Positions 1-64,000 of a stretch of 64,000 nt of DNA are shown here, in pieces. Within the stretch, counting starts at the first letter, position 1. Each line of letters opens with the position of its first letter. The stretch covers positions 224,001 through 288,000 of IMG/VR virus record IMGVR_UViG_3300049988_000286. The stretch is one strand, 5' to 3'. This DNA is from a virus (Duplodnaviria > Caudoviricetes). The position numbers and the translations under genes were made by a program. Under the pieces are notes generated by a model. That model saw nothing but the letters and a program-made list of their open reading frames with translations. It ran no database searches and was not told where the DNA came from.

Positions 1-344
1 CCAGCGGCAAGGGCCTGTAGCTTCGATTGCAGAAGCAGACATAGGTGGTCGTCGGACGGTTCATCAGGGGTGATCATCAAGTGATTGCGCAGACGCGGCA
101 CATTGTCGCTGTCAAGTGCTAGATCAAACCCGACTGCATTACCGGCCGAGATTGCGAGCGATGCCCCGACGATGTTGGTCAGCCAATACTCGATCTTCCG
201 AAACGCCAGCGTGACGAGGGCGTCATCGATGATGTCAACCTCCGCCTTGACTGAAATAGTGGACGGGATCAGCATGTCATCCAGCAACCGACACATCGAG
301 AACTTGAAATTGTAATGGATGTATAGTGTGCTTTCGTCTTCCAT
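1..344 (-). CDS. conserved phage hypothetical protein (runs off window start)
   Basis: Open frame MEDESTLYIHYNFKF...TPDEPSDDHLCLLLQSKL with AGGAG SD; not in the ORF track because it is truncated. Confidence 0.75.
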   Translation of the reverse strand, partial: MEDESTLYIHYNFKFSMCRLLDDMLIPSTISVKAEVDIIDDALVTLAFRKIEYWLTNIVGASLAISAGNAVGFDLALDSDNVPRLRNHLMITPDEPSDDHLCLLLQSKLQALAA

Positions 345-347
345 CTC

Positions 348-686
348 TTACTCCTTGACCGGGCGGCTGGTTCTGGCCGCTCGGAAGCTACTCTCCCTTG
401 TAGTCGCAACCCGTCCTTCTCTGCCATTTGTTTTCGCAACCGGAGGTTTCGGTCCTTCGATATCAACCTGCTCCGGACGGCCCTTGATCGACGCCTCGAA
501 GGCGCGCTGCACCAAACGCTCCCTCTGCGCAAAAGCACAGGCGTCCGCCATCGCCTTCAACTGTTCCACAAGTTCCCCGCTGTTCGAGAAGCGGCCCGCA
601 TATGCGAGGCGTTTGTGGATTTCGACGGTCTTATCCAAGAGTTCCTGATCCGTCATACCAATTGGATCAAATCCAATTACGTTCAT
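348..686 (-). CDS. hypothetical protein
   Basis: MNVIGFDP start with GAGG SD, downstream of a TAAATA motif at 707-712. Confidence 0.7.
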   Translation of the reverse strand: MNVIGFDPIGMTDQELLDKTVEIHKRLAYAGRFSNSGELVEQLKAMADACAFAQRERLVQRAFEASIKGRPEQVDIEGPKPPVAKTNGREGRVATTRESSFRAARTSRPVKE

Positions 687-698
687 ATTGCACCTCGA

Positions 699-712
699 TA
701 AATAGATATTTA
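699..712. promoter_or_regulatory. divergent pair of TAAATA late-promoter motifs
   Basis: TAAATA on + at 699-704 and on - at 707-712, between divergent genes. Confidence 0.55.
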
Positions 713-743
713 GAATGGCGACAACCGCCTTTTGGAGAACTTC

Positions 744-1154
744 ATGGCTTTGTCTTTCGCTAACAATACTGCTCACGCGATCCTTGATCAGATTAAGGTC
801 CGTATGGATATGGGTGCCGGTCCCGCCACAGTAGTCATCTACTCGGGAACCGTTCCTCTCGCCGCTAATACCGCGCTGTCGGGCAACACCGTCTTGGCAG
901 TCCTGACTGCGAGCGATCCGTCCGCTCCCGCTGCCGCGAACAAGACGCTTACCCTCAATCCGATCGCACAGGATACCAGCGCCGATGCTACCGGTGAGGC
1001 GACGTTCTTCCGCATCCTCGACTCGGACAACAATGTCGTGGTTCAGGGAACGGTCAGTGCGGTCAACGGCACGGGCGACCTCCAGATGAACACTACTTCA
1101 ATCATCATCAATGGACCCGTGCAGGTAACCTCGTGCACGTTCTCGATGCCGTAA
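744..1154 (+). CDS. putative virion structural protein
   Basis: A/T/G/V-rich beta-type protein (IYSGTVP...ATFFRI...GDLQMNTTSI) resembling small phage structural proteins; GGAG SD; follows TAAATA. Confidence 0.6.
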   Translation: MALSFANNTAHAILDQIKVRMDMGAGPATVVIYSGTVPLAANTALSGNTVLAVLTASDPSAPAAANKTLTLNPIAQDTSADATGEATFFRILDSDNNVVVQGTVSAVNGTGDLQMNTTSIIINGPVQVTSCTFSMP

Positions 1155-1178
1155 GCGACCATACAGCACTACAATACC

Positions 1179-1215
1179 GAAGAGCCACGGACGAGTTCCG
1201 TGGCTCTTCTTGTTT
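1179..1215 (+). terminator. intrinsic terminator
   Basis: GAAGAGCCACGGA / TCCGTGGCTCTTC stem followed by TTGTTT. Confidence 0.8.
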
Positions 1216-1233
1216 CAATCGACTAAATAGGGG

Positions 1234-1737
1234 ATGGCTCTCGATCTCGAAAAAATCAATGATTCGCCGCATCTGCTCGACATCCTCATCCAGATGGAGG
1301 ATGTCTTGGACTCGCTGGACATCTATGTGTTCGCTCATTGGATGAAGGGCGAAATCGTCGAAGGGCCGGTGGTTCGTCGGTACTGGTTTGACTTCACGCT
1401 CCGCTATGACATCAAGAAGATGCCTGATCCGCGCGGCGCGATGCGGCTGCTCAAGCACGGCGTTCGTGTCGATTACAACAAGGTGACCGTTCAAGCCGAT
1501 GACGGTAGCGAACCTGACGAGGCCACCCATTGGGAGGTCAAGGTATCGGTTCCCAAGCGCTTGGTCGCCGACATGAACGCAGCCGAACTCGACTTCTACG
1601 ACGAGGACATCGAGGTAGAGGATGTTCAGGACGCACAGGACGAGGGCATGAACGACGAATCGGGCCTCTTTGACGGAGACACCGAGGAACTCGATGCACC
1701 CGAGCCGGATGCGGAGACGCAGGAGGAGCAGCAGTGA
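1234..1737 (+). CDS. conserved jumbo-phage hypothetical protein, acidic C-terminus
   Basis: WxxGEIVEGPxxxRYW and MPDPRGAxRL motifs; TAAATA-N4-ATG. Confidence 0.8.
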   Translation: MALDLEKINDSPHLLDILIQMEDVLDSLDIYVFAHWMKGEIVEGPVVRRYWFDFTLRYDIKKMPDPRGAMRLLKHGVRVDYNKVTVQADDGSEPDEATHWEVKVSVPKRLVADMNAAELDFYDEDIEVEDVQDAQDEGMNDESGLFDGDTEELDAPEPDAETQEEQQ

Positions 1738-2201
1738 TCATCAACGAAGGCATGTGGGCCAACGACCTCGAAGACCTCCTTCAGCCGTTGCTCTCGATCG
1801 ACGAATATGAATCCAAGATCGACGACACGGCAGTGGCGATCGGCTTCTTTATCAACGACGCCGATGCCGCCGATGACCTCGCGCGCTTCCTCCAGAAAAG
1901 CGCAGTCCCTCTCATTGACTGCGATGTCTCGCCCGCGCCGGATCAGCGGGGATATTATATCGTCTTTGTCGAACTTCCTTCAAACGATCGTTTTACCGAG
2001 AACCTGCGACACATCTGTGATGAGGTGGGTCAGCTTGCCGGTATTACTCACTGGAAAATCAAGATGCGTGGGATGAAGAAGGTCATCGACTTTGACGAGG
2101 AACAAGTCAAACGGACAATCCTCCGCAACGTCATGAGTGATAAACTCACCCGACTGCGCAATCAACTCAAGGAGTTGAAAAAAAGCCAAAAAGAGGGCTA
2201 G
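1734..2201 (+). CDS. conserved jumbo-phage hypothetical protein
   Basis: SIDEYESK...DLARFLQK...YYIVFVEL; GTGA overlap with the upstream gene. Confidence 0.8.
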   Translation: MIINEGMWANDLEDLLQPLLSIDEYESKIDDTAVAIGFFINDADAADDLARFLQKSAVPLIDCDVSPAPDQRGYYIVFVELPSNDRFTENLRHICDEVGQLAGITHWKIKMRGMKKVIDFDEEQVKRTILRNVMSDKLTRLRNQLKELKKSQKEG

Positions 2202-2254
2202 GCCCTCTTTACAGCACCGTGGCTTCCCGGCATGTGACCCTCATTGGGGGAAAC

Positions 2255-2563
2255 ATGATCGAACGGACTATCAACTGGCAACACGCTCTTCGCTTCCTCG
2301 ACCATGCACAGACGGTCAACTGGGAGCCGCCCGCAATAGCGGCTATCGAGGTCAATTACACGACACTGATCCGCTTTACTCATCGCTTGCCCGTCTTTGA
2401 AATTCGTGACTGGATTCACGAATCGGTTGGTGGCAATTATCGGCTGTCGTCCATTCATGCACGAGACGCCAACACCATGACAATCTCGATCCTTCCGACC
2501 TACATCCGGCTGGCGTTTTTCGACATCGAAACCAGCACCTTCTTCAAGCTGCGCTGGCTTTAA
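2255..2563 (+). CDS. small paralogous family B protein (ends F-x4-[DS]-x-x-[LF]-F-x-L-x-W)
   Basis: C-terminus LAFFDIETSTFFKLRWL. Confidence 0.7.
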   Translation: MIERTINWQHALRFLDHAQTVNWEPPAIAAIEVNYTTLIRFTHRLPVFEIRDWIHESVGGNYRLSSIHARDANTMTISILPTYIRLAFFDIETSTFFKLRWL

Positions 2564-2769
2564 CGATCGCTGAACGAACCCCCGTTGATAACAGCGGGGG
2601 TAGAAGCAGCGACGACGGGCGCGGGTTTCTGTAGCGCCAAGGAGAGCAACTCTCCGATGCTCGCCGCCAAAGCGTTAGCCTCTTCAAACGACAGACGCAT
2701 GTCGCGAGCACCCGAGTGGGCGAGTTTCTTGACACGCCCCAAATAGGCGTCGATCGGTTCGTGGTCCAT
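2560..2769 (-). CDS. hypothetical protein
   Basis: 69-aa ORF coupled to the rnh stop. Confidence 0.7.
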   Translation of the reverse strand: MDHEPIDAYLGRVKKLAHSGARDMRLSFEEANALAASIGELLSLALQKPAPVVAASTPAVINGGSFSDR

Positions 2770-4010
2770 TAGTTTCTCCGGTAAGGTGCGCCGAGATAGG
2801 CGGCATGGTCGGTGGCATCGACCGCGAGGCGGTTGAGTTCATGTTGCTTGCAGAAGCGGGCGAAATGGATTCCCACGGCGGAGACTGGGGGCTGCTGGAC
2901 CGCCTCGACAATCACGGCATCCATGGCTTCCTTCACTGCGTCCGGCTGCTGCGTCAGATCGATGAGTTGACGGTTCTTCTCATATTCATCGATAACTTTG
3001 ACCTCGATGCTTTCACCACCCTCGGGTGTCTCGACCAACTTCTGCCAACGCTTGAGCATGAAGTTGTTCCAATGGAAACCCTTCTCTTTGCGGTCGTTCC
3101 AAGCATCCTCGATCCCCACGGAAGATTTACTTCCCCGGTAGCGGACACCGGGATTGGCGGAGAAGATGCCGTCACCGACATCGCCTCTAATGATCTTGAG
3201 GAATAGTGCCTTCTCGGGCCAATCTTCTTCCATCTCCCATTCGAAGGGCTGATTGGTTCGATTCTCTACCTTGAGGGTTTCGAGGCGCGCGGTAGCGAGG
3301 GTCTTCTCAAGAAGGTCTGTCAACGCGCCGTCGCTCTTCTTCTTTGCCTCCGCCCATGCCTTGAAGGCGGCGCGCTCCGCCTCCTTGACCTTCTTCAACT
3401 CCTCCTTCTGTGCCGCATTGTGCTTCTTGGTCGCCTCGCGGATTGTCTCCTTCGCCTTGACCTTCCCCGATGCCGGATCGACGTGGAAGACCAATGGCTC
3501 CCCCTTGGCATCAAAGACGCCATTGCGGGTAATAGTGCGCTCCGTCAAACCGTCGTAGATAGAGACATTGGGGGCGAGAAGCTGAATGTTGTCGCTGTCA
3601 CCGGAAATGATGATGTGGTCATCGTTGGGGTGAAGCTGAATCCACCGCGCGATCATATCATCGCCTTCCGCACAACTGCATTGCAGCACGGTCATGCGGG
3701 TCTTCTCTCTAAAGAATGTCATGAGAGATTTAAGGACTTCGCGAAACACGTCCTGTTCCTCTTGCTCGCGCGGCGATAGAGTCTTTCGAGCAAGGATGCG
3801 CTTTGCCTTGTACATGGGATAGTGGTCGTAGCGCCACGAGCGTCCCTCTGCCGCGACCACGATGTGATCCGCGCCATGATCGCGGTGCGCCTTGCGGAGA
3901 GCGTTGAAGACGATATGGAGTGCCATACCGGCTTTCGTGAATGCGTCACCGGAGCAGACGTGGTGAGCGCGGTTGAAGAGGTGGGCGGCGTCGATGATAG
4001 CGAATTTCAT
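2769..4010 (-). CDS. rnh: T4 RNase H-like 5'-3' exonuclease/flap endonuclease
   Basis: IIDAAHL, SWRYDHYPMYKAKR, EGDDMIA, ISGDSD and IRGDVGDGI acidic motifs of the FEN/5' nuclease family; long basic helical insert. Confidence 0.9.
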   Translation of the reverse strand: MKFAIIDAAHLFNRAHHVCSGDAFTKAGMALHIVFNALRKAHRDHGADHIVVAAEGRSWRYDHYPMYKAKRILARKTLSPREQEEQDVFREVLKSLMTFFREKTRMTVLQCSCAEGDDMIARWIQLHPNDDHIIISGDSDNIQLLAPNVSIYDGLTERTITRNGVFDAKGEPLVFHVDPASGKVKAKETIREATKKHNAAQKEELKKVKEAERAAFKAWAEAKKKSDGALTDLLEKTLATARLETLKVENRTNQPFEWEMEEDWPEKALFLKIIRGDVGDGIFSANPGVRYRGSKSSVGIEDAWNDRKEKGFHWNNFMLKRWQKLVETPEGGESIEVKVIDEYEKNRQLIDLTQQPDAVKEAMDAVIVEAVQQPPVSAVGIHFARFCKQHELNRLAVDATDHAAYLGAPYRRN

Positions 4011-4062
4011 GGCTTGACTCTATCGCCGTCAGCCGATAGTTCGCAATAAAGAAGGAAGAGCA

Positions 4063-4485
4063 ATGGAACCGCGTGACGCCTATGAGGATTTGCTGGAAAG
4101 GACGTTCGGTATGATTCAAAGTGGAAAGTCTTCCAGCGGCTTCGGTAATATCGGTAACGCGGGCGCTGCGAAGGCGTCAGTAGCGGTTACGCCGGAACCA
4201 GTCCTGATGCGCGCCTCGAAGCGCCTCCACTATTCGAAGTTCAACACCACCTTCCTGCCCGCCGAGTCCATCATGGCGATGGCGCGCAATCAGGTGGTGC
4301 CGGGAGGGAAGACAAGTCCCGGCCGTGCCCCGAAGGTCATCCCCGAACACATGCTCGATTGGTGCGAGGAGAATTGCGCTGGTCTCTGGATGCCCTCGCC
4401 GCCTTCAGCGCCCGAGTACATCATGTTCGAGGACAACGCCGACCTTACCCTGTTCATTACCGCGTTCGGCGGCGGGTCTAACTAA
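4063..4485 (+). CDS. family B-like hypothetical protein
   Basis: LDWCEENC...YIMFEDNADLTLF. Confidence 0.7.
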   Translation: MEPRDAYEDLLERTFGMIQSGKSSSGFGNIGNAGAAKASVAVTPEPVLMRASKRLHYSKFNTTFLPAESIMAMARNQVVPGGKTSPGRAPKVIPEHMLDWCEENCAGLWMPSPPSAPEYIMFEDNADLTLFITAFGGGSN

Positions 4486-5032
4486 CGATTCGGGGGTTGC
4501 CGTGCAGGGTTGCACTGGCCTCCGATCGACACACGTCTTGGAACCAAGCCTCTACGATCGCCTCTTCGTCGCGACCCGTGTACCCACCTTCGCGCAAAGC
4601 CTCGATCCAGACATCGTTCCAGTCGAACTCGAAATAGTAGCCGTTCACCCCCTTGGTGACATCGAGGCCATCGTCGATTACCCTGATCCACGGCATACCG
4701 CGAAGCGTCGCAATGGCTTTGTCGCCCGCGAACGGGTCCATCTTGCCGTGACGGACATCGGCGTCGATGCGCGCAACTTCGCGCTCCACATCGTCGGCGA
4801 TCATCTCCGCCATCTCGGCATCGAAGGTCTCGCCGTCGATGATACCCCAATCGCGACGCAACTCGATCTTGCGCCGTTTGAGCATTTCGCCCGATAGCGT
4901 GATTTCCGCTAGGCGCTCCGCGAGATCGTGTCCGTCGAGGGTGTAATAGGCCTCTGCCTCTTCGCGCTGCGGCCCCGCAAGGCCCCATGCCGCAGGGAGC
5001 CACGAGAATGGAATAAGTCGTTTCTTGATCAT
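4478..5032 (-). CDS. conserved phage hypothetical protein
   Basis: YFEFDWNDVWIEAL...GY...IVEAWF motif; start moved to MIKKRL. Confidence 0.75.
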   Translation of the reverse strand: MIKKRLIPFSWLPAAWGLAGPQREEAEAYYTLDGHDLAERLAEITLSGEMLKRRKIELRRDWGIIDGETFDAEMAEMIADDVEREVARIDADVRHGKMDPFAGDKAIATLRGMPWIRVIDDGLDVTKGVNGYYFEFDWNDVWIEALREGGYTGRDEEAIVEAWFQDVCRSEASATLHGNPRIVS

Positions 5033-5123
5033 GCGCGATAGTATCGCGACATGATCTCTGGTCGCAATATTGGCTTGACACTCCGAGGACGAACTGCAAA
5101 GCCGGTCGGGAAAGGATTTCGAG

Positions 5124-6773
5124 ATGAGCGTTGCCGGTGATACGATGGAGGTGCCGAAGGGCACGACGATCTATGATGGAACCTATTTCTACGAAGGCAC
5201 CGATTCGGTCTACTTTGGACAGGAGCCCACCGTAGGTGTTCGCGCTTCGAAGGTCACCATCGATGCCGTCGTCGATCTGTCGAAGCGCTGGTGGGCTCTC
5301 ACCAGTGAACAGGACCGCACCACCATTCGCGCCAGATTCGGCGTTTCCTTCCCCGACATCTTCACCCATGCTCGAAATAGCGGCTGGTCGTACAATCCGG
5401 TCACCAGTGGTGGTCCGCGTAACGGAGTTCGGATGACCGACGAGGAGGCGGATATCTTTCTCGTCAACCGGCGCGTTCGCATTCCCGTGTCGCGACAGGA
5501 GGAATGGGAGGCATATGCGGCAGAGTTGCGCGCCATGATCGAGACGCGCTATCCCGGCATGAAGTTCGCCAAGTGGAGTAAGGGCAAGAAGGCCGCGCTC
5601 CTTTCCGACCTCGTGCCCGCCACCGCAGCAGCACCCAAGCCCAAGGCCGAGAAGGCGATCACCAAGCGCCGCCAGATGGTCAAGGGCTCGATCTGGTCGT
5701 TCCCCGAGCCGGTCGAGATCAAGATCAACGTGGACAATCCCGAGATCGATGCGCTCATCATGAAGCGACGCGACATGCCCAACCGCACCATGGAGGAGAA
5801 AGCCGCCTACGACGTGGTGCACCAGCGCATCCTCAATACCCCCAAGACCATCGAAAAGCTGGCAGCGCGCATCCCTGCCGGAACACGCGTCGAGGTGATC
5901 GACAAGGCACAGACGAGCTATGGCAACAACGGGCTCTTGATCCCCTTCCGCATCTTGGAGCAGAAGATCGCCGTGGCGGCGGAACTGCTCGGCAAGGGGC
6001 GGTGGTATAATCCCCTCCATCATAGCGAGGGTATCCTCCTCCCTTACGCGCAGATCGAACCCACCATCGTGGCGGAGTCGATCCCCGAGACGATCTCGTA
6101 CGTTCTCCGCGATAGCGCCACGGGTGAGTTCTGGGGTGGCTGGGAGACCGAACCCGCCCGCTGGGGCACGCGCACCACCGACAAGGCGAAGATGTCCGCG
6201 ACCTTCTCGGGTGCGAAGAAGTTCGTCAACATGGCAGCCTTGAAGGCTAGCATCATGGACTTCACCGGCTACCACAAGGGCTTGGAGATCGAAGGCTACG
6301 TCGGCGAGTGGGTCGGCAGCGGCGATACCAAGATGAAGCTGTCGGAGACGTGGGAGGCGGTCGCGATCGACAAGACCACCAACACCGAGAAGGAAGTCAT
6401 CGATGTGCAGGGCTGGTACCGCGAGTTGCTGCGGCTGCGCGTCATCACCTCGAAGGTGAACAGCGCTGTGCGGGGCGTCTTCAAGAAGGTTGAGGGCAAT
6501 CCCGATTTCGCCGCCATCGTCTCGTTCGCACTCCCGGAAGACCTCTGGGACGACGAGAAGATGGAGCCCAGCGATGCCAAGCTGATCAAGGACGCGATGT
6601 CCAACGCGGAGGGCAAGACGCTCACGCACAAGACGCCCTACACCCATGCCTTCGCGGTCGCGACCGGTATGGACGCCGATCTGGTGGCGCTCTCCTATAG
6701 CGGCCCCGCTATCGTCAATGTCTACGATTCGACGACGCTCGATGAGATCGTCGTCAATGGGGAGGCGGCGTGA
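5124..6773 (+). CDS. large hypothetical protein (549 aa)
   Basis: Long ORF with strong GC3 coding bias; the antisense 721-aa ORF is a shadow. Confidence 0.85.
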   Translation: MSVAGDTMEVPKGTTIYDGTYFYEGTDSVYFGQEPTVGVRASKVTIDAVVDLSKRWWALTSEQDRTTIRARFGVSFPDIFTHARNSGWSYNPVTSGGPRNGVRMTDEEADIFLVNRRVRIPVSRQEEWEAYAAELRAMIETRYPGMKFAKWSKGKKAALLSDLVPATAAAPKPKAEKAITKRRQMVKGSIWSFPEPVEIKINVDNPEIDALIMKRRDMPNRTMEEKAAYDVVHQRILNTPKTIEKLAARIPAGTRVEVIDKAQTSYGNNGLLIPFRILEQKIAVAAELLGKGRWYNPLHHSEGILLPYAQIEPTIVAESIPETISYVLRDSATGEFWGGWETEPARWGTRTTDKAKMSATFSGAKKFVNMAALKASIMDFTGYHKGLEIEGYVGEWVGSGDTKMKLSETWEAVAIDKTTNTEKEVIDVQGWYRELLRLRVITSKVNSAVRGVFKKVEGNPDFAAIVSFALPEDLWDDEKMEPSDAKLIKDAMSNAEGKTLTHKTPYTHAFAVATGMDADLVALSYSGPAIVNVYDSTTLDEIVVNGEAA

Positions 6774-6967
6774 TGGGGAAGCTGTCCGAGATCGACGCGA
6801 TGAAGAACAACATCGAAACGATCCTCTTCGCCGCCGATCAGCAGGGCAGCGATCTTCACCGACGCATCGATGCGCTGGTGGAGCGTCGCGCGTGTAGCCG
6901 CGACATGGTGGCGGAGATCGGTGCCATCGTGGAGGCGGCGTTCGTGCTTGGAAGGACGGCCCGTTGA
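6770..6967 (+). CDS. hypothetical protein
   Basis: Coupled start/stop overlaps at both ends. Confidence 0.65.
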   Translation: MMGKLSEIDAMKNNIETILFAADQQGSDLHRRIDALVERRACSRDMVAEIGAIVEAAFVLGRTAR

Positions 6968-7359
6968 ACAGTCACAGTCAGCTTTGGCGCATCACCGGCG
7001 CTGCAATCACGGGCACACTGTTTGGCGTGTTCGCGGTGCCGTGGCTACACCCCAGTTCCGATCAAGGAGAACCGGGACAAGTCATGGCCACGTCAGCGAT
7101 TGTGCGCGGCGAGGGCGGCGCTATCGCGGAGATCGGTAGGGCGGTTCGATCATTCACAACGACCGACGCCCCGGTGCTCATCACGTTGGCACCGGGGGAG
7201 TCAAGGAAGCTGCTGTGCGGCCTCTATGGTCGGGATGGTGCGCTGCTGACGAGCGCATCCATTTATGCCAGCGGGAGCATCACCGACGTGCTGCGGTTCA
7301 ATCCCGGCAAGGATGATCTACCGGGCCGACTGCAATGCCGGTTCGAGGCGCGAGATTAG
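6964..7359 (+). CDS. membrane-anchored hypothetical protein
   Basis: N-terminal hydrophobic helix ITGAAITGTLFGVFAVPWL. Confidence 0.65.
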   Translation: MNSHSQLWRITGAAITGTLFGVFAVPWLHPSSDQGEPGQVMATSAIVRGEGGAIAEIGRAVRSFTTTDAPVLITLAPGESRKLLCGLYGRDGALLTSASIYASGSITDVLRFNPGKDDLPGRLQCRFEARD

Positions 7360-7691
7360 GCGTATTCGGCTCGCCTCTCGCGCATGGAGGCGAGACGGCG
7401 CTGGCGAGGCTTCACGGTGAAGGCCGGGATATCACCCTCCAATTCCGCCTCCAGTGCAGCGATCTGATCGTCCATCAGCAGCGCGGCGCGGCTACGGAAA
7501 TTCTCGATCACGAGGCACCCTGCATCGACGGGGTTGGTGTGCCCCTCAATGGCGCGAAGTTCGTTGTCAAAGCCGAACGGGAACCACTGGTCACCGAGAC
7601 GCTCGATGTAGCCCTCCGCCGGAGCATCGTCACAGTTGCCCATGGCGATGTCGAGACGGTTGTCGCTGTTCGTCTGAATAAGAGTGATCAT
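7356..7691 (-). CDS. hypothetical protein
   Basis: GGAG SD before MITLIQ. Confidence 0.6.
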   Translation of the reverse strand: MITLIQTNSDNRLDIAMGNCDDAPAEGYIERLGDQWFPFGFDNELRAIEGHTNPVDAGCLVIENFRSRAALLMDDQIAALEAELEGDIPAFTVKPRQRRLASMRERRAEYA

Positions 7692-7872
7692 GCTGTGCTC
7701 CGATAAATCCTGTAGTTCGGTGTCTATCAGATATAAACGATTATACAAGCGTAAAGTTCAATAATTGGGGCGACGATCCACAGACCGCCGCCCCAAGCCT
7801 CCCCCGCAGTCGCTAGCCGCGACAATGGAAATCACCTCCTGATTCGAATTAACCGGCAGGAGAGGCGGTATT

Positions 7873-8616
7873 TCATCCGATCGTTTGCCGGAGGAAATAC
7901 TTGTAGGTGCCGTGATGAGTCACGACCTCTACACCGAGCAGACCCTTGCTGGTAAACATCAACCGAGCCTCACTCGCATTCTGTGCGATCTTCATCAGCA
8001 TCAGAAACTTATCAACCGGGAAGTTGAGAACACCCGTAAGAGTACCCACCACCTTCTCGGCAAAAACCATAGAGCCGGAATGCGACGACGATGCCTCCTG
8101 ACCAAAGGTCATCTTGAGATCACCATCTTCGACCGAGACACCGAAATTCTTGTCGATCGCCGAATACAGTCCAGCAAACTGCGTGAATTCCGCCAGCTTC
8201 GCCTTGTTGATCTCGTGGAGGACGATCCCCCACGGGATCGAGGCGATCTTGGCCTGATCCGGAACATGCTGGATATCCATCAGCTTGAAGACCGACTTCG
8301 AGCCCGCACCCTTGAATTCAAACTGATCCAAGACCGTCTTGTCCCCCACCGTGCGCGAACGCACGTTGAAGGTCGCGTCCTCGGTCTGGTAGTTGGCAAA
8401 TCCGAGCAACCCCGAGAGCATCTTGAGATTGGTGATCCCAAACTCACCATCGAGCACAGGTGAGGGAGTGGCGAGCACACCCTCGATGAACAGCGTCTTG
8501 TCAGTGTCGAAAGTCTGCACCCTCGTCTCCGAAGCTGTCCCGGTCACCTTGATGATCTCCACCCCGGCAACGGCACAATGGCGAACCATGTCTTCGAGGT
8601 TGGCTTGAATAGTCAT
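7873..8616 (-). CDS. DNA polymerase sliding clamp (gp45-like)
   Basis: 247 aa with a repeated beta/alpha pattern (FGITNLKMLSGLL; LGVEVVTHHGTYKYFL), directly downstream of polB. Confidence 0.7.
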   Translation of the reverse strand: MTIQANLEDMVRHCAVAGVEIIKVTGTASETRVQTFDTDKTLFIEGVLATPSPVLDGEFGITNLKMLSGLLGFANYQTEDATFNVRSRTVGDKTVLDQFEFKGAGSKSVFKLMDIQHVPDQAKIASIPWGIVLHEINKAKLAEFTQFAGLYSAIDKNFGVSVEDGDLKMTFGQEASSSHSGSMVFAEKVVGTLTGVLNFPVDKFLMLMKIAQNASEARLMFTSKGLLGVEVVTHHGTYKYFLRQTIG

Positions 8617-8674
8617 TCCGTGTCTTTCTCTCTATAAGTCTTTGATACAGGGGGAGGGGTCAGGCGTGCAATAA

Positions 8675-9721
8675 TCAAAAGGAGATAAATTCGTCGCCGC
8701 TATGAACGAAGCTACCAGACAAATCCCACTTCATCGGTCCTACCAGATTATCCAGCTTCTTATCGATGATGACTTCCTCCATGGCGGCATGATCGAACGG
8801 CAAATCCTTGAACCACTTCGGCAGATGCGGCTCATCTATGGGGTAAGCGATAGAATCCATCTTCGACACCGTGGGGAGAAGCTTGCAGACGATGATGCGC
8901 GACCCATCGGTGATCCTCATCGAGAACTTGTCGTTGTGGATGTCGAGCATCTTGTTCCAATTCTCCGACGCACGGACGTGGCCCGGCACCGTCGATTTGG
9001 CCTTCTCACCCTTTCGCCGAGCATCAGTAAGCCCCATCGAGGCCGATCGAGCCATGATGCGACGATACTTGGTCAAGTTGCTGACCTTCTTCGGACTGCC
9101 CTTCTCCCACGCGGGTCTAGCCTTGAAGGCAGTCCTGAACTCGCGAATGTCACCGATGATCTGATCCTGACTGGTGCCTTGCAGGACATCCATGAGGACT
9201 TGCTCAAGGAAGGCTTGCATGAACTTCGGCGTATCAGCACGCTTGAGGTCGAGCCCCATCGCTTTCAACTTACCGGGCTTGTTGCCAGTGTCGAGGCGCT
9301 TGCCTTCAAGATCGTAGATCAACCCGCCGTATTTCTTCTTCTTGATGAAGAGCATCCGGGAGGCCACCAACTCACGACCAGCCGCGATGATCGCACCACG
9401 CTTCAACGATGTGTTGAAAGTGCGCGCCATGAATTCGGGGAAGGTCGCGTTGACGTTATCCGCCACCTTGTCATAGATGGCAATGTAATCCTCACGCGTG
9501 CAATCCTCACCCATCATATAGGCGGCAGAGAAGTAGCACGAATCGGTATCCGCGTAGCAGATCGCATCACCGGTATAGTCGTACTCACCAGTGAGTTCCT
9601 GATTCACCTGCGCATTCATATGCCGAACAATGGAACGACCCGTGAGGGTCACTGATTGTCCCATACGAGGGTCGGCCAGCCTCATTGCCTCGTTAAGGAG
9701 CGCCCCGTACAGCGAGTTAAG
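8675..9721 (-). CDS. polB: family B DNA polymerase, C-terminal subunit, exon 2
   Basis: LNSLYGAL (motif B, second half), YADTDS (motif C), KKKYG, KAMGLDLKRADTP. Confidence 0.92.
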   Translation of the reverse strand, partial: LNSLYGALLNEAMRLADPRMGQSVTLTGRSIVRHMNAQVNQELTGEYDYTGDAICYADTDSCYFSAAYMMGEDCTREDYIAIYDKVADNVNATFPEFMARTFNTSLKRGAIIAAGRELVASRMLFIKKKKYGGLIYDLEGKRLDTGNKPGKLKAMGLDLKRADTPKFMQAFLEQVLMDVLQGTSQDQIIGDIREFRTAFKARPAWEKGSPKKVSNLTKYRRIMARSASMGLTDARRKGEKAKSTVPGHVRASENWNKMLDIHNDKFSMRITDGSRIIVCKLLPTVSKMDSIAYPIDEPHLPKWFKDLPFDHAAMEEVIIDKKLDNLVGPMKWDLSGSFVHSGDEFISF

Positions 9722-9971
9722 CCATGATGTTCCAAGCCGATCGCCACCGACTTGTTGTCCTTGTGGACAACTGCATGTTGCCATGCAGAGCAGACCATAT
9801 CATAGACTCTTCGTGAGAGCCCCCGCCCGTTTCGGCCCGCTTGGGCCTACTCGCTTTCGCGATGGTCGTTGAACCTTCCCTTGCGGGCTTGGCTGCTGAT
9901 TGTCCCAGAGGGATGTCCCAGCAATTAGAGCGGTTATTCGATGGCCGTCGCCGACCAAAGCCTCCAGATTA
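9722..9971 (-). mobile_element. group I intron (IA-like, no homing endonuclease), 250 nt
   Basis: Exon 1 ends in U (CTT) and the intron ends in G. P AATTGCTGGGA, Q AATCAGCAGCC, R GTTCAACGACCA, S TGATATGGTCTG; P7 GACCA/TGGTC; GNRA-capped stems. Splicing restores RKIL-LNSLYG. Confidence 0.93.
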
Positions 9972-10154
9972 AAGGATTTTTCTCGCTTGCTGTCGTTGGT
10001 CCCAGAACCCGATCTGCCCTGCTACCCATTCACGCTTCTCTTCGATCGCTACGATCTTGCCGTCTTGCAGTTCCAGCCCATGCTCCGACATCAACTCGGC
10101 AATGGCGCTGGCATCTCCTGCTTCGATCAACTGACCAAGCTTCTCAATTTCCAT
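9972..10154 (-). CDS. polB: family B DNA polymerase, C-terminal subunit, exon 1
   Basis: MEIEKLG...FWDQRQQARKIL = fingers helix preceding LNSLYG; GGAGAG SD. Confidence 0.88.
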
Positions 10155-10273
10155 ACGGTGTCTCTCCACTCATCAGAGACAATCTACTTAACTTCGGCTC
10201 GTTCCCACAATATGATTCGCTATTGTCTTGACAGTTCCCTCAACTCTGCTACACCTGTTGAGAAGGAACCTCT

Positions 10274-10813
10274 ATGCCCATTATCCTCATTGGCTGTTTC
10301 ATCGGTGCCGTGCTCGGTGTGGGCGCGATGAGTCTATGGACGGGTATGAAGGCGCACCCCAAGGCGGTGGCGATCATCTGGGCCATTTCCTCGTTCATCG
10401 CCCTCATCTGGCACCCTGTCCCCAAGGGCCGGGATTTCCACGCCGTGGGGATCATCGGTCAGTCCGAGGCAACCGTGGTGGCGGCGATCGGTGAGGCGCA
10501 GACCTGTTCACCGTTCTTCGACGAGATCGACCCCGACAGTGGGAAGACCGCGTGCTACTATCAGGGCAACACGACGGTCATCTACCAGCATGGTCGCTCG
10601 ATCCGGATCACGAGTGGTGCTCTCGATGGCGTCCCCTACGCGACCTCACCGGAGTATTACGCCGTGGTTACCGAGCATCTTGGTTTCGATGCCAGCCGCC
10701 CCGTGGTGGCCACCATCGACAAATTGGTTTGGCAGATCGACGGCGGCACGCTAACCGTGTTGTCGAACCAGCGTCTCGACACTGCGGGGATCACCATTGA
10801 CGCCACATCTTGA
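10274..10813 (+). CDS. membrane protein with periplasmic domain
   Basis: Two N-terminal hydrophobic helices; preceded by a TTGACA promoter at ~10228. Confidence 0.7.
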   Translation: MPIILIGCFIGAVLGVGAMSLWTGMKAHPKAVAIIWAISSFIALIWHPVPKGRDFHAVGIIGQSEATVVAAIGEAQTCSPFFDEIDPDSGKTACYYQGNTTVIYQHGRSIRITSGALDGVPYATSPEYYAVVTEHLGFDASRPVVATIDKLVWQIDGGTLTVLSNQRLDTAGITIDATS

Positions 10814-11255
10814 TCAACTGGTTGATCTTCCGTCGTGGGATCATGGGCTGAAGATTGACCGGCAGATCGATGATGTGCGCCGGGAAGTCCAGAGTGCGAT
10901 CGGTGGTTTGGAGCCCGGTCGCGAGGCCGATGACGTGGATCAGGCCTTCGACAATTACATCGCCACGGTCGATAAGCTCCGTGACCTCTACGCAACGGCA
11001 GAGGGCATTTTCCACACTGTGCGGGAGGCCTACGATGAGGCGATCACGATCGCGGATCGGTTGTTCGAACTCCAACCATGGCGGATGACGATCTCCGATA
11101 CCTCACCTCATTATAAGGCCTTGCGCGGAGCACCGCCGATGTGGCTTGAGGAAAACCTTCACGACGCCGTGGAGATATTCCCGCTCGCTGGTCACCTCAT
11201 AATTGTTTTCGGCAACGAGGCCGACATGACGCTCTTTCGCCTCAAGTATGCCTGA
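10797..11255 (+). CDS. family B protein with N-terminal coiled coil
   Basis: Ends IVFGNEADMTLFRLKYA. Confidence 0.7.
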   Translation: MTPHLDQLVDLPSWDHGLKIDRQIDDVRREVQSAIGGLEPGREADDVDQAFDNYIATVDKLRDLYATAEGIFHTVREAYDEAITIADRLFELQPWRMTISDTSPHYKALRGAPPMWLEENLHDAVEIFPLAGHLIIVFGNEADMTLFRLKYA

Positions 11256-11817
11256 ACGTGAAGCCCGAGGCGGTGGTTCCCATCGTCTGGGGGCGTGACA
11301 TTTCGATATCGCTCGCTTGGGGGATGGGCTGCGACATTCCAATATATTCGCTCCGCAGCGCGACTTCCTTGACGATCACGAAGGGTGCCGGGGTGGCGTT
11401 TCCGAGCGGCGTCGATCCCAGCCACACATCGTTGGTTTGTCGGAACAGGAGATCGCCGTGCCGAATGGGTGTGGTGAGGCGGCTGATACCCATGTGAGAG
11501 ACGAGAGTGCGATCCTCTCCCGTGTAGCGCAGAATGGCTCCGGTCTGTGGAGGGGCGACGGTGATCTCCCCCATGGCGTCGGAGAACTGCCCGGCTGCTT
11601 CGAGGGCACGACGTTGATCCGCGAGACGGCAATAGGCCAGTAGCGCATTGCGGTACCACGGCAGGGGCACAGCGGCGGTTTCAATGTCACTGGGGCCGAT
11701 GATGCCAAGATCGATCTGGGTCATCATGGCGGAGATTTCTGGGCGGCGCTGCGCTTCACTGCGAAGCAACGCCACGGGGTCGCGCCCGTTCATACCGACG
11801 ATCTGATTAGGTTGCAT
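11242..11817 (-). CDS. hypothetical protein
   Basis: GGGAG SD before MQPNQ. Confidence 0.6.
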   Translation of the reverse strand: MQPNQIVGMNGRDPVALLRSEAQRRPEISAMMTQIDLGIIGPSDIETAAVPLPWYRNALLAYCRLADQRRALEAAGQFSDAMGEITVAPPQTGAILRYTGEDRTLVSHMGISRLTTPIRHGDLLFRQTNDVWLGSTPLGNATPAPFVIVKEVALRSEYIGMSQPIPQASDIEMSRPQTMGTTASGFTFRHT

Positions 11818-11893
11818 GGTTCTCCCATAAACAATTAGGACCGCACCCGAAGGCACGGCCCTAATATGGAGGTTCGGAGTCTAGCGTGCAATA

Positions 11894-12343
11894 TTACACT
11901 GCCATTAGGAGTGCCGCCACATCGTTCTGCCGCTGCATCTCGACCTCTAGCTTCTGCTCGACCATCTCGTTGTATTGGTCGCGAGTGCCGGAAGTCATGA
12001 AGTTGTAGTTGTCGAGGACTTCTGGCATGTCGGGGTATAGGTTGGTGCCGATCCACACTCCGCCGCCAACGGCGTAGAGTAGGTCTCCATCACGGACCTC
12101 TAGGCCGAGATGGTTGTCATCGGCGGGGATCATGACGGTCGGGCCATCGTATTCCAAGATACCACCAATCTCGTCGATCGCCCTGTCCTCCATCGTATCC
12201 GGGAGTAGGTGATCGAGAACGCTCATCGTGACGCGGTTGCGGGCACTCGCGAGGGTGCGCACCAGCGATTTGAAGGCGGTGGGGGTGTCGCCACCGATCG
12301 TGGTGGTCGGGGTATCGAGGTCTGCGGTTGCCTGTGCAAACAT
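11894..12343 (-). CDS. hypothetical protein
   Basis: GGAG SD before MFAQA. Confidence 0.65.
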   Translation of the reverse strand: MFAQATADLDTPTTTIGGDTPTAFKSLVRTLASARNRVTMSVLDHLLPDTMEDRAIDEIGGILEYDGPTVMIPADDNHLGLEVRDGDLLYAVGGGVWIGTNLYPDMPEVLDNYNFMTSGTRDQYNEMVEQKLEVEMQRQNDVAALLMAV

Positions 12344-12462
12344 GGTAGTATCTCCTATACTGGCAAGCCCGCGTTGTGGGGCTTTCTGAATTAGTATAGG
12401 TATAACTACCGGGAGCGAACTATAGTTCCCTAATTGCAACTTTTATTTGATTATTTTAGAAC

Positions 12463-12639
12463 ATGGAACGAGGAAGTGGACCAATGAACAAGCAGCAAAG
12501 AACAATTCGGCCTAGCACATATAGTGAAAATGGCTCACAATTGACAAGCTACAATAATCTCATAACACCGCAGCAACCGACAATTGTCCGAAGACTGGTA
12601 TGCGGTGATCAAGAGAATGCCCTATTCGGGCTTTGCTGA
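12463..12639 (+). CDS. possible degenerate family A (GD motif) small protein, 58 aa
   Basis: Own translation ends RRLVCGDQENALFGLC; below the ORF-track cutoff. Confidence 0.3.
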   Translation: MERGSGPMNKQQRTIRPSTYSENGSQLTSYNNLITPQQPTIVRRLVCGDQENALFGLC

Positions 12640-12735
12640 AAGTGTCTACCACACGCCGGGGCGTGATCGAGAAACATGATCCTACCTACACTCGCTCCAT
12701 GCCCCCCGCAGGGACCGAAGCCCCTGCGAAGCCCG

Positions 12736-13344
12736 TTAGTCGATCAGCTTCTCGGCGCGGAGAACCGCAACCTCCTCATCCGCGAGGGTGATCGTCGTGT
12801 TGAAATTCGTGGCGGTCAGGTCGTCCTTCAAGGACGCGCGCTGGCGCTTGAGCACCGCGATGAGGTCGGCGATGAACCCCTTGGTCTCCGCTCCCATGAT
12901 GTCGATGGTGAGCGACTCGGTGCGGACCGTGTATCGCTCACGGCTTTCCGGCGCGTCCAGATCGGCGCGCATCTTCGCGACCTTGCGATCAAGGGCGGCG
13001 AGATCATCGATCGGCGTGGCGTCGTCGAACAGATTCTCCGGCTTCGCGACCGCAGTAAGGCGCAGAAGCTGCTCATCGATCGCGGCGACGAGCGCCAGAT
13101 TGCCATCGACGCCCGCCGCGCTGTTGGCGATGCCCACCATGGCGCGGATGCGGTAAGCAGCGGTGATCGCCCCCTGCTGGCGCTCCAGCGCGGCGAAGAA
13201 GGCGACGCGGGTCGCATCCGCCGCCTCGGTAGCAGTGATCTCGCTGTAGGCGGAGATCGAAGCGCGGGGGTTGGGCGTAATGGTCTTCGCCACCGCGAGC
13301 AAGGCACGCGACAACTCCGACGCCTTCTTGAGAGTGATCTTCAT
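12736..13344 (-). CDS. helical/coiled-coil hypothetical protein
   Basis: Strong GC3 bias; own TTGACA promoter (~13390) and a downstream hairpin. Confidence 0.8.
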   Translation of the reverse strand: MKITLKKASELSRALLAVAKTITPNPRASISAYSEITATEAADATRVAFFAALERQQGAITAAYRIRAMVGIANSAAGVDGNLALVAAIDEQLLRLTAVAKPENLFDDATPIDDLAALDRKVAKMRADLDAPESRERYTVRTESLTIDIMGAETKGFIADLIAVLKRQRASLKDDLTATNFNTTITLADEEVAVLRAEKLID

Positions 13345-13427
13345 GGTCCGGTCCCCGTTCGAATATCGTTTCGCCGTCCATCTAGACGGCGGGCAGAAGG
13401 ACTGTCAACCCGCCATCTAGAAAATAA

Positions 13428-15158
13428 TCACGCCTTATTCTGCGCCGCCGTAATCGCTAGTGCGAGGTCGGCATCGACCTCAATCCCGTCCTTGAGTTTT
13501 GCATAGAAGCCCTTCTTCTTCTGCATGGTTTGGCGGTCCGAGTACCACTTCGCCAAAAGCTGCGGGATGATCCCCTCCTGATCGGTTCGGAAGATCGTCC
13601 CGTTAGCAGAGATGCACAAATTGCTCCCCGGTCGGAAAATGAAGTCGTATAATTGGCGTCCCGACATCACCTTGGTGGTCCCGTCATCGAAATCGATCGT
13701 GATCGGTGCACCATCCTTGGCCATCATGTGATCAACCTCCAAGGCCGCGAAGATGCCATCCCACGCTTCTGCGCGAGGCACCTTGTTGGCGATCCGTTGG
13801 TCAACGAGCGCCTTTGTCTCGTCGAGGCGAATCTGGCCCACGATCGTCTCCGGAGAGAGGTTGAGGGCGCGGATAGTCGAGGGATACAGGGAGTTGATGT
13901 CCACGGCGGCGACGTGATCGTGCAAGCCCATCTTGGGCTTGGCCACATAGGCACCCACCACCGGCTTTTTCTTGTTATCAAAGCCGCCCTCCTCGTCGTC
14001 CTCATCCTCGTCGTCCACCTCCTCCTCGATCACCTCCTCGACCCGTGGTTTACGATTGGGGGCAACGAGACCCATCTCGTGCATTTCAAGGATGATGGCC
14101 TGTTCTACCAGCGCCACCGATCCCATCGTCGTCTTTAGCTGCACGCAGTTGACGTGGGCGATCTGATTGGCGAGTTCGATGAAGCGCTTCTTCTTGTCGA
14201 TCTTGACCAGCAGGGCAACGTCCTGTCGGGAGTATTCAACGAACTTGTAGAAGTCCTTCTTGTACAGGTCGTCGAGGGTGCCCTCATAGGGGATTTTGTT
14301 GTCCCCGACTTCGACTTCACCGATATAGTCGAGGCGATAGCTGTGTTGCTGCTGGGGGTTGTGCTTCTGATAGAGTTCCAGATAGTCGAGGTGGACGCGC
14401 CCCATCAGGTCATAGGACTCGTGGTCCTTACCGAATTTGGGAACCATGCGCTGGCGCGGCTTCTGTCGCCATAGACATAGGTCTCGCGTAGCATCCTCGT
14501 CGATAATCCGTTTGATGCGGTTTACGATGTAGGGGATATCGAACAGCGTCGAGTTCCAGCCCGAGAGCACATCCACGTCCTCGATGATCTGCATAAAGGC
14601 GCGCAGAAGTTCCCGCTCGTCATCGAACAGGAAGGTGTCGGGGAACTGATCGCAGATCGCCTGTGCCTCCTCGGTGGTAAGCGTCGGAGGCTTGAGCGCG
14701 AGGCAGATCAATCGATCAACATGCGAGAGGTCGATCGAGATGGCGGTCACAGCATTGAACGGGTCATCGACGGGCGCGTAGCCGCGCTCCGCATGATAAC
14801 CGGTTTCGATATCGAAGAAGCCCACGTTGAGGACGGGCGCGTTGACCCCCTTGTAGTGCTTCTCCAGTGCGCGGAAGACGGGATTGATATCCGACTCGAA
14901 GACTTTGTGCCGGGGTTTACCGTTACGATCGAGATCGTTGGTGAACCGTCCCAATTCCTTGCGGAATTTCTGACCGTCGTTGGTTTTGAAAATCTTGCAC
15001 GCATCGCCGTACATGGATCGATGAGAGCCCGCCGGATGCGAGTAGTAAAAGACATGCTCGCAATCATGTTCGACGAGGTGGCGGACGCCATTCACGTCAC
15101 GCTCGGCAACTTGAATGACGTTCCGCTTGGCGTTGTATAGGGCATCGATGTAAGACAT
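13428..15158 (-). CDS. polB: family B DNA polymerase, N-terminal subunit (3'-5' exonuclease plus motif A)
   Basis: FFDIET (ExoI), GWNSTLFDIPY (ExoII), YSRQDV (ExoIII), DINSLYPS (motif A); ends inside the fingers at WYSDRQTMQKKK. Confidence 0.95.
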   Translation of the reverse strand: MSYIDALYNAKRNVIQVAERDVNGVRHLVEHDCEHVFYYSHPAGSHRSMYGDACKIFKTNDGQKFRKELGRFTNDLDRNGKPRHKVFESDINPVFRALEKHYKGVNAPVLNVGFFDIETGYHAERGYAPVDDPFNAVTAISIDLSHVDRLICLALKPPTLTTEEAQAICDQFPDTFLFDDERELLRAFMQIIEDVDVLSGWNSTLFDIPYIVNRIKRIIDEDATRDLCLWRQKPRQRMVPKFGKDHESYDLMGRVHLDYLELYQKHNPQQQHSYRLDYIGEVEVGDNKIPYEGTLDDLYKKDFYKFVEYSRQDVALLVKIDKKKRFIELANQIAHVNCVQLKTTMGSVALVEQAIILEMHEMGLVAPNRKPRVEEVIEEEVDDEDEDDEEGGFDNKKKPVVGAYVAKPKMGLHDHVAAVDINSLYPSTIRALNLSPETIVGQIRLDETKALVDQRIANKVPRAEAWDGIFAALEVDHMMAKDGAPITIDFDDGTTKVMSGRQLYDFIFRPGSNLCISANGTIFRTDQEGIIPQLLAKWYSDRQTMQKKKGFYAKLKDGIEVDADLALAITAAQNKA

Positions 15159-15196
15159 AACACTACTTTACTTGCCCTAAGGCTGATTCGCCAATA

Positions 15197-15439
15197 TTAC
15201 TCGCAATGAGACCAAGCCAGTTTGAACAACGTGGCATCATGCTCGTCTTCGATACGGACCACTGCTGCGATCGTGAGACCATTCTCCCGGTGGATGGAGA
15301 AGAAATGTCGGCCCTCAATATTAGCCTTGATCCAACGCTTCACTTCTGCGATTTGGAACCGGCCTCTGATCTTACCAAGACCGAAGCAGGACCAGTTGGC
15401 TTGTTCAAGCCTCCGCTTCCGGGTTCTGCTTTCCACCAC
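15197..15439 (-). CDS. family B small protein
   Basis: Ends VRIEDEHDATLFKLAW. Confidence 0.65.
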   Translation of the reverse strand: MVESRTRKRRLEQANWSCFGLGKIRGRFQIAEVKRWIKANIEGRHFFSIHRENGLTIAAVVRIEDEHDATLFKLAWSHCE

Positions 15440-15992
15440 TGCTAAACTTCTTCCATACGGTTAGATCATATTCCGCCACAGTCATCCCGCTCGCGTCGGC
15501 GAGTTCAAGGAAGGCGGCTTCCAACGATGCGTAGAGTTTGCCCGCCGGGGGCGTTGCCTTGGGGGCCTCGATGCCGTGTTCGCGCAGATGGCGGAGAACA
15601 TGCGTGTCGAGAGCGGCGTGGCGGACACCGGGGCGTGACATCATTACGAACATGCGAGCCGTCTTGGGGCCGCAGCCGTGAATGGCTTCGAGATCGGCCA
15701 CCGAACACGAGCGGAGATCGAGCGCCATGCTTTCGAGAAACTGTCGAGAGAGCCGGGTGTACTGCCCGAGGCGGCTCGACTTGACCGCTTCCAGCATGTG
15801 GTCCTCACCGATGCCACGAAGCTTCTCGAACGGTGTCTCGCCAGTGTGGGCGAGCATGAAGTCGTTCAGGAGGGCGGCTTGCCGAGAGGCTTTCTTGCCC
15901 GCCACCACGCAACTGAACAGCCACCAGAGTTGAAGTTCGCCGTCAGTGCGCTCGTAGTTGATCACATCTGTGGGATCAATGAGATAGTCCAT
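15405..15992 (-). CDS. HhH-GPD superfamily DNA glycosylase-like protein (Ogg/EndoIII-type)
   Basis: Helix-hairpin-helix IHGCGPKTARMF followed by AALDTHVLRHL (catalytic Asp). Confidence 0.75.
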   Translation of the reverse strand: MDYLIDPTDVINYERTDGELQLWWLFSCVVAGKKASRQAALLNDFMLAHTGETPFEKLRGIGEDHMLEAVKSSRLGQYTRLSRQFLESMALDLRSCSVADLEAIHGCGPKTARMFVMMSRPGVRHAALDTHVLRHLREHGIEAPKATPPAGKLYASLEAAFLELADASGMTVAEYDLTVWKKFSSGGKQNPEAEA

Positions 15993-16200
15993 GATGATCC
16001 TTCAATAGCTGCTCGTATAGGTTGTAGAGGTTGTTGAACTTGAGATCGTAGAGACTACGCAATCCGAGCAGGATATTGGCGGTCTCATCATCGGACATTT
16101 CGGGACCGTCGCAGATAGCGCGGTAGAGAACGTCGATGTCGTCGGTGATCTGCCAGCACGACATAAGGGGTTGTTCTAGGTCGTTGAGCTTTGCCACCAT
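15976..16200 (-). CDS. hypothetical protein
   Basis: Operon-coupled 74-aa ORF. Confidence 0.65.
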   Translation of the reverse strand: MVAKLNDLEQPLMSCWQITDDIDVLYRAICDGPEMSDDETANILLGLRSLYDLKFNNLYNLYEQLLKDHHGLSH

Positions 16201-16241
16201 CGTTCTCCAACAGGGGGAGGATCGCTCCTCCCCATGGGGTT

Positions 16242-16499
16242 TTAGGCGCGACCGGCGACGACGAGGATTTCCTCGATGATATCGACGTTCTCCTTGGTGT
16301 CTTCGAGCGACTGCTTGTGCGCAGCGCGGGCAGCACCCATAAGCTGCGAGGGCTTGACGCCAAGCTCTTCCGCCAAGGTCTTCGACAGATCAGACAGACC
16401 ACCCTTGAGGTCTTCGATTTCGAGGAAGATTCGAAGACTCTCGTCGATGAAGGTCTTCACTTTGGCGATCGAGGTGTTCGAGAGAGTGTCCAGAGCCAT
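16242..16499 (-). CDS. GapR/DUF2312-like (T4 DsbA-like) dsDNA-binding protein
   Basis: 85-aa helical protein: FIDESLRIFLEIEDLKGGLSDL...ELGVKP. Confidence 0.65.
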   Translation of the reverse strand: MALDTLSNTSIAKVKTFIDESLRIFLEIEDLKGGLSDLSKTLAEELGVKPSQLMGAARAAHKQSLEDTKENVDIIEEILVVAGRA

Positions 16500-16655
16500 T
16501 ACTTTATTCCTGCATACCAGTGATTTGGTGAACCAGTATCTACAGGGCGGGAGTCCTTGGCGTCAAAATTGAAATCACCCGTGGTTGATTTCCCGAACTC
16601 TGGGTTGACGGCTTGGGGGAGTGTGCTACACCAAGGCGATCAACAGGAGCGCGAC

Positions 16656-16970
16656 ATGGATTTCGTAAACGACCTTCTCGCCGCCAAGGCGGACTTCAAC
16701 GCTGGGGCGATCGACGTGCCCACCCTGACGGACCGGATTGCAGACGTGCGCGATGCGATCATCGCCGCGCCGGAGACCGATAAGGTAACGGCGTTTGACA
16801 AGATCGTGATGGCGTTCTTCGAGCCTTTGATCGAACCCGAGGAAGAATACCAGCCCGGCATCCTCTATCTCGACAGCGATTCGATGCACTACACCCACGA
16901 GGCGCTGGCAAAGGCGATCTGCGGCAAGAGGTATTACGAATTCGAGAACGGCCTCTACGAGGGTGGCTAA
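16656..16970 (+). CDS. hypothetical protein
   Basis: AGGAG SD before MDFVND. Confidence 0.7.
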   Translation: MDFVNDLLAAKADFNAGAIDVPTLTDRIADVRDAIIAAPETDKVTAFDKIVMAFFEPLIEPEEEYQPGILYLDSDSMHYTHEALAKAICGKRYYEFENGLYEGG

Positions 16971-16977
16971 TCCACCT

Positions 16978-17202
16978 TCATAGCATCATCGCCAAAATGG
17001 CGAGATGCTCTGTCTCGCAATCGATCACAACCTCGGTGCCTCGATCGCGTTCGAGGTTTTTAATATACCATTCGCCGATGACAGACTCACTGGCGATCAG
17101 AAACGCGAGGATGCGGCTCATGCAAGGCATTGGATTGGCACCCGAGATGATCACCTTGGTGCCGTCTCGCGTCATCGACAGGGCAGGTAGCGCGTGATCC
17201 AC
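16978..17202 (-). CDS. family B-like small protein
   Basis: Ends VIDCETEHLAILAMML. Confidence 0.55.
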   Translation of the reverse strand: MDHALPALSMTRDGTKVIISGANPMPCMSRILAFLIASESVIGEWYIKNLERDRGTEVVIDCETEHLAILAMML

Positions 17203-17471
17203 TTCGGATATCCCTGTGGCGTCATGATGATGTCGGGCACCGCGCGCGCATCGTCACCAGTCTCGATCCAACCGCTGCCGTAGCAGAGGTCGCAGATCGC
17301 CCGCTTCGAGCGAAACGACACCATATCAATCTCGGCGTTCCACTGACCGTGCTGGTGACAGACCGGACACGGTTCATCAAGGGCACCGTTGCGGGGTAGC
17401 AGCGGGATGTTGAAGAACGCCAGCGAGTGCTCGGGCGTGATCCCCGTCTTGATGTCGCTCGCGTGTGCCAT
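17172..17471 (-). CDS. small Zn-finger protein
   Basis: CPVC...CDLCYGSG. Confidence 0.7.
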   Translation of the reverse strand: MAHASDIKTGITPEHSLAFFNIPLLPRNGALDEPCPVCHQHGQWNAEIDMVSFRSKRAICDLCYGSGWIETGDDARAVPDIIMTPQGYPKWITRYLPCR

Positions 17472-17518
17472 GAAGGTCTCCTTACAGTTCCCTTACCGTA
17501 AGGAGACCCAATGATCAA

Positions 17519-18892
17519 TTAGATTTTATCACCGGGCGCGAGGCCCCTGACGGCGTTGAACGACGGGAAGCGCAACGAATAGTTGTTCGTACCTCGCTCC
17601 TTTTCGTTCTGGGTCAACTCATCGGCGTGAACCTCAATGATGTAGCCCATGATCTCTCCGGGATTGGCCCAGAAATGACGACGCTGCTCATCGGACATAC
17701 CCGTAGAGACCTTGGTGCGGATGAAGCGGCCCTCGTCCCGTCCCTCACAGACCAGCGCCCCCAAGGTGTCGAAATACTTGCCCTCCGGCTCGCCCTGTTC
17801 CATCCCCACGACGGTGAGATCGACGGCGATGAAGGGCTTCCACTTCAACCAATTGGTGCCCTTCTTGCACACATAGGGGGCCTCGGTATCCTTGATCATG
17901 AAGCCCTCGATGACGTTGGTGGCACCAGCGGCGGCAGCGGCTTCCATGACCTCGCGCTGGAACTCCGCCATCCGGGCCTTGCCCTCGTCGGTGGAGAGAT
18001 CGACCTCGATCTTGGGGAGCACGCTCACCGCCGTCATCGACAACTCCTGCATGGTGGGGAGGAGTGCTACCAAGGTCTCGTGGCGGCGACGCTGGGTGAT
18101 CGCGCATTTCCCGGTCTTGAAGTCAGCGAGTGGAACGATGTCGAACAACGCAACCTTGTGCTCTTCTGTCTTCACGCCGGTATTGCGGTTTAGCTGCGAC
18201 ATCAACTCTTGAAAGGTCTGGCCCACCACCTCGCCATCGAACACCACCGAAGCGGGAAGATGCGGGATCAACCGCTCGAATTCGGCGCGGAGGTGGGGGA
18301 AGTTGTCGTTCTGATTGCCGTTGCGGGTGTATTGGGTGACCGTCTTCGACTCGATATCCACGACGGTCAGGAGCCGAACGCCGTTCAGCTTCACATCGAG
18401 GAACTTCTTCCCGCTCATCTTCTTGGGATGCTCGTCCCCCGACTTGGCAAGCTGGCACGAGAACACCGGTACCATATACTGGCTCGCCTCCGGGGTGCCG
18501 ATCGCGGTCAGGACGCGGTTGACCGTCGAGTGATCGAAGCCCGCCTTGAAATCCTTGAGCAAGATGCGGCGGTAGAAGGTGTTCCACACCTCGCTATCGC
18601 TACGGTCGGCGGCTTCGTGCATGGCCGCGATGGCGGCGTGCCCGGTAAGCTCGCGCTTCCGCAACCGCTCTGCGAATTTCATGAAATCTGTGAAGGAGAG
18701 ATCACCCCCACCCTCGTCTTCCAGCACCGTGACCTTCTTCATCCCGTAAGTCAGGGTGGGGTCGAGGCACTGCCGAGCCGCCGCGAAGAACTCACGGTGA
18801 CCATTCTCGAAGGACTCGCGGATCAGCCGTTCCTTTTCCAAACGGCCCGACGTAGCCTCGACGGCCTTGATCAGCTTTACGGCATCAGTCAT
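17519..18892 (-). CDS. lig: ATP-dependent DNA ligase
   Basis: Motif I DVKLNG, FDGEV, EGFMIKD, WLKWKP, OB-fold C-terminus with SLRFPSF. Confidence 0.92.
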   Translation of the reverse strand: MTDAVKLIKAVEATSGRLEKERLIRESFENGHREFFAAARQCLDPTLTYGMKKVTVLEDEGGGDLSFTDFMKFAERLRKRELTGHAAIAAMHEAADRSDSEVWNTFYRRILLKDFKAGFDHSTVNRVLTAIGTPEASQYMVPVFSCQLAKSGDEHPKKMSGKKFLDVKLNGVRLLTVVDIESKTVTQYTRNGNQNDNFPHLRAEFERLIPHLPASVVFDGEVVGQTFQELMSQLNRNTGVKTEEHKVALFDIVPLADFKTGKCAITQRRRHETLVALLPTMQELSMTAVSVLPKIEVDLSTDEGKARMAEFQREVMEAAAAAGATNVIEGFMIKDTEAPYVCKKGTNWLKWKPFIAVDLTVVGMEQGEPEGKYFDTLGALVCEGRDEGRFIRTKVSTGMSDEQRRHFWANPGEIMGYIIEVHADELTQNEKERGTNNYSLRFPSFNAVRGLAPGDKI

Positions 18893-19455
18893 CACTTCAC
18901 CCCATCGTCGGTTGCGCGGTATTGATCCATGGCAGCCGCCCACTTCCCGATTTTGGCCTCGAACAGATCAGTGACGCGCTGCGCGATCACCGCTCGGTTC
19001 TGATCCTCCGGGATGAGGGCGAAGCACATGTTGGCTGCGTGCTGGATACCACGCGATACCGCGCCGTAAAAGCCCATCGGATTATTTCCCACGAGGCACT
19101 CTGCTGCACGCGAGACCGCGCCCGCTACCGCAAAGGTCTCCTGCATGAGCAGCGTCGCGTTGTCGAAACGATTTTCGGTCGCGATCGAGATTTGCGCCGG
19201 AATGAGGGGTGATGGGGGATAGTTGGTGATCTCGGTTAGGGCGACATCGATGAGGACGATCAGCGTATCGACCGACTCCTCGCGATAGTCGAGCCAAGTC
19301 TTGTTCTTGTAGTTGTGCGGAGACGATGTGCTCAAATACGCCTCTGCGGATTCACCGAGTTCTTCCAAGACTTTGAGAAGACGGCGTTGTAGATTATCGG
19401 GGGAGCGATAGGGATTGACCTCTCGCACCATACCGACGAGTACATCCATGACCAT
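18892..19455 (-). CDS. MazG-like nucleoside triphosphate pyrophosphohydrolase
   Basis: KVLEELGESAEA...REESVD (ExxE...ExxD). Confidence 0.75.
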   Translation of the reverse strand: MVMDVLVGMVREVNPYRSPDNLQRRLLKVLEELGESAEAYLSTSSPHNYKNKTWLDYREESVDTLIVLIDVALTEITNYPPSPLIPAQISIATENRFDNATLLMQETFAVAGAVSRAAECLVGNNPMGFYGAVSRGIQHAANMCFALIPEDQNRAVIAQRVTDLFEAKIGKWAAAMDQYRATDDGVK

Positions 19456-19537
19456 TGATACTAGACCTCGATATAGACTTTACGATGAGGACCATATCGG
19501 GTAAGAGCAACGCGAGCAACATTATTCGAGACCTGAT

Positions 19538-20245
19538 ATGCACCTCTGCCTAAAGCGGTGGATCGCCGGGCAGCGGCACGACGATCCCCATGATCCTGAA
19601 TGGTCAGCTACCCGCGATGGTATCCTGAACCACCGGGGGTTACCCGTGGGTATCGCGTACGAGAACCTCGCACTTGGCGGACGCGATCACATCATCGCTT
19701 CGGGGTCGCGGGTCCGCGATAAGATCGCAAAGGCGTTAGGAGCACGCTATTTCGTCGAATATCACGATCTCCCAGCGGTGGTGAGCGGGTTTGCCGCGCT
19801 TGTGATCACGGATCAGCGGCGACACTTCCACTGTCTGAACCGCATCTATGAGACGAACAAGTTCCTCGATCTCATCGGTGCACGACCCCGCTTCGCATCA
19901 GGTCACGCCTATGTCGATGATGATGACAGCTTTGTCGCCGACGAACTCACCCATCTCCTGTACGTGTATCGCGGTTCACCCGCCGAGTACTTCTTTTACA
20001 CCGAGCACGCTGATGATGTCGCAGTCCTCAACGGCTCGACTGCCTTCCACTATTGTTCACCCTACGGCCACAACTGGTGGCTATCTCGCAACGAACATGA
20101 GGCGACACTCTTCCGGATAGGTGCGGTCTCCGCCCTATGCGTCACGGTGGAGAAACCGCTTCGCACAGGAGAGAAGTGGCCGCTAATTCAGCGCTATTAC
20201 GATGATGCGGGAGTAGTAGCCGCGTCGTTGCTGGAGGAGGCTTGA
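19538..20245 (+). CDS. hypothetical protein containing a family B-like motif
   Basis: WWLSRNEHEATLFRIG. Confidence 0.65.
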   Translation: MHLCLKRWIAGQRHDDPHDPEWSATRDGILNHRGLPVGIAYENLALGGRDHIIASGSRVRDKIAKALGARYFVEYHDLPAVVSGFAALVITDQRRHFHCLNRIYETNKFLDLIGARPRFASGHAYVDDDDSFVADELTHLLYVYRGSPAEYFFYTEHADDVAVLNGSTAFHYCSPYGHNWWLSRNEHEATLFRIGAVSALCVTVEKPLRTGEKWPLIQRYYDDAGVVAASLLEEA

Positions 20246-22953
20246 GCCTGTGGCGCTGCTTGGTTAAGCCACGCCTCGGCTTCGGCCGCTGCGTGAGCCT
20301 CGGCTTCGGCTGCCGCTACTTTCGCCTTATGGCGCTCTACGTGGTCGCGATATAGGTCAATGACCTCCGGATGCGGCATATACATGTGCTCGATCTGATC
20401 ATGAAGAATACGATCAAGTTGCTCCTCCTCGCTATGGCCATAATACTCGATAGTTCGTTTCACCGCAGCCATCTGCAACTCAAGGCGGAGATCATCGGGG
20501 ACATCGTTGAAGAAAATCTTCTCTGCGACCATCCGTGCAGCGTTCGCAGACGAGAGGGTGGCAAACTCGCGCATGTACCGCTCCGAGACTTTCAGCTTGC
20601 CGTAGATGTCTGACCGATATGAGTAGAGTAAAGTTTTCGCCAGATCGCTATCGACTTCAACAGTCCCAAACAACGCGCTCCATGAGTTAGCGGGTAGACT
20701 ATTGTAATTGTAGTAGGTTGGTAGCGGCTTGAACATACCACCCATGAGATTATCGTTGATCAACAGCGCATTCTTGGGATCGTCGCGGAGACAAGCAGCC
20801 ACGATCGCTTCTTGATTGTCAGAGAAGTAGTAGAAGTATTCGTTCTCCATATTGGTTGTTCCCAACAGATGCTTCTTCATCAATGTCCAAGCATCATCGG
20901 CGAGAATATTCCGAACGAACGTCATATTGTTCTTGAGCTTCTCCCAATGCTTGTCAACAACCTTAAACGCGACGTCGGGTTCGACATAGCAATCGATCTT
21001 ATCAATCAAAGCAGGATGATGGTCACAGATGCTCTCCACCATGTCACTCCGAATGTGGTAGGCAAGTCCGGGGGCTAGAGCAATGCATTTGATACGAAGG
21101 GCGGAACTCGGAAGCGAGTAGGCGGGCCATGCATTCGAATTGAAGGCGACATCGGCGGTATTTGGGCTCACGTTCTTGGTGAACTCTTCCTCGGTGATAA
21201 GGCCACTGCGCGTCCCAGCAATGATGGTGGACTTCGACCACGGAGCAGGAGTCCGGCTGTTACAGTTTCGCCATGCCGCTCTGATCAAGACTTGTTGTTG
21301 TGCATCAGACAGTCCTCCCTGCCTCATCATCAACATGGCCCAATCCGGCTTCTTACGCAACATCGCATCCATGTGCGGAGCCAACAGCTTCTGCGCTTCT
21401 TCAAATCTCGGATATACTCCATCGTAGCGATTCAAGTAGTAGCCGAGCGCATACTTTGGATCATCGATAATGAGCCGCTTCATCCATTCAACAGAGGGTT
21501 CGAAGGTTCTCTTTTCAGTCCCGTTACGCGCCAGTAGAATCTTCCCGAACTTGATCGGGATGAGATCGCCATAGGTGTCGAAGTTGTTGCCGGTGCGCAT
21601 AAAGCGGTACCAGTCAGCGAAGCCGAGATTGACGCGATCGTCCTTGACCATCCGTCGCGGGAAGGCGGCGAACATCGCCTTTGCGACTTCACCCTCCATG
21701 ACGATATTGGCTTTGTTGATCATATCAACGGCGCAATCAAAGCTATCCCAATTGACACGAGGGTTAGCAAGCGCATCGAGGAACCCCATGACGGCATTCT
21801 TTGACATAACCGGGGCTTCTTTGATATCCTCGACCAGACGATTCGAATCCCAAGAATGCGCGACGATGGCGCTGTCCCAAACAAGCTTCCAAACATTCCG
21901 GGTTGCACGAGGGAATACTTCCTCGATATTCTTCCAAGAGTACGTTCCGTTGTTAAGCGCTGCCGTGACCGCCACTGTATCCTTGATCGGCCCGAATGCG
22001 CGTGCTCCCTCAAGCGTATCTTTGTTGAACATCAGACCATAGGGCCAATGGGTTCCAAACTGCTCATTGATCGCGCGCTTCTCGATAGCACCCAACTGGC
22101 TCGCAAGCCATTTCATTCCATCAACGTCTAGGTGAGGCAGCACCTTCCCGAAGACGAGAGGATTGACGGCAGTGAGGTTGATCTTCTTTGAGTTGATGCC
22201 CTTCGCAAGCCCCTGACGGTATGTGTGCGAATCCTCCTCACGATTAGCACGATCACGCTGCAACATGCCCGCCACCTTGAATGCCTGTGTCGTGAAGAAC
22301 ACCGCCTGTGTAGGCTCGGAAGTGTGAACAACACCTTCGCCGAGATCATCCACATACTGGTTGACGCCGATCATGCGCATGATCACGTTCCAAGCCGTCG
22401 TCGCTTTCTTTGACGGTGTGGTCTCAAGCGCCGCGTATGCATTGGCAAAGACTCGGGTAGTGTTCCAGAAGCGTGATCGCGGAGTCGCTTGGTTCGCGGT
22501 AGCAATCGCCTCTCCGATCATTTTGCTTGCCTTCTCCTCGCCGAGCATCTGCTCCATCAAGGCGTGAAGTTTGTCCTCGTAGGGCTTGAGGTCGGTCTTG
22601 CTATCGATGTAGCCCTCTGTTGAACGACGCAAGATATAGAGAAAGCGCCATTCTGTCTTACCCGTATAAGGACCAGTGATCTTCCCTTTGTCCTTGCTAT
22701 ATTGGATAATATAATCGATGGGATAGCAGTAGATACCAATCGGAGTCCCGTAGGAGTTGTTGGGATTGATACCGATCTTGTGCTGCTTATCCGGATTACG
22801 AACCTCTTTGCCGTTGTGCTCCGAGAAGCTTGATGTGAAGGATACGAAGATATCCTTGTCGCCCGCGTAACGGCTCAACTCCGCGAAGCTGCTCTGTCGC
22901 GTGTTGAGTTCAGGATTGCTACGCGCCTCGATGAGTTCCCGGAAGGTGTTCAC
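20197..22953 (-). CDS. 918-aa putative capsid-packaged internal protein
   Basis: N-terminus MNTFRELIE/A resembles the T4 capsid-targeting sequence; IGINP..YGTPIGIYCYP domain; lower-GC helical C-terminal two-thirds. Confidence 0.85.
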   Translation of the reverse strand: MNTFRELIEARSNPELNTRQSSFAELSRYAGDKDIFVSFTSSFSEHNGKEVRNPDKQHKIGINPNNSYGTPIGIYCYPIDYIIQYSKDKGKITGPYTGKTEWRFLYILRRSTEGYIDSKTDLKPYEDKLHALMEQMLGEEKASKMIGEAIATANQATPRSRFWNTTRVFANAYAALETTPSKKATTAWNVIMRMIGVNQYVDDLGEGVVHTSEPTQAVFFTTQAFKVAGMLQRDRANREEDSHTYRQGLAKGINSKKINLTAVNPLVFGKVLPHLDVDGMKWLASQLGAIEKRAINEQFGTHWPYGLMFNKDTLEGARAFGPIKDTVAVTAALNNGTYSWKNIEEVFPRATRNVWKLVWDSAIVAHSWDSNRLVEDIKEAPVMSKNAVMGFLDALANPRVNWDSFDCAVDMINKANIVMEGEVAKAMFAAFPRRMVKDDRVNLGFADWYRFMRTGNNFDTYGDLIPIKFGKILLARNGTEKRTFEPSVEWMKRLIIDDPKYALGYYLNRYDGVYPRFEEAQKLLAPHMDAMLRKKPDWAMLMMRQGGLSDAQQQVLIRAAWRNCNSRTPAPWSKSTIIAGTRSGLITEEEFTKNVSPNTADVAFNSNAWPAYSLPSSALRIKCIALAPGLAYHIRSDMVESICDHHPALIDKIDCYVEPDVAFKVVDKHWEKLKNNMTFVRNILADDAWTLMKKHLLGTTNMENEYFYYFSDNQEAIVAACLRDDPKNALLINDNLMGGMFKPLPTYYNYNSLPANSWSALFGTVEVDSDLAKTLLYSYRSDIYGKLKVSERYMREFATLSSANAARMVAEKIFFNDVPDDLRLELQMAAVKRTIEYYGHSEEEQLDRILHDQIEHMYMPHPEVIDLYRDHVERHKAKVAAAEAEAHAAAEAEAWLNQAAPQAQASSSNDAATTPASS

Positions 22954-23534
22954 AGGTCACCTCCAAGGAGGCGATCGAGATCATCATGGCGGATCAGCAC
23001 GTAGCCACTACGGCGCAGGAGATCGAGCAAATCCTGTGCGGGCTGGTGATCCACCTCACGATATTCGGCCGGGAGTTCTGCCCAATCCCGCATCAAGGGG
23101 TGGGTCTTGTTCGACTTCGAGACAGTGGGGCCATAGCGCCAGCCGTCCCCGCTCCGCGTGGACATCCAGTCCTCGTGCTTCTTCTTCGCCCACTGCGTGC
23201 ACAGTTCAATCATGGGATCGTGATCCACGATGATGTCGCTGGCGATCTGGACATTGAGGGGGTTGCTCGTTGCCGCCACCTTGAAGTCCTTGGTGGTCTC
23301 GCCCGACATGGCGTCGATAATCGTTTTCACCTCACCGTCGTTGAGATCGCGAGTCAGGGGTACCGCGTAGCGGACATCCTCACCCTTGCTCTTGACGATC
23401 TGAACCGGCTTACCGTCCACGCTGACAGTGGCGACGACACCCTTGGGGGCGTGCTCTTTCACGCACTGGAACCAGAGACGGATATCCGAGAGAGCGAGTT
23501 CCCGCTCGACGACGATGCTGATGCTGTGATCCAT
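22950..23534 (-). CDS. RyR-domain protein
   Basis: C-terminal KKKHEDWM...GWRYG...KTHPLMRDWAELP = RyR domain; TAAATA-N4-ATG. Confidence 0.8.
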   Translation of the reverse strand: MDHSISIVVERELALSDIRLWFQCVKEHAPKGVVATVSVDGKPVQIVKSKGEDVRYAVPLTRDLNDGEVKTIIDAMSGETTKDFKVAATSNPLNVQIASDIIVDHDPMIELCTQWAKKKHEDWMSTRSGDGWRYGPTVSKSNKTHPLMRDWAELPAEYREVDHQPAQDLLDLLRRSGYVLIRHDDLDRLLGGDL

Positions 23535-23550
23535 CGCGTATTTATTCACG

Positions 23551-23868
23551 CTAGAGAACGGTGATACGATCCAATCGACCAGAGACGGGCTCGACCGCGC
23601 ACCGCATCCACACATAGCGATCACGGCTGTTGTACGACACCGTGCGAGCCTTCTCCGTTCCCAGCGGCACTTCCATGTCGATGACGCGGACATCGAACCA
23701 GTCGGCCTCGGTTGGGGCCACGTGGAGACTCGCTTGGACGATCACGCGACCGATGAAGTCGGCACCGTGGACCATCACTGTCTTGAACGGGCGCGGGGGA
23801 TTGGGCCAACCGTCCACGCGAACCGGTGCTTGAATTGATCCCGACCACACGAGGGCTTGCGCATCCAT
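23551..23868 (-). CDS. putative virion beta-sandwich protein
   Basis: FIGRVIVQASL..PTEADWFDV...YVWMR; TAAATA-N5-ATG. Confidence 0.7.
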   Translation of the reverse strand: MDAQALVWSGSIQAPVRVDGWPNPPRPFKTVMVHGADFIGRVIVQASLHVAPTEADWFDVRVIDMEVPLGTEKARTVSYNSRDRYVWMRCAVEPVSGRLDRITVL

Positions 23869-23928
23869 GGCTGTATTTAGCCGAACGATTAACACCCGAC
23901 TAAATAAACAACCATTGGGAGATAAGAC

Positions 23929-24093
23929 ATGGCCAAGATTGTTGAAGAGTTGCTGGTGTTCAAAGTCAGCAGCATTGTTAAGGATGACGCAGATGTTGAC
24001 CCGAGTTTCAGCGATGAGATCGTGGAGAACCTCGAAGCCATTATCTCGGAACTCGTCGGCGCGGGTCGCGTCGTTGAGGTCTTGAAGGATTAA
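23929..24093 (+). CDS. small acidic hypothetical protein (54 aa)
   Basis: MAKIVEELLVFKVS...; GGGAG SD, TAAATA upstream, terminator downstream. Confidence 0.75.
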   Translation: MAKIVEELLVFKVSSIVKDDADVDPSFSDEIVENLEAIISELVGAGRVVEVLKD

Positions 24094-24098
24094 CGATT

Positions 24099-24123
24099 AG
24101 GGGGAGCGCTGCTCCCCCTTCTT
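24099..24123. terminator. bidirectional terminator
   Basis: AGGGGGAGC GCT GCTCCCCCT hairpin between convergent genes. Confidence 0.7.
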
Positions 24124-24126
24124 ACA

Positions 24127-25035
24127 TCACAGCGCAGCCCGGTAGGCATCGAAGAACGTCTTTGCCGTCATTGAGGGGTCTTTCAGCGTATTCTCCATCC
24201 CACACGCCGCCCAGACCGGAAGCATCCGCGCTCGAACAAATTCCCGCGCCATCGAACAGAAGAGATAGATGAACGCCATGTTGGCAGGAAGGGGCATCCC
24301 TGCAACATAGGCGATCATCCCATCCTCGTGACGGTCAAAGACGAGATCACCGATCTTGGACAGGGTGCTATTGCTGGTATGATCCATCGTTGGGAAGGCG
24401 GCGAGGATATTGTCGAAGCACGAGAAGCGTGCGCCGGTGGGATCGTAGTAGTTGCGCACGTCAAGGTTCTCCGCCAGAGCCAACACCTCATCGTCAGGCT
24501 CGAAGCCGTAGAGGAAGTATCGAGCGATGCGATGGGTGGCGCGGATATCCGAACTTCCGTGCACCATGCGGAGCTTGCGATCCCGGATGTCCCTGTCGCA
24601 AGCGTCGGTCATTCGGATTGTCTGCCCGTCGCTGACCAGTTGCACCACCGTGAAGTCGAAGTCGTCAAGCAACGCTTCCGCTGATGCAAACTCCCGCTTG
24701 GTGATCAACTGCAAGGGTGGATCGCCTTCGTTGCGGGGTCGCGCCAGACCAGTGGCTCCCATCAACCAGTTGTCCACACACACGACACCAAGCGGATTCG
24801 AAGCCTTCTCCATCACTGCGTTTTCGATCTCGCGAAAGCGAGGAGCCAAGGCGGCGTGCTGTTCCGCATCGCGGAAGAACACATCGATGTCGTGGTCGTC
24901 CTTGTAATCCTCCATCATGATCCGGCGGAGGGCTCCCCCAGCCACCCACGGACCTTGGTCATAATCTAGCAGGTGCGCGATTGCCGCAATGATTTCCGCA
25001 CACCTGCTACCACGCGGCAGCGGGATTTGTTTCAC
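24127..25035 (-). CDS. nucleotidyltransferase (CCA-adding/poly(A) polymerase head-like)
   Basis: WVAGGALRR...DIDVFF and DDFDFTVVQ motifs. Confidence 0.75.
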   Translation of the reverse strand: MKQIPLPRGSRCAEIIAAIAHLLDYDQGPWVAGGALRRIMMEDYKDDHDIDVFFRDAEQHAALAPRFREIENAVMEKASNPLGVVCVDNWLMGATGLARPRNEGDPPLQLITKREFASAEALLDDFDFTVVQLVSDGQTIRMTDACDRDIRDRKLRMVHGSSDIRATHRIARYFLYGFEPDDEVLALAENLDVRNYYDPTGARFSCFDNILAAFPTMDHTSNSTLSKIGDLVFDRHEDGMIAYVAGMPLPANMAFIYLFCSMAREFVRARMLPVWAACGMENTLKDPSMTAKTFFDAYRAAL

Positions 25036-25406
25036 GCCTCTGCGGCGTCCTCGGTGGGCTCCACCCAACCCTTGGGGCGGCGACCACGACGTGCACCGGT
25101 GGGCTTGATCGTCCGGCCTTCCGCGTCGATCATGTAGTTCTCACCGAAACGCTCGGGAGTCATGCCGTCGATGGCGGTGATGTTGTCCACGCCGATCCGC
25201 ACGGTAAAACCATCAACGATCGACAAGCAATCGATCTTGAGGCTCTTGGTTTTACGGGTTTCGAAGATGCCCGTCACGGTGAAGGTCTGTTCGAAGAGGT
25301 GAACGGGCTGGCCACTCAAATCGACACCCCGGTAGCTGGCGTTTACCTCGGAACCGATTTCGAAATGGCCCTTGTCGATCAGGGCACGGAGAAGAATATC
25401 CTGCAT
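25032..25406 (-). CDS. conserved phage hypothetical protein
   Basis: ITAIDGMTPERF motif; basic tail RRGRRPK. Confidence 0.75.
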   Translation of the reverse strand: MQDILLRALIDKGHFEIGSEVNASYRGVDLSGQPVHLFEQTFTVTGIFETRKTKSLKIDCLSIVDGFTVRIGVDNITAIDGMTPERFGENYMIDAEGRTIKPTGARRGRRPKGWVEPTEDAAEA

Positions 25407-25407
25407 C

Positions 25408-26115
25408 TTATACGTCCTTTGATAGCACTACTTCGTCAATATTTTTGATGAGATCACCAATACCGATCTCGGTGAGGAACAAGTCCTCGTAGTTCTTTAG
25501 ATAAAGGATAGGAGACGTGGAGGAGAAGAACAGGCCGATTTCCGGATCGATCTTCTTCTCGTCGTCCCAGTATTGTGCCGCCATGTAGTCGTTGACGCGG
25601 CTTTGGTCGATCGATGTCTTGAACTGAATCTTATAGGGGTAGGCGTCGTTGAGGAAATACCGGTCCCGAATGATCTTGCCGGTGTTGCACTGTAGGAACT
25701 CCACATCGGTGGCGTTCCTCGGCGTAGTGATCTTGGAAATGTCATCGCGCCTTGCTGCGATCGTCGCCAATCCCTCGACTCCATCGAGGTAGAAGGTCAC
25801 GGAGGCGTTGTTGGCGCGGTACTGCGCAGTGGCGAGCGAGTCGTGTTGGTCGAATATGCTGTCGATGAAAGCGGAACGGGAGAGTTGAAAGCGTTCTCTC
25901 GCTTTCTTCATCTCACTGCTGTAGACTTTCCAATCCGTCCCCAGCGTCCGAACACCACGATAGTCGGTCAGGATAGCGTTGCGGTTCTTCTGATACTCCT
26001 CGAAGAGCCCCGTGGGCAGGTTGATCGTAAGGCTGGTTGTGTATGTTCCGAAGAACAATTTACTCGTGTGGACGTGAGTGATCCCACGCCGCGCACACAA
26101 TTCCTTAATCATCAC
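25408..26115 (-). CDS. hypothetical protein
   Basis: YPYKIQF...LYLKNYEDLFL (family B-like end). Confidence 0.75.
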   Translation of the reverse strand: MMIKELCARRGITHVHTSKLFFGTYTTSLTINLPTGLFEEYQKNRNAILTDYRGVRTLGTDWKVYSSEMKKARERFQLSRSAFIDSIFDQHDSLATAQYRANNASVTFYLDGVEGLATIAARRDDISKITTPRNATDVEFLQCNTGKIIRDRYFLNDAYPYKIQFKTSIDQSRVNDYMAAQYWDDEKKIDPEIGLFFSSTSPILYLKNYEDLFLTEIGIGDLIKNIDEVVLSKDV

Positions 26116-26281
26116 GCACTCTCTGATAGGACTTTTTATATAACGCTTGGTCTTCGATAGAAGCCTGTTGTCTCACCAAAGCATCCGGGGAGCAACCCCC
26201 TCCCACAAACAAACTGAACTCTGAACTATGCCTAAATACAGGTGGTAATCAACAGTAACTTTACTCAAATGTCTCATAAAG

Positions 26282-26320
26282 GTGGCTCCAAGGATCACCG
26301 TAATCCTTGGAGCCATTTCT
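26282..26320. terminator. terminator downstream of clpA
   Basis: TGGCTCCAAGGAT / ATCCTTGGAGCCA 13-bp stem. Confidence 0.8.
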
Positions 26321-26321
26321 T

Positions 26322-28580
26322 TCACCTCTTGGTACGCCGCAGTTGAAGGTTACCGTTCTTCATAGAGACCGTGACCTTGCCGCCATCGCGAAGTTCTCCC
26401 AAGACGAGCATTCGGGAGAGGGGCTTCTTGATCGAATCGGCGATCACGCGCTTCATCGGTCGCGCCCCCATCGCGGGATCGTAGCCCGCCGACACCAACC
26501 ACGACATAGCATCATCGTTGACCACCAGCTTGACCTTGCGATCCGCGATCATCATCCGGAGATCGTTGACGAACTTGTCCGCCACCGACTTGATGTGATC
26601 CTGCGTCAAGGCAGAGAAGCCCATCTGCGCATCGAGGCGGTTACGGAACTCGGGTGAGAAGATGCGGTTGATCGCCGCTTCGGCTCCCGAGTTGTTCACG
26701 CTCGCGGTGCCGAACCCGATCGTGGCGCGCTGGCTCTCACGCACACCGGCGTTCGAGGTCATGATCAACCAGACGTTGCGGAACGAGACCGTCTTGCCGC
26801 CAGAGTTGGTCAGCTTGCCGTTATCCATCACCTGCAACATGATGTTGAAAATGTCCGGATGGGCTTTCTCGATCTCGTCGAGGAGAAGGACGCAATGCGG
26901 CGAATGCTCCACCGCGTTGGTGAGAAGGCCAGAGCCACCGCCGCCCTCATCATAACCGACATAGCCCGGCGGGGCACCGATCAGCTTCGACACAGAGTGC
27001 TTCTCCATGTATTCCGACATGTCGAACCGCAGCATGGGGATACCAAGCGTTGCGGCGAGTTGCTTCGCCACCTCGGTTTTACCCACACCGGTAGGGCCGG
27101 TGAAGAGGTAGCTGCCTTGCGTCTTGTCCCCCTCTCGCAACCCCGCACGAGCGATGAACACCGCATCGGTGAGCACAGAGATGGCGCTGTCCTGCCCGAA
27201 AACGACCTTGCGAAGATCGTCTTCCAGATTGGCGAGTTTTGCCGTCTCATCGTCCTTGATGGTGTGCTCGGGAATTTTGGCTACCCGCGACACCTCGGCT
27301 TCAATATCGACCAGATCGATCGAGCGACTGGTCACCGCATCGTTGACGGCGCGGCGCGCACCAGCCATGTCGATGATGTCGATCGCCTTGTCGGGGAGAA
27401 GGCCCGTCGTCACATAGCGGTGGGTCAACTCCACAGCGGCGTCAAGGGCAGCAGCGGTATAGGTGACGCCGTGGTGCTCCTGATAGGATTTCGCCACCCC
27501 GTGGATGATCTTCTTCGCGTCCTCGACACTCGGCTCCTCAACGGAAATCTTACCAAAGCGACGCAGGAGCGCGCGGTCCTTCTCGAAGTACTTGCGGAAC
27601 TCCTCAAAGGTCGTGGAGCCGATCAGGCGCAAGGAACCATCGGAAAGGGCGGGCTTGAGCATGTTGGCGGCGTCCATCGAACCCTGCGAGGTCGAGCCCG
27701 CACCCATGATCATGTGGATTTCGTCAACGAACAACACGGACTTGGGGATGAAGGCCAGTGATTTGATCACCTTGGTGACCCGCTCCTCGAAGTCGCCGCG
27801 ATACTTCGTGCCCGCCAGCAGCGCACCGATGTCGAGCGAGAAGATTACCGTCCCTTCCATCACCTTCGGGACTTCCCCCGCAATGATCTGGTGAGCCATC
27901 CCCTCGACAATCGCCGTCTTACCCACGCCGGGATCACCGACGAGGAGGGGGTTGTTCTTCTTCTTGCGGGAGAAAATCTGGATCGCCTCCGCGACCTCCG
28001 TCGAGCGACCAATTAGGGGATCGATCTTCGCCTCTGCGGCCTTCTTGTTCAGGTTTGCGCAGTAGAGGGCGAGGAACGACTCGGCCTCCGCGCGGCTCTT
28101 GACCTCACCCGCCGGGGCATCGGCGACGTTAACCGTCTTGGTGCCCTTCGCTTGCGAGACGAAGAGCTTCACGTCCGCTTCCTTCATCCCCGCCTTGGAC
28201 AAGAGGATGAGGGCGAAATGATCCTCTGGCTTTTCGCGCAGCATGGCGATGAGGAGTTCAACACCGTCACCGCGACCCTTGCTCGACAGCTTGCCGGTCG
28301 CGGTAGCGCGGAAGACCAGCGTCTCGAACATCAGGGTGGGGCGGGGGTTGCCGGTAGAGGTCTCGATCATCCCCGATTCGCAAAAGTCCTTCAAGCGCTG
28401 AAGGATCGGTTTGGGATCGATACTCAACCCTTCGAAGATACGCGCCACATCTTCCTCATTGAGGAGGGATGCGAGGAGGTGCTCCAAGGTGGCGTAGTGG
28501 TGATTATAGTCGCGCGCCAGCTTCATCGCGCGCAGGGCAATCCGCTCTAGCGGTTCTTCGGCGCGCTGTTTGTCGGCCAT
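26322..28580 (-). CDS. clpA: ATP-dependent Clp protease ATP-binding subunit ClpA
   Basis: Clp N-domain (ATLEHLL), two AAA+ modules (GDPGVGKT/FVDEIH; GPTGVGKT/LLDEIEKAH), IGF ClpP-docking loop. Confidence 0.95.
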   Translation of the reverse strand: MADKQRAEEPLERIALRAMKLARDYNHHYATLEHLLASLLNEEDVARIFEGLSIDPKPILQRLKDFCESGMIETSTGNPRPTLMFETLVFRATATGKLSSKGRGDGVELLIAMLREKPEDHFALILLSKAGMKEADVKLFVSQAKGTKTVNVADAPAGEVKSRAEAESFLALYCANLNKKAAEAKIDPLIGRSTEVAEAIQIFSRKKKNNPLLVGDPGVGKTAIVEGMAHQIIAGEVPKVMEGTVIFSLDIGALLAGTKYRGDFEERVTKVIKSLAFIPKSVLFVDEIHMIMGAGSTSQGSMDAANMLKPALSDGSLRLIGSTTFEEFRKYFEKDRALLRRFGKISVEEPSVEDAKKIIHGVAKSYQEHHGVTYTAAALDAAVELTHRYVTTGLLPDKAIDIIDMAGARRAVNDAVTSRSIDLVDIEAEVSRVAKIPEHTIKDDETAKLANLEDDLRKVVFGQDSAISVLTDAVFIARAGLREGDKTQGSYLFTGPTGVGKTEVAKQLAATLGIPMLRFDMSEYMEKHSVSKLIGAPPGYVGYDEGGGGSGLLTNAVEHSPHCVLLLDEIEKAHPDIFNIMLQVMDNGKLTNSGGKTVSFRNVWLIMTSNAGVRESQRATIGFGTASVNNSGAEAAINRIFSPEFRNRLDAQMGFSALTQDHIKSVADKFVNDLRMMIADRKVKLVVNDDAMSWLVSAGYDPAMGARPMKRVIADSIKKPLSRMLVLGELRDGGKVTVSMKNGNLQLRRTKR

Positions 28581-28763
28581 CTCAATACCTCGCTGATACT
28601 CTGATAGGTGTCAGCGATCAGGGATCACCAACCCAGCGATGATGCGCCATTCCACGCCGGGGTGCAATAATGGAGGAAAGATGACGAACTAGCACAGCGA
28701 TGAATATTGCCGCGAGTCCTCGGCATGGTTTACTCCTCTCTCTCCCCTATAGAGGAATAGAAG

Positions 28764-29258
28764 TTGACCACTACTTACGAGGCAGCAGTCAAGGCTGCAT
28801 CAAACATTACCGCAGCGGGGCTGCGCAACCAAGTCATCAACAGTCTCAACACGCGTGGTGACTTCGTTGGTGCTGTGAAGGCCTTCCACGCCCTCTACGA
28901 GTGCCCCGATGTCGTCGATCAGGGTGTGACCAAGCACCTCTACCATATGACGGACGAGCGTCTCGCGATGCGGGTCGAGTTGATCCGTGAGGAGTTCGAG
29001 CGTGAGTTGGTACCCGCTGTCGAGCGTCGCGACGAGGTGGAGATCGCTGATGCACTGGGCGATCTCGTGTATGTCTGCGCAGGTTTTGCGCTGGAAGCCG
29101 GGATCGATCTCACGGCGGTGTTCGCCGAGATTCAGGCGAGCAACATGACCAAGCTGGGCGCGGACGGGAAGGTGATCCGTCGCGAGGATGGCAAGGTCAT
29201 GAAGGGGCCGCAGTACGTCAAGCCCGACATCAAGGCGGCGCTTCGTTACCGGGACTGA
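28764..29258 (+). CDS. MazG-superfamily NTP pyrophosphohydrolase (PRA-PH-like)
   Basis: ELIREEFE...EIADALGDLVYV...SNMTKL...GKVMKGP. Confidence 0.88.
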   Translation: MTTTYEAAVKAASNITAAGLRNQVINSLNTRGDFVGAVKAFHALYECPDVVDQGVTKHLYHMTDERLAMRVELIREEFERELVPAVERRDEVEIADALGDLVYVCAGFALEAGIDLTAVFAEIQASNMTKLGADGKVIRREDGKVMKGPQYVKPDIKAALRYRD

Positions 29259-29267
29259 AAATAGTTG

Positions 29268-29296
29268 TTGACGCCTCTATCGCGCGTCGGTATAAC
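29268..29296 (+). promoter_or_regulatory. sigma70-type promoter
   Basis: TTGACG-N17-TATAAC. Confidence 0.75.
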
Positions 29297-29302
29297 AGAC
29301 CT

Positions 29303-29407
29303 CGAAACGCATGGCTGCGCTTCCTTCTAAAACTCTTTTGGATAGAAAAATAGCTGGCCGATTTGTTTCACCAAGACCCCGCCGGGAGCGATCCCTGCGG
29401 GGTTTTT
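29303..29407 (+). ncRNA. candidate ~105-nt small RNA
   Basis: Near-consensus promoter followed after ~75 nt by a terminator; no SD-led ORF. Confidence 0.4.
29376..29407 (+). terminator. intrinsic terminator
   Basis: ACCCCGC.GGGA GCGA TCCC.GCGGGGT followed by TTTT. Confidence 0.8.
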
Positions 29408-29411
29408 GCGT

Positions 29412-29981
29412 TTAGCGCTTGCGGGGCCGCTTGACTACTTTGGCAGCGGTGATGTGAACACTCGATCCCCGCAAAATCACTTCCTGCTGCTGCTCGTAGC
29501 GCTCAAACTGGTACAGGATGTCGTCAAAGTATCGCGGATCGATTTCTGCGGGTTTGGTCTTTAGCCACGAGAGAACGTCTGACACGCAGAGCACGATCGC
29601 GCGGCGGTTCTTCTGCACGTCTGCGGAAAACACCACTCCGTAGCGCCCACCATAGTCTTTCGCAAACTCCTCGGCGACGGTGAAGTTGGGTGACCACGAC
29701 TGCATCTTCTTCAACGCGGTCTTGACCTTGCCGGATTGAAAATCCTGCACATCATCGAACCCCACCCCTCGGTAGAGGGTGCCGGTCAGAGTGTCGCGCG
29801 CCGCGCCGGGAACGCGCGCGGCGATTGCCTTCATCGCATCATAGTATGGCTTTGGTGAGAAACGCTCACCCTCGTCATTGATCAACGACATGGCATCGCC
29901 ATTGAGCCAGTCACCTACCGTCCACAGGGTGGAAGTGAGATCGTCGTCATGATCTTCGAGTAGGTTGATCCAGTTGCGCAT
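29412..29981 (-). CDS. ADP-ribosyltransferase-like protein, R-S-E clade
   Basis: TLYRG, QSWS, QQEVIL; N-terminus MRNWINLLE; TAAATA-N4-ATG. Confidence 0.75.
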   Translation of the reverse strand: MRNWINLLEDHDDDLTSTLWTVGDWLNGDAMSLINDEGERFSPKPYYDAMKAIAARVPGAARDTLTGTLYRGVGFDDVQDFQSGKVKTALKKMQSWSPNFTVAEEFAKDYGGRYGVVFSADVQKNRRAIVLCVSDVLSWLKTKPAEIDPRYFDDILYQFERYEQQQEVILRGSSVHITAAKVVKRPRKR

Positions 29982-29996
29982 CCCCTATTTAGGGGA

Positions 29997-30335
29997 TCAG
30001 CGTCCCGCCAACGGCTTCATGACCTGATCCCGCACCGCGATCTGGCCCGCTCGGGCGATGGCGCGGCACTGCTCGACCTCGCCCCGGAAGGCGATGCGGC
30101 GAATGGCTTCGAGATAGGGGCGTGCAATGTTGTCGGCGAGGTTGCGCTGATCGCTCGCCTGATTCCACGTCATACGCCCGCCGCGATCGACATCCATCCG
30201 ATAGGTCAGCGCTTTGAAGTCACCGACCAATCCCTGTAGATCGTTATAGGCCGTGCGGCACGCAATCACGCGCTCCCGCGATGGCTCCGGGAGATCGCGG
30301 TAGGCGAGTTGAAGAAGGAGAGCCGCGATCACCAC
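29997..30335 (-). CDS. hypothetical protein
   Basis: Operon-coupled ORF. Confidence 0.6.
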   Translation of the reverse strand: MVIAALLLQLAYRDLPEPSRERVIACRTAYNDLQGLVGDFKALTYRMDVDRGGRMTWNQASDQRNLADNIARPYLEAIRRIAFRGEVEQCRAIARAGQIAVRDQVMKPLAGR

Positions 30336-30493
30336 GGCTGATAGTCCTTGTCAAATTCCTTCATCCGAATAGAATCGGATGCAACCTCGGCCCCCTGATA
30401 GGTCAGAGAAACTCGAAGATAGCCGTTACCGTCGATGACCTGTCGCGACAGGTTGATATCCAGTCGGCCAATGATCGTCTCTGCGTCTTCCAT
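30329..30493 (-). CDS. small hypothetical protein (paralogue of 44107-44277)
   Basis: YLRVSLTYQGAEVASDSI. Confidence 0.6.
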   Translation of the reverse strand: MEDAETIIGRLDINLSRQVIDGNGYLRVSLTYQGAEVASDSIRMKEFDKDYQPW

Positions 30494-30534
30494 AATCGTT
30501 CTCCCAGCCCCGTGTAGCACGACTGGGAGAAAGA

Positions 30535-31293
30535 TCAATTACGAACTGCGCGCAGACGCTCCTGCTGCTCCGGAGAGAGTTTGGGATAGGTGGGGTTGAT
30601 CTCGATGAAGAGATCGAACGACCCACCCTCGCGCTTCGGCATCCCCCTGCCGGGCACCCGCAGCCGAGTATGGTGGCTCGTCCCCGCTGGGATCGTGACG
30701 GAGACCGTGGTACCCGCGATCGTCATGACATCCACTTTGGTCCCAAGGACGAGATCGAGCACATCGACGTTCTCGACAACGAGGAGATCGCCCCCACCGT
30801 AGGCGAAGCGCTCATGCGTCTCGAAGACGACAAAGACATAGAGGTCGCCGGGCGGGAGGTCGCTGAACTGACGACCTCCCTCACCCTCTACACGCAGTCT
30901 CTGACCCTCACGAATCCCTTTGGGGATCGAGAGAGTGACGATGCGATTATCAACCTCGAAGGTGAGTTCATGCCCCGCATAGGCTTGTTCGAGGGTGATC
31001 TCCACCCTGACTTGCGAATCATGGTTCTGGCGCGGCGGCGGGGCGAAGTCTTGGAAGTGCCACGTAAAGCCCGGCCCGAACGGATTATCTCCGAACGGGT
31101 GATGCTGCTGTTGCTGCGGCTGGGGCTTCGTCAACGTCTCGTAGGCGGTCTGGATTTCACGGAACTTAACCTTGCTCTCCTCGGAATCGCCATTGCGATC
31201 CGGGTGATGCTGCATGGCGAGTTTCCGATACGCGGACTTGATGGTCTTCTCGTCCGCGCCGGGATCGATCCCCAGAACCTGATAAGCGTTCAA
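30535..31293 (-). CDS. dnaJ: DnaJ/CbpA-type chaperone (no Zn finger)
   Basis: J-domain with HPD, G/F-rich linker, C-terminal PGDLYV and LRVPGRGMP. Confidence 0.92.
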   Translation of the reverse strand: MNAYQVLGIDPGADEKTIKSAYRKLAMQHHPDRNGDSEESKVKFREIQTAYETLTKPQPQQQQHHPFGDNPFGPGFTWHFQDFAPPPRQNHDSQVRVEITLEQAYAGHELTFEVDNRIVTLSIPKGIREGQRLRVEGEGGRQFSDLPPGDLYVFVVFETHERFAYGGGDLLVVENVDVLDLVLGTKVDVMTIAGTTVSVTIPAGTSHHTRLRVPGRGMPKREGGSFDLFIEINPTYPKLSPEQQERLRAVRN

Positions 31294-31294
31294 A

Positions 31295-31657
31295 TCACTT
31301 TCCCTTGAGGCACGCCTTAGCGTCTTTGTCGTTGTTCATCGCGTCATATACACAAAGATAGACATCAATGACATTATTAAGTTGATGGGCAACATCGTTG
31401 TACATGCGATCCGTGACAACCCCGGCGTTGGTCTGGCCCGCCACGGTGGGATCGGTGAGGGCAGGAAGCTGACCGGCCTTCTTCGCCAACGAGGCGGGGA
31501 GTTCGGGCACCTTCGGCGGCGGGGCTTTGCCGATCGTCTCACCATTGATGATGATTTCGCTCGGTGTCGAGATGTTGGTGGGTCGCGGCTTGTCGAGCAC
31601 GCTGGTCATGCAGCCCGAGAGCAGCAGGGCGGCGAGGACGATGATTGACTTCTTCAC
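31295..31657 (-). CDS. o-spanin-like outer-membrane lipoprotein
   Basis: KK + hydrophobic + lipobox LLSGC, Pro-rich; follows the i-spanin candidate. Confidence 0.75.
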   Translation of the reverse strand: MKKSIIVLAALLLSGCMTSVLDKPRPTNISTPSEIIINGETIGKAPPPKVPELPASLAKKAGQLPALTDPTVAGQTNAGVVTDRMYNDVAHQLNNVIDVYLCVYDAMNNDKDAKACLKGK

Positions 31658-31661
31658 AGGT

Positions 31662-32093
31662 TCACTCCTTTGGTCCAAGAGCGCGGATGGCGTTGCGCTC
31701 GCTCAAAATCTGCGGAGTGAGGCTGCACTCCTCGGACTTCCACATCGGCACAGTATCCACGACTGTGGCGATCTTGTCCGCTTTCTTCTGCTCCACCTTG
31801 TCGCGCTTCTCCGCCTCCTTCACCTTGTCCTTGGCGAATTCGTCCACGCCCTCTTGTGACTTCTTCTCAATCGCGCGGTTCACGACATCACGCTTGCCGA
31901 TCTCCTGCCTGACCTTTGACAAGGTGGCATTGACGCCACGGTTGAACCCGCGCGCCTCGATCGCCCGCACGCCAGCGCGGACAGCCAAGAGGAGCATAAC
32001 CACTCCGATCGCGACGAGGATGTATTTGCCATAATGCTTGAGGAAGCCTTTGACACGGAGCAGAAGAGCAGTGGCGGTAACGGGGTCGATCAT
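31662..32093 (-). CDS. i-spanin-like protein
   Basis: Single N-terminal TM helix, coiled coil, C-terminal Cys; TAAATA upstream. Confidence 0.75.
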   Translation of the reverse strand: MIDPVTATALLLRVKGFLKHYGKYILVAIGVVMLLLAVRAGVRAIEARGFNRGVNATLSKVRQEIGKRDVVNRAIEKKSQEGVDEFAKDKVKEAEKRDKVEQKKADKIATVVDTVPMWKSEECSLTPQILSERNAIRALGPKE

Positions 32094-32179
32094 GAGAAAT
32101 CTCCTTTCCGGTATTTAGTCCATACCTTTCTCTTGATATTACGCAGTTCTATGGTAGGCCTCTGGTGAGAGGACGAATA

Positions 32180-32653
32180 ATGCGTTTCACCATCTGGACC
32201 TTCTTTGGTCTGATCTTTTTCGGCGTAGTGGCCATGAACGCGACCAAATCGTTCGCGCCATTGGAGCGCCTGTACGTCAACCTCGGCTTCATCACCGATC
32301 CTAACACGATCATGACCAACATCGGAACTGTGCAGTGGCGCGGTGAAGAGCGAACGTTGCTGGTCTCGGTCAGCAACACGACGAGCGAGCCTTACCATAG
32401 GTTCAACCTTGACTGTGAGACACACGAAGGACGTATCTTCTCCATTCTAGATCGATCCGGCATCCGTCCTGACCGACAGAATGATGTGCGGGTCTACCGG
32501 CTATCAAATGCGGCGATCTCCAACGCGAAGTTCTGCGTCACTGCCGATGTGGAGAGGGGCAAACCCACACCATGGCTTCCCGGAATGGAGCCGCGTGATA
32601 ATGATGATCGGTTGGCGATCACGGATGCAGAGATTCCCGAGGACATTGAATGA
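32180..32653 (+). CDS. membrane-anchored hypothetical protein
   Basis: N-terminal hydrophobic helix; GAGGA SD. Confidence 0.7.
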   Translation: MRFTIWTFFGLIFFGVVAMNATKSFAPLERLYVNLGFITDPNTIMTNIGTVQWRGEERTLLVSVSNTTSEPYHRFNLDCETHEGRIFSILDRSGIRPDRQNDVRVYRLSNAAISNAKFCVTADVERGKPTPWLPGMEPRDNDDRLAITDAEIPEDIE

Positions 32654-32659
32654 GGTGTG

Positions 32660-33215
32660 TTCGCTAGCGCTCACACGACCTATGATCACTCATTTGTGTT
32701 CAGCAAGCTTCACACAAACAATATGATCAACTGACAATACAGAGATGAGGTCATCATCCTCGGGAAGAATGGAACTTTCTATCCCCCTCCATGACCGATA
32801 CGCTTTTACAAGCAGACAATCTCTCGATTGCTCGACCATGGAGGGGGAAAGTAGCATCATCCTGCGGTTGTGAATGGCTCTCGCTGGCAGCTTCGGCGTC
32901 TATAGCCTAGCAGGTGGTCGCCCGTGACCCTGCATTACTGCCCTTTCCTGACACCTTTCGGTATCACGACGGTTATCTCATTTGAGAAGCGATACCGCCA
33001 AGCCGCGAATAATTGACCGGGCGGGATCGAAGAGTTGTCGGTTAGACATAGCTCTTCTCTTTACATGTGTCTCTTGTGTCCACCCTTGGTGGGACCGGCA
33101 ACACTCCCCGGTCGGCTACTCCGCCTAACGCCTTCCCGGAACACGGCCCCCTAGAGCGCCTTCAAAGTCCATCGAGCATGTCACTGATCAGGCGCGAGGC
33201 CCTTGAGTAATTTGA
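32660..33215 (-). ncRNA. candidate large structured ncRNA (~550 nt)
   Basis: No ORF >=60 aa; TTGACA at 33245-33250 pointing into it; many nested stems, with G.U pairs and a GAAA tetraloop favouring the minus strand. Confidence 0.55.
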
Positions 33216-33308
33216 GTCCTGTTGTAGAATCCTGCTCCGAGTCGTGTCAAATACATTTGAGACAATAGCCCTAAATAGAGGGAACTATTTCTTGAGAGTA
33301 CCCCGAGC

Positions 33309-34082
33309 GTGAACGCGATCATCGTAAGTCTTCAAAGTTTGATTGTGACCGTCCGCCGGAACTTCATGTCCAGCGTGGCGACCATGTTCATGCTTATCGC
33401 GGTGATCGTCGTTTGGAGCGCACGCGGCAACATTGCGACGTTCCTTGAGCGTAACCCCACCGCCGCGCAGGAGAAGGATCGTTTCGACCAGTCGATCGTC
33501 GCCGACGCACAGATCAACGAGACGTTGGAGCACATCCGCGCGACCATCAACGCCGATCGTGTGCTGATCCGCCAGTTCCACAATTCGAAAACCGATCTCA
33601 CGGGGCTGCCGTTCGCGAGCGTGTCCACGACCTATTACGCGTTCGGGCCGGGCATCACACTGACACCGGGAAGCTTCAACCCCTTCCCGCTTTCGACCGT
33701 GAACGAGGTTCTCGCGCAGATGTTTCAGCCCCATACGGAGCCCCAGTGTGCGATGACCACCACCTCGCAGATTCGCAACTCCGCCTACCAGCGGCTCCTT
33801 ATCTCGAACGGCGTCGCCCTCTTCTACTCGTGCCCGATCATGAACCTCCGTGGGCAACCGATCGGCTTCATCCTTGCCAGCTACCTTTCTGCGGAGAAGA
33901 AGCGGCCCAAGGACGACGCCATCAAGGCAATCATCGGCAACACCGGTGAGCGGGTGGTAGGCTACCTAGACGATGTGATCGCCAAGGAGAAGAAGCCTTG
34001 GTGGCAAGCGATCTTCGGCGGCAGTGAGAGGAAGAAGATCGAGCCACCGGTGTCATTGGAAACATCCGAAGTGAATAAATAA
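33309..34082 (+). CDS. T4 gp t-like holin (TM helix plus periplasmic GAF-like domain)
   Basis: One TM helix, ADRVLIRQFHN and YSCPIMNLRGQPIGFI (cf. T4 T YSCPYFNLDNIYAGTI); TAAATA at ~33272; near the spanins. Confidence 0.65.
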   Translation: MNAIIVSLQSLIVTVRRNFMSSVATMFMLIAVIVVWSARGNIATFLERNPTAAQEKDRFDQSIVADAQINETLEHIRATINADRVLIRQFHNSKTDLTGLPFASVSTTYYAFGPGITLTPGSFNPFPLSTVNEVLAQMFQPHTEPQCAMTTTSQIRNSAYQRLLISNGVALFYSCPIMNLRGQPIGFILASYLSAEKKRPKDDAIKAIIGNTGERVVGYLDDVIAKEKKPWWQAIFGGSERKKIEPPVSLETSEVNK

Positions 34083-34118
34083 TTTATGCAAAACTCGCTC
34101 GCCAAACCGGAGACCAAG

Positions 34119-34286
34119 ATGAAGGCCTCTACCAAGTTGCTCATTTCTGGCCTCCTCACCGTTCTGGCGGTCATTCTCGCGGGGACGATCTTTGATGGAC
34201 TGGGTGTCCTGTTTGGCCCTGAAGCGGCTGGTATGTCGGGCATCGCGGGATTGATCGCATCCTTCCGTCTCCTCTCCGGCACCTGA
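34119..34286 (+). CDS. small two-helix membrane protein
   Basis: Two hydrophobic segments directly after the holin. Confidence 0.55.
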   Translation: MKASTKLLISGLLTVLAVILAGTIFDGLGVLFGPEAAGMSGIAGLIASFRLLSGT

Positions 34287-34324
34287 ATATTGCGACGCGG
34301 GGTTCGGCCTCGTAGGATCACTGC

Positions 34325-34636
34325 ATGGAATACCTGATTGCCGCCATATTCTTCGCAGCCGGTTGGGGCGTGGGACGCCGCCGCACCGCGCCAAATCTTT
34401 TGACCGAGATCGTCAAGGAGCAGTTGACTACACTGCGCCTTGAGGAAATGGTAGAAGAGCGGCTTGCCACCATCGAGCCCCGCGTTGAGATCGACACCCA
34501 AGCCGTCTTCCACGCCAGCGCCGCCCTCGATCTAATCGAGACCCACGTTGAGGAGACCGGTATTCCGCTCTCCGTGGAGCATCAGGCAATCGTAGATGAG
34601 ATGCGTCCCTTTTATACAATTGAAACCACTCATTGA
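34325..34636 (+). CDS. membrane-anchored hypothetical protein
   Basis: TTGCGA-N17-TAGGAT-N6-ATG; hydrophobic N-terminus. Confidence 0.7.
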   Translation: MEYLIAAIFFAAGWGVGRRRTAPNLLTEIVKEQLTTLRLEEMVEERLATIEPRVEIDTQAVFHASAALDLIETHVEETGIPLSVEHQAIVDEMRPFYTIETTH

Positions 34637-35259
34637 GTCAGTGGGTTGACTTAGACGGGGCGGGTGGTCATTTCTCGGCGGAACAACTTCGGGTACCGCG
34701 ATCTCAAACTCTACATCTACGGGTTGATCAGCTTATTGCTTTGTATTGGCCTACGGTGTCGATACAATTGATCAGAGCTAACATTCCTATGATGCTCAGT
34801 TGGACCATCAACTGTTTGAAGTCCACGAGGCATTTCCATGCGGCACTATCTAGAAATAAGTGTCGTCAGTTACGATACCTTTTGTCATGTCCCACTACCG
34901 TTCGGTATAGCTGGGAGCAAGCAGGACGTGACCTAGCGAAGACGCTGGATGCAGCGGGTATATTGTATTCCTCTTGCGAAGATGGGCAATTTATACCTCT
35001 AGATAAACCCCCTCGTTTTATGAATTCTAAAAAATACACAAGTGGTTCTCGCGCAGTCAGAAGAACGTACAGTATGCACGCGCCAGTTGAAAGTTGGCCA
35101 GATATTGTCCGCTATCAACCCTCCTGTATATGGACGGCTAAAGCAGCCCATGTGATCGATAACGGTGTCGTGAAAACTTGGTTCCGATACACGTTTGATC
35201 GGAAATACGAGCGCGCTGCGGCTAAATTGAGCACCTGTCACACAGTAATATTGCCGTAA
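34633..35259 (+). CDS. low-GC hypothetical protein
   Basis: 208-aa ORF, visibly AT-richer than its neighbours. Confidence 0.6.
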   Translation: MSQWVDLDGAGGHFSAEQLRVPRSQTLHLRVDQLIALYWPTVSIQLIRANIPMMLSWTINCLKSTRHFHAALSRNKCRQLRYLLSCPTTVRYSWEQAGRDLAKTLDAAGILYSSCEDGQFIPLDKPPRFMNSKKYTSGSRAVRRTYSMHAPVESWPDIVRYQPSCIWTAKAAHVIDNGVVKTWFRYTFDRKYERAAAKLSTCHTVILP

Positions 35260-35286
35260 AGGATTCGATTCCGGTATGGTAAAGCC

Positions 35287-35814
35287 ATGTCGAATTGGGA
35301 ATACGTCGTGTGGGATATCGAAGCCAATGGCTTCCAACCTTCGACGATCTTCTGCATCTGTATCACTGATCTCTTGACGCAAGAGCAGCGGATGTTCACC
35401 GGTGACGAAATCGCCGATGCTTGTGTCTTGCTCCAAGAGGCCAAGATGATCGTGGGTCATTACATCCGGGGTTACGACTGCCCCGTCATCGAGCGCCTCA
35501 CCGGGGGTATGATCAAGTTCAAACCCGAGACGATCGTTGATACCCTCGATATGTCGAAGAAGCTGACCTCGCATAAGAAGCACGGGTTGGAGTTCTGGGG
35601 TGAGCGTTTCGGACTGCCTAAGATGCCCTCGCCGTTGTTTGAGCGCTACACCCCGGAGTTACTCCCGTATTGTCGCCGCGACGTGGACATCAACGTCAAG
35701 CTGTTCTTCCACCTGCTCGAAATCTATCTGGAGGCCCCTGTGGCAGAGTTTCGCAACCATGAGCGTCTTGCGCTCTTTGTCGAGGCCTTCGCGGCCCATA
35801 TCGCCAATGGGTGA
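35287..35814 (+). CDS. stand-alone DEDDy 3'-5' exonuclease (T7 Pol A exo-like)
   Basis: VWDIEANG, GHYIRGYD, DTLDMS, YCRRDV. Confidence 0.85.
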   Translation: MSNWEYVVWDIEANGFQPSTIFCICITDLLTQEQRMFTGDEIADACVLLQEAKMIVGHYIRGYDCPVIERLTGGMIKFKPETIVDTLDMSKKLTSHKKHGLEFWGERFGLPKMPSPLFERYTPELLPYCRRDVDINVKLFFHLLEIYLEAPVAEFRNHERLALFVEAFAAHIANG

Positions 35815-35966
35815 GATCAACCCCCGGTTTTCAATCGGCTACGAGACCGGTTTTGGTTGGGTGCTCCGTTGTGATGGGCGGATGATCGACCGCAGCGTCT
35901 GTGAGTATGATCTCCTCCATATTGCGCTTGATCCTCGAACCTTGCAGCAGATCGACGGTGGGAACT

Positions 35967-35996
35967 AAAAAGGGGAGCGCGAGCGCTCCCCTTTCC
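35967..35996. terminator. bidirectional terminator
   Basis: AAAAGGGGAGCG CGAG CGCTCCCCTTT. Confidence 0.85.
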
Positions 35997-36015
35997 ATTT
36001 CTGCGCCTTGTCGGA

Positions 36016-36891
36016 TTAGAGGCGCAGCATGGTCTTGATCATCTCCCAGTCGGCGGGATCGAGGGTGACATTGACCACCTGCTCGTCGCCGTCGCCGACC
36101 GTCTCGACCTGATCGGCATCGATCGCGGCCTTGAGGATGTTGGTCATCGCGGCCTTGAGCGACGGGCCGGTGGTGAGGGTCTTGGCGGTCACGCGGGCCT
36201 TGCCGGTGCTCGCCGCCTTCTTCACACCCTCCGCCAGCGCGTCAGCCGTCTTCGAGTCGTCGAAGCCGTTGGCCCGAGCAACCGACAGGGCGGTAGTGGA
36301 CGAAACCGTGCCGTCCTTGATCAGCGCCTTGACCTCGGTGGACAGCCCCGCGATATCGAGAAGCTGGGTGACACGCTGCTTCGACATGCCCGCCCGGTCC
36401 GCGATCTGCTGATCGGTCCAGCCGTGACCCTTGAGGCGCTTGATGACCGACGACTTGCCCAGCGGGGTGAGGGCGAGACCCGAGTTCTCGGTCAGGATGC
36501 CGAGCACCGAGTCGGCGTCGCTCTCGCTGCGGGCGGTCAGCTTGACCGGGATGGTGGCGATCTCCGCGCCGTAGACATCGATCGCCCGGATGGTGGCACG
36601 CAGACGGCACTCACCGTCCTTGAGGAGGAGGCGACCGCCCTTGTTGCGAACGGTGAGGGGACGCTGGATGCCGATCTCGGCGATCGACTTGGCGAGACCG
36701 TCGATGTGCTCGGCGACCTCGGCGGTCTCGAAGTCACGGACGTTGAAGCCGTCCTCGACCTCGATCAGGAGCGGGTTGATCTGGAAGATGTCGCTGCGGC
36801 CCTCGGCAAGCTGCTTGATGCCGCCGGTGCGCTTCGCAGCGAGGGTGGCGAGGTTCTGGCCGAAAGCGGAAGTGGGGGTCAGGCTGGTCAT
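36016..36891 (-). CDS. ParB/Srx N-domain plus HTH protein
   Basis: FNVR...IQRPLTVR...LKDGECRLRA, TENS, HTH WTDQQIADRAGMSKQRV. Confidence 0.85.
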   Translation of the reverse strand: MTSLTPTSAFGQNLATLAAKRTGGIKQLAEGRSDIFQINPLLIEVEDGFNVRDFETAEVAEHIDGLAKSIAEIGIQRPLTVRNKGGRLLLKDGECRLRATIRAIDVYGAEIATIPVKLTARSESDADSVLGILTENSGLALTPLGKSSVIKRLKGHGWTDQQIADRAGMSKQRVTQLLDIAGLSTEVKALIKDGTVSSTTALSVARANGFDDSKTADALAEGVKKAASTGKARVTAKTLTTGPSLKAAMTNILKAAIDADQVETVGDGDEQVVNVTLDPADWEMIKTMLRL

Positions 36892-37022
36892 CGTGCAATT
36901 CCCTCATAGGAGCGTTGATAGTGATGCTCATCTACTCGGTAGTTCGGTAGCGGTCAAGCGCTATTTGAATAAAAAATGCGCCGGGAAACGATTTTTGTTC
37001 GCAGGGGCATGGTTGACGCCGT

Positions 37023-37343
37023 TTGGTTGACCCGAAAATGCAGAGTCGTTACAGGCAAGTCATGAAACCTCCCCGTCAGACCGCCCGCGCAGTCCTATCC
37101 CGGTATCTCAACCAGCCCATTGGCGAAGAGAACCGCTTTGATGGCTCGCGTACTCGGCTCGCTATCTATTTCGCCAAAGGGTTCTACTGGTCGGCCCCGC
37201 CGGTGAGCGAACGACCAGTTACGGGTTGGGAATGGACACATATGGGCGATCATGAGGGTAGGCCGATCTTTCGCGCCACCATGCCCCCGGAGCGGCTCTG
37301 GTACACGAAGTCAGGCGTCCTGCAAGTCACCCTACCCGGTTGA
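37023..37343 (+). CDS. hypothetical protein
   Basis: W/Y-rich 106-aa ORF after a TTGAC promoter-like sequence. Confidence 0.55.
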   Translation: MVDPKMQSRYRQVMKPPRQTARAVLSRYLNQPIGEENRFDGSRTRLAIYFAKGFYWSAPPVSERPVTGWEWTHMGDHEGRPIFRATMPPERLWYTKSGVLQVTLPG

Positions 37344-37513
37344 GTGTCGCGGCCAGAATCCCGATTCTCCACTGGCTCTTCTTGATTGCCGATCTCGCGA
37401 TAGCGGCCACCCGCGTGGGGTGAGTAAACAAGCGTGCAATTTATGGATCGTATCTTAATGCCCCTCTGGGGATCACCACACCACGCGACAACACGGTGAT
37501 ACCCCACCGTCCC

Positions 37514-37780
37514 CTATTGCGCAATAATGATCGCCAGCGCGGCCTCGGCATAGCGCCGCCCACGTTCATCGACGGGTAGTCGATGAACTGATTTCGCTGT
37601 ATCGCCCCGGAGGATCGACTGGCGTTCTGCCACCCGTGCGATATGGCTGCCGGACAACTCACCCTTGTTGATTGCTCTGATACTCTGATCGATGAACCAT
37701 AGCCGCCTTCCCACAACGGGGAGAGCCGCCTCCGTCTCCAACATCGCCCGCGCCTGACTGGCGATGACTTCAGTTTTCAT
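37514..37780 (-). CDS. hypothetical protein
   Basis: Coupled to the upstream gene. Confidence 0.55.
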   Translation of the reverse strand: MKTEVIASQARAMLETEAALPVVGRRLWFIDQSIRAINKGELSGSHIARVAERQSILRGDTAKSVHRLPVDERGRRYAEAALAIIIAQ

Positions 37781-38972
37781 TTGGCATCGGCATCACATAG
37801 CCGAGCACGGTATGCTCTTGGACCTCCTCCGGGAAGAGAAAGAACACTTGGTTCGCGGGACGCCCATCGGTAGCGGGTTGCTCTCCCCGGAACATGACCG
37901 AGTACATGAAATGGATACCCGACGCGCCGGGGGTACCGCCAACATAGCATTGGTTCATCAGCATCCCGTTCCAGCCGCTGGCCCTCACACCCACGACTTC
38001 AACCTCATAGGCGCGTTCGATGAAGTCAAGCTTCTCGCGAATATCTCGCTTCGCATAGTCGGGGATGCGCCCCTGTGGCTGTCTCGTGCGTACACCTTTC
38101 AGATAGTTCTTCACGAAGACACCGCGCCAGTAGAGGAAATCACCGGTTCGGCCAAAGGAGGCTCGCAGCTTCGTCCCGATCTTCACCTTCGGGCTGGGAA
38201 GATCATAGGCGCGACCCTTCGGTCTCCGAGGATCGGGTGAGTAGGCCTTCTGTGGCGGCGATGGTGGGGGAGGCGGCGCGGGGGCGAGCATCGAGGCGAT
38301 TGCCTGACGAACTGATCCCCCACCGCTAAATGTTTGCTGGCGACTGCGCCGATAGCGAGCCTCGAACAAGGCTTCTCGCCGCCGCTTAATGTCACTGCCA
38401 GTCGATTTCCAAAGAGGCTTGTGCCAGTAGGAGCGCAGTTCATCACCACGCTCACTCTCTTTGATGGTTTCCAACCGCGTAATCAGCCGCCGCGCTGCCG
38501 CGTACTTTGGTGGTAGAAGGAGAGTGTCATTGTAGACGTGTCCCCCCTCAAGGTCGCGCGCGGCGTTTGCAATGGTGTATAGCCGCAGAGATGCCGCTGT
38601 GGTGATGTTCCCCCAAGCGTCATACCCTTCGATGAGCAACATGACTTCATCGCCGCTCGACCGGAATAGACCTTCGCGACGCGCACCCTGCGTGTTTGGC
38701 TCGGGGCCGCGATCCAGCCACCCCTTCACCTTGGCGTAGAGGCTCATCTGCTCGGCAGCGTAGTCCATCTGCTTGGTGGAGTAGTCGCTGTCCAAGTCAG
38801 GGAATGAAAATTCATCCATTGCCCGGTGCTGCATCGCGAGATGGATCATCACGCTGATCTGCTCGGTGGTAAGCCCGGCAATGCCAGAGAGATACCCCTC
38901 GACGGGATCGCCATCCTCGTCCACCTCTGCGGTATCGATCTTCATGAAGATGGGGCGCGGTTTGAATCTCAT
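37770..38972 (-). CDS. two-domain hypothetical protein with Pro-rich linker
   Basis: APAPPPPPSPPQK linker; start moved to MRFKPR. Confidence 0.7.
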   Translation of the reverse strand: MRFKPRPIFMKIDTAEVDEDGDPVEGYLSGIAGLTTEQISVMIHLAMQHRAMDEFSFPDLDSDYSTKQMDYAAEQMSLYAKVKGWLDRGPEPNTQGARREGLFRSSGDEVMLLIEGYDAWGNITTAASLRLYTIANAARDLEGGHVYNDTLLLPPKYAAARRLITRLETIKESERGDELRSYWHKPLWKSTGSDIKRRREALFEARYRRSRQQTFSGGGSVRQAIASMLAPAPPPPPSPPQKAYSPDPRRPKGRAYDLPSPKVKIGTKLRASFGRTGDFLYWRGVFVKNYLKGVRTRQPQGRIPDYAKRDIREKLDFIERAYEVEVVGVRASGWNGMLMNQCYVGGTPGASGIHFMYSVMFRGEQPATDGRPANQVFFLFPEEVQEHTVLGYVMPMPNEN

Positions 38973-39042
38973 CCTTGGCGTATCGCTGATGAGCGACGAA
39001 CTGTCAATTGACTTCTCGACCACGTAGCGGTTAGATCGCGGG

Positions 39043-39450
39043 ATGAATGTCGATCTCGACCTATACGCGATCTCGGGAGATTTCTCGTTCCTGTGCGCGG
39101 CCCTCGGCCTCTGCGACGATAGCAAAATCGATTACTTGGAAACGTCGAGCTACCCGAGCATCTACCCGGATGAGACGCGATATTGTGATGCGTGGATCGC
39201 GCATCGGTTGTGCACCAGTGATCACACTATCGCGTGGTGTGTGCCGCATTATCAGCAAGGCAATGTCAAACGGCGCATCGAGGCGATCACTGATCAGATC
39301 GGACATCGACGTGGGCGGTTGCTCATTCGCAGCACTGGCCCCTACTCGGTTGTGGGAATGACGTTCGACATCGCAGTTGCGCAGCGATGCAACCTTGCTG
39401 TGAAGAAAAACCTCATGGCGCGATCGAACCAGATGATCACCATCGTCTAA
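39043..39450 (+). CDS. hypothetical protein
   Basis: 135-aa ORF. Confidence 0.6.
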   Translation: MNVDLDLYAISGDFSFLCAALGLCDDSKIDYLETSSYPSIYPDETRYCDAWIAHRLCTSDHTIAWCVPHYQQGNVKRRIEAITDQIGHRRGRLLIRSTGPYSVVGMTFDIAVAQRCNLAVKKNLMARSNQMITIV

Positions 39451-39457
39451 ATACCTG

Positions 39458-40399
39458 ATGAGAAAATGGATCGACCTCCTCAACGAGAACGCAGAGGTGC
39501 ATCACAAGTCGTTCAAGAACGAGTTGGGCAACGAGATCGAAGCCCGCGTGACGAAGTACGATGACGGTCGCAAAGAGCCCGTGAAGCTGCAACTCATCGG
39601 TCCCGACTCGGAGTCGGAGAACGACATCACCACCAAGGAAGCAGAGGTGGTTCACGCCCTGTTGACCAATGCCCTCTATCCCGAGCAGCTAGAGGAAGAG
39701 GCGCTCGACTTCGACGATTCCCATTACAGGGATGAGCACGGCAGTCCCAATTACGAGACGCGCGCACACGCGGTCATCGCCTCGGTGAAGGACTTCGCTG
39801 GACCCCTCCCCATCACCGTTGAGTTGCAGCCCTACCGAAATTATTTTACCCACGCTGTGCAGGGTGTGACGCTGACCGATCTCTACGCTCGCGAACCCGG
39901 CTCCGGCACCGGCTCGGCGGTGATGCGCCACATGTGTGAGATCGCCGACCGTGCAGAGATCAACCTCTACACCGATCCCGAGGGACCGCGCTCCAAGGCC
40001 TTCTATGAGAAGTTTGGGTTCGAGCGCAACCGGAACAACTCCCCGATGCTGGTCCGATACGCGGACGTGCCGGTCTGGGATGACGATGAGGGATTGATGG
40101 AAGGCAGCACCCCCACCCTCTACCCCGCGATCAGGATCGGGCGTAAGCTCTTCACAGCGAGGGATCAGGGCGCGACGCACTTCGATGCCCTTGATCTCAT
40201 CACTGATCCACAAGCGCGCGGCGCTGCGATGCTCGACGGTGACAATCGCGGGTTCGTGGATGAGCGGGGCCGGTGGAAGAACCGTGCCAAGGCAGCCCAA
40301 TACGCGCGCGACTACCAGCTATTCGACACACAGCATCCCGAATACCGCGCTTGGATGAAGGACGCGTATGAACTCTCCTCGGAGACGCCGCTCCGATAA
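39458..40399 (+). CDS. multi-domain protein with central GNAT acetyltransferase; putative packaged polyprotein
   Basis: DLYAREPGSGTGSAVM...FYEKFGF; N-terminus MRKWIDLLNE; TAAATA-N4-ATG. Confidence 0.8.
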   Translation: MRKWIDLLNENAEVHHKSFKNELGNEIEARVTKYDDGRKEPVKLQLIGPDSESENDITTKEAEVVHALLTNALYPEQLEEEALDFDDSHYRDEHGSPNYETRAHAVIASVKDFAGPLPITVELQPYRNYFTHAVQGVTLTDLYAREPGSGTGSAVMRHMCEIADRAEINLYTDPEGPRSKAFYEKFGFERNRNNSPMLVRYADVPVWDDDEGLMEGSTPTLYPAIRIGRKLFTARDQGATHFDALDLITDPQARGAAMLDGDNRGFVDERGRWKNRAKAAQYARDYQLFDTQHPEYRAWMKDAYELSSETPLR

Positions 40400-40458
40400 T
40401 GGGGAAGATCGCCTCGTTCTAAATTGCAGCACAGGCAGGGATGAGGTAACTACCCTGA

Positions 40459-40926
40459 ATGGTTGACCTCACCCGCTTGTGCGCCCTCGCAACGACGATC
40501 ACCAAAGAATTCGGCACGAGGGCATTTCCCAGTCCCCACCATCTTTGCAACCGAGACGCATTGTTCGGCCCTTTGGAGATGCTGTCTTGGCTCGACCTGA
40601 CCAATGATGGCAGATACCAATATAGCACGCGCGGCATTGGTAGCCTTCACTACACATTCAAGCATGACATTGCCGAAGTCTATATTCGACACCAAGGACG
40701 CACCGAGCAACTGGGAAATAACTATAAGGTGCGATCGGGACCGTGGGAAGCCATGATCGAGGAGCACCTCTGCTGGTTCGAGGCTGATGTGGAAGCCGCT
40801 GTGATGATGCGGCAACAAGTCATTCGCGACGCCGAGGCGGCGCAGAAACAACATGAAGCAGATAGAGAGGTGGCTCATCAGCGAGCCTTGGTGGAGTTTT
40901 GGGAAGAATCGATCAAACCCGCGTGA
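40459..40926 (+). CDS. hypothetical protein
   Basis: TTGCAG-N17-TAACTA-N6-ATG. Confidence 0.65.
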   Translation: MVDLTRLCALATTITKEFGTRAFPSPHHLCNRDALFGPLEMLSWLDLTNDGRYQYSTRGIGSLHYTFKHDIAEVYIRHQGRTEQLGNNYKVRSGPWEAMIEEHLCWFEADVEAAVMMRQQVIRDAEAAQKQHEADREVAHQRALVEFWEESIKPA

Positions 40927-41206
40927 GATCGTCGGCGAACATCAGCCGGAACAGTGTCCAATCCTCCAAGGTGCGGAAACCAATCTCGCGCTTGTCCAGT
41001 CCCCGCGCATAGAAGGTGCAGGGAGCATAGCCGAGATTGTCCCACCCCCATATCGCATACCGCTCGTCGAGGATGAGTCGCATGTAGCGGTTGGCAGTAA
41101 GCATCCGCCATGGAATCTCTACCCAGATCGTGATGTCGGGATAGCCGTGCCGCCGCGTCCATGCGGAGAGGAAAGGTTCGTTGATCATCGATAGTTCATG
41201 AAGCAT
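40913..41206 (-). CDS. family B small protein
   Basis: IGFRTLEDWTLFRLMF. Confidence 0.65.
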   Translation of the reverse strand: MLHELSMINEPFLSAWTRRHGYPDITIWVEIPWRMLTANRYMRLILDERYAIWGWDNLGYAPCTFYARGLDKREIGFRTLEDWTLFRLMFADDLTRV

Positions 41207-41463
41207 AGCAGCGCGTCACTCTCATGCTTGAACGACATGCCCCAGAAACGAAGATTGCGCTCAATCGTCTTTGGGGTGATGTCGAGCATGTCGAGGAGCC
41301 ATTGCGTAACCTCCACACGACCATCCTCCGATAGATCGCAGTAATGACCTTCCGCGCTTACCTCGGACAACGAGACGATCCAGATATGATCTTCAACTTC
41401 GCTCATCCCGGTTGCAGTAACGCGATATGGACCAAACGATCCCCGGTTGCGAAAATGTCCCAT
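41185..41463 (-). CDS. family B small protein
   Basis: MSFKHESDALLCFM; TTGACC-N17-TATCAA-N6-ATG. Confidence 0.7.
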   Translation of the reverse strand: MGHFRNRGSFGPYRVTATGMSEVEDHIWIVSLSEVSAEGHYCDLSEDGRVEVTQWLLDMLDITPKTIERNLRFWGMSFKHESDALLCFMNYR

Positions 41464-41668
41464 CCCGGCTTGATAGATCAATGATGAAGTTCGGTCAAGG
41501 TGAAGCGAACGCGACACGGTGGTGATCAACTCCACTCCCCTCACGGGGGGTTGCGACTCGCGCCCGCTTCAATGCCGGGGTAGCGCAAACCCGCCAGATT
41601 GACAACATGGCGAAAATAATCCTTGCGCTAATCGTTTATCCGAACTATTGGAGAGGCAGGAGAACGAC

Positions 41669-41947
41669 ATGACCGACGACAACTTCATCGGCCCGCGCGA
41701 GCCCATCGATTGGCGCGCCCTGCTTCACTCTCACCTTCGTGACGCGATGGGCCTCACCCCCAGCGAGGGAAAGTCGTGGACGTTCGACCTGTCCGACACG
41801 GCTCCTGATCAGGTCTACCGTAAGGGTCGTGGTGGAACCGAATTGCGGCCTGTCGTCGTCGATGTTGTGCCCGGACTGGTGCTCATCATTACCGACGATG
41901 ACACGGACTACGCCACGCCGATGGAGACGATCGAGAATCGTCGCTGA
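41669..41947 (+). CDS. hypothetical protein
   Basis: AGGAG SD; TTGACA promoter at ~41599. Confidence 0.7.
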   Translation: MTDDNFIGPREPIDWRALLHSHLRDAMGLTPSEGKSWTFDLSDTAPDQVYRKGRGGTELRPVVVDVVPGLVLIITDDDTDYATPMETIENRR

Positions 41948-42093
41948 TGGCGCTCGCAGACGAAGATCGCGCCCGCTACGATCGCCTCCGCGCGCTCGAA
42001 AAGATCGCCCGTGATGAGCGCTCGGAGGCGGATCAGGCTGAAATCGATCTCCTCCTCGACGCCCTTCGGGAACGCTTCCCCGGCGCGTTCTGA
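41947..42093 (+). CDS. small hypothetical protein (48 aa)
   Basis: MALADEDRARYDRL...; TGATG coupling. Confidence 0.6.
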   Translation: MALADEDRARYDRLRALEKIARDERSEADQAEIDLLLDALRERFPGAF

Positions 42094-42112
42094 AAATTAT
42101 CATGAGAGACCT

Positions 42113-42349
42113 ATGAGCAAGATCGACACCACACTCGCCCGCGAGATCGCACGCCGCCTCCAGCAAGGCATCGTGCATCCCTCCATGGAAGCGGGGATCG
42201 CCCGCGCCATCGAAGTGATCGAGGCGACCTGTGCACACGCAGAGAAGGTAGAGCACTGGCACCGGTACGGTGGCGTCTACGTCTCGAAGGAAGCCGCCGA
42301 TGCAGAGAAGCTGCGACTTTCGAAGCCGAAGACCGATAAGCTGTTTTGA
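42113..42349 (+). CDS. hypothetical protein
   Basis: MSKIDT start with GAGAG SD. Confidence 0.6.
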   Translation: MSKIDTTLAREIARRLQQGIVHPSMEAGIARAIEVIEATCAHAEKVEHWHRYGGVYVSKEAADAEKLRLSKPKTDKLF

Positions 42350-42561
42350 CCATGAACGCCTTCTACGACGCTGCAACGACACGTCTGATCAGCGTCGCGG
42401 CGCTGGCAGTGATTAACCGCATCGAAACCAAGCAGATCAGCGTGGCTGAAGCCGATGCGGAGATCGACGCCATTGCGATCCGTTATCCCGGCGCAGAGCG
42501 TCAGCAGCGCTTCTATGCGGCGATGAAGGCACTCGCCCGCAAGGTCGATGATGTCGATTGA
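42346..42561 (+). CDS. hypothetical protein
   Basis: Coupled ORF. Confidence 0.6.
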   Translation: MTMNAFYDAATTRLISVAALAVINRIETKQISVAEADAEIDAIAIRYPGAERQQRFYAAMKALARKVDDVD

Positions 42562-42592
42562 ATAATTTCGGACTTACAGCTATAATTGCTGG

Positions 42593-42800
42593 ATGACATC
42601 TGATGACATTAACAAAATATACGCCGATCTCTTCAAACTCGGGCGCGAAATGCTGGCCGATGAGGATTACTATGACGGGATCGGGTATTTTCGCGATGAA
42701 GCTTTGAAAGTATTAGCTCAACGCAAATAGAGCACGCATTTTTATCAACATGCTCGCGCGTAGCGATAATCATCTACTCACGCTGGCGTCACTACTGTGA
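42593..42800 (+). pseudogene. apparently +1-frameshifted family A paralogue
   Basis: 45-aa ORF 42593-42730; the +1 frame 42717-42800 ends ARSDNHLLTLASLL*. Confidence 0.5.
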
Positions 42801-42897
42801 GCGATGCGGCGTCTTACTGGGCAAACGTGGGCGGAAAAATAATTGTTGACACTGCACGACCCGCGCTAGAAACCACCGCTAACAAGGGTGGTAGCTG

Positions 42898-43611
42898 ATG
42901 CCGTGGCGATTTTCCAAACGTGTTAAGATCATGCCCGGAGTTACTCTAAACTTCGGTAAACGAGGTGTGTCGGCGTCGGTAGGTCCACGCGGCGCAAAGC
43001 TGAACTTTGGATCGAAGGGCGTGAGGGGCTCGGCTAGCATTCCCGGCACGGGCTTGAGCGCATCGACCATGCTCTACGGTCGAAAGAGGAGCCCATCGCC
43101 ACTCGGAACGCTCCTGTCTTCGCGGAAAAGTCCGTCACGCAGATTAGCTGGGTGTGGATCAGTTCTTGTTGGACTGGCGCTGCTTGGCCTTGTGTCAACC
43201 TGTATGCGCGGAGTTTCGTCATCACCAGAAGCTGCGGCGATCGTTGACATGCCAGCGCTTCTCGACGTTTCGGGCAAAGAGGCCCGAAGTGCCTTGGGTG
43301 CACCATCGGAATGCGACGTTTCAAAGAAGGGCGAGACTTGTCGCTATCGCTTCAAGGAGCGAGATGTAGAGCTTTACTTCCAACGCGGTGCGAGTGCGTC
43401 CGTTACGGTCAGCGGAGTAGATGAGCATTTCGGGTCGTCTTCGTTGCCGGTATTCGGAATCAGAGAGCGCACTCTGACCACCGCGACGCCGATCGTCATC
43501 AGAGCAGATACTACGGTGCGAGGCAAGGCCGCAGCAGTGAGCATGTTCCCACGGAAGGATAACCGTGTCGATTACGTCTATCTCAAAAAAGCGACATTGA
43601 ACAAAAAATAA
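42898..43611 (+). CDS. DUF4236-domain membrane protein
   Basis: WRFSKRVKIMPGVTLNFGKRGVSASVG...IPGTGLS, then a TM helix and a C-terminal domain. Confidence 0.85.
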   Translation: MPWRFSKRVKIMPGVTLNFGKRGVSASVGPRGAKLNFGSKGVRGSASIPGTGLSASTMLYGRKRSPSPLGTLLSSRKSPSRRLAGCGSVLVGLALLGLVSTCMRGVSSSPEAAAIVDMPALLDVSGKEARSALGAPSECDVSKKGETCRYRFKERDVELYFQRGASASVTVSGVDEHFGSSSLPVFGIRERTLTTATPIVIRADTTVRGKAAAVSMFPRKDNRVDYVYLKKATLNKK

Positions 43612-43614
43612 TTG

Positions 43615-43644
43615 TTGACACCCGCGACGCCCTGTGACTAAATA
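43615..43644 (+). promoter_or_regulatory. composite early/late promoter of the tRNA operon
   Basis: A-tract UP element, TTGACA-N17-CTAAAT, overlapping TAAATA. Confidence 0.65.
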
Positions 43645-43649
43645 AGTGC

Positions 43650-43805
43650 ATGTCCACGATGACTCTCTCGACGCGAAAGCGCAAACGCCTCTAAAAGAGA
43701 GCCGCCATGCTGCGCGCTCTCGAAGCAGCCAGCGTGGGAGAGACGATCAGAGATCGTCGGTGTGACAATTCCCAGATTTTGCGCTGTGCTGCTCCCCAGA
43801 GAGGG
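43650..43805 (+). ncRNA. candidate structured RNA leading the tRNA operon
   Basis: Nested stems CTCTC/GAGAG, GCAGC/GCTGC, CAGCG/CGCTG, TGGGA/TCCCA, GACGATC/GATCGTC; upstream CGC-GAAA-GCG hairpin. Confidence 0.5.
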
Positions 43806-43811
43806 TTGAGT

Positions 43812-43886
43812 AGGCCATTAGCTACAATTGGTCAGAGCGGCGGTCTCTTAAATCGCGGGTTGTGGGTTCGAGTCCCACATGGCCTA
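43812..43886 (+). tRNA. trnK: tRNA-Lys(CTT), CCA not encoded
   Basis: AGGCCAT/ATGGCCT acceptor, loop CT-CTT-AA, GTGGG TTCGAGT CCCAC T-arm. Confidence 0.92.
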
Positions 43887-43909
43887 CTCAACCCTCTCTC
43901 TACTTTGAT

Positions 43910-43986
43910 GGGTCCGTAGTTCAATAGGTTCAGAACAACCGGTTCTTACCCGGTATGTCCCCGTTCGAGTCGGGGCGGACTCACCA
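43910..43986 (+). tRNA. trnK: tRNA-Lys(CTT), CCA encoded
   Basis: GGGTCCG/CGGACTC acceptor, ACCGG TT-CTT-AC CCGGT, TTCGAGT T-loop, ACCA. Confidence 0.9.
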
Positions 43987-43998
43987 TCTCATCTTTGT

Positions 43999-44075
43999 GG
44001 GCGCATAGTTCAATAGGTCCAGAACAACCGGTTTTTACCCGGTATGTCTCCGTTCGAGTCGGAGTGCGCTTACCA
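43999..44075 (+). tRNA. trnK: tRNA-Lys(TTT), CCA encoded
   Basis: GGGCGCA/TGCGCTT acceptor, ACCGG TT-TTT-AC CCGGT, TTCGAGT T-loop, ACCA. Confidence 0.9.
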
Positions 44076-44106
44076 TCACGCGCAAACGCCTATATGGACC
44101 CTTCCC

Positions 44107-44277
44107 ATGACCGACCCCACCATCCCCGACCTCTCCCTCCTCACCCTTGACCTAGAGATCGACCCGGAGGGCGACTCCGACTATCTCCGCGTCACGCTCC
44201 GCTACGATGGCGAGACCCTGACCAGCGATTCGGTGCAGTTGCCGAGACGGCGTGACTCCGCGTCGTACTACTACTAA
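44107..44277 (+). CDS. small hypothetical protein (paralogue of 30329-30493)
   Basis: YLRVTLRYDGETLTSDSV. Confidence 0.65.
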   Translation: MTDPTIPDLSLLTLDLEIDPEGDSDYLRVTLRYDGETLTSDSVQLPRRRDSASYYY

Positions 44278-44282
44278 CAGTC

Positions 44283-44595
44283 ATGATCGATAGTACCACT
44301 CTGGTCGGATCGTACCGAGATTTAGCTGCCATCCTCTACTCGCTGTTTCGAACAGAATGTGAGATGATACTGCCTTCAAGACGTAGGCGGGTAAACTCTG
44401 GCATCTACGTATAAATTTGCGTGCCAAGGATATTCGATTGCAGTGTTGACTTCTATTCGGGATGGGACATGTCCTGTTCGCCGCTATTACCTTCGATTCA
44501 GCAATGCGGTTGTAGTTTGCGAGGAAACCGCTCAAAAAGGCATGATGCTGCTTCGAGGCGATGACCATACCCTCACGCTGGCATCGCTCCTCTAA
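44283..44595 (+). pseudogene. family A paralogue, +1 frameshift near 44410
   Basis: MIDSTT...SGIYV* then the +1 frame continues YKF...RYYLRF...LLRGDDHTLTLASLL*. Confidence 0.6.
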
Positions 44596-44632
44596 CCCTT
44601 GACCCCATAGTTCGCCCCTGCTATGCCGAGCC

Positions 44633-44920
44633 ATGGCCCCAGAATTCCATCTACTCGTTCGCCTGATCCGCCAAGCCAAATCGCTGGACCTTGGTCGCTC
44701 CCGGCGGCTAGGCCCGTGGGGCGAGGCGCTCGCGCACTCTTTGGTGGGTAGCGGTTATGCCTTGATGGTCTTCTCGCTCTGGAAAGGCGATGTGCCGCTC
44801 GGGCACCGTCACTACCTCCGGTTCAATGGCATGTTGTTGGTCATCGATGAGAGCGGTGGGGGTGATTTCTCGTATCGGCGCGGCGACGATCATACCTTCA
44901 CTTTAGCGGCACTGCTATGA
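44633..44920 (+). CDS. family A paralogue
   Basis: HYLRFNG...YRRGDDHTFTLAALL*. Confidence 0.85.
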   Translation: MAPEFHLLVRLIRQAKSLDLGRSRRLGPWGEALAHSLVGSGYALMVFSLWKGDVPLGHRHYLRFNGMLLVIDESGGGDFSYRRGDDHTFTLAALL

Positions 44921-45192
44921 CCGACGCTATTTTCCACCGGTTGATCAAGCAGTTATGCGCTAGCACGATCTTTGTTTCCACCAGAGCCTTGAAGGATGGC
45001 GAAATTCGTCTTTATTCTAAAGATGCGGGACACTATAGCGTGCACATCATTTCTACGCGTCTACTGGATCGTTTCGCCTATCGTTACAATATCTGCTTCT
45101 CTGGCCACCGCGTCGCGATTGCGATGTCGCAGGGTGGCTTGCGGCTAGTGCACGGTGACGAGCACGCCCTCACCTTGGCGGCACTGCTATGA
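44917..45192 (+). CDS. family A paralogue
   Basis: RYNICFSGHRV...LVHGDEHALTLAALL*. Confidence 0.85.
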   Translation: MTDAIFHRLIKQLCASTIFVSTRALKDGEIRLYSKDAGHYSVHIISTRLLDRFAYRYNICFSGHRVAIAMSQGGLRLVHGDEHALTLAALL

Positions 45193-45503
45193 TCGATCTC
45201 GAAGCCCTCATGGACCGTCTCACCTCCACAACGCCAGTGCGCGTTAGTGAGAGGGATGGTAAGAGGAAGCTCTTCGGTAATCGTCACCGCCTATACTGCT
45301 ACGGGGGCAGTGACGGTAGCTTCTGCCTCTTCTGCACAACCGTTGACAGTTTTAATGGTACTTCTTGTCACTATCGGTACAATCTTGTCTTCTCGGGGGA
45401 GCGACTGGTTATTGAGGTGAGGTTTGATCGGCCAACTGATAAGCGGACCTTCACGATGATCCGGGGCGATGATCACGTCCTCACTTTGGCAGCCCTCCTT
45501 TAG
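45189..45503 (+). CDS. family A paralogue
   Basis: RYNLVFSGERLVIE...MIRGDDHVLTLAALL*. Confidence 0.85.
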   Translation: MIDLEALMDRLTSTTPVRVSERDGKRKLFGNRHRLYCYGGSDGSFCLFCTTVDSFNGTSCHYRYNLVFSGERLVIEVRFDRPTDKRTFTMIRGDDHVLTLAALL

Positions 45504-45538
45504 CTTGACCGTTGAGGTTAAGTAGATCATACGACAGT

Positions 45539-45856
45539 ATGGCACGCACACTTTGCCCGCTTGGACGGATGGTCGAAGACCTTGGGTCGCGCCATGCCGC
45601 GACGCCAGTCACGGGCAAGGCACAAAGGCAGTTCAGGGGTGGGTTGGTCAATCGTCTTCGTATCATTGCCGATGTCTACACCTTGGTAGGCCTGACGCAG
45701 CGGAACGAGAAAGGGGCCGTGATCGCCCATCGCTACCACATCCGCTTTTCCGGATATTGCGTCACCGTTGAGGAAATACTTCACGGCTATGGTCTATCCA
45801 GCTTTCGCCTCTACCGTGGCGACGATCATGCCCTCACCCTCGTGGCGCTATTGTGA
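45539..45856 (+). CDS. family A paralogue
   Basis: RYHIRFSGYCV...LYRGDDHALTLVALL*. Confidence 0.85.
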   Translation: MARTLCPLGRMVEDLGSRHAATPVTGKAQRQFRGGLVNRLRIIADVYTLVGLTQRNEKGAVIAHRYHIRFSGYCVTVEEILHGYGLSSFRLYRGDDHALTLVALL

Positions 45857-46125
45857 TGGAGATATCACCCGATCATATCCTTTTGCGGCGGATACGCGGC
45901 ACAGCGCAGTTCAAACTCATCGGTCGTCGAGGAATCTTTTCCCTGTATCGTAGCGACAGTCTGGTAGGCGCGTATATCCATTACCTCTATTACGGACTGG
46001 TCCGATATAGATACAATATTGTCCTTGATGGTTGCCGCGTAGTAATCAAGGCCGATCCAGAAACGGATCACTACACGCTCGTCCACGGTGATGAACACAC
46101 CCTCGTGCTCGCCTCCCTACTCTGA
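45853..46125 (+). CDS. family A paralogue
   Basis: RYNIVLDGCRVV...LVHGDEHTLVLASLL*. Confidence 0.85.
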   Translation: MMEISPDHILLRRIRGTAQFKLIGRRGIFSLYRSDSLVGAYIHYLYYGLVRYRYNIVLDGCRVVIKADPETDHYTLVHGDEHTLVLASLL

Positions 46126-46163
46126 CGATTGACCGTAGAGTTCGGCAATGATAGAGGCGGGGT

Positions 46164-46520
46164 ATGAGTATGTTCTCCGCCCTCCGCCGCGCGATATTCG
46201 GTCCTTGCATCCCCGTTCCGGCAACCCCGGCGGAATCGGAAGTGATGGTCGAAGACATCACGCCCATCTACCTCGACATCGAGACCGATCGTGGCACCTA
46301 CCGCTGTCACAAGTGCTCGCAGATGCGCGCCGGGGAGATTATCCACATGCCAGATGGTGTGGGCCAGTTTGGCGACACGGGCGAGCATCTCGTCGAGGTC
46401 ATGCGCTACCATCAGGCATCGTGGAACACTCATTCATCGGGATGGTGTGTCGCGTGTGTGCGCAAGATCATCGCGCGCAACTCGCTTCAGCGCTTCTTCG
46501 TCCTGCGGCGTCGCGGGTGA
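46164..46520 (+). CDS. Zn-finger hypothetical protein
   Basis: CHKC...CVAC. Confidence 0.7.
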   Translation: MSMFSALRRAIFGPCIPVPATPAESEVMVEDITPIYLDIETDRGTYRCHKCSQMRAGEIIHMPDGVGQFGDTGEHLVEVMRYHQASWNTHSSGWCVACVRKIIARNSLQRFFVLRRRG

Positions 46521-46855
46521 GGTTTCCGCGCATCACCGAGAAGGTATTGCTGGCGCGTGGTGTGGACATTGATCACCGCCACCACATCTTCCGTGTCTTC
46601 GATCAGATGCGTCTTGGCTGGCAAGAGCGCCAGCCGATTGTTTCGAGAGGCTGCACCCTTTACCGCTACAGCGATGGGGTGAACCACTATTGCGAGTTGT
46701 TCTTCTACGTGCACCACACAGTATTTGTTCGAGCCTCCCTCATTATGCAGGGCTTGCCCCGGATAGTCATCATCGAGCGGACGAATGCAATTGAGAACGG
46801 TTGCCGTCTCGTCCAAGGTGATGAACACGCTCTTGCACTGGCGACGCTGCTATGA
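46517..46855 (+). CDS. family A paralogue
   Basis: GTG start overlapping the upstream TGA; ends LVQGDEHALALATLL*. Confidence 0.8.
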   Translation: MRFPRITEKVLLARGVDIDHRHHIFRVFDQMRLGWQERQPIVSRGCTLYRYSDGVNHYCELFFYVHHTVFVRASLIMQGLPRIVIIERTNAIENGCRLVQGDEHALALATLL

Positions 46856-47139
46856 TTTCCATGACGATGCCGCAAAGTCGGCGCTGTGCCGTCACCCTGA
46901 ACGGGCGAGAAATTGTCTTGCGCAAAGGCGAGCACGCCGTGTTGGAACTGCTTTTACTCGCCCGCCCGCATCCTTTATCCACGGAGCGTATCATCGACCT
47001 CCTCTGGCCCATTGCTGATGACGAGCCAGAGTGTGTCCGGCGGACTATCCAGATACGGCTGGCGCGGTTACGCCATCGTGGCTTCCCCATTTCGAAGTGG
47101 GAACTTGCCGGTTATCGCATCGTGGGAGATCAAGCATGA
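46852..47139 (+). CDS. stand-alone OmpR/PhoB-type winged-helix DNA-binding domain
   Basis: LNGREIVLRKGEHAVLELLL...LSTERIIDLLW...DEPE...IQIRLARLR...GYRI; no receiver domain. Confidence 0.8.
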   Translation: MISMTMPQSRRCAVTLNGREIVLRKGEHAVLELLLLARPHPLSTERIIDLLWPIADDEPECVRRTIQIRLARLRHRGFPISKWELAGYRIVGDQA

Positions 47140-47450
47140 ACATGGCGGATTTTATGAAGCGTGGCGAGGATGATCGTCGCATTGATCAATGTTTATTCGA
47201 TCACCTCGCGGACAGCGTGCGGGAGGTAGTGATCAAGCCCGAGAGGGCCTTGGAAGTAGTGGAGGGGCAGAGCTACACCCTCTGGATCACATCCGTGAAC
47301 TTCGGTTCCTCCACTCTAGCCCGGTTCAATCTCCTGTTCGCGGGCGGGCGACTTGTCGTCGAAGGGTTTGGAGAAAAGGATGACGAGGAGCCGGTCATCC
47401 GTTTGATCCGGGGCAGTGATGAAGAGATCATGCTCGCCAAGCTATTATGA
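47136..47450 (+). CDS. family A paralogue (divergent)
   Basis: RFNLLFAGGRLVVE...LIRGSDEEIMLAKLL*. Confidence 0.8.
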   Translation: MNMADFMKRGEDDRRIDQCLFDHLADSVREVVIKPERALEVVEGQSYTLWITSVNFGSSTLARFNLLFAGGRLVVEGFGEKDDEEPVIRLIRGSDEEIMLAKLL

Positions 47451-47734
47451 CCCGCAATCTGCACATCATCCTCCAAGGTGAGCAGACCGCGCTTGCGATG
47501 ACGATCCTCGACATGCGGGCACAAGGACTCCCGTTCCTCGTCTACTCTCGTCGCTGGACGGCCCTTTTCGGTATAGTAGGTCGAGTCATTTCATCTCGTC
47601 TGCTGGCAGCAGCAGAGTACTCGATCGCGCTGGGTAAGTATCAGGGGTTGATGATCAGGCGACACGATCTCGAACTGGTCAAGCTGCTATCGCGGGTTTC
47701 TGTCACGATCGAGGGATCGGAGCGGAGGCGGTGA
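47447..47734 (+). CDS. family C small protein
   Basis: IILQG...GLPF.VY...MIRRHDLELVKL. Confidence 0.65.
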   Translation: MTRNLHIILQGEQTALAMTILDMRAQGLPFLVYSRRWTALFGIVGRVISSRLLAAAEYSIALGKYQGLMIRRHDLELVKLLSRVSVTIEGSERRR

Positions 47735-48045
47735 CTGAAGAGGAATTCGCACTGCGGCCCGGCCGCGTTATCGAACGTGATTGGTGGCATCGGATCGGCG
47801 ATCTCATGGATCGTACCGGGATGGTGCGTGAGGTGAAGTTTTCGCAATCGCTGCGCTGCGGACTAGAGACCTACCGCAATGACGATCACATAATCTTCTG
47901 TCTAGATATTAGCAACCTCGATCGCTACAGCGTCACCTTCCCCGGCGGGCGCGTGGTGTTTGAATTCCTACACCGCTATCCCGAGATTCACGCGCGCGTT
48001 GTCGTCGGTGAGGATCAACTCACACTGCTCGCCCTGTATCTGTGA
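47731..48045 (+). CDS. family A paralogue (divergent)
   Basis: RYSVTFPGGRVVFE...VVVGEDQLTLLALYL*. Confidence 0.8.
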   Translation: MTEEEFALRPGRVIERDWWHRIGDLMDRTGMVREVKFSQSLRCGLETYRNDDHIIFCLDISNLDRYSVTFPGGRVVFEFLHRYPEIHARVVVGEDQLTLLALYL

Positions 48046-48224
48046 GGGGGTGTCGCGGTGGCTGCTGGACTCTAACCAGCTTACCTTCCGTCCAGTGGCT
48101 GCTCATTTACGCGGGGCATGTCTCCCGCTAGCGCTTTCTTCCACCGCAACGACTACCGTTTACCAGATTTTCCGCACCACGCAAGTAAATTGTTTTCGCA
48201 ATCATAGTCGGCTATAACACCACG

Positions 48225-48488
48225 ATGCCGCTACGCGCCATCGATGTTGTTCCCCGCGACGCCTACGTGGTGTCGTGGTTTCCGTCATGCCGAGCGTGGC
48301 GGGTGTTGTTCGGCTTCGAGCGCGGTATCTATGATAGCTTGGATGCGTGGCTGGCAGAGAACGGCATCTCTGCCGACAACGTATCGATCAGCCGATGCAG
48401 TGCGTCGTTCGACAGTCAACTCGACGCTTTGCTTTGCTATTGGGCCTTCCGCGAGGTAAAGCGCTGCGATGACCCAAGCGGAACTTGA
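48225..48488 (+). CDS. family B small protein
   Basis: ASFDSQLDALLCYW; TATAAC-N6-ATG. Confidence 0.7.
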   Translation: MPLRAIDVVPRDAYVVSWFPSCRAWRVLFGFERGIYDSLDAWLAENGISADNVSISRCSASFDSQLDALLCYWAFREVKRCDDPSGT

Positions 48489-48777
48489 TCTCTATGGCTT
48501 GATGGAAGCTGCCGCGAAGGCGGCGAAGCGCGATTCGTCCCTGTATATGAAGCACTGGTCAGAGCGCGGTCTATTTTTGCGGCGGTACCGTCACATGACC
48601 TTTATTCGCCGCTGGTATGAGCGTGATCAACGCGTCGATCGTCATATCTTCACCGTTGGGGGCGCGCGAGTAGTAGTCGATGCGTTCGTTGGTAAAGTCG
48701 ATGGTATTATGACGCTGCGTAGCGTGCGTCTCACGAGGGGGCAGGAGAGTGACCTCGTGCTTGCCGCTTTGCTGTGA
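48469..48777 (+). CDS. family A paralogue (divergent)
   Basis: RHIFTVGGARVVVD...LTRGQESDLVLAALL*. Confidence 0.8.
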   Translation: MTQAELDLYGLMEAAAKAAKRDSSLYMKHWSERGLFLRRYRHMTFIRRWYERDQRVDRHIFTVGGARVVVDAFVGKVDGIMTLRSVRLTRGQESDLVLAALL

Positions 48778-49142
48778 ACATCGAGGCGGCGCTTGAGCGG
48801 TATTGGGAAGCCGCGCGTCCTCACCCTGCGGTCAACGAAGCTTTGGTGAAGAGAATAATGCGCTTGAGTGCGGGCAATCCTTATCAGGAGCGCCGCGCTT
48901 ATGTAGGACGCTCGATATGGCACCACGATCTTCGCACCCTGCATATGCAATGGTGGTATCGCGACGATTGGACCACGGGAGAGCGAATACAATTTCGACG
49001 TTTCAACATCGTGCTTCATTGCGCGCACCGGCTAGTGGTCATCAATCGAAATTATCGCGCGTGTTGGCCATCAGATATCACGGGTGAGTATCGGCTCGTT
49101 TTCGGTGATGAGCACAGTCTGACCATGGCGTCGCTGCTATGA
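48774..49142 (+). CDS. family A paralogue
   Basis: RFNIVLH...RLVVIN...LVFGDEHSLTMASLL*. Confidence 0.85.
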   Translation: MNIEAALERYWEAARPHPAVNEALVKRIMRLSAGNPYQERRAYVGRSIWHHDLRTLHMQWWYRDDWTTGERIQFRRFNIVLHCAHRLVVINRNYRACWPSDITGEYRLVFGDEHSLTMASLL

Positions 49143-49390
49143 AGGTGACACAGGAATTGATACAGAAGTTTGTGACTACTTGCACCAAGGATCACAAACG
49201 GGGCATTTGGGGAATGCGAACCTTCCGACAAGGAGCAAGCACGACCTTCCTTATCCACCAGAGCCCCCGCCGTTGGGCGCGGTATGTCATACGCTTTAAC
49301 GATGAACGACTTGTCGTTGAGTTTCGCGACGAGGAGTTCCACGTTCGCAGTGGCGGGGAAGATGTAGTCGTGCTAGCACACTTGGTCTAG
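49139..49390 (+). CDS. family A paralogue (divergent)
   Basis: RYVIRFNDERLVVE...VRSGGEDVVVLAHLV*. Confidence 0.8.
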   Translation: MKVTQELIQKFVTTCTKDHKRGIWGMRTFRQGASTTFLIHQSPRRWARYVIRFNDERLVVEFRDEEFHVRSGGEDVVVLAHLV

Positions 49391-49399
49391 GAGACTGCG

Positions 49400-49804
49400 A
49401 TGAACCCCGCCAACACTGATCCGACCGTCACCAAAGCCATCGAGGCGCTCGGTGATCCATACGCCACCTTGATGCTCCGCATGTTGGAGGGATGGGTGGT
49501 CGATTGGAACAAAACCAGCGACAAGGATACGCGCTCTTCCTTCCTCGCGGTCACAGGCGGAAACCAAGTTCATGCCGCGATCCTCGATCTCATGGGTCAC
49601 TGGGGCAACGATCTCGCCTCCATCGCGGAAGAGGCCTATGGTCTGCGGATCGTCAATGAAGCCGGGATCGAACTGATGGGCAGCGACACGAGCCGCTACG
49701 TCGCTACCGGCGAGCACATCCATGTCGAGCTTGTCCCCGTGGGTGAGCAAGCGTATTTCGAACGTCGTGGCTGGGCTTGGCCAGCGGAACAGGAAGATCA
49801 GTGA
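49400..49804 (+). CDS. hypothetical protein
   Basis: AGGAG SD. Confidence 0.75.
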   Translation: MNPANTDPTVTKAIEALGDPYATLMLRMLEGWVVDWNKTSDKDTRSSFLAVTGGNQVHAAILDLMGHWGNDLASIAEEAYGLRIVNEAGIELMGSDTSRYVATGEHIHVELVPVGEQAYFERRGWAWPAEQEDQ

Positions 49805-50388
49805 TGCTCAACAGTTTCTATCGCTCGCTCGTGCCCGTCTCGCTGCCCTTCCGGGGGCGGGATCGCTACATGCATGGCTTCGACCTTGCCGCGCCCCGGA
49901 TGGCGGAAGGTTTCGAGGACTACCTCGAACCCGTGACTGCATTGTGCCGCGCCGCCGGGGCGTTGGTGGGTAAGGCCTATATGACGGTGGACGAGAAGAT
50001 CGTTCAGCCGGGCCGTAGCCAGCGGCGACCGGGACCGCATGTCGATGGCCAGTTTCTGCCAGAGAGCGCGTCGTGGGGCCACGATGGCGGCGGCGGTTGG
50101 AACCACATCTGCAACAACGTCCCGATGGCGAGGATGCCGGTCATTGTCGCGGCATCGGCGGTAGGATGCCGGGTGTGGGATGGCGACTTCGATGCTCAAC
50201 CAGCCCCTGATGGCGATCTCTCCCATATCGTTGATCGCCTCGGAGAGGGTGAGATCGTTCCGGCGGGGATGGGCTATCTCCTGTCGCCGGATTGTGTCCA
50301 TGAGAGCATGGTGTTCGAGGCTCCGACGCAGCGTAGCTTCCTCCGCATCGCGCTACCGATCGCGTTTGGCGAGGCGATGCGGCGCTGA
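49804..50388 (+). CDS. 2OG-Fe(II) dioxygenase-like (DSBH) protein
   Basis: RRPGPHVDG (HxD) ... VHES (distal His) ... RSFLRI (2OG-binding Arg). Confidence 0.65.
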   Translation: MLNSFYRSLVPVSLPFRGRDRYMHGFDLAAPRMAEGFEDYLEPVTALCRAAGALVGKAYMTVDEKIVQPGRSQRRPGPHVDGQFLPESASWGHDGGGGWNHICNNVPMARMPVIVAASAVGCRVWDGDFDAQPAPDGDLSHIVDRLGEGEIVPAGMGYLLSPDCVHESMVFEAPTQRSFLRIALPIAFGEAMRR

Positions 50389-50831
50389 TGGACTGGCGCG
50401 CCTTCAGGGATGAGCGACCGCAGGGGAGTGGCACGGTGCTGCTCTCCACTGCGTCGGGGTGGACTCGACTGGCGTCAGCCAACGCGATCCCCGATGATGG
50501 CGTGTTGGACGGCATCGTTTTCGTGCACTTCTGTTACATCGATCACCCCTATTCGATCCCTGACGAGCACGACTTCTCCTCCATCTGTCTTCTCAATGAT
50601 GGCGCAGCAGATGACAAGGTGCTCGCGCTGCGGGAAACCTTGGCACCAATGGGGCTAGCGGAAACGTGGTTAGAGTTCATCGCCGAGGGGAGGCTCTTTC
50701 TCGGTCAAGCGAGAAGCACCGAGACTTGGATGTGCAGCAACGATTTCGTTCTCGTTGCAAAGACCGATAGTGAACTCACGCTTGCCGTCATCGTAATCGG
50801 TAATCCCGCGACTGCTATCAACGATGCGTGA
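50388..50831 (+). CDS. hypothetical protein
   Basis: Coupled ORF. Confidence 0.6.
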   Translation: MDWRAFRDERPQGSGTVLLSTASGWTRLASANAIPDDGVLDGIVFVHFCYIDHPYSIPDEHDFSSICLLNDGAADDKVLALRETLAPMGLAETWLEFIAEGRLFLGQARSTETWMCSNDFVLVAKTDSELTLAVIVIGNPATAINDA

Positions 50832-51138
50832 TCTGCGTTTTCGCATCCGCCTCGTCGATATGGACGTGCCGATGGAGCGTGAGCGGTGCAGCGATCGATT
50901 TCTTGCGCGCGAGTTGTTTGACCGAACGGCGTTGAGTGCTTTCTTGCAAGAAACGCGTTCATCGTATTTCTTGTCGCAAGTCGTGAGTAGCAACTTCACG
51001 CCCTCGTATAACATCGGTGGGGGTGTTGTTCAGCTTAACACAGCGTTGATCATCTATGCGATCTTCATCGCCAAGGTCACTGATGTCAACGAGGTGCTAT
51101 TGCGCCTTGATGAATATGAAGGCGTGACTTGGTTGTGA
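50824..51138 (+). CDS. hypothetical protein
   Basis: Coupled ORF. Confidence 0.55.
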   Translation: MRDLRFRIRLVDMDVPMERERCSDRFLARELFDRTALSAFLQETRSSYFLSQVVSSNFTPSYNIGGGVVQLNTALIIYAIFIAKVTDVNEVLLRLDEYEGVTWL

Positions 51139-51392
51139 ACATAGTGATAGAGATCACTGGTACTTACTGTGATGTTGCGGCCAGTCTTGCAGCGTTGAGG
51201 CGATCGGGCATACCGTTCATCGACTACCGGCGCGTGGGCTCGCGAGCCATCGTCGAGGACTTTGAAAAATATGCATCATTGGCAAGTTGGACAGTCGAGG
51301 TTCGCTACACGATTCGTGAGCGGGATTTTGATCTAGCCCGTCTTGCGTGCACCGCCACCACGAGAATCAGTGAGCCGTGGCCAATTGAATGA
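51129..51392 (+). CDS. family C small protein
   Basis: IEITG...LRRSGIPFIDY...TIRERDFDLARL. Confidence 0.65.
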   Translation: MVVNIVIEITGTYCDVAASLAALRRSGIPFIDYRRVGSRAIVEDFEKYASLASWTVEVRYTIRERDFDLARLACTATTRISEPWPIE

Positions 51393-51646
51393 ATATCACC
51401 ATCTCGCTGATCGGTAACTCCAAGAGTATAGGCGGATCGATGAAGTCGTTCCGGCGCGCCGGTATTCCCTTCCTCTACTTTTCAAACCTTAATCGGACAG
51501 ATGTGCCAAGATATGTCGTTGGTTCGCGCACGCTCATTCGTAAATGGTCGAAGCGAAACCTTGTGAACCGCTACGAGTGCCGGGTAATGATCAGGGAGCG
51601 TGATTACGCTGTCGCCGTCTTGGCTGCAAAGTCATATACTAGGTAA
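51389..51646 (+). CDS. family C small protein
   Basis: ISLIG...FRRAGIPFLY...MIRERDYAVAVL. Confidence 0.65.
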   Translation: MNITISLIGNSKSIGGSMKSFRRAGIPFLYFSNLNRTDVPRYVVGSRTLIRKWSKRNLVNRYECRVMIRERDYAVAVLAAKSYTR

Positions 51647-52718
51647 TGATCTGAATCATCTCTGGCGGGATTGTGCCCTGATATGCGATCTGGGCGAAGT
51701 CAGAGAGGGAGTGCCGCCAGTCGCGCGGATCAGCGGGAGTGCCCGCGCGAGCCATCTTCCCCATGTAATCGTCATCGGCGAACAGGTGCTTGAACTCGCG
51801 TCGCGGTAGAACGATCTGGAGAATGACGGGCTCGATCTTGTCCGCGTGTCCGCGCAGCTTCTCGATGATCTCTTTGGCTCGTGTGGCCTTCTCCAGTTTG
51901 TCCTGCCACTTCGCCCGCTCTTTGTCGGTCTTCGCATACGGGATGCTGTTGCGCGCAAAGCCCTCGTTCCCACGGGCGGTAGCCCAGCCGTGGTAGGACA
52001 GGCGGCGGCGATCAACCTGTGTGGCCTTCCGGGCGTAATAGTCGGCTTGGTTGCGACTGGCGGTTAGGTAAATGCAGTCGGCGCGATGATCGGGGGAGTT
52101 CTTGTCTTTGTTCCAGACCCGCTGACTCGCCGACAAGGGAGCAAGGCCTTCCTCCATGATCACCTTCGCGCGAGCATTCGAGGTGCCGTGGTAGAGGATA
52201 AGGCGGCTGGGTGTCTGCGCGGTGTTGAGGATCGCGGAAACTGACCCCATGAGATCACCGTCCTCGTCCCGACGAGCCCAATTGCCGACAAAGACGGGAG
52301 TGCGGGCATTGACGATATCGAGGTCGAGCAACCGGGCCACGATGGTGCGGATATCCTCGGAATAGCGATTGCGATTACCGTTCCAAGACGGGCCTTCGCG
52401 CCACAACCCGATCTGCACACCCTTGGGGGTAAAGCGGATCATCAAGGTGTCGTCCTGCACGCTGGTGTCCATCTCGCGTCGAACCATCTGCATGACGCCC
52501 TCGCCCTGACCGGGATCGTCGTGGGTGCTCCACGGAATGCGATTCTCCTTGCCGTGATTGAAGCTTCCGCCGGGATAGGCGAAGATGATCGCGCCGTGAT
52601 CCTTGGTGAGGACGACGTGCGTCTCCTGATTGGGAGTCTTGCCGGTGCGGAGATCAATGACGCGGTTGCTGCCCGGATGATCCAGCATCACGCGCTCAAA
52701 GAGTTGTTGTAGTAGCAT
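51639..52718 (-). CDS. ADP-ribosyltransferase-like protein, H-Y clade (PARP/DUF952-like fold)
   Basis: LYHGTS...IMEEGL...CIYLTASRNQADYYA; N-terminus MLLQQLFE; TAAATA-N4-ATG. Confidence 0.75.
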   Translation of the reverse strand: MLLQQLFERVMLDHPGSNRVIDLRTGKTPNQETHVVLTKDHGAIIFAYPGGSFNHGKENRIPWSTHDDPGQGEGVMQMVRREMDTSVQDDTLMIRFTPKGVQIGLWREGPSWNGNRNRYSEDIRTIVARLLDLDIVNARTPVFVGNWARRDEDGDLMGSVSAILNTAQTPSRLILYHGTSNARAKVIMEEGLAPLSASQRVWNKDKNSPDHRADCIYLTASRNQADYYARKATQVDRRRLSYHGWATARGNEGFARNSIPYAKTDKERAKWQDKLEKATRAKEIIEKLRGHADKIEPVILQIVLPRREFKHLFADDDYMGKMARAGTPADPRDWRHSLSDFAQIAYQGTIPPEMIQIIT

Positions 52719-52764
52719 CGCTTATTTATTGCGAACTATCACGCAGTTAGAGCATGGTCCCTGC

Positions 52765-52938
52765 ATGAAGACTGATAAAGAACTCATCGAGGAGTATCTC
52801 GCCGCCGGTGGCACTGTCACCCGCCTCCCTTCCACCCGCGTCAATCGCGATGACCTTATCCCCAAGGCGACCAAGGATCAGCAAATCCTTGACGACCTCA
52901 TCCGGCGCGCCGGGGTGGATGATGTCCTCGGAGGCTAA
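52765..52938 (+). CDS. small hypothetical protein
   Basis: IEEYLAAGGTVTRLP motif common in phage small proteins. Confidence 0.65.
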   Translation: MKTDKELIEEYLAAGGTVTRLPSTRVNRDDLIPKATKDQQILDDLIRRAGVDDVLGG

Positions 52939-53176
52939 TGCATGGCGGGCCAGCATCGCGTGGGCGAAGATGACCACCACGGCATGGGACTTGGAACAGA
53001 TGCGCGCCCGGCTTGACCGGGAAGGCCCGCCCCTCCATCCCACCGCGAAGGAACAAGCAGCGATCGAGATTCTGGCGAGGGGATTGGTGTGAACTGCTCT
53101 CTCCGAGGAACTACCAGCGTCCGCCTTTACTTCGGATAATATCGCAACCTTGGTATCGTTGTGATATTCATATTGG

Positions 53177-53184
53177 TATAAATA
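53177..53184 (+). promoter_or_regulatory. T4-type late promoter TATAAATA
   Basis: Exact T4 late consensus upstream of the structural gene cluster. Confidence 0.7.
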
Positions 53185-53199
53185 TCGCAATGGAGAATA

Positions 53200-53475
53200 G
53201 TGGTGAATAGTAGCAATGGTGCAGCGGGTCATTTTGAACCCGAGGTCACTCACACGTTCCTGCCCGGTTGTCGGGAGTGTGGTGGCTCGCATCCTTTGGC
53301 CCGCAAGCCCCAGCAGTCGCCTGATCGCTGCCCCGATTGCGGTGCCCCCGCTGGAAAGATCGGGCCGACGATCCGCGAAGGCGCGGTGCTGTCGGGATAT
53401 TCCCCCGCTGCTCTGTTCAGCCGTGCCACGCTCGCAATCGGTGCAGCGTTGACCAACCTTTCGAAGAGGATTTAA
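53200..53475 (+). CDS. small Zn-ribbon protein
   Basis: CRECG...CPDCG. Confidence 0.55.
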   Translation: MVNSSNGAAGHFEPEVTHTFLPGCRECGGSHPLARKPQQSPDRCPDCGAPAGKIGPTIREGAVLSGYSPAALFSRATLAIGAALTNLSKRI

Positions 53476-53479
53476 CCAA

Positions 53480-53713
53480 ATGATGCAGATCAAGTACACG
53501 GTCTCGTCGTGCACCGAGAACGAAGTGGCCGTCAAGGCAACTGTTGCCGGGCGCGAAGTCGAGGCAAAGATTCCCGGACTCGTCGTCGAACTCATGTCAG
53601 AGGATGGCGGCATGGGCCACACCTATCGCCTCACCCCCGATGACTTCGAAGCCGCCAAGGACTTCTTCACCATTGGCGAAGATGTCATCCTCACGTTCAG
53701 CAAGCCCGAGTAA
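53480..53713 (+). CDS. hypothetical protein
   Basis: 77-aa ORF with SD. Confidence 0.75.
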   Translation: MMQIKYTVSSCTENEVAVKATVAGREVEAKIPGLVVELMSEDGGMGHTYRLTPDDFEAAKDFFTIGEDVILTFSKPE

Positions 53714-53722
53714 AGGAGCCAA

Positions 53723-54190
53723 ATGCCCGCTATTGCCCGTCCCCTTCCCCAGCCCACCACCGGTGACCGTATCGCGGATGCGATCCGGGGTGGCCTCGTC
53801 TCGCTCGCCACGGTATTCACCAACGCGGGCACCTCGATCGTGACCAACCGGATCATTCAGGCCGGTACCGCGCCCAAGAACATCGGCTGGGGCACCGGCA
53901 CCACCGCCGCCGCCGTCACTGATACCGCGCTCGTCACCGAAGCCGCCCCCACCACTGGTGGTGGTCGCACGGTTGGCACGGAGTCGCGCACGACGATCAC
54001 CGTCACTAACGACAACTATCAGGTTGTCGGCACCGTGACCGCCGTGTCGTCGCTCGCCATCACCGAAGCGGGCCTGTTCGATGCAGTGTCGGGCGGAAAT
54101 CTCCTGATCCGCTCGCAGTTTGCGGCGATCAACGTCTCGGCTGGCGATTCCATTGCCTTCACAGTTGGTCTGCGTTTCGTCGCTTCGTAA
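53723..54190 (+). CDS. tail/baseplate collar-type structural protein
   Basis: FTNAG...IGWGTGTTAAAVTDTALVTE...ITEAGLFDA...L..RSQF. Confidence 0.75.
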   Translation: MPAIARPLPQPTTGDRIADAIRGGLVSLATVFTNAGTSIVTNRIIQAGTAPKNIGWGTGTTAAAVTDTALVTEAAPTTGGGRTVGTESRTTITVTNDNYQVVGTVTAVSSLAITEAGLFDAVSGGNLLIRSQFAAINVSAGDSIAFTVGLRFVAS

Positions 54191-54217
54191 AGACTAGCAC
54201 TCGGGTTTATGAAAGCG

Positions 54218-54248
54218 AAGGGTCGGTCTCCACCGGCCCTTTTCTTTT
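54218..54248 (+). terminator. intrinsic terminator
   Basis: AAGGGTCGGT CTCC ACCGGCCCTT followed by TTCTTTT. Confidence 0.75.
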
Positions 54249-54293
54249 GCTCTAAATAGACGACACGGCGTAGATCAAGTATCTTGGAGACAA

Positions 54294-55448
54294 ATGAGTA
54301 AGCTCGCAAATCGCGTCAAAGTAGGCATCACCTCAACGGGCACGGGAACACTCTCGCTCGCCACTACCGCTGACACCGGATACCAGACATTCGCCGCCGC
54401 CGGTATCGTCGCCGGTGATATCGTCTCCTACGTCATCGAAGACGGCACCGCGTGGGAAGTCGGAACCGGCACCTATAGTTCCACCCCAACGCTGACCCGC
54501 ACCGTGATCAATAGCAGCAACGCCAACGCTGCTATCGCTGCCACCGCTACGGCCAAAGTCTTCATCACCCCCAACGTGGCGGACTTCGACAGCCCGGAGA
54601 TACGATCGAGCGTCGCCACTGCACCACAGGCTAACGCGGTCAAGCTTTATCGCAAGGACTTCGGCGGTCGGCAGATGATCGGTGTGGTCGATGCCTCCGG
54701 CCTCGACTGGACTGTGCAGCCCCACATCCATCGCAATCCTATCTCCCTCTGTGTGCCCGCCGGTGCGGCATCTACTACGTGGTCAACAGTAGGGATCGCT
54801 GCGCCCGTGACGGCAGGAAGCGCGACGGCGAGACTTCCCTCCGCCACGAACCTGTTCACTCGCGCTAGACGCATCGGCTACACTACTTCCACTACAGCAG
54901 GTACTCTCGCCTATCTGCTGTTCGGCTCACCAACTTGGACGATCGGCGACGGAGCGAACACGGGCGGGTTCCACCTTCATATGCGTTTTGGTCAAGCGGA
55001 CGGCACCGTGCAATCGGGGAGCCGTTTCTTTGCGGGTATCTCGTCCAATACTGCTACTCCAACTAACGTGGAACCCAATACGCTTACGCAGACGATTGGC
55101 ATTGCGAAACTCGCGTCCACTACCAACTATTACATCGTTTACGGGGGCTCAACAGCACAGACAGCAATAGACCTCGGATCGAGTTTTTCCGCCGCCACTA
55201 CCTCCGCCGACATGATCGACCTTCAAATCTACTCCTCTCCGATGGTGGCCAACACCGTCTACTATCGGGTGGAAAAAATAGGGACCACCTCAACCGTCGT
55301 GACGGGCACGTTGACAGCAGCCACCGCAGGGACGCAGCTACCCGGATCGTCAACGTTCCTTGTGCCCCGAATTTGGAAGACCAACAACGCTACTGCGGCG
55401 GTTGTTGGCTTCGATGTGATGGGCGTTTTGGTCGAAGCAGACAATTGA
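54294..55448 (+). CDS. tail fibre/spike-like structural protein
   Basis: T/A/S/G-rich; N-terminal NRVKV..TSTGTGTLSL...YVIEDGTAWEVGTGTY head-binding-type domain; TAAATA upstream. Confidence 0.75.
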   Translation: MSKLANRVKVGITSTGTGTLSLATTADTGYQTFAAAGIVAGDIVSYVIEDGTAWEVGTGTYSSTPTLTRTVINSSNANAAIAATATAKVFITPNVADFDSPEIRSSVATAPQANAVKLYRKDFGGRQMIGVVDASGLDWTVQPHIHRNPISLCVPAGAASTTWSTVGIAAPVTAGSATARLPSATNLFTRARRIGYTTSTTAGTLAYLLFGSPTWTIGDGANTGGFHLHMRFGQADGTVQSGSRFFAGISSNTATPTNVEPNTLTQTIGIAKLASTTNYYIVYGGSTAQTAIDLGSSFSAATTSADMIDLQIYSSPMVANTVYYRVEKIGTTSTVVTGTLTAATAGTQLPGSSTFLVPRIWKTNNATAAVVGFDVMGVLVEADN

Positions 55449-55455
55449 TCCTTAG

Positions 55456-58400
55456 ATGGTCGGCTTCAATCCTCTTGGTGGATCGCCGCTAGCTGATCCA
55501 CCCAGTATCGCGGCACCGGTAGTCACGCCGGTGTCGTGCCTTGCCGCGACCGCTCCCGCCGACAGTTTCACGATGAGCACTGCCCCGGTTCTGCGCGGGA
55601 TTGCCGCCGCAGCCAAATCGTTTTTCAACCGAGTGGGCAAACTCATCCCGCAGTCCTCGGCTGTCGTTGCGACAGCGTTCGATCGCAACAACCGCTCGAT
55701 CACGGCAACCACCGCCCCGGCTGACAGCATGAACCTGCGGACCAGCCGCACTGTGGTGACGCCGGTTAGCGCATCGACGCTCCTCGCGTCGGCGAAATCC
55801 TTCTCGATCAAAACGCAAAATGCCGCCTCGGTGCTCGTCGCTGCCACACGCGCAAACCTGCGTTCCATTCGCACCAGCATCTCTTCGTTGACGCAAGTCT
55901 CTTCGCCAACCACTCGTTCCCGTTCACTACCCACCAGCGCGACACCGAGTGCGACGCTCATCCCATCGAACCGCTTGAACCGCGCCCTTCTCGTTTCCAC
56001 GACAGCGGCTCGATCACTCTCGTTGGCGATCATGTCGCGGATAATGACGAGCAGCGCTCCGCTTGGAAGAGCCAGCGACACGACCTCGCGAACCATCCCG
56101 GTGCTCGTCGGCGCGCAAGCCACCAATCGTTTCCTGTCGGTCCGTCGCCTCAACGCCTTGGTGGGAAACATCGCCGTGTTGGTGAGCAGCGCGCGCAAGA
56201 CGATCAACACGTCGGTTTCCAGCATAGCGATTGATTTGGGGAGCGTCCGTAAGTCAATCGTTACTATGGTCACGCTTGTTCCTACCAGCATGGACACTAT
56301 CCGCAAGTCGATCATCGCCACGGGGATGAGCGTGGCTTCCGATATCATCAATGTGCGCAAGACGATCAACACAGCAGTAGTCGCGTTTGCATCCGAGTTC
56401 ACGCGCAACCTTCGCACGTTATTGGTCCCATCCACCCCGATGGCGGTGATGTTCACGCGTCAGCAATTACTCCGCAGTGTGTTCGTGACAACGACCCCCA
56501 CGAGGACTTGGTTGAACCGGACGAACAAGGGCGCGCAAGCAGCGGTGTCGTTGGATGAGCCACCGATGGTCATTCTCGGCATCCCCATGGGGGGCAGCAA
56601 GGGCGCGACCATGACCATGCGCTACATGAAGGGCTTGCAGATCGTCGCCACCGCGACATCGACGATCATCGAGCGTTTCAGTCTTGTTCGTGCCCTCAAT
56701 GCGGCGAGCACACCTCTGACCCGCAGCATGGACGTTCTGGCACGAAGCATTACTGTCGAGGTCGCGGCGGCGGCGAGGAACATCGCGAGGGTGCCGCGAA
56801 CCATCGTTGCAACGACCCAGCCACGCATGATTTGGTTCGCCACCATCGCGACGACCCTGCGCGCCACTGTCTCTCCGGTGCCCCGCCAGACCATCTCTGA
56901 TCGCGCCACGATGCTGGCGCGCGCCCAGACCATCTCGACTTCGAGCACGATCGCACAGCGCTTCCGCACCTTGCTGGCATTGGCACAACCCCTCGCCCGT
57001 GTTCGCACGGTCGCTGGGGTGTCGTTCAAGACAGCGGTGATGAGTGCCGCGAGCGTGACGGGATTGTCGCGTCGATTTGTTTCGATCACATCTACGACCA
57101 CGGCTGCCCCGGTGCTGAAAACAATCGCTGCGCGCTTCGTAGCGCTGATGGCGATGGTCACTGGTTCATCATCGCAGACACGATCGAACATGCGGTATCT
57201 CGCGGCTATGTCGGGCTCGGTGAGTTCCGCCACGCGGGCGATCGTGGACAGCATCACCCAAACCGTTGGCGTGAGCGCGGCGATGAGCCGATCGATCACC
57301 GACCGCATCATCGCTGCGACCGTGCCCCTAGCAATATCTCGTGCCACCACTGTCGTGCAGGAAAGTGCCACCGCGAGCGTGATCAACCGCGTTGATGTTC
57401 TACCCGGCCATGCCTTCTACACTTCCGTGTTGTCCTCTGCTGTGCAGATGAGCCGCGTTGGTAAATTGATTCGGGGCGATGCCTTGGGGGCGGGCACGAT
57501 ACTCCGCTCGATTACAGCAAGAATGATCGCGGTCGCGCCCGGTAGTGCGCGTGTCGTTGTGGAACTCGCCCGTGCGCTGCGCGCTGTCACCACCACGATC
57601 GCAACGATGTCGCGGCGAGTCCCCATGTCGTTTGGTGTTGCGGCCCCGGTATGGGTGATGACGCGCGTCAATGCCGTCGTTGCCCTTGCCGCAACGGTGC
57701 GTCCGCTACCCCTCACAGTGCGCTCGATCATCGAACGATACACCGCCACGGTGGGCACCATCACCGCCACCACGATGCGCACCACCGCCAAACGCGCCGC
57801 CGTTGTGGGCACCAGCACGCGCAACACGGTCCGGACCACGGCTGTTCGCCGCGTCGCGACGACGGCGCTTTCGAGGATGAGGTTCAACGTTCGACCCATC
57901 CTCCGGGGTGCAGTTGCAGCATCGAGCACACTCTTGCGCGCCGTCGCCGCAAGGGTCATCGCCGCCTCTGTGGCAAATGCCCGCCTCGCTTCCATGATCG
58001 CCCTGACGGCTCGACAGAACGCCGCGCTCGCCGCTTCTTTGGCCATCACATCGCTGCGATCGTTGATGGCCAGCACCTCAACGGTCACGAGCCGTAGTGA
58101 AATGGATGGCCACGATATCCGGGCCAGCGCGCCTGTGGTGGCCTCATCGACGCGCCTCCGCGCCTCGTCGATACTGGCGAGTGTCTCGCCGCTAGTGAGC
58201 CGCACGATCCAGACCATGAACCGCATCAGCACCATGATGCTCCCGATCGCCGATGCGATCAGGTCCACCGCGCGAACGACCCTCGCCGACACCATCTCCG
58301 TCCCGGTATCTCGGATAGTGCGCGACCTCACTACGGCTACCGTGGTGCGTGGCAATGCTGCGACGCGAGCGGCTTCCGATCTCGTTATAGCGGTTCGGGC

Positions 58401-58926
58401 GACGCTCGCCTCCATGGTGGCCCGCTCCAATGCCGTTTTGGTGTCGCGTGAGGTCGAGACTACAGCGATTGGACAAAGCCGCGTCGCGGTGTCGAAACAA
58501 AGCCGGGTTGAGAATGAGTCACGCCTGACCGGAGGGCATCGCAGTATCGCGGAGATGTTCGCACAAAGCACGGGAGCGGGTAAATTCTCTTCCCGGTTCG
58601 CGATCATGGCACGCGCGCGCGCCGCGCTCGAAGCAGCGATCGATCTCTTACCAGCGTTCCGGCCCCGCGCCCATGGTGGTGGGTTCCCCCGCCCGGCGGT
58701 TGATTGGTCGAGGGCCAAACCAAAACGCTCAACGCCCACGCCGGAGATCACCATATCGATCCGTCTCAACGGTCGCGCCGATGTCAAGCGTTATCCGATC
58801 AACGACGCTGTGATCAAGATCGGGATAAATATCCGTAAGACTGTTGCGGGCATTCTGGTGAAGATCACTCGATTGTTTAAGCAAGAAACCAAAGCCACCG
58901 TGAGGATTAGAGATGATCGAGATTAA
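55456..58926 (+). CDS. 1156-aa low-complexity, degenerate-repeat structural protein
   Basis: A/T/S/V/R-rich with recurring short beta-like repeats; starts MVGFNPLGGSPLA. Confidence 0.7.
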   Translation: MVGFNPLGGSPLADPPSIAAPVVTPVSCLAATAPADSFTMSTAPVLRGIAAAAKSFFNRVGKLIPQSSAVVATAFDRNNRSITATTAPADSMNLRTSRTVVTPVSASTLLASAKSFSIKTQNAASVLVAATRANLRSIRTSISSLTQVSSPTTRSRSLPTSATPSATLIPSNRLNRALLVSTTAARSLSLAIMSRIMTSSAPLGRASDTTSRTIPVLVGAQATNRFLSVRRLNALVGNIAVLVSSARKTINTSVSSIAIDLGSVRKSIVTMVTLVPTSMDTIRKSIIATGMSVASDIINVRKTINTAVVAFASEFTRNLRTLLVPSTPMAVMFTRQQLLRSVFVTTTPTRTWLNRTNKGAQAAVSLDEPPMVILGIPMGGSKGATMTMRYMKGLQIVATATSTIIERFSLVRALNAASTPLTRSMDVLARSITVEVAAAARNIARVPRTIVATTQPRMIWFATIATTLRATVSPVPRQTISDRATMLARAQTISTSSTIAQRFRTLLALAQPLARVRTVAGVSFKTAVMSAASVTGLSRRFVSITSTTTAAPVLKTIAARFVALMAMVTGSSSQTRSNMRYLAAMSGSVSSATRAIVDSITQTVGVSAAMSRSITDRIIAATVPLAISRATTVVQESATASVINRVDVLPGHAFYTSVLSSAVQMSRVGKLIRGDALGAGTILRSITARMIAVAPGSARVVVELARALRAVTTTIATMSRRVPMSFGVAAPVWVMTRVNAVVALAATVRPLPLTVRSIIERYTATVGTITATTMRTTAKRAAVVGTSTRNTVRTTAVRRVATTALSRMRFNVRPILRGAVAASSTLLRAVAARVIAASVANARLASMIALTARQNAALAASLAITSLRSLMASTSTVTSRSEMDGHDIRASAPVVASSTRLRASSILASVSPLVSRTIQTMNRISTMMLPIADAIRSTARTTLADTISVPVSRIVRDLTTATVVRGNAATRAASDLVIAVRATLASMVARSNAVLVSREVETTAIGQSRVAVSKQSRVENESRLTGGHRSIAEMFAQSTGAGKFSSRFAIMARARAALEAAIDLLPAFRPRAHGGGFPRPAVDWSRAKPKRSTPTPEITISIRLNGRADVKRYPINDAVIKIGINIRKTVAGILVKITRLFKQETKATVRIRDDRD

Positions 58927-59608
58927 GCTTGAAGAGAGCACGAACCTGACACTGGAGATGAATGTCGAGGGCGCGCGCGATTCCAAGCCGGAACTTCGTT
59001 TCAGCGTCATGGTGGAAGGGTTGCGTATGAGCTTCCCCGGCACCCTCAAGGAGAAGGGTGTTTACGAGATCACCTTCCCGAAGCTGCTCGGTCGCATCAC
59101 CGAGGGGAAATACGAGGCGGAAGTCGAAGTGATCGTTGATGGCAAGCACTTCACGCCCCTGACTGAAACGGTCGAGTTCACCAAGGAGGTGAAGCCCACT
59201 GTGTCCTTGAAGGAGACGATGCGGCAGATCGAATCAACGGTGAAGATCACGCGGCCCGTCGTGACCAAGATCGTCGAGGCGAAGCGCGTCGATGATGTTC
59301 GCGGCCTCTTGGTTGCTTTACGCGAGGGCGGAGAAATCGACACCAGCTTCGCGATCCGTTGCGTCGAGGGTCTGGCGAGCGGCCAAGGCTTCACCGATCA
59401 GGGACTGCGCATCGCGCCTTCCCGCACCCTATCGGAGGCGGAGGCAGTTGTTGCCTTGCGTCTCATCCGCGAACATGGATCGGACATCGAGGGCGCGTTC
59501 GAATGCGCGACGCTGCGTGATCTCTCCACTGCGGTTCGTGCAGAACTTCGCGAGACGCTCGTTGATAAGGGTGCGTCGAAGAAAGTGCTCCTCCATCACG
59601 GTCTTTGA
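58913..59608 (+). CDS. conserved late hypothetical protein
   Basis: YEAEVEVIVDGKHFTP; internal TAAATA ~85 nt upstream. Confidence 0.75.
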   Translation: MIEIKLEESTNLTLEMNVEGARDSKPELRFSVMVEGLRMSFPGTLKEKGVYEITFPKLLGRITEGKYEAEVEVIVDGKHFTPLTETVEFTKEVKPTVSLKETMRQIESTVKITRPVVTKIVEAKRVDDVRGLLVALREGGEIDTSFAIRCVEGLASGQGFTDQGLRIAPSRTLSEAEAVVALRLIREHGSDIEGAFECATLRDLSTAVRAELRETLVDKGASKKVLLHHGL

Positions 59609-59655
59609 TTGACTTAAACTCGAACTGTGGTATCTCGGGGCATAGGAGCCCAGAG

Positions 59656-60081
59656 ATGACCGATCAGAACACCGCCTTCATCGACGACCAGACGAAGGCC
59701 GATCATCTCGCCGCCATTCGCGGTGAGTTGCTTCGTCTACTCGACGGAGGCACGTTCAACGAGGCATTCTTCCAGAAGCTGTTCGGCCCGTCGCGCGACG
59801 AGATGTATCGTCTCCAGCGCGAACGCGACGGTGAACTCGGTCTTCTGCGCGCAGAGGTTACGATCGCCACCGCACCGGCGAGCACGGGCGACGTTCGCGC
59901 GCTGCGCGAATTGCGCAAGGCCGAGCGTCGCGTGAAGAAGTTCGAGGGCGTGTTGCGGGCGCGTAAGTCACTCCGCGCTATCGATCCCATCAATGCGGAG
60001 TGGCAGAGGAGCGTCGCTTACATATCTTCGGCCCGCGAGGCGGCAGTCCATATCCAGCGTATCCACCACGCGCTGAAATGA
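59656..60081 (+). CDS. helical hypothetical protein
   Basis: TTGACT promoter at ~59607; AGGAG SD. Confidence 0.7.
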   Translation: MTDQNTAFIDDQTKADHLAAIRGELLRLLDGGTFNEAFFQKLFGPSRDEMYRLQRERDGELGLLRAEVTIATAPASTGDVRALRELRKAERRVKKFEGVLRARKSLRAIDPINAEWQRSVAYISSAREAAVHIQRIHHALK

Positions 60082-60299
60082 CGATCACGGACGAATTCGA
60101 GGAAGATGGCCATCATTACTGCTATCTTCCTCGAATTGACGAGGCGGATTGTGACGCTCTGATCGCTTTCTGCAACCGGTCCTACGCGCCCGGTTCATGG
60201 GGTTTTCAGTTTGACCCCTGCACCCATTTGTCACACGCTATTCAGTTGTGGTTCCTCGACGCCAATGATATGATGTTGTTGAAGCTATGGCTGGCATGA
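60078..60299 (+). CDS. family B small protein
   Basis: LWFLDANDMMLLKLWLA. Confidence 0.75.
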   Translation: MTITDEFEEDGHHYCYLPRIDEADCDALIAFCNRSYAPGSWGFQFDPCTHLSHAIQLWFLDANDMMLLKLWLA

Positions 60300-60532
60300 A
60301 GATCACACAGGACTGGACCAAGCGCGACATCGGAGATACCTTCGTGTCACGCGAGATCACAGTCAAGACGCCGAGTGAGTGGCGTGAGGAGATGCGGTGC
60401 CGCAGCGGCATCGAGCGATGGTTGTTAGACAATGCATCGTCACTCTATCTCACTACCGTGGGGATCAGCCGCTTCACCGTGATCTTCTACGAGGACGACG
60501 ACGCCACGCTATATCGGTTGTGGCTCGCGTGA
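60296..60532 (+). CDS. family B small protein
   Basis: IFYEDDDATLYRLWLA. Confidence 0.75.
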   Translation: MKITQDWTKRDIGDTFVSREITVKTPSEWREEMRCRSGIERWLLDNASSLYLTTVGISRFTVIFYEDDDATLYRLWLA

Positions 60533-60744
60533 TCCACCGCGACGAAACCGAGTGTAACCCGGATGGCTCGTTCGGGGTCAGGAAGGTGTGGTTGCTCAAT
60601 TCAGAGAATGACAATGATGCGATAGCGCGCTGGTGCGAGGAGAGTCTCACCGGCGATTGGCGGCACGTGCCTCGACCCATGATCGATTATTTTTGCTTCA
60701 ACTCGGATGAGGATGCTACCTTGTTCGTGTTGAGGTGGTCATGA
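60529..60744 (+). CDS. family B small protein
   Basis: RWCEE...FCFNSDEDATLFVLRWS. Confidence 0.75.
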   Translation: MIHRDETECNPDGSFGVRKVWLLNSENDNDAIARWCEESLTGDWRHVPRPMIDYFCFNSDEDATLFVLRWS

Positions 60745-60989
60745 TCGTATCGAAGTATTTGTCTCCTTGGATCAAGTTCCGAGCATGGATGGGGCAGCGT
60801 CGCCTCGCTGCTTATCAGCACCACTGCTGTCCCGACTGTGGATGCGAGATCAAGCGGTGCGCCGCTATCCCCGGCTGTCGGACGGAGCGTAGTTGCACGG
60901 TTTGTCATCATCGCTGGAAGTCCTGTTACTATTCTACACTCGATCACGGCCAAACCATTTTACTTGCGCGGATCATTGAGCGCTGCTAA
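60741..60989 (+). CDS. small Zn-binding protein
   Basis: CPDC...CTVC. Confidence 0.55.
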   Translation: MIVSKYLSPWIKFRAWMGQRRLAAYQHHCCPDCGCEIKRCAAIPGCRTERSCTVCHHRWKSCYYSTLDHGQTILLARIIERC

Positions 60990-60998
60990 CCACCAGCG

Positions 60999-61295
60999 AT
61001 GAGCATCGCGGAGCAGCTTGAGGAAGAAGCGCGAGCACGCGTGGTCGCGCATGTCGCCGGTCCCATGAGCCTGAAACCGCCCATGATCTGCTGGATCGAT
61101 GGTGAACTCTGGTGGCGCGTAGAGGCAGATCATGCTGGAATGCTTCGGCACGCTCGGAAGAGCTTCGTCGTCGGTCACATGCGCCCATGGGCGCGCGACA
61201 ACGCAGTGGAGCATTACGCCCATTACGGTATCGGATCGATGATCTTCCGATCCCACGACGACGCCATGCTGTGCTATCTGGCGGTCGCGCCTTGA
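60999..61295 (+). CDS. family B small protein
   Basis: MIFRSHDDAMLCYL. Confidence 0.7.
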   Translation: MSIAEQLEEEARARVVAHVAGPMSLKPPMICWIDGELWWRVEADHAGMLRHARKSFVVGHMRPWARDNAVEHYAHYGIGSMIFRSHDDAMLCYLAVAP

Positions 61296-61325
61296 CGAAC
61301 CGTCACGAGCGCGTCACAAACCCGT

Positions 61326-61712
61326 ATGCGCTCAAACAAAGTCTTCGTGTTCATCGCCACGCAGAGCGGTGAAGTGAGTTTCACCAAGTCGCTGATGTGC
61401 TGCGATGAGGCCCAACGCCTTTATGACAGCATGGATGTCGGTGGTGCCATCGCCGCTGTGGAATTGGCGCGTGATGGTCTCACGATCGCGCGTAAGTCGT
61501 CGGCGCGCCCGGTAGTGGAGGATGAGCCGGAAGAACCCGAGGTGTTCGAGCCCGAGCCTTTGGTGCTCGTCATACCGCCCGAGGTCACGGCGGAGATTGT
61601 GGCCAGACTACCGCCACCGAAAGCGTGCCGTAGCTGTGAACGGCAGATGACCCGCGCTGACCTTGATCAGCACGGGCGTCTCTGTATCGATTGTGCGGCG
61701 GTCTACGCCTGA
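61326..61712 (+). CDS. Zn-finger hypothetical protein
   Basis: CRSC...CIDC. Confidence 0.7.
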   Translation: MRSNKVFVFIATQSGEVSFTKSLMCCDEAQRLYDSMDVGGAIAAVELARDGLTIARKSSARPVVEDEPEEPEVFEPEPLVLVIPPEVTAEIVARLPPPKACRSCERQMTRADLDQHGRLCIDCAAVYA

Positions 61713-61713
61713 A

Positions 61714-61962
61714 TCATTTCGGCCGCTTTCGGATGAGCATGATCGAAATATCGACCAGCGCCCACAGGCCGATACCGATCGCCCCGATGATCATAAAGCC
61801 GACGATGACCGCGATGCCGAGCCACAGCGGCGACAGCACCCAGAGCCACGACCAGTCGATGACGTGAGCAAGCTTGAGTCCGATGAACAGGATGGTGAGC
61901 GCACCGAGGAAGGTGATGCCGCCACTGCGTTGAGCGGGGGTGGTGGATTTCTTGGTAGCCAT
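61714..61962 (-). CDS. small membrane protein
   Basis: LTILFIGLKLAHVIDWSWLWVLSPLW, a conserved phage TM family. Confidence 0.8.
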   Translation of the reverse strand: MATKKSTTPAQRSGGITFLGALTILFIGLKLAHVIDWSWLWVLSPLWLGIAVIVGFMIIGAIGIGLWALVDISIMLIRKRPK

Positions 61963-61986
61963 GTCTGATCTCCCAGAGAGTTGATA

Positions 61987-62613
61987 TCAGGCGGTCATCG
62001 CGTCGCGGAACGCGTACTCGCTGACGTAGGTGTTGGGCCTGATGAACTCCGCGAGCCCCGTCCGCTGGAGGGCGTAGACGCGCATGTCGGCGAAGTCGAT
62101 GTTCGGCCGGAATGCGGTGTAGATGTCCCTGCTGACCGCTACGACGATATTCTTCCGCAGCGCCTCCGCGACGAGTTCCTTCTTGTCCTCCAACTCGGCA
62201 GGGTTTCCGAGTTGGCGCAGATCATCGTTGAACTTCTGATTGACCTCCGTGAAGCGTGCCGTCTGCACTCCCTCGTCGTACTTCGACATGATGAAGTCGA
62301 AAATCTCCTTCGAGCGCGCGACGAGGGTCTGCTCCGTGACGAGATCGGCATCGTCCTCGCTCACGGCGGTGATGTCTTGGATCGAAACAGTTAGCGTCTT
62401 CGCGCCGCCGGTGAAGCCCTTCTCGTTCTTGGTGCAGACAACGGTTACCTTATCGCCATAGACCTTCTCGATGATAGTGATACCGCTGATGGTCACCGTG
62501 TTGGCGAGCAGAAGGCTGACCGTGCGGCCGGGATAATCGTTGAGATAAGCCTCCGCGCCGTTAATTGCGTTGCGGATGGTCTTCTCGCGATCGGCAGTCC
62601 GGAACTTGTCCAT
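61987..62613 (-). CDS. hypothetical protein
   Basis: Strong GC3 bias; TTGACA promoter at ~62670; GGAG SD. Confidence 0.8.
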   Translation of the reverse strand: MDKFRTADREKTIRNAINGAEAYLNDYPGRTVSLLLANTVTISGITIIEKVYGDKVTVVCTKNEKGFTGGAKTLTVSIQDITAVSEDDADLVTEQTLVARSKEIFDFIMSKYDEGVQTARFTEVNQKFNDDLRQLGNPAELEDKKELVAEALRKNIVVAVSRDIYTAFRPNIDFADMRVYALQRTGLAEFIRPNTYVSEYAFRDAMTA

Positions 62614-62717
62614 GGTTGATCTCCGTTGGGTGTCTCTGATGACCCTGCTATAAACGATTATAGCGAACTGTCAACAGGAATATCGCTGAAGGTAATTCAG
62701 CGCGGTAGACTACGGGA

Positions 62718-63464
62718 ATGATAACTTCCGGCCTCCATCACGGCGACTGCATCGCGTTGATGAAACAAATTCCAGACCAGTCGATTGACCTGATTCTTGC
62801 CGATCTCCCCTACGCTACCACGTATGCGGAGTGGGATCGTCTCATCCCCATGGAGGCGCTGTGGGGCGAATATCTGCGCATCGCAAAGCCCGACACCGCG
62901 ATCGTCCTCACCGCAAATCAGCCCTTCACCTCCATGCTGGTGATGAGCCAGCCCAAGCTGTTCCGCTGCGAATGGGTGTGGGACAAGACGAATGCGAGCA
63001 ATTTCGCCAATGCGAAGAAGCAGCCGTTGAAGCAGCACGAGACGGTGTTGGTCTTCTCGAAGAAGCCAACGCGGTACTTTCCCCAGATGGTGCAGGGAAA
63101 GCCCAACCACAAACAGGGCGCAAGCAGGAGCAATCGCTCGGACACTAGGTTGATCTCGGGTAGGAGCCCTGATGATCTTTCCGGTCTCAAGTACCCAAAG
63201 ACGATCTTGAACTTCCCCAAGCATTCTAGCCAAGTCGGTCTTCATCCCACCCAGAAGCCCGTGGCACTATTCGAGTACCTGATCCGGACCTATAGCGCGG
63301 AGGGCGACCTTGTGCTCGATAATTGCATCGGAAGTGGCACCACCGCCATCGCGGCCATCAACACGCGACGACGGTGGATCGGGATGGAGCAAGATCGAGC
63401 CTACCACGAGGTGGCGGAACGCCGCATCGCCGAACATCAGCGCGACGATGGGATCACCGTTTAG
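62718..63464 (+). CDS. DNA adenine/N4-cytosine methyltransferase (beta class), orphan
   Basis: LHHGDC, DLPY catalytic motif, HPTQKP, VLDNCIGSGTT AdoMet motif. Confidence 0.92.
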   Translation: MITSGLHHGDCIALMKQIPDQSIDLILADLPYATTYAEWDRLIPMEALWGEYLRIAKPDTAIVLTANQPFTSMLVMSQPKLFRCEWVWDKTNASNFANAKKQPLKQHETVLVFSKKPTRYFPQMVQGKPNHKQGASRSNRSDTRLISGRSPDDLSGLKYPKTILNFPKHSSQVGLHPTQKPVALFEYLIRTYSAEGDLVLDNCIGSGTTAIAAINTRRRWIGMEQDRAYHEVAERRIAEHQRDDGITV

Positions 63465-63736
63465 CGACGGAGTGCGGCACCAAGGTCGGACATCGAGATC
63501 AACGTCGCTCCTTCGTTGATACGGTGAGCCACGACGGCGGCGAGGTAATCGCTGGCGATGGTATCCCATCGGGGATCACGTGCCGATGCCGACAAGGTGA
63601 TCATGCCTTCGAACTCATTCTCCACCACGAAACACTCGATCGGATGATCCCGTGTGCTCCTACTCGTGTAGCGGTGAACTTCACGCCGCCGGGGCTTTGG
63701 TAGCAGGGTGCCATCGGCGAGTTTGAAGTCACTCAC
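63461..63736 (-). CDS. hypothetical protein
   Basis: GTG start overlapping the upstream TGA. Confidence 0.55.
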   Translation of the reverse strand: MSDFKLADGTLLPKPRRREVHRYTSRSTRDHPIECFVVENEFEGMITLSASARDPRWDTIASDYLAAVVAHRINEGATLISMSDLGAALRR

Positions 63737-64000
63737 GCGCCCGCTCCCTGAAGCTTCGCGAGCCGCTCCTGCGCTACCGCGAGGTGCTGCGCTGCCTCCG
63801 CCTTGCTCTCGTCGGCGTTTTTGATCCTCGCCTCTTCCCGCGCGATCTCTCGCTTGGTATCGGCGATCTCGGTGGTGAGGGCGGCACGCTCGACCTCCTC
63901 GCGCCACTCATCGCCCCATAGCCAGCGATCCTCGAAGTAGAGGTGCATCGAGCGCTTCGCGTAGTGATCTTCGTAGCGATCGTCGTAACGATCCTCGTCA
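63733..64000 (-). CDS. hypothetical protein (runs off window end)
   Basis: Frame stays open to the window edge; C-terminal coiled coil. Confidence 0.6.
   Translation of the reverse strand, partial: DEDRYDDRYEDHYAKRSMHLYFEDRWLWGDEWREEVERAALTTEIADTKREIAREEARIKNADESKAEAAQHLAVAQERLAKLQGAGA

Follow-up and report, generated by a model that had tools for sequence, protein, structure and literature searches.

The window analysed here is a 64,000-nucleotide stretch of phage DNA, bases 224001-288000 of a 499,572-bp IMG/VR virus record. The phage encodes a family B DNA polymerase, a ligase, ClpB and DnaJ. Genes around the locus of interest were called with a codon-usage score trained on the long open reading frames (ORFs) of the genome, giving a minus-strand block (29412-32093), a plus-strand gene (32165-32653, stop codon at 32651-32653) and a further plus-strand block starting at 33309. 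The gene at 32165-32653 is real: compared with contigs of a related strain it has 12 differences, of which 9 are at the third codon position. Between it and the second plus-strand block lies a gap (32654-33308) with no credible ORF. The first-pass annotation had taken this for the largest non-coding gap, situated between the lysis genes. In our crude gene call it is the second-largest gap of the window, exceeded by that of the tRNA cluster (three tRNAs detected with Rfam, 43812-44072), and the sole basis for lysis genes is a weak Rz-like spanin match at 31662-32093 (E 1.9e-5).

The minus-strand genes include those for a DnaJ-like protein of 252 amino acids (30535-31293) and a ClpB of 752 amino acids (26322-28580). 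Elsewhere in the window, the family B DNA polymerase on the minus strand (8675-15158) is split into an exonuclease/N-terminal part (13428-15158) and a C-terminal polymerase part (8675-9784). A group I intron occupies 9771-9981 (Rfam, 69 bits), and the two parts are about 3.4 kb apart, with further ORFs in between.

The gap contains a stand-alone gene for a highly structured non-coding RNA of about 560 nt, running from 33216 to about 32654 on the minus strand, with both start and 3' end predicted. Upstream of it on the same strand are a -35 element TTGACA (33250-33245), an 18-nt spacer ending in GATTC (33231-33227) and a -10 element TACAAC (33226-33221), placing the probable RNA start near 33215. 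The -35 element, noticed before as a TTGACA pointing into an ORF-free stretch, is kept in all four genomic copies of the RNA described below, as is the spacer; the -10 element is TACAAC except in one copy, which has TAATCT. The same layout, TTGACN-N13-GATTC-TAnnnn, occurs at a fixed distance before homologues in related megaphages (loci L034-L037 and L043), where the -10 words are GATAGT, GATACT, TATAGT, TACTGT and TATTAA. This layout with its 18-nt spacer is common to the phage clade, and a simple sigma-70 scan misses it as the last -10 base is not T. Back to back over the -10 region of the RNA is a plus-strand promoter-like site, TTGAGT-16-TAGAAT (33203-33230), that points to the gene at 33309-34082 and away from the RNA body; its TAGAAT is also kept in all four copies. 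No intrinsic or canonical terminator was found after the RNA gene.

The RNA does not belong to a catalogued family. Using Rfam 15 at gathering thresholds, only the group I intron and the tRNAs matched in the window, with nothing in the gap, and relaxing the search of 32400-33500 to E<=10 (4227 models) returned only chance-level partial matches, namely sul1 (24 bits, cut-off 36) and snoRNA and miRNA models. Eleven loci with distant members of the family likewise gave no Rfam match at E<=1, and ARAGORN found no tRNA or tmRNA in 32000-34000. The models of the large phage RNAs ROOL and GOLLD failed to match the window's copy even at E<=10 or the distant members at E<=1, and Rfam models of OLE, HEARO, raiA, RNase P, tmRNA, 6S, SRP and the small self-cleaving ribozymes had no match. 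Intron_gpI was also without a match in the gap, although the same search recovered the intron at 9771-9981 and so works in this window. Full-text literature searches revealed no description of such an RNA family. The earlier failure to assign the RNA to a known class is thus borne out.

The RNA is not unique within its own genome. A search of the phage genome with window positions 32874-33251 identified three further copies at 71-73% identity over the shared core, and a four-copy nhmmer profile found exactly four, at 103.8, 256.7, 338.2 and 470.6 kb, each in its own ORF-poor gap. No protein is shared among their 4-kb flanks, and the surrounding genes are divergent once, convergent twice and co-directional once. 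In contigs of the related strain, the covered parts of the element (32661-32770, 32964-33148 and 33178-33250) contain zero differences, set against 12 and 22 in the two flanking ORFs (12 in ORF 32165-32653), which argues for purifying selection on the RNA element. Among public sequencing runs, three phyllosphere metatranscriptomes yielded no contigs over 32000-34200, and a single run of unknown kind covered that region, a result that has no bearing on expression.

Comparison of the four copies indicates which strand is functional. RNAalifold gave -104.0 kcal/mol for the minus strand versus -77.7 for the plus strand, with 34 of 107 versus 22 of 94 pairs changed on both sides. Folded singly, the window's copy reached -216.9 kcal/mol on the minus strand (z -4.35 against shuffles) versus -187.1 on the plus strand (z -2.60). 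The four-copy minus-strand fold has 52 G-U against 7 A-C combinations, a count that leans towards the minus strand as the fold was predicted on it. The promoter, the lower fold energy and the occurrence of G-U where the plus strand would have A-C together argue that the minus strand is the functional one.

A wider family was recovered with covariance models. Model R1, built from the four genomic copies, was run on five related megaphage records reached via their polymerase and gave weak but full-length matches in three; it scores the window's copy at 360.9 bits. From conserved words of the distant members we derived the pattern AAAGGCAC...AGAGGA...ATAACCGT and searched viral contigs, metagenomes and bacterial genomes, which recovered true members along with many matches by chance or in coding DNA that were discarded by eye. 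Other searches returned nothing: two strict DNA patterns drawn from the four genomic copies did not match any viral contig, a blastn search with the gap as query gave no match among 50,697 phage records, and core model R2, by which independent members score 78-137 bits, did not match the whole RaK2 genome at E<=10. The family is defined by AAAGGCAC/AAGAGACAC, hairpins Pa-Pb-Pc and AUAACCGU, and the window's copy has these in that order.

Covariation among homologues, proposed at the outset as a check, is strong. Core alignment A6, a seed alignment of 23 sequences that includes the window's copy, folds into three hairpins with 22 pairs, 19 of which are changed on both sides. Pairing is retained in 90.7% of alignment cells versus 67.4% in shuffles and 27-48% with partners slid, and the covariation score of 0.653 was reached by none of 500 shuffles and compares with at most 0.155 for slid partners. 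Promoter, fold energy, G-U pairs and covariation in 23 homologues therefore agree with the large minus-strand non-coding RNA that the first-pass annotation had proposed; the element is real, and so are the strand assigned to it, the conserved fold and the family.

Read from 5' to 3' on the minus strand, the window's copy starts with a 'type A' 5' domain (33216-33076) that is confined to this genome's four copies and shows few compensatory changes, since only four sequences exist. RNAalifold of these copies places in it a long-range helix UUACUC/GAGUAG (33210-33205 with 33121-33116), a GGACUUUGAAGG segment (33170-33159) followed by a hairpin, the segment GUGUUCCGGGAAGG (33144-33131), a GACCGG...CCGGUC hairpin (33113-33093) and a CCACC/GGUGG hairpin (33092-33080). 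The family-wide core follows (33075-32969; alignment A6), comprising the word AAGAGACAC (33075-33067), hairpin Pa (GAGAAGAG...CUCUUC with an inner UGUC/GACA; 33059-33029), hairpin Pb (AUCCCGCC/GGCGGUAU; 33027-32992), hairpin Pc (32987-32976) and, at its end, the invariant AUAACCGU (32976-32969). A mini-ORF after the GAGGAG-like arm of Pa was considered and rejected, its 'start' being AUG, GUG, CUG, ACG, GCG or CCG depending on the member.

Downstream of the core, compensatory changes among the four copies define a GNRA-capped hairpin GAUACC-GAAA-GGUGUC (32965-32950) and a three-way junction (32943-32884) closed by GGCAG/CUGCC, with one arm GCAGG-GUC-ACGGGC-GAC-CA-CCUGC that bears a conserved CGGG loop (32933-32910) and another GGC-UAUAGAC-GCC (32907-32895). 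The junction is recognisable in distant homologues. The 3' module (32863-32752) is bounded by a direct repeat of AGGAUGAUG (32863-32855 and 32760-32752) and contains a long hairpin that encloses two small ones, the 5' arm being rich in pyrimidines (32854-32836) and the 3' arm in purines (~32793-32774); the distal stem of the long hairpin covaries freely and its base keeps UUCUCYCC/GGRGAGAA-like sequence. Last comes a 3' tail of lower GC content (32751-32654) that abuts the stop codon of the convergent gene and holds a long hairpin with UUUGUGU/ACACAAA at its tip (32728-32684) and a terminal hairpin with AGCGCUAGCGAA in its loop (32680-32654). In 18 members, mean GC content is 0.41 in the 45 nt after the second repeat versus 0.57 in the RNA body. 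The terminal hairpin loops carry tandem AGCGA-type words, AGCGCUAGCGAA here and AGCGAAGCGAG elsewhere, and such words end phage and bacterial members alike (L036, L037, L041, L034 and L055). Scanning the whole genome for hairpins with GCGA-type loops gave no useful information, the genome being GC-rich.

Most stems that had been read by eye from the single sequence hold up. Compensatory changes occur in GAAGAG/CUCUUC (33052-33029), in CCACC-AAG-GGUGG, in GAUACC-GAAA-GGUGUC, in all three helices of the junction (GGCAG/CUGCC, GCAGG/CCUGC and GGC/GCC) and in the long C-rich/G-rich stem (32854-32774), which AGGAUGAUG, correctly noted as present twice, flanks. Two pairings fell away. The 3' arm of the proposed GACCGGG/CCCGGUC lies in the loop of the hairpin at 33027-32992, whose eight pairs covary across 23 sequences, and the GGUAUCGC/GUGAUACC pairing that was thought to compete with the GNRA-capped hairpin is absent from the other copies.

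Every other member ('type B') has an H-type pseudoknot immediately after the promoter in place of the type A domain. Both of its stems vary in a compensatory manner, stem 1 as GGAG/CUCC, GGAAG/CUUCC, GGGCC/GGCCC or GGGCAU/AUGCCC and stem 2 as GGGG/CCCC, GCGG/CCGC, GAGG/CCUC or GGGU/ACCC, and the helix closing the whole type B domain also covaries. By inspection only, short words (GGACUU..GAGG and AGG-hairpin-CCGGGA) are found in both forms in differing order (33076-33216 on the minus strand versus L036:1400-1590 on the plus strand), so the 5' domain may have been rearranged or permuted between the types. A differing 5' architecture over a retained core would suit a function that depends on three-dimensional fold.

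The repeat-hairpin-repeat module characterises the family as a whole. Across 18 members, the flanks of the long hairpin have a longest common word of 6-11 nt; its first copy starts 13-39 nt ahead of the stem and its second 9-47 nt beyond it, with most distances on either side around 15-25 nt. The word agrees within each member and differs between members (for example AGGUUGAUGA, AGGAUUAG, AAUGAAUG, GGGUAUAUUC and AGGUACAG). Against shuffles, the combined Fisher p for the repeat pair is 7e-11 over the 18 members, a value that is indicative only as the members are related. In type B, ACUC precedes the first repeat and AUCU the second. We found no consistently placed complementary partner for the pair inside the RNA, and pairing of the repeat copies with each other was not consistently better than in shuffles (mean z -0.64; 6 of 17 worse than the mean) under a nearest-neighbour model, which treats tandem G-A pairs poorly. 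No consensus fold could be derived for the 3' module, given the poor quality of its MAFFT alignment.

The element might also be considered as single-stranded DNA, in which the fold would form in DNA and expose a strand-specific priming or promoter signal whenever the region is single-stranded. Comparable signals are the single-strand origins of rolling-circle plasmids and the Frpo/ssi sites of conjugative plasmids. Folded single-stranded DNA would also be expected to give the G-U asymmetry (G-T in DNA), the AGCGA-type terminal-loop words recall the CS-6 (TAGCGT) loop of ssoA origins, and the bacterial copies described below sit on plasmid or ICE-like DNA beside orphan methylases. We nevertheless consider this reading very improbable: a double-stranded promoter stands at a fixed upstream distance across the family, pseudoknots and GNRA loops are typical of RNA, and the main carriers are double-stranded DNA megaphages with a family B polymerase and no single-stranded transfer stage.

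Occurrence of the RNA among related phages is uneven. By model R2, two to three copies are present in four to five of the related megaphage records, including G004 (608 kb, three copies), G002 (561 kb, two), G001 (415 kb, 72% complete, two) and the 240-kb fragment G164 (two), and one copy in each of three (G162, G163 and G165). None is present in G003 and G005, which are complete relatives, or in G161, a 70% complete fragment. As two complete relatives have no copy, the RNA is dispensable in this phage clade. In a rough tree built from the core, the four copies of this genome group together as a single clade and the three of G004 are scattered.

Bacterial carriers include the isolate Microvirga arvi BT689, with two copies (R2) on contigs of 22.6 and 45.7 kb, and metagenome-assembled genomes (MAGs) named Caulobacter, Caulobacteraceae, Methylobacterium and Rhodoblastus. 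The RNA is sporadic, occurring in 3 of 151 genomes of the M. arvi family (R2). Neighbours of the bacterial copies are a resolvase and an integrase-like gene (L089); DUF6878, DUF6915 and an IS481-like gene (L090); RepC and DUF6878 (L091); an HTH-Dam methylase and a type ISP restriction enzyme (L092); and an HTH-N6/N4 methylase and an SLT transglycosylase (L093). The bacterial copies are on mobile DNA, which fits their sporadic occurrence, and we conclude that this is an uncatalogued RNA family of alphaproteobacterial mobile elements, spanning megaphages, plasmid-like contigs and integrase islands.

A partner protein was not found, the flanks differing among copies. DUF6878 is beside the RNA only in Microvirga and is absent from the phage and the other carriers, and ORFs beside bacterial copies match the phage only via DNA methylases. 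The phage has paralogous N6/N4 DNA methylase genes in the window (62718-63464, plus strand) and at 153.3, 159.5, 160.4 and 485.1 kb of the genome, and in a contig of a Caulobacter MAG an HTH-fused relative is situated 3.7 kb away from the RNA.

Positions of the RNA are conserved between phages. The window's copy lies upstream of DnaJ and ClpB on the same strand, and the same order is found in G002 and G001, with ClpB at 48-54% identity; the copy is therefore a positional orthologue in three phages. The gene at 35287-35814 (175 amino acids) adjoins other RNA copies in G004 and G001. Such conservation of position argues that the RNA is old and inherited in place rather than recently inserted. 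The shared order upstream of DnaJ-ClpB would also be expected of a long cis-regulatory leader of the downstream chaperone genes, an explanation to which we give next to no credence, given that a real plus-strand gene (32165-32653) intervenes between RNA and operon and that unrelated genes adjoin both the other three copies and those in bacteria.

Inheritance in place also bears on whether the element is an unrecognised self-splicing intron, a mobile ribozyme or the guide RNA of a mobile nuclease or recombinase, as conserved positions are unlike those of a freely mobile element. In size and complexity it compares with group I and II introns, a group I intron exists elsewhere in the window, and the element is multi-copy and sporadic in bacteria. 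Yet no gene is interrupted, the flanking ORFs being complete, separate and unrelated; the RNA has its own promoter; the search that found the window's group I intron gave no Rfam intron, ribozyme or HEARO match; and its neighbours do not consistently include a nuclease, recombinase or reverse transcriptase. We judge an identity of this kind highly improbable. A role as a reverse-transcriptase template was rejected, the phage having no RVT_1 gene.

Placement of the copies along the phage genomes raises the main rival, a replication origin, which the first-pass annotation had itself named as an alternative. The minimum gaps between copies are 0.16, 0.23 and 0.48 of genome length in this phage (G000), G004 and G002, wider than chance (p 0.042, 0.10 and 0.036; Fisher 0.007) under a null of uniform placement on a circle, in which circularity is assumed for linear records. 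Two copies are also 144 kb apart in fragment G164. These spacings would be accounted for if the four copies were the phage's replication origins and the transcript a structured pre-primer. In ColE1/pMB1, RNA II is a promoter-driven non-coding pre-primer transcript of about 550 nt on mobile DNA, and T4 has several origins with origin transcripts. By this account a persistent hybrid would form near the purine-rich tract and lower-GC stretch, and the RNA module would be a protein-independent or helper-dependent origin that lets plasmids and integrase islands of the host clade replicate.

Several features fit such origins. As for ColE1 RNA II, a promoter (33250-33221) lies about 0.5 kb upstream and no ORF occurs down to 32654, a feature that is not family-specific, and the length of about 560 nt is similar. 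As in RNA II and the T4 origin transcripts, a terminator is missing and a conserved purine-rich tract precedes lower-GC DNA (0.41 versus 0.57); as in T4, several dispersed copies are found in a T4-like phage with a family B polymerase. That several types of mobile element carry the RNA, an integrase/resolvase island among them, points the same way. An antisense partner resembling RNA I of ColE1 was not seen, and the sole plus-strand promoter-like site in the 5' part points away from the RNA body. Set against an origin role, no GC-skew turning points occur at the copies and gene orientation around them is mixed, in contrast to ColE1 and T4 origin transcripts, and two complete relatives lack the RNA. 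One bacterial, plasmid-like copy is 4.5 kb from a RepC initiator and so is not needed as an origin there. The fold, conserved by covariation, is far more elaborate than those of ColE1 or T4 origin transcripts, and with its pseudoknot and rearranged 5' domain it exceeds the known needs of a hybrid-forming primer. On balance, we regard an origin role as unlikely, if by no means far-fetched.

We favour a trans-acting folded RNA of mobile elements, by analogy with ROOL and GOLLD. This preference is based on the strong-looking promoter of the RNA's own, a covarying fold with pseudoknot and GNRA loops, a 5' domain that can be rebuilt while the core is kept, differing neighbours, and occurrence on three kinds of mobile element. 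Such an RNA would be made soon after the element enters a cell and would act as an RNA-protein particle or an RNA-only assembly, serving establishment or host takeover and possibly acting as a decoy or scaffold, with several copies serving dosage. Transcription, the transcript ends and the trans-acting role are inferred. Some observations count against the trans-acting reading: wide copy spacing is not predicted for a pure trans-acting gene, this model leaves the repeats on either side of the long hairpin unexplained, and the missing partner protein, missing terminator and absence from G003 and G005 also weigh on it. Taking all parts jointly, we put at roughly 55% the probability that this is a stand-alone gene of about 560 nt with a sigma-70-like promoter, from an uncatalogued family, whose folded RNA acts in trans.

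ROOL and GOLLD, the closest systems, belong to the large 'ornate' RNAs found in bacteria, prophages and phages (Weinberg et al. 2017, PMC5737381), and cryo-EM has revealed them as homo-oligomers (PMC12286853). They resemble this RNA in being 0.5-0.8 kb long with many helices and pseudoknots, and in being stand-alone genes on phages or mobile DNA without an obligatory neighbouring protein gene. They differ in their hosts, which are Firmicutes and rumen bacteria rather than Alphaproteobacteria. Unlike ROOL and GOLLD, this RNA is present in several widely spaced copies per phage genome and is not beside tRNA genes, the nearest in the window being about 10 kb away.

Large intricate RNAs of bacteria and phages are few, comprising RNase P, tmRNA, group I and II introns, OLE, GOLLD and ROOL, and each class has revealed new biochemistry or, recently, RNA-only assemblies. 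The RNA described here is a further class of that size; it covaries strongly, has a pseudoknot domain and contains a repeat-hairpin-repeat module of an unusual kind. Were the copies origins with a pre-primer, they would account for multi-site initiation of replication in giant phage genomes, and would extend a ColE1-like principle to giant phages and Alphaproteobacteria. The RNA occurs in several copies in half-megabase phages and is common to these and to plasmids and islands of plant-associated Alphaproteobacteria, and it is open to experiment, since a cultured isolate, Microvirga arvi BT689, is among its carriers.

What the first reader, a model, noticed from the sequence alone, without database searches (positions are those of the whole stretch)
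43812..44075. Three tRNA-Lys in a row, two with non-canonical anticodon arms
Seen: anticodons CTT, CTT and TTT. The last two are duplicates with identical arms ACCGG-TT[C/T]TTAC-CCGGT (G31-C39, U32, C38), whereas E. coli tRNA-Lys has A31-U39, C32, A38. They also have one or two G.U pairs at the top of the acceptor stem. Established: tRNA-Lys is the target of the anticodon nucleases PrrC and PARIS AriB, and T5 uses a variant tRNA-Lys to escape PARIS. Inference: a nuclease-resistant backup set covering both Lys codons.
Basis: partly seen in the sequence, partly recalled or inferred. Interest (0 to 1): 0.62.

Follow-up and report, generated by a model that had tools for sequence, protein, structure and literature searches.

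The report
Phage lysine-tRNA trio with variant arms
A 500-kb phage carries three real lysine tRNA genes as one module of its own translation kit, and all three lack the sequence that a known bacterial defence nuclease cuts in cellular lysine tRNA, so they plausibly keep lysine codons readable under attack, though no cleavage was tested.

Summary
Three tRNA-Lys genes (CTT, CTT, TTT) lie at 43812-44075 and score 56.6-61.4 bits against Rfam tRNA (threshold 29). Arms and G·U pairs are as described.

The window comes from a 499,572-bp phage with 41 tRNA calls grouped by amino acid, a tmRNA, a class I LysRS, a CCA-adding enzyme, a T4 Rnl1-type RNA ligase and Tpt1. The trio is one module of a broad kit, not a Lys-only device.

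seven of seven sampled alphaproteobacterial tRNA-Lys carry U36-A-A-U-C|A41, the E. coli AriB site. All three phage copies lack it. Copy 1 has A39 and C41, as T5 does.
- **Recurrence:** the 17-nt arm of copies 2/3 recurs in 12 further distinct tRNA-Lys genes with unrelated bodies, mostly in phage-like tRNA arrays.
- **Leader:** a 14-codon ORF holding AAG and AAA precedes the cluster.
G2·U71 is better explained as a class I LysRS identity mark.
- **Also not Lys-specific:** U32/C38 loops occur in 8 of the 41 tRNAs.
- **Copy 1 is odd too:** no encoded CCA, and a perfect 21-bp leader-trailer helix.

Nuclease resistance is plausible but untested. Earlier notes of this scan on this same genome had already flagged the leader cassette, the LysRS and the helix.

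The parts
43615..43644 (+). Promoter-like cassette: TTGACA (43615-43620), an 18-nt spacer, TAAATA (43639-43644), preceded by an A-rich tract.
   Evidence: Read directly. The same A-tract/TTGTTGAC.../TAAATA layout, with a start codon 4-5 nt after the -10 box, precedes the Glu and Gln tRNA clusters. The consensus scanner did not list it; its rule allows spacers of 16-18 nt and requires 9 of 12 hexamer matches.
43650..43694 (+). 14-codon leader ORF MSTMTLSTRKRKRL-stop. AAG is at 43677-43679 and AAA at 43683-43685, set between Arg codons. It probably starts at or near the transcript start.
   Evidence: The Glu leader ends ...MERERSIG and the Gln leader ends ...QRQQR, so the cognate codons are interleaved with Arg codons in all three.
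43695..43797 (+). Structured leader RNA between the leader ORF and the first tRNA. No intrinsic terminator was found.
   Evidence: The fold (43650-43811) gives z = -2.15. The terminator scan found 0 sites in 43300-44500.
43798..43811 (+). 5' arm of the leader-trailer helix (AGAGAGGGTTGAGT).
   Evidence: It pairs perfectly with 43886-43899. It can alternatively pair with the CUCUCU segment of the leader ORF: duplex -14.7 against -24.0 kcal/mol.
43812..43886 (+). tRNA-Lys(CUU) copy 1. Arm GCGGU-CUCUUAA-AUCGC, A1-U72, A73, no encoded CCA. About 78% identical to alphaproteobacterial tRNA-Lys.
   Evidence: (56.6 bits).
43886..43899 (+). 3' arm of the leader-trailer helix (ACTCAACCCTCTCT). It begins at the discriminator A73.
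   Evidence: With the acceptor stem it forms 21 continuous Watson-Crick pairs. None of 300 tRNAs in the other fetched loci has more than 3 such pairs.
43910..43986 (+). tRNA-Lys(CUU) copy 2. Arm ACCGG-UUCUUAC-CCGGU, G2.U71, A73, CCA encoded.
   Evidence: (61.4 bits).
43999..44075 (+). tRNA-Lys(UUU) copy 3, a paralog of copy 2 (85% identical). Same arm, G1.U72 and G2.U71, A73, CCA encoded.
   Evidence: (60.3 bits). One search shows four compensatory double changes between copies 2 and 3.

Best explanation
The three genes are the lysine module of the phage's own translation kit. Shown: they are sound tRNA genes, two reading AAG and one reading AAA, which matches the phage's 75:25 AAG:AAA use. 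They sit behind a cassette promoter and a 14-codon leader ORF that contains one AAG and one AAA. Copies 2 and 3 are diverged paralogs kept foldable by compensatory changes. Inferred: the cluster supplies Lys-decoding capacity when host tRNA-Lys runs short, and the leader ORF reports slow reading of Lys codons. Copies 2 and 3 keep G2.U71 because they are charged by a class I LysRS, the phage's own or the host's. All three anticodon arms lack the U36-A-A-U-C|A41 sequence of cellular tRNA-Lys. They would therefore not be substrates of a stem-cutting nuclease of the AriB type, so they could replace cut host tRNA. Two CUU genes with different arms look like hedging against nucleases that read different parts of the arm.
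For: tRNA quality. Genome context of 41 tRNA calls plus a tmRNA, clustered by amino acid. Codon use of AAG 3998 against AAA 1305. Shared promoter and leader cassette with cognate codons (RKRKR, ERER, QRQQR). Copies 2 and 3 are 85% identical, with identical arms, three acceptor pairs and one T-stem pair changed on both sides, and G2.U71 kept. G2.U71 occurs only in these two genes and one doubtful Ala call among the 41. Class I LysRS in the phage: PF01921 338 bits, NF001968 601.5 bits (just under that model's 648-bit cut-off). No class II LysRS core. G2.U71 is essential for B. burgdorferi LysRS-1: PMC9976931. Seven of seven sampled alphaproteobacterial tRNA-Lys have the arm GCUGA-CUYUUAA-UCAGC, which holds UAAUC|A. 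In E. coli tRNA-Lys, U39A abolishes and A41C inhibits AriB cleavage, and T5 reads UAAACC: PMC12409363. The phage copies read UAAAUC (copy 1) and UACCCG (copies 2 and 3). The exact 17-nt arm occurs in 14 distinct tRNA-Lys genes (12 besides copies 2 and 3) whose bodies are only about 60% alike. These lie mostly in phage-like tRNA arrays of 32-60% GC, often beside a conventional-arm tRNA-Lys with the same anticodon. RNA-repair set (Rnl1-type ligase, second RNA ligase, Tpt1, CCA-adding enzyme beside an AAA_33 kinase).
Against: The host is not identified here. Alphaproteobacteria is a lead from earlier notes, backed only by 43-51% LysRS identity. The AriB rules come from one E. coli enzyme, and the same paper shows that other parts of the tRNA also matter. 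Variant loops (U32/C38) occur in 8 of the 41 phage tRNAs, and the phage has tRNAs for most amino acids, so general divergence of phage tRNAs could explain the arms. The exact arm also occurs in a few cellular genomes, such as Roseibacillus and Rhodoferax, so it is a normal working arm. I could not show that it is enriched in phages over cells. No terminator follows the leader ORF, so how the leader would gate the tRNAs is unknown.
Confidence: 0.5

Rival explanations
1. Plain supply. The trio is only the Lys part of a general tRNA set that sustains phage translation late in infection or after host shut-off. The unusual arms are tolerated drift or tuning of decoding strength through the 32-38 pair, with no link to nucleases.
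For: The 41 tRNA calls cover most amino acids and come with a tmRNA and several synthetases. The 2:1 ratio of CUU to UUU genes fits 75:25 codon use. U32/C38 occurs in eight tRNAs of different specificity. The same arm works in some cellular genomes.
Against: Two genes with the same CUU anticodon but quite different arms are not needed for supply. The same pairing of a conventional and a variant arm recurs in unrelated arrays. The arm is identical between copies 2 and 3 while their acceptor stems diverged. It is also identical across 14 genes whose bodies are about 60% alike, which speaks for selection rather than drift. The changes fall on the AriB recognition and cut site.
Confidence: 0.3
2. 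Private pair. The odd features of copies 2 and 3, both the acceptor G.U pairs and the anticodon arm, are identity elements for the phage's own class I LysRS. That would give the phage a lysine-charging channel independent of the host.
For: The phage encodes a class I LysRS with about 100 extra C-terminal residues. G2.U71 is an identity element for LysRS-1 and an antideterminant for class II LysRS (PMC9976931). G2.U71 is kept in both paralogs and is nearly absent from the other 39 tRNAs. Sampled alphaproteobacterial tRNA-Lys have G2-C71.
Against: Phages with the same anticodon arm have no class I LysRS, including one 97% complete genome, so the arm is not tied to such an enzyme. Class I LysRS was found in 30 of 41 sampled Alphaproteobacteria, so a host enzyme of the same class may charge these tRNAs. 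Copy 1 lacks G2.U71. The identity rules are known only for B. burgdorferi.
Confidence: 0.25
3. Copy 1 is not, or not only, a translating tRNA. It is locked in a 21-bp leader-trailer helix and has no CCA. It may be a processing stalk cut by host RNase III, like the helices flanking rRNA. It may be a held-back reserve, or a decoy with a cell-like anticodon loop that soaks up nucleases.
For: 14 perfect extra pairs, against at most 3 in 300 other tRNAs. Extended acceptor stems slow RNase P and must be unwound (PMC10731613). rRNA leader-trailer helices are RNase III substrates (PMC10250234). A second helix-locked tRNA-like element without CCA heads the Pro/Leu array. PMC12409363 raises the idea that viral tRNAs compete for AriB.
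Against: Copy 1 scores 56.6 bits as a tRNA and keeps U33, A37, A73 and the T loop. The phage has a CCA-adding enzyme that could finish it. Eight of the 41 phage tRNA calls lack an encoded CCA. No phage RNase III was found. No relatives were found in which to test covariation in the helix.
Confidence: 0.2

Closest known systems
T5 tRNA-Lys(UUU), which neutralises the PARIS system (AriA/AriB) of E. coli (PMC11464382, PMC12409363)
   Same: A phage-encoded tRNA-Lys whose anticodon stem differs from the cellular tRNA at the nuclease's recognition and cut site. Copy 1 here has the same A39 and C41 as T5. The phage carries many other tRNAs as well.
   Different: Copies 2 and 3 use another solution (C38-C39-C40-G41 with U32). 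Both Lys anticodons are covered, with two CUU genes. The host and its nuclease are unknown, and no resistance has been shown. Here the cluster also has a Lys-codon leader ORF and a phage LysRS.
Anticodon-loop variant tRNAs of tRNA-rich mycobacteriophages and coliphages, proposed to evade VapC, PrrC and colicins (van den Berg et al. 2023, PMC10264068)
   Same: A tRNA-rich phage whose tRNAs differ from host tRNAs in and next to the anticodon loop. RNA ligase genes are present as an alternative answer to cleavage.
   Different: That work compares loops with known host nucleases. Here the changes extend into the stem (39-41), and neither host nor nuclease is defined.
tRNA-Lys / class I LysRS identity system of Borrelia burgdorferi (Ambrogelly et al. 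2005, as reviewed in PMC9976931)
   Same: A class I LysRS together with tRNA-Lys carrying G2.U71. U35 and U36 are kept.
   Different: This one is phage-encoded. Dependence of charging on G2.U71 is untested. Copy 1 and the sampled alphaproteobacterial tRNA-Lys have G2-C71.
Leader-peptide attenuators of amino-acid operons (trpL, hisL and the like)
   Same: A very short ORF at the transcript start that contains the codons read by the downstream product.
   Different: Only two cognate codons. The payload is tRNA genes, not biosynthetic genes. No terminator or antiterminator pair was found for the Lys cluster.
rRNA leader-trailer helices processed by RNase III (PMC10250234)
   Same: Flanking sequences pair into a helix of about 20 bp that encloses a stable RNA.
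   Different: It encloses a single tRNA and is continuous with its acceptor stem. Cleavage has not been shown.

Membership tests
tRNA (Rfam RF00005), lysine isoacceptors | Cloverleaf scoring above the family threshold | tested here: met
   56.6, 61.4 and 60.3 bits against a gathering score of 29. ARAGORN calls all three.
tRNA (Rfam RF00005), lysine isoacceptors | Anticodon CUU or UUU with U35, U36 and A37, plus discriminator A73 | tested here: met
   Loops CUCUUAA, UUCUUAC and UUUUUAC. A73 is present in all three.
tRNA (Rfam RF00005), lysine isoacceptors | Aminoacylation with lysine | not testable with these tools
   Needs a charging assay.
Nuclease-escape phage tRNA (T5 tRNA-Lys / PARIS type) | Phage tRNA with the same anticodon as a cellular tRNA that is a nuclease target | tested here: inconclusive
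   The anticodons match cellular tRNA-Lys. Whether the unknown host cuts its tRNA-Lys is not known.
Nuclease-escape phage tRNA (T5 tRNA-Lys / PARIS type) | Substitutions at the nuclease's recognition or cleavage site relative to the cellular tRNA | tested here: met
   Cellular (Alphaproteobacteria, E. coli): U36-A-A-U-C|A41. Copy 1: U-A-A-A-U-C. Copies 2 and 3: U-A-C-C-C-G.
Nuclease-escape phage tRNA (T5 tRNA-Lys / PARIS type) | Resistance to cleavage, and rescue of infection on a defence-carrying host | not testable with these tools
   Needs in vitro cleavage and plating assays.
Class I LysRS / G2.U71 tRNA-Lys identity system | A class I LysRS is encoded | tested here: met
   PF01921 338 bits. 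NF001968 601.5 bits, just under its 648-bit cut-off. 43-51% identity to alphaproteobacterial LysRS-1.
Class I LysRS / G2.U71 tRNA-Lys identity system | G2.U71 in the tRNA-Lys acceptor stem | tested here: met
   Present in copies 2 and 3 and kept through their divergence. Absent from copy 1, which has G2-C71.
Class I LysRS / G2.U71 tRNA-Lys identity system | Charging depends on G2.U71 | not testable with these tools
   Needs kinetics with U71C mutants.
Leader-peptide transcription attenuator | Short translated ORF rich in the regulatory codons at the transcript start | tested here: inconclusive
   The ORF is present with one AAG and one AAA among 14 sense codons. The cassette is shared with the Glu and Gln clusters. 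Translation is not shown.
Leader-peptide transcription attenuator | Mutually exclusive terminator and antiterminator hairpins after the ORF | tested here: not met
   No terminator-like site in 43300-44500. The only alternative pairing found is leader CUCUCU against the trailer, both competing for the 5' arm of the helix.
RNase III leader-trailer processing stalk | Continuous duplex of about 20 bp or more formed by the flanks of a stable RNA | tested here: met
   21 continuous Watson-Crick pairs.
RNase III leader-trailer processing stalk | Cleavage by RNase III | not testable with these tools
   No RNA reads could be obtained. No phage RNase III was found with PF14622.

The most novel reading that the evidence does not exclude
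The arm ACCGG-UUYUUAC-CCGGU (more loosely Y32...A37-C38 followed by C39-C40-G41) marks a widespread class of phage tRNA-Lys. Unrelated phages would have kept or reached it independently because it hides tRNA-Lys from nucleases that read the cellular U36-A-A-U-C-A41 side of the arm. In this phage it would form part of a three-layer rescue module: a Lys-codon sensor ORF, a cell-like copy held in a 21-bp helix as a gate or decoy, and two nuclease-proof copies charged through G2.U71 by a phage class I LysRS.
Probability: 0.2. Interest if true: 0.8.

Novelty: new variant of a known kind. Interest (0 to 1): 0.55.

Why it matters
Phage tRNAs as answers to tRNA-cutting defences are now an experimentally founded idea, but it rests on very few cases (T5 against PARIS, T5 tRNA-Tyr against a retron). 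This locus adds three things.

- **A second sequence solution for tRNA-Lys.** It recurs in many unrelated phage-like tRNA arrays. A cultured Pseudomonas syringae phage, phiK7A1, carries the same stem and C38 (position 32 is C there), so it can be tested directly.
- **A separable acceptor feature.** The odd features of a phage tRNA may serve different masters. The acceptor G2.U71 points to a class I LysRS, which I did not find in any deposited phage genome. The anticodon arm points elsewhere.
- **Two unexplained regulatory features.** These are a leader ORF carrying Lys codons, and a tRNA locked in a 21-bp helix. Both could show how large phages time or gate their own tRNA supply.

If the arm turns out to be neutral, the locus is simply a well-documented part of a megaphage translation kit.

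Tried and rejected
- **Copy 1 as a remodelled tRNA-Trp.** It has A1-U72, and its best database hits were tRNA-Trp. Full-length comparison gave 0.79 to tRNA-Trp and 0.78 to tRNA-Lys of Alphaproteobacteria, a tie, so this is not supported.
- **Relatives of the phage.** I wanted to test conservation and covariation. There was no relative of the upstream DUF4236 protein or of the LysRS in viral contigs, no match for a copy-1 pattern, and no match for a long copy-2/3 pattern in metagenomes.
- **Deposited phages with a class I LysRS.** None at E 1e-20, so I could not test whether LysRS-1 and G2.U71 tRNA-Lys occur together.
- **Link between the variant arm and LysRS-1.** Rejected, because five viral records with the arm have no PF01921 match.
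- **Classical terminator after the leader ORF.** None found.
- **Phage-encoded class II LysRS core (PF00152) and RNase III (PF14622).** None found.
- **Host identification.** The host therefore stays a lead.
- **Enrichment of the exact arm in phages over cells.** I make no enrichment claim.
- **A correction.** An early note of mine said that only two phage tRNAs lack CCA. Recounting one search gives 8 of 41.
- **Unpublished genomes.** G042 and G242 were among the genomes sampled in the tallies (199 of 301, which included both; 30 of 41, which included G042). No sequence from them is used.

Full report
**1. Observation**

ARAGORN finds exactly three tRNA genes in the window: 43812-43887 (CTT), 43910-43986 (CTT) and 43999-44075 (TTT). 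All three match Rfam tRNA at 56.6, 61.4 and 60.3 bits, where the gathering score is 29.

- Copies 2 and 3 have the arm ACCGG-UU[C/U]UUAC-CCGGU, that is G31-C39, U32 and C38. Both encode CCA.
- Copy 2 has G2.U71. Copy 3 has G1.U72 and G2.U71.

**2. Context**

The window is bases 224001-288000 of a 499,572-bp virus record at about 57% GC. Scanning the whole genome gives 41 tRNA calls and a tmRNA. The tRNAs are grouped by amino acid: Gly-Gly, Arg-Arg, Cys-Cys, Gln-Gln, Lys-Lys-Lys, a Pro/Leu array, Ser x3, His-His and Glu-Glu.

The phage also encodes:
- a class I lysyl-tRNA synthetase: PF01921 338 bits; NF001968 601.5 bits, just under its 648-bit cut-off; 580 aa;
- no class II LysRS core;
- a CCA-adding enzyme beside an AAA_33 kinase;
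- a T4 Rnl1-type RNA ligase (PF09511) and a second RNA ligase (PF09414);
- a Tpt1/KptA RNA 2'-phosphotransferase.

Earlier notes of this scan, unverified by me, list further synthetases (IleRS, SerRS, LeuRS). The Lys trio is thus one module of a broad translation and tRNA-maintenance kit. Lys makes up 3.9% of codons, split 75% AAG and 25% AAA. That fits two CUU genes and one UUU gene.

**3. What lies in front of the cluster**

- A promoter-like cassette: an A-tract, TTGACA at 43615-43620, an 18-nt spacer, and TAAATA at 43639-43644.
- Five bases later comes an ATG that opens a 14-codon ORF, MSTMTLSTRKRKRL-stop (43650-43694). It holds one AAG and one AAA between Arg codons.
- The same cassette precedes the Glu cluster, where the ORF ends ...MERERSIG, and the Gln cluster, where it ends ...QRQQR.
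- The cognate codons sit at matching places in all three. This agrees with earlier notes on other clusters of this genome.
- For Lys I found no terminator after the ORF. I therefore do not file it as a classical attenuator.

**4. Copy 1 is unusual in its own way**

- It is about 78% identical to alphaproteobacterial tRNA-Lys, and equally close to their tRNA-Trp.
- It has A1-U72, a bulged D stem and the arm GCGGU-CUCUUAA-AUCGC. It has no encoded CCA. In total, 8 of the 41 tRNA calls lack an encoded CCA.
- Its flanks extend the acceptor stem by 14 perfect pairs, 43798-43811 with 43886-43899. The result is a 21-bp helix that includes the discriminator.
- None of 300 tRNAs in the other loci I fetched has more than 3 such pairs.
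- Even 1-2 extra pairs slow RNase P, which has to unwind them (PMC10731613). Copy 1 should therefore be locked unless another nuclease opens the helix.
- The nearest analogue is the RNase III leader-trailer helix that flanks rRNA (PMC10250234).
- The 5' arm can also pair with the CUCUCU stretch inside the leader ORF, at -14.7 against -24.0 kcal/mol. That could couple translation of the leader to the state of the helix, but this is only an idea.
- A second element of this type heads the Pro/Leu array: 12 extra perfect pairs by my count, no CCA. It does not reach the Rfam tRNA threshold, and its anticodon hairpin can close to a 3-nt loop. It has no such leader ORF in front.

**5. Copies 2 and 3**

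- They are 85% identical. The anticodon arm is identical apart from base 34.
- Three acceptor pairs and one T-stem pair differ by changes on both sides. G2.U71 is kept in both.
- This pattern shows selection for the fold, for the arm and for that wobble pair.
- They are only about 57-62% identical to alphaproteobacterial tRNA-Lys.

**6. The acceptor G.U pairs**

- G2.U71 occurs in copies 2 and 3 and in only one other, doubtful, call among the 41.
- According to PMC9976931, G2.U71 is essential for charging by the class I LysRS of B. burgdorferi and is an antideterminant for E. coli class II LysRS. The discriminator matters little for the class I enzyme.
- The phage encodes a class I LysRS. It is 43-51% identical to alphaproteobacterial enzymes, which I found in 30 of 41 sampled genomes.
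- The sampled alphaproteobacterial tRNA-Lys have G2-C71 and variable discriminators, as expected for class I recognition.
- The G.U pairs are therefore better explained by synthetase identity than by nuclease escape. Whether they make the pair private to the phage enzyme is open.

**7. The anticodon arms**

- Seven of seven sampled alphaproteobacterial tRNA-Lys genes, both CUU and UUU, share the arm GCUGA-CUYUUAA-UCAGC.
- That arm contains U36-A-A-U-C|A41, the very sequence that E. coli AriB recognises and cuts between positions 40 and 41.
- In E. coli tRNA-Lys, U39A abolishes cleavage and A41C inhibits it. T5 tRNA-Lys reads U-A-A-A-C-C and is resistant (PMC12409363).
- Copy 1 reads U-A-A-A-U-C, so it has A39 and C41 as T5 does. 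Copies 2 and 3 read U-A-C-C-C-G.
- By those rules all three should escape an AriB-type enzyme.
- Caveats: the rules come from one enzyme, the same paper shows that other parts of the tRNA also count, and the host and its nucleases are unknown.

**8. The arm recurs**

- The exact 17-nt arm occurs in tRNA-Lys genes on 5 of 13 matching viral contigs and 14 of 18 matching metagenome contigs. It also occurs in a few cellular genomes: Rhodoferax, three Verrucomicrobia and a Chthonomonadales MAG.
- In all there are 14 distinct genes, counting copies 2 and 3. Outside the arm they are only about 60% alike, with a minimum of 44%.
- Most lie in dense, phage-like tRNA arrays of 32-60% GC.
- Several arrays place the variant gene next to a tRNA-Lys with a conventional ...UUAA-U... 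arm and the same CUU anticodon (L188, L193-L195). That is the layout seen here for copies 1 and 2.
- Related arms with A37-C38-C39-C40 also occur (L008, L189, L191).
- A cultured phage of Pseudomonas syringae, phiK7A1, has ACCGG-CUUUUAC-CCGGU.
- Viral records with the arm have no class I LysRS, one of them 97% complete. The arm and G2.U71 are therefore separate features.
- I could not measure enrichment in phages over cells.

**9. Verdict**

- The trio is real and functional-looking.
- Best reading, at about 0.5: it is the lysine module of the phage's translation kit. It is transcribed behind a Lys-codon leader ORF. Copies 2 and 3 are marked for a class I LysRS. All three arms lack the cellular nuclease site, so the set can stand in for cut host tRNA-Lys.
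- The plain-supply reading (0.3) cannot be excluded. The private-pair reading (0.25) probably holds for the acceptor stem only.
- Copy 1's helix is unexplained.
- Nuclease escape by phage tRNAs is a known idea (PMC10264068, PMC11464382, PMC12409363). New here are the recurrent C38-C39-C40-G41 arm, the link between G2.U71 and a phage class I LysRS, the leader ORF and the locked first copy.

Noticed in passing
genome 350697-350773 (outside the window; L205:298-374): ARAGORN calls a 'tRNA-Pro(GGG)' at the head of the Pro/Leu array. It has no CCA, and 12 perfect extra pairs extend its acceptor stem. It does not reach the Rfam tRNA threshold and its anticodon hairpin can close to a 3-nt loop. It is a second helix-locked tRNA-like element (fold z = -6.0).
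   Followed up: partly
genome 209187-209209 (outside the window; L206): A 23-nt stretch matches 22 of 23 bases of copy 3 (3' anticodon stem, variable loop and 5' T stem). It lies inside a long open reading frame. Its meaning is unknown; it may be a recombination scar or chance.
   Followed up: partly
window 44076-44300: No terminator follows copy 3. A small ORF (ATG at 44108, stop at 44277) and then the array of small paralogs follow on the same strand. The tRNAs may therefore be co-transcribed with protein genes.
   Followed up: no
genome 102238-102314 and 106351-106425 (outside the window): Two tRNAs with anticodon CUA (amber suppressors). TAG ends 17% of long ORFs, so there is no sign of genome-wide TAG recoding.
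   Followed up: partly
whole genome: Several tRNAs that normally have short variable loops (Met, Arg, Asn, Cys, Gln, Ile-UAU, Glu) are 84-95 nt long with an extra arm. One tRNA has an 8-nt loop containing CCA.
   Followed up: no
genome 157331-158458 (outside the window; L178:919-2661, minus strand): The phage class I LysRS has about 100 C-terminal residues that do not align with alphaproteobacterial enzymes. No deposited phage genome in the INPHARED set has a homologue at E 1e-20.
   Followed up: partly
genome 98170-100453 (outside the window; L180): The CCA-adding enzyme gene lies near an AAA_33 kinase gene, which may form an RNA-end repair pair. An Rnl1-type ligase (near genome 5.6-6.7 kb), a second RNA ligase (near 324 kb) and Tpt1 (near 487 kb) are scattered elsewhere.
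   Followed up: partly
window 42898-43611: The gene just upstream of the cluster encodes a DUF4236 protein (68 bits). It has no relatives in viral contigs with this query.
   Followed up: partly
L204 (Pseudomonas phage phiK7A1, MT740307.1 25166-25240): This cultured phage of a leaf pathogen has a tRNA-Lys(UUU) with the same stem and C38 (ACCGG-CUUUUAC-CCGGU). It offers a handy test system for the variant arm.
   Followed up: partly
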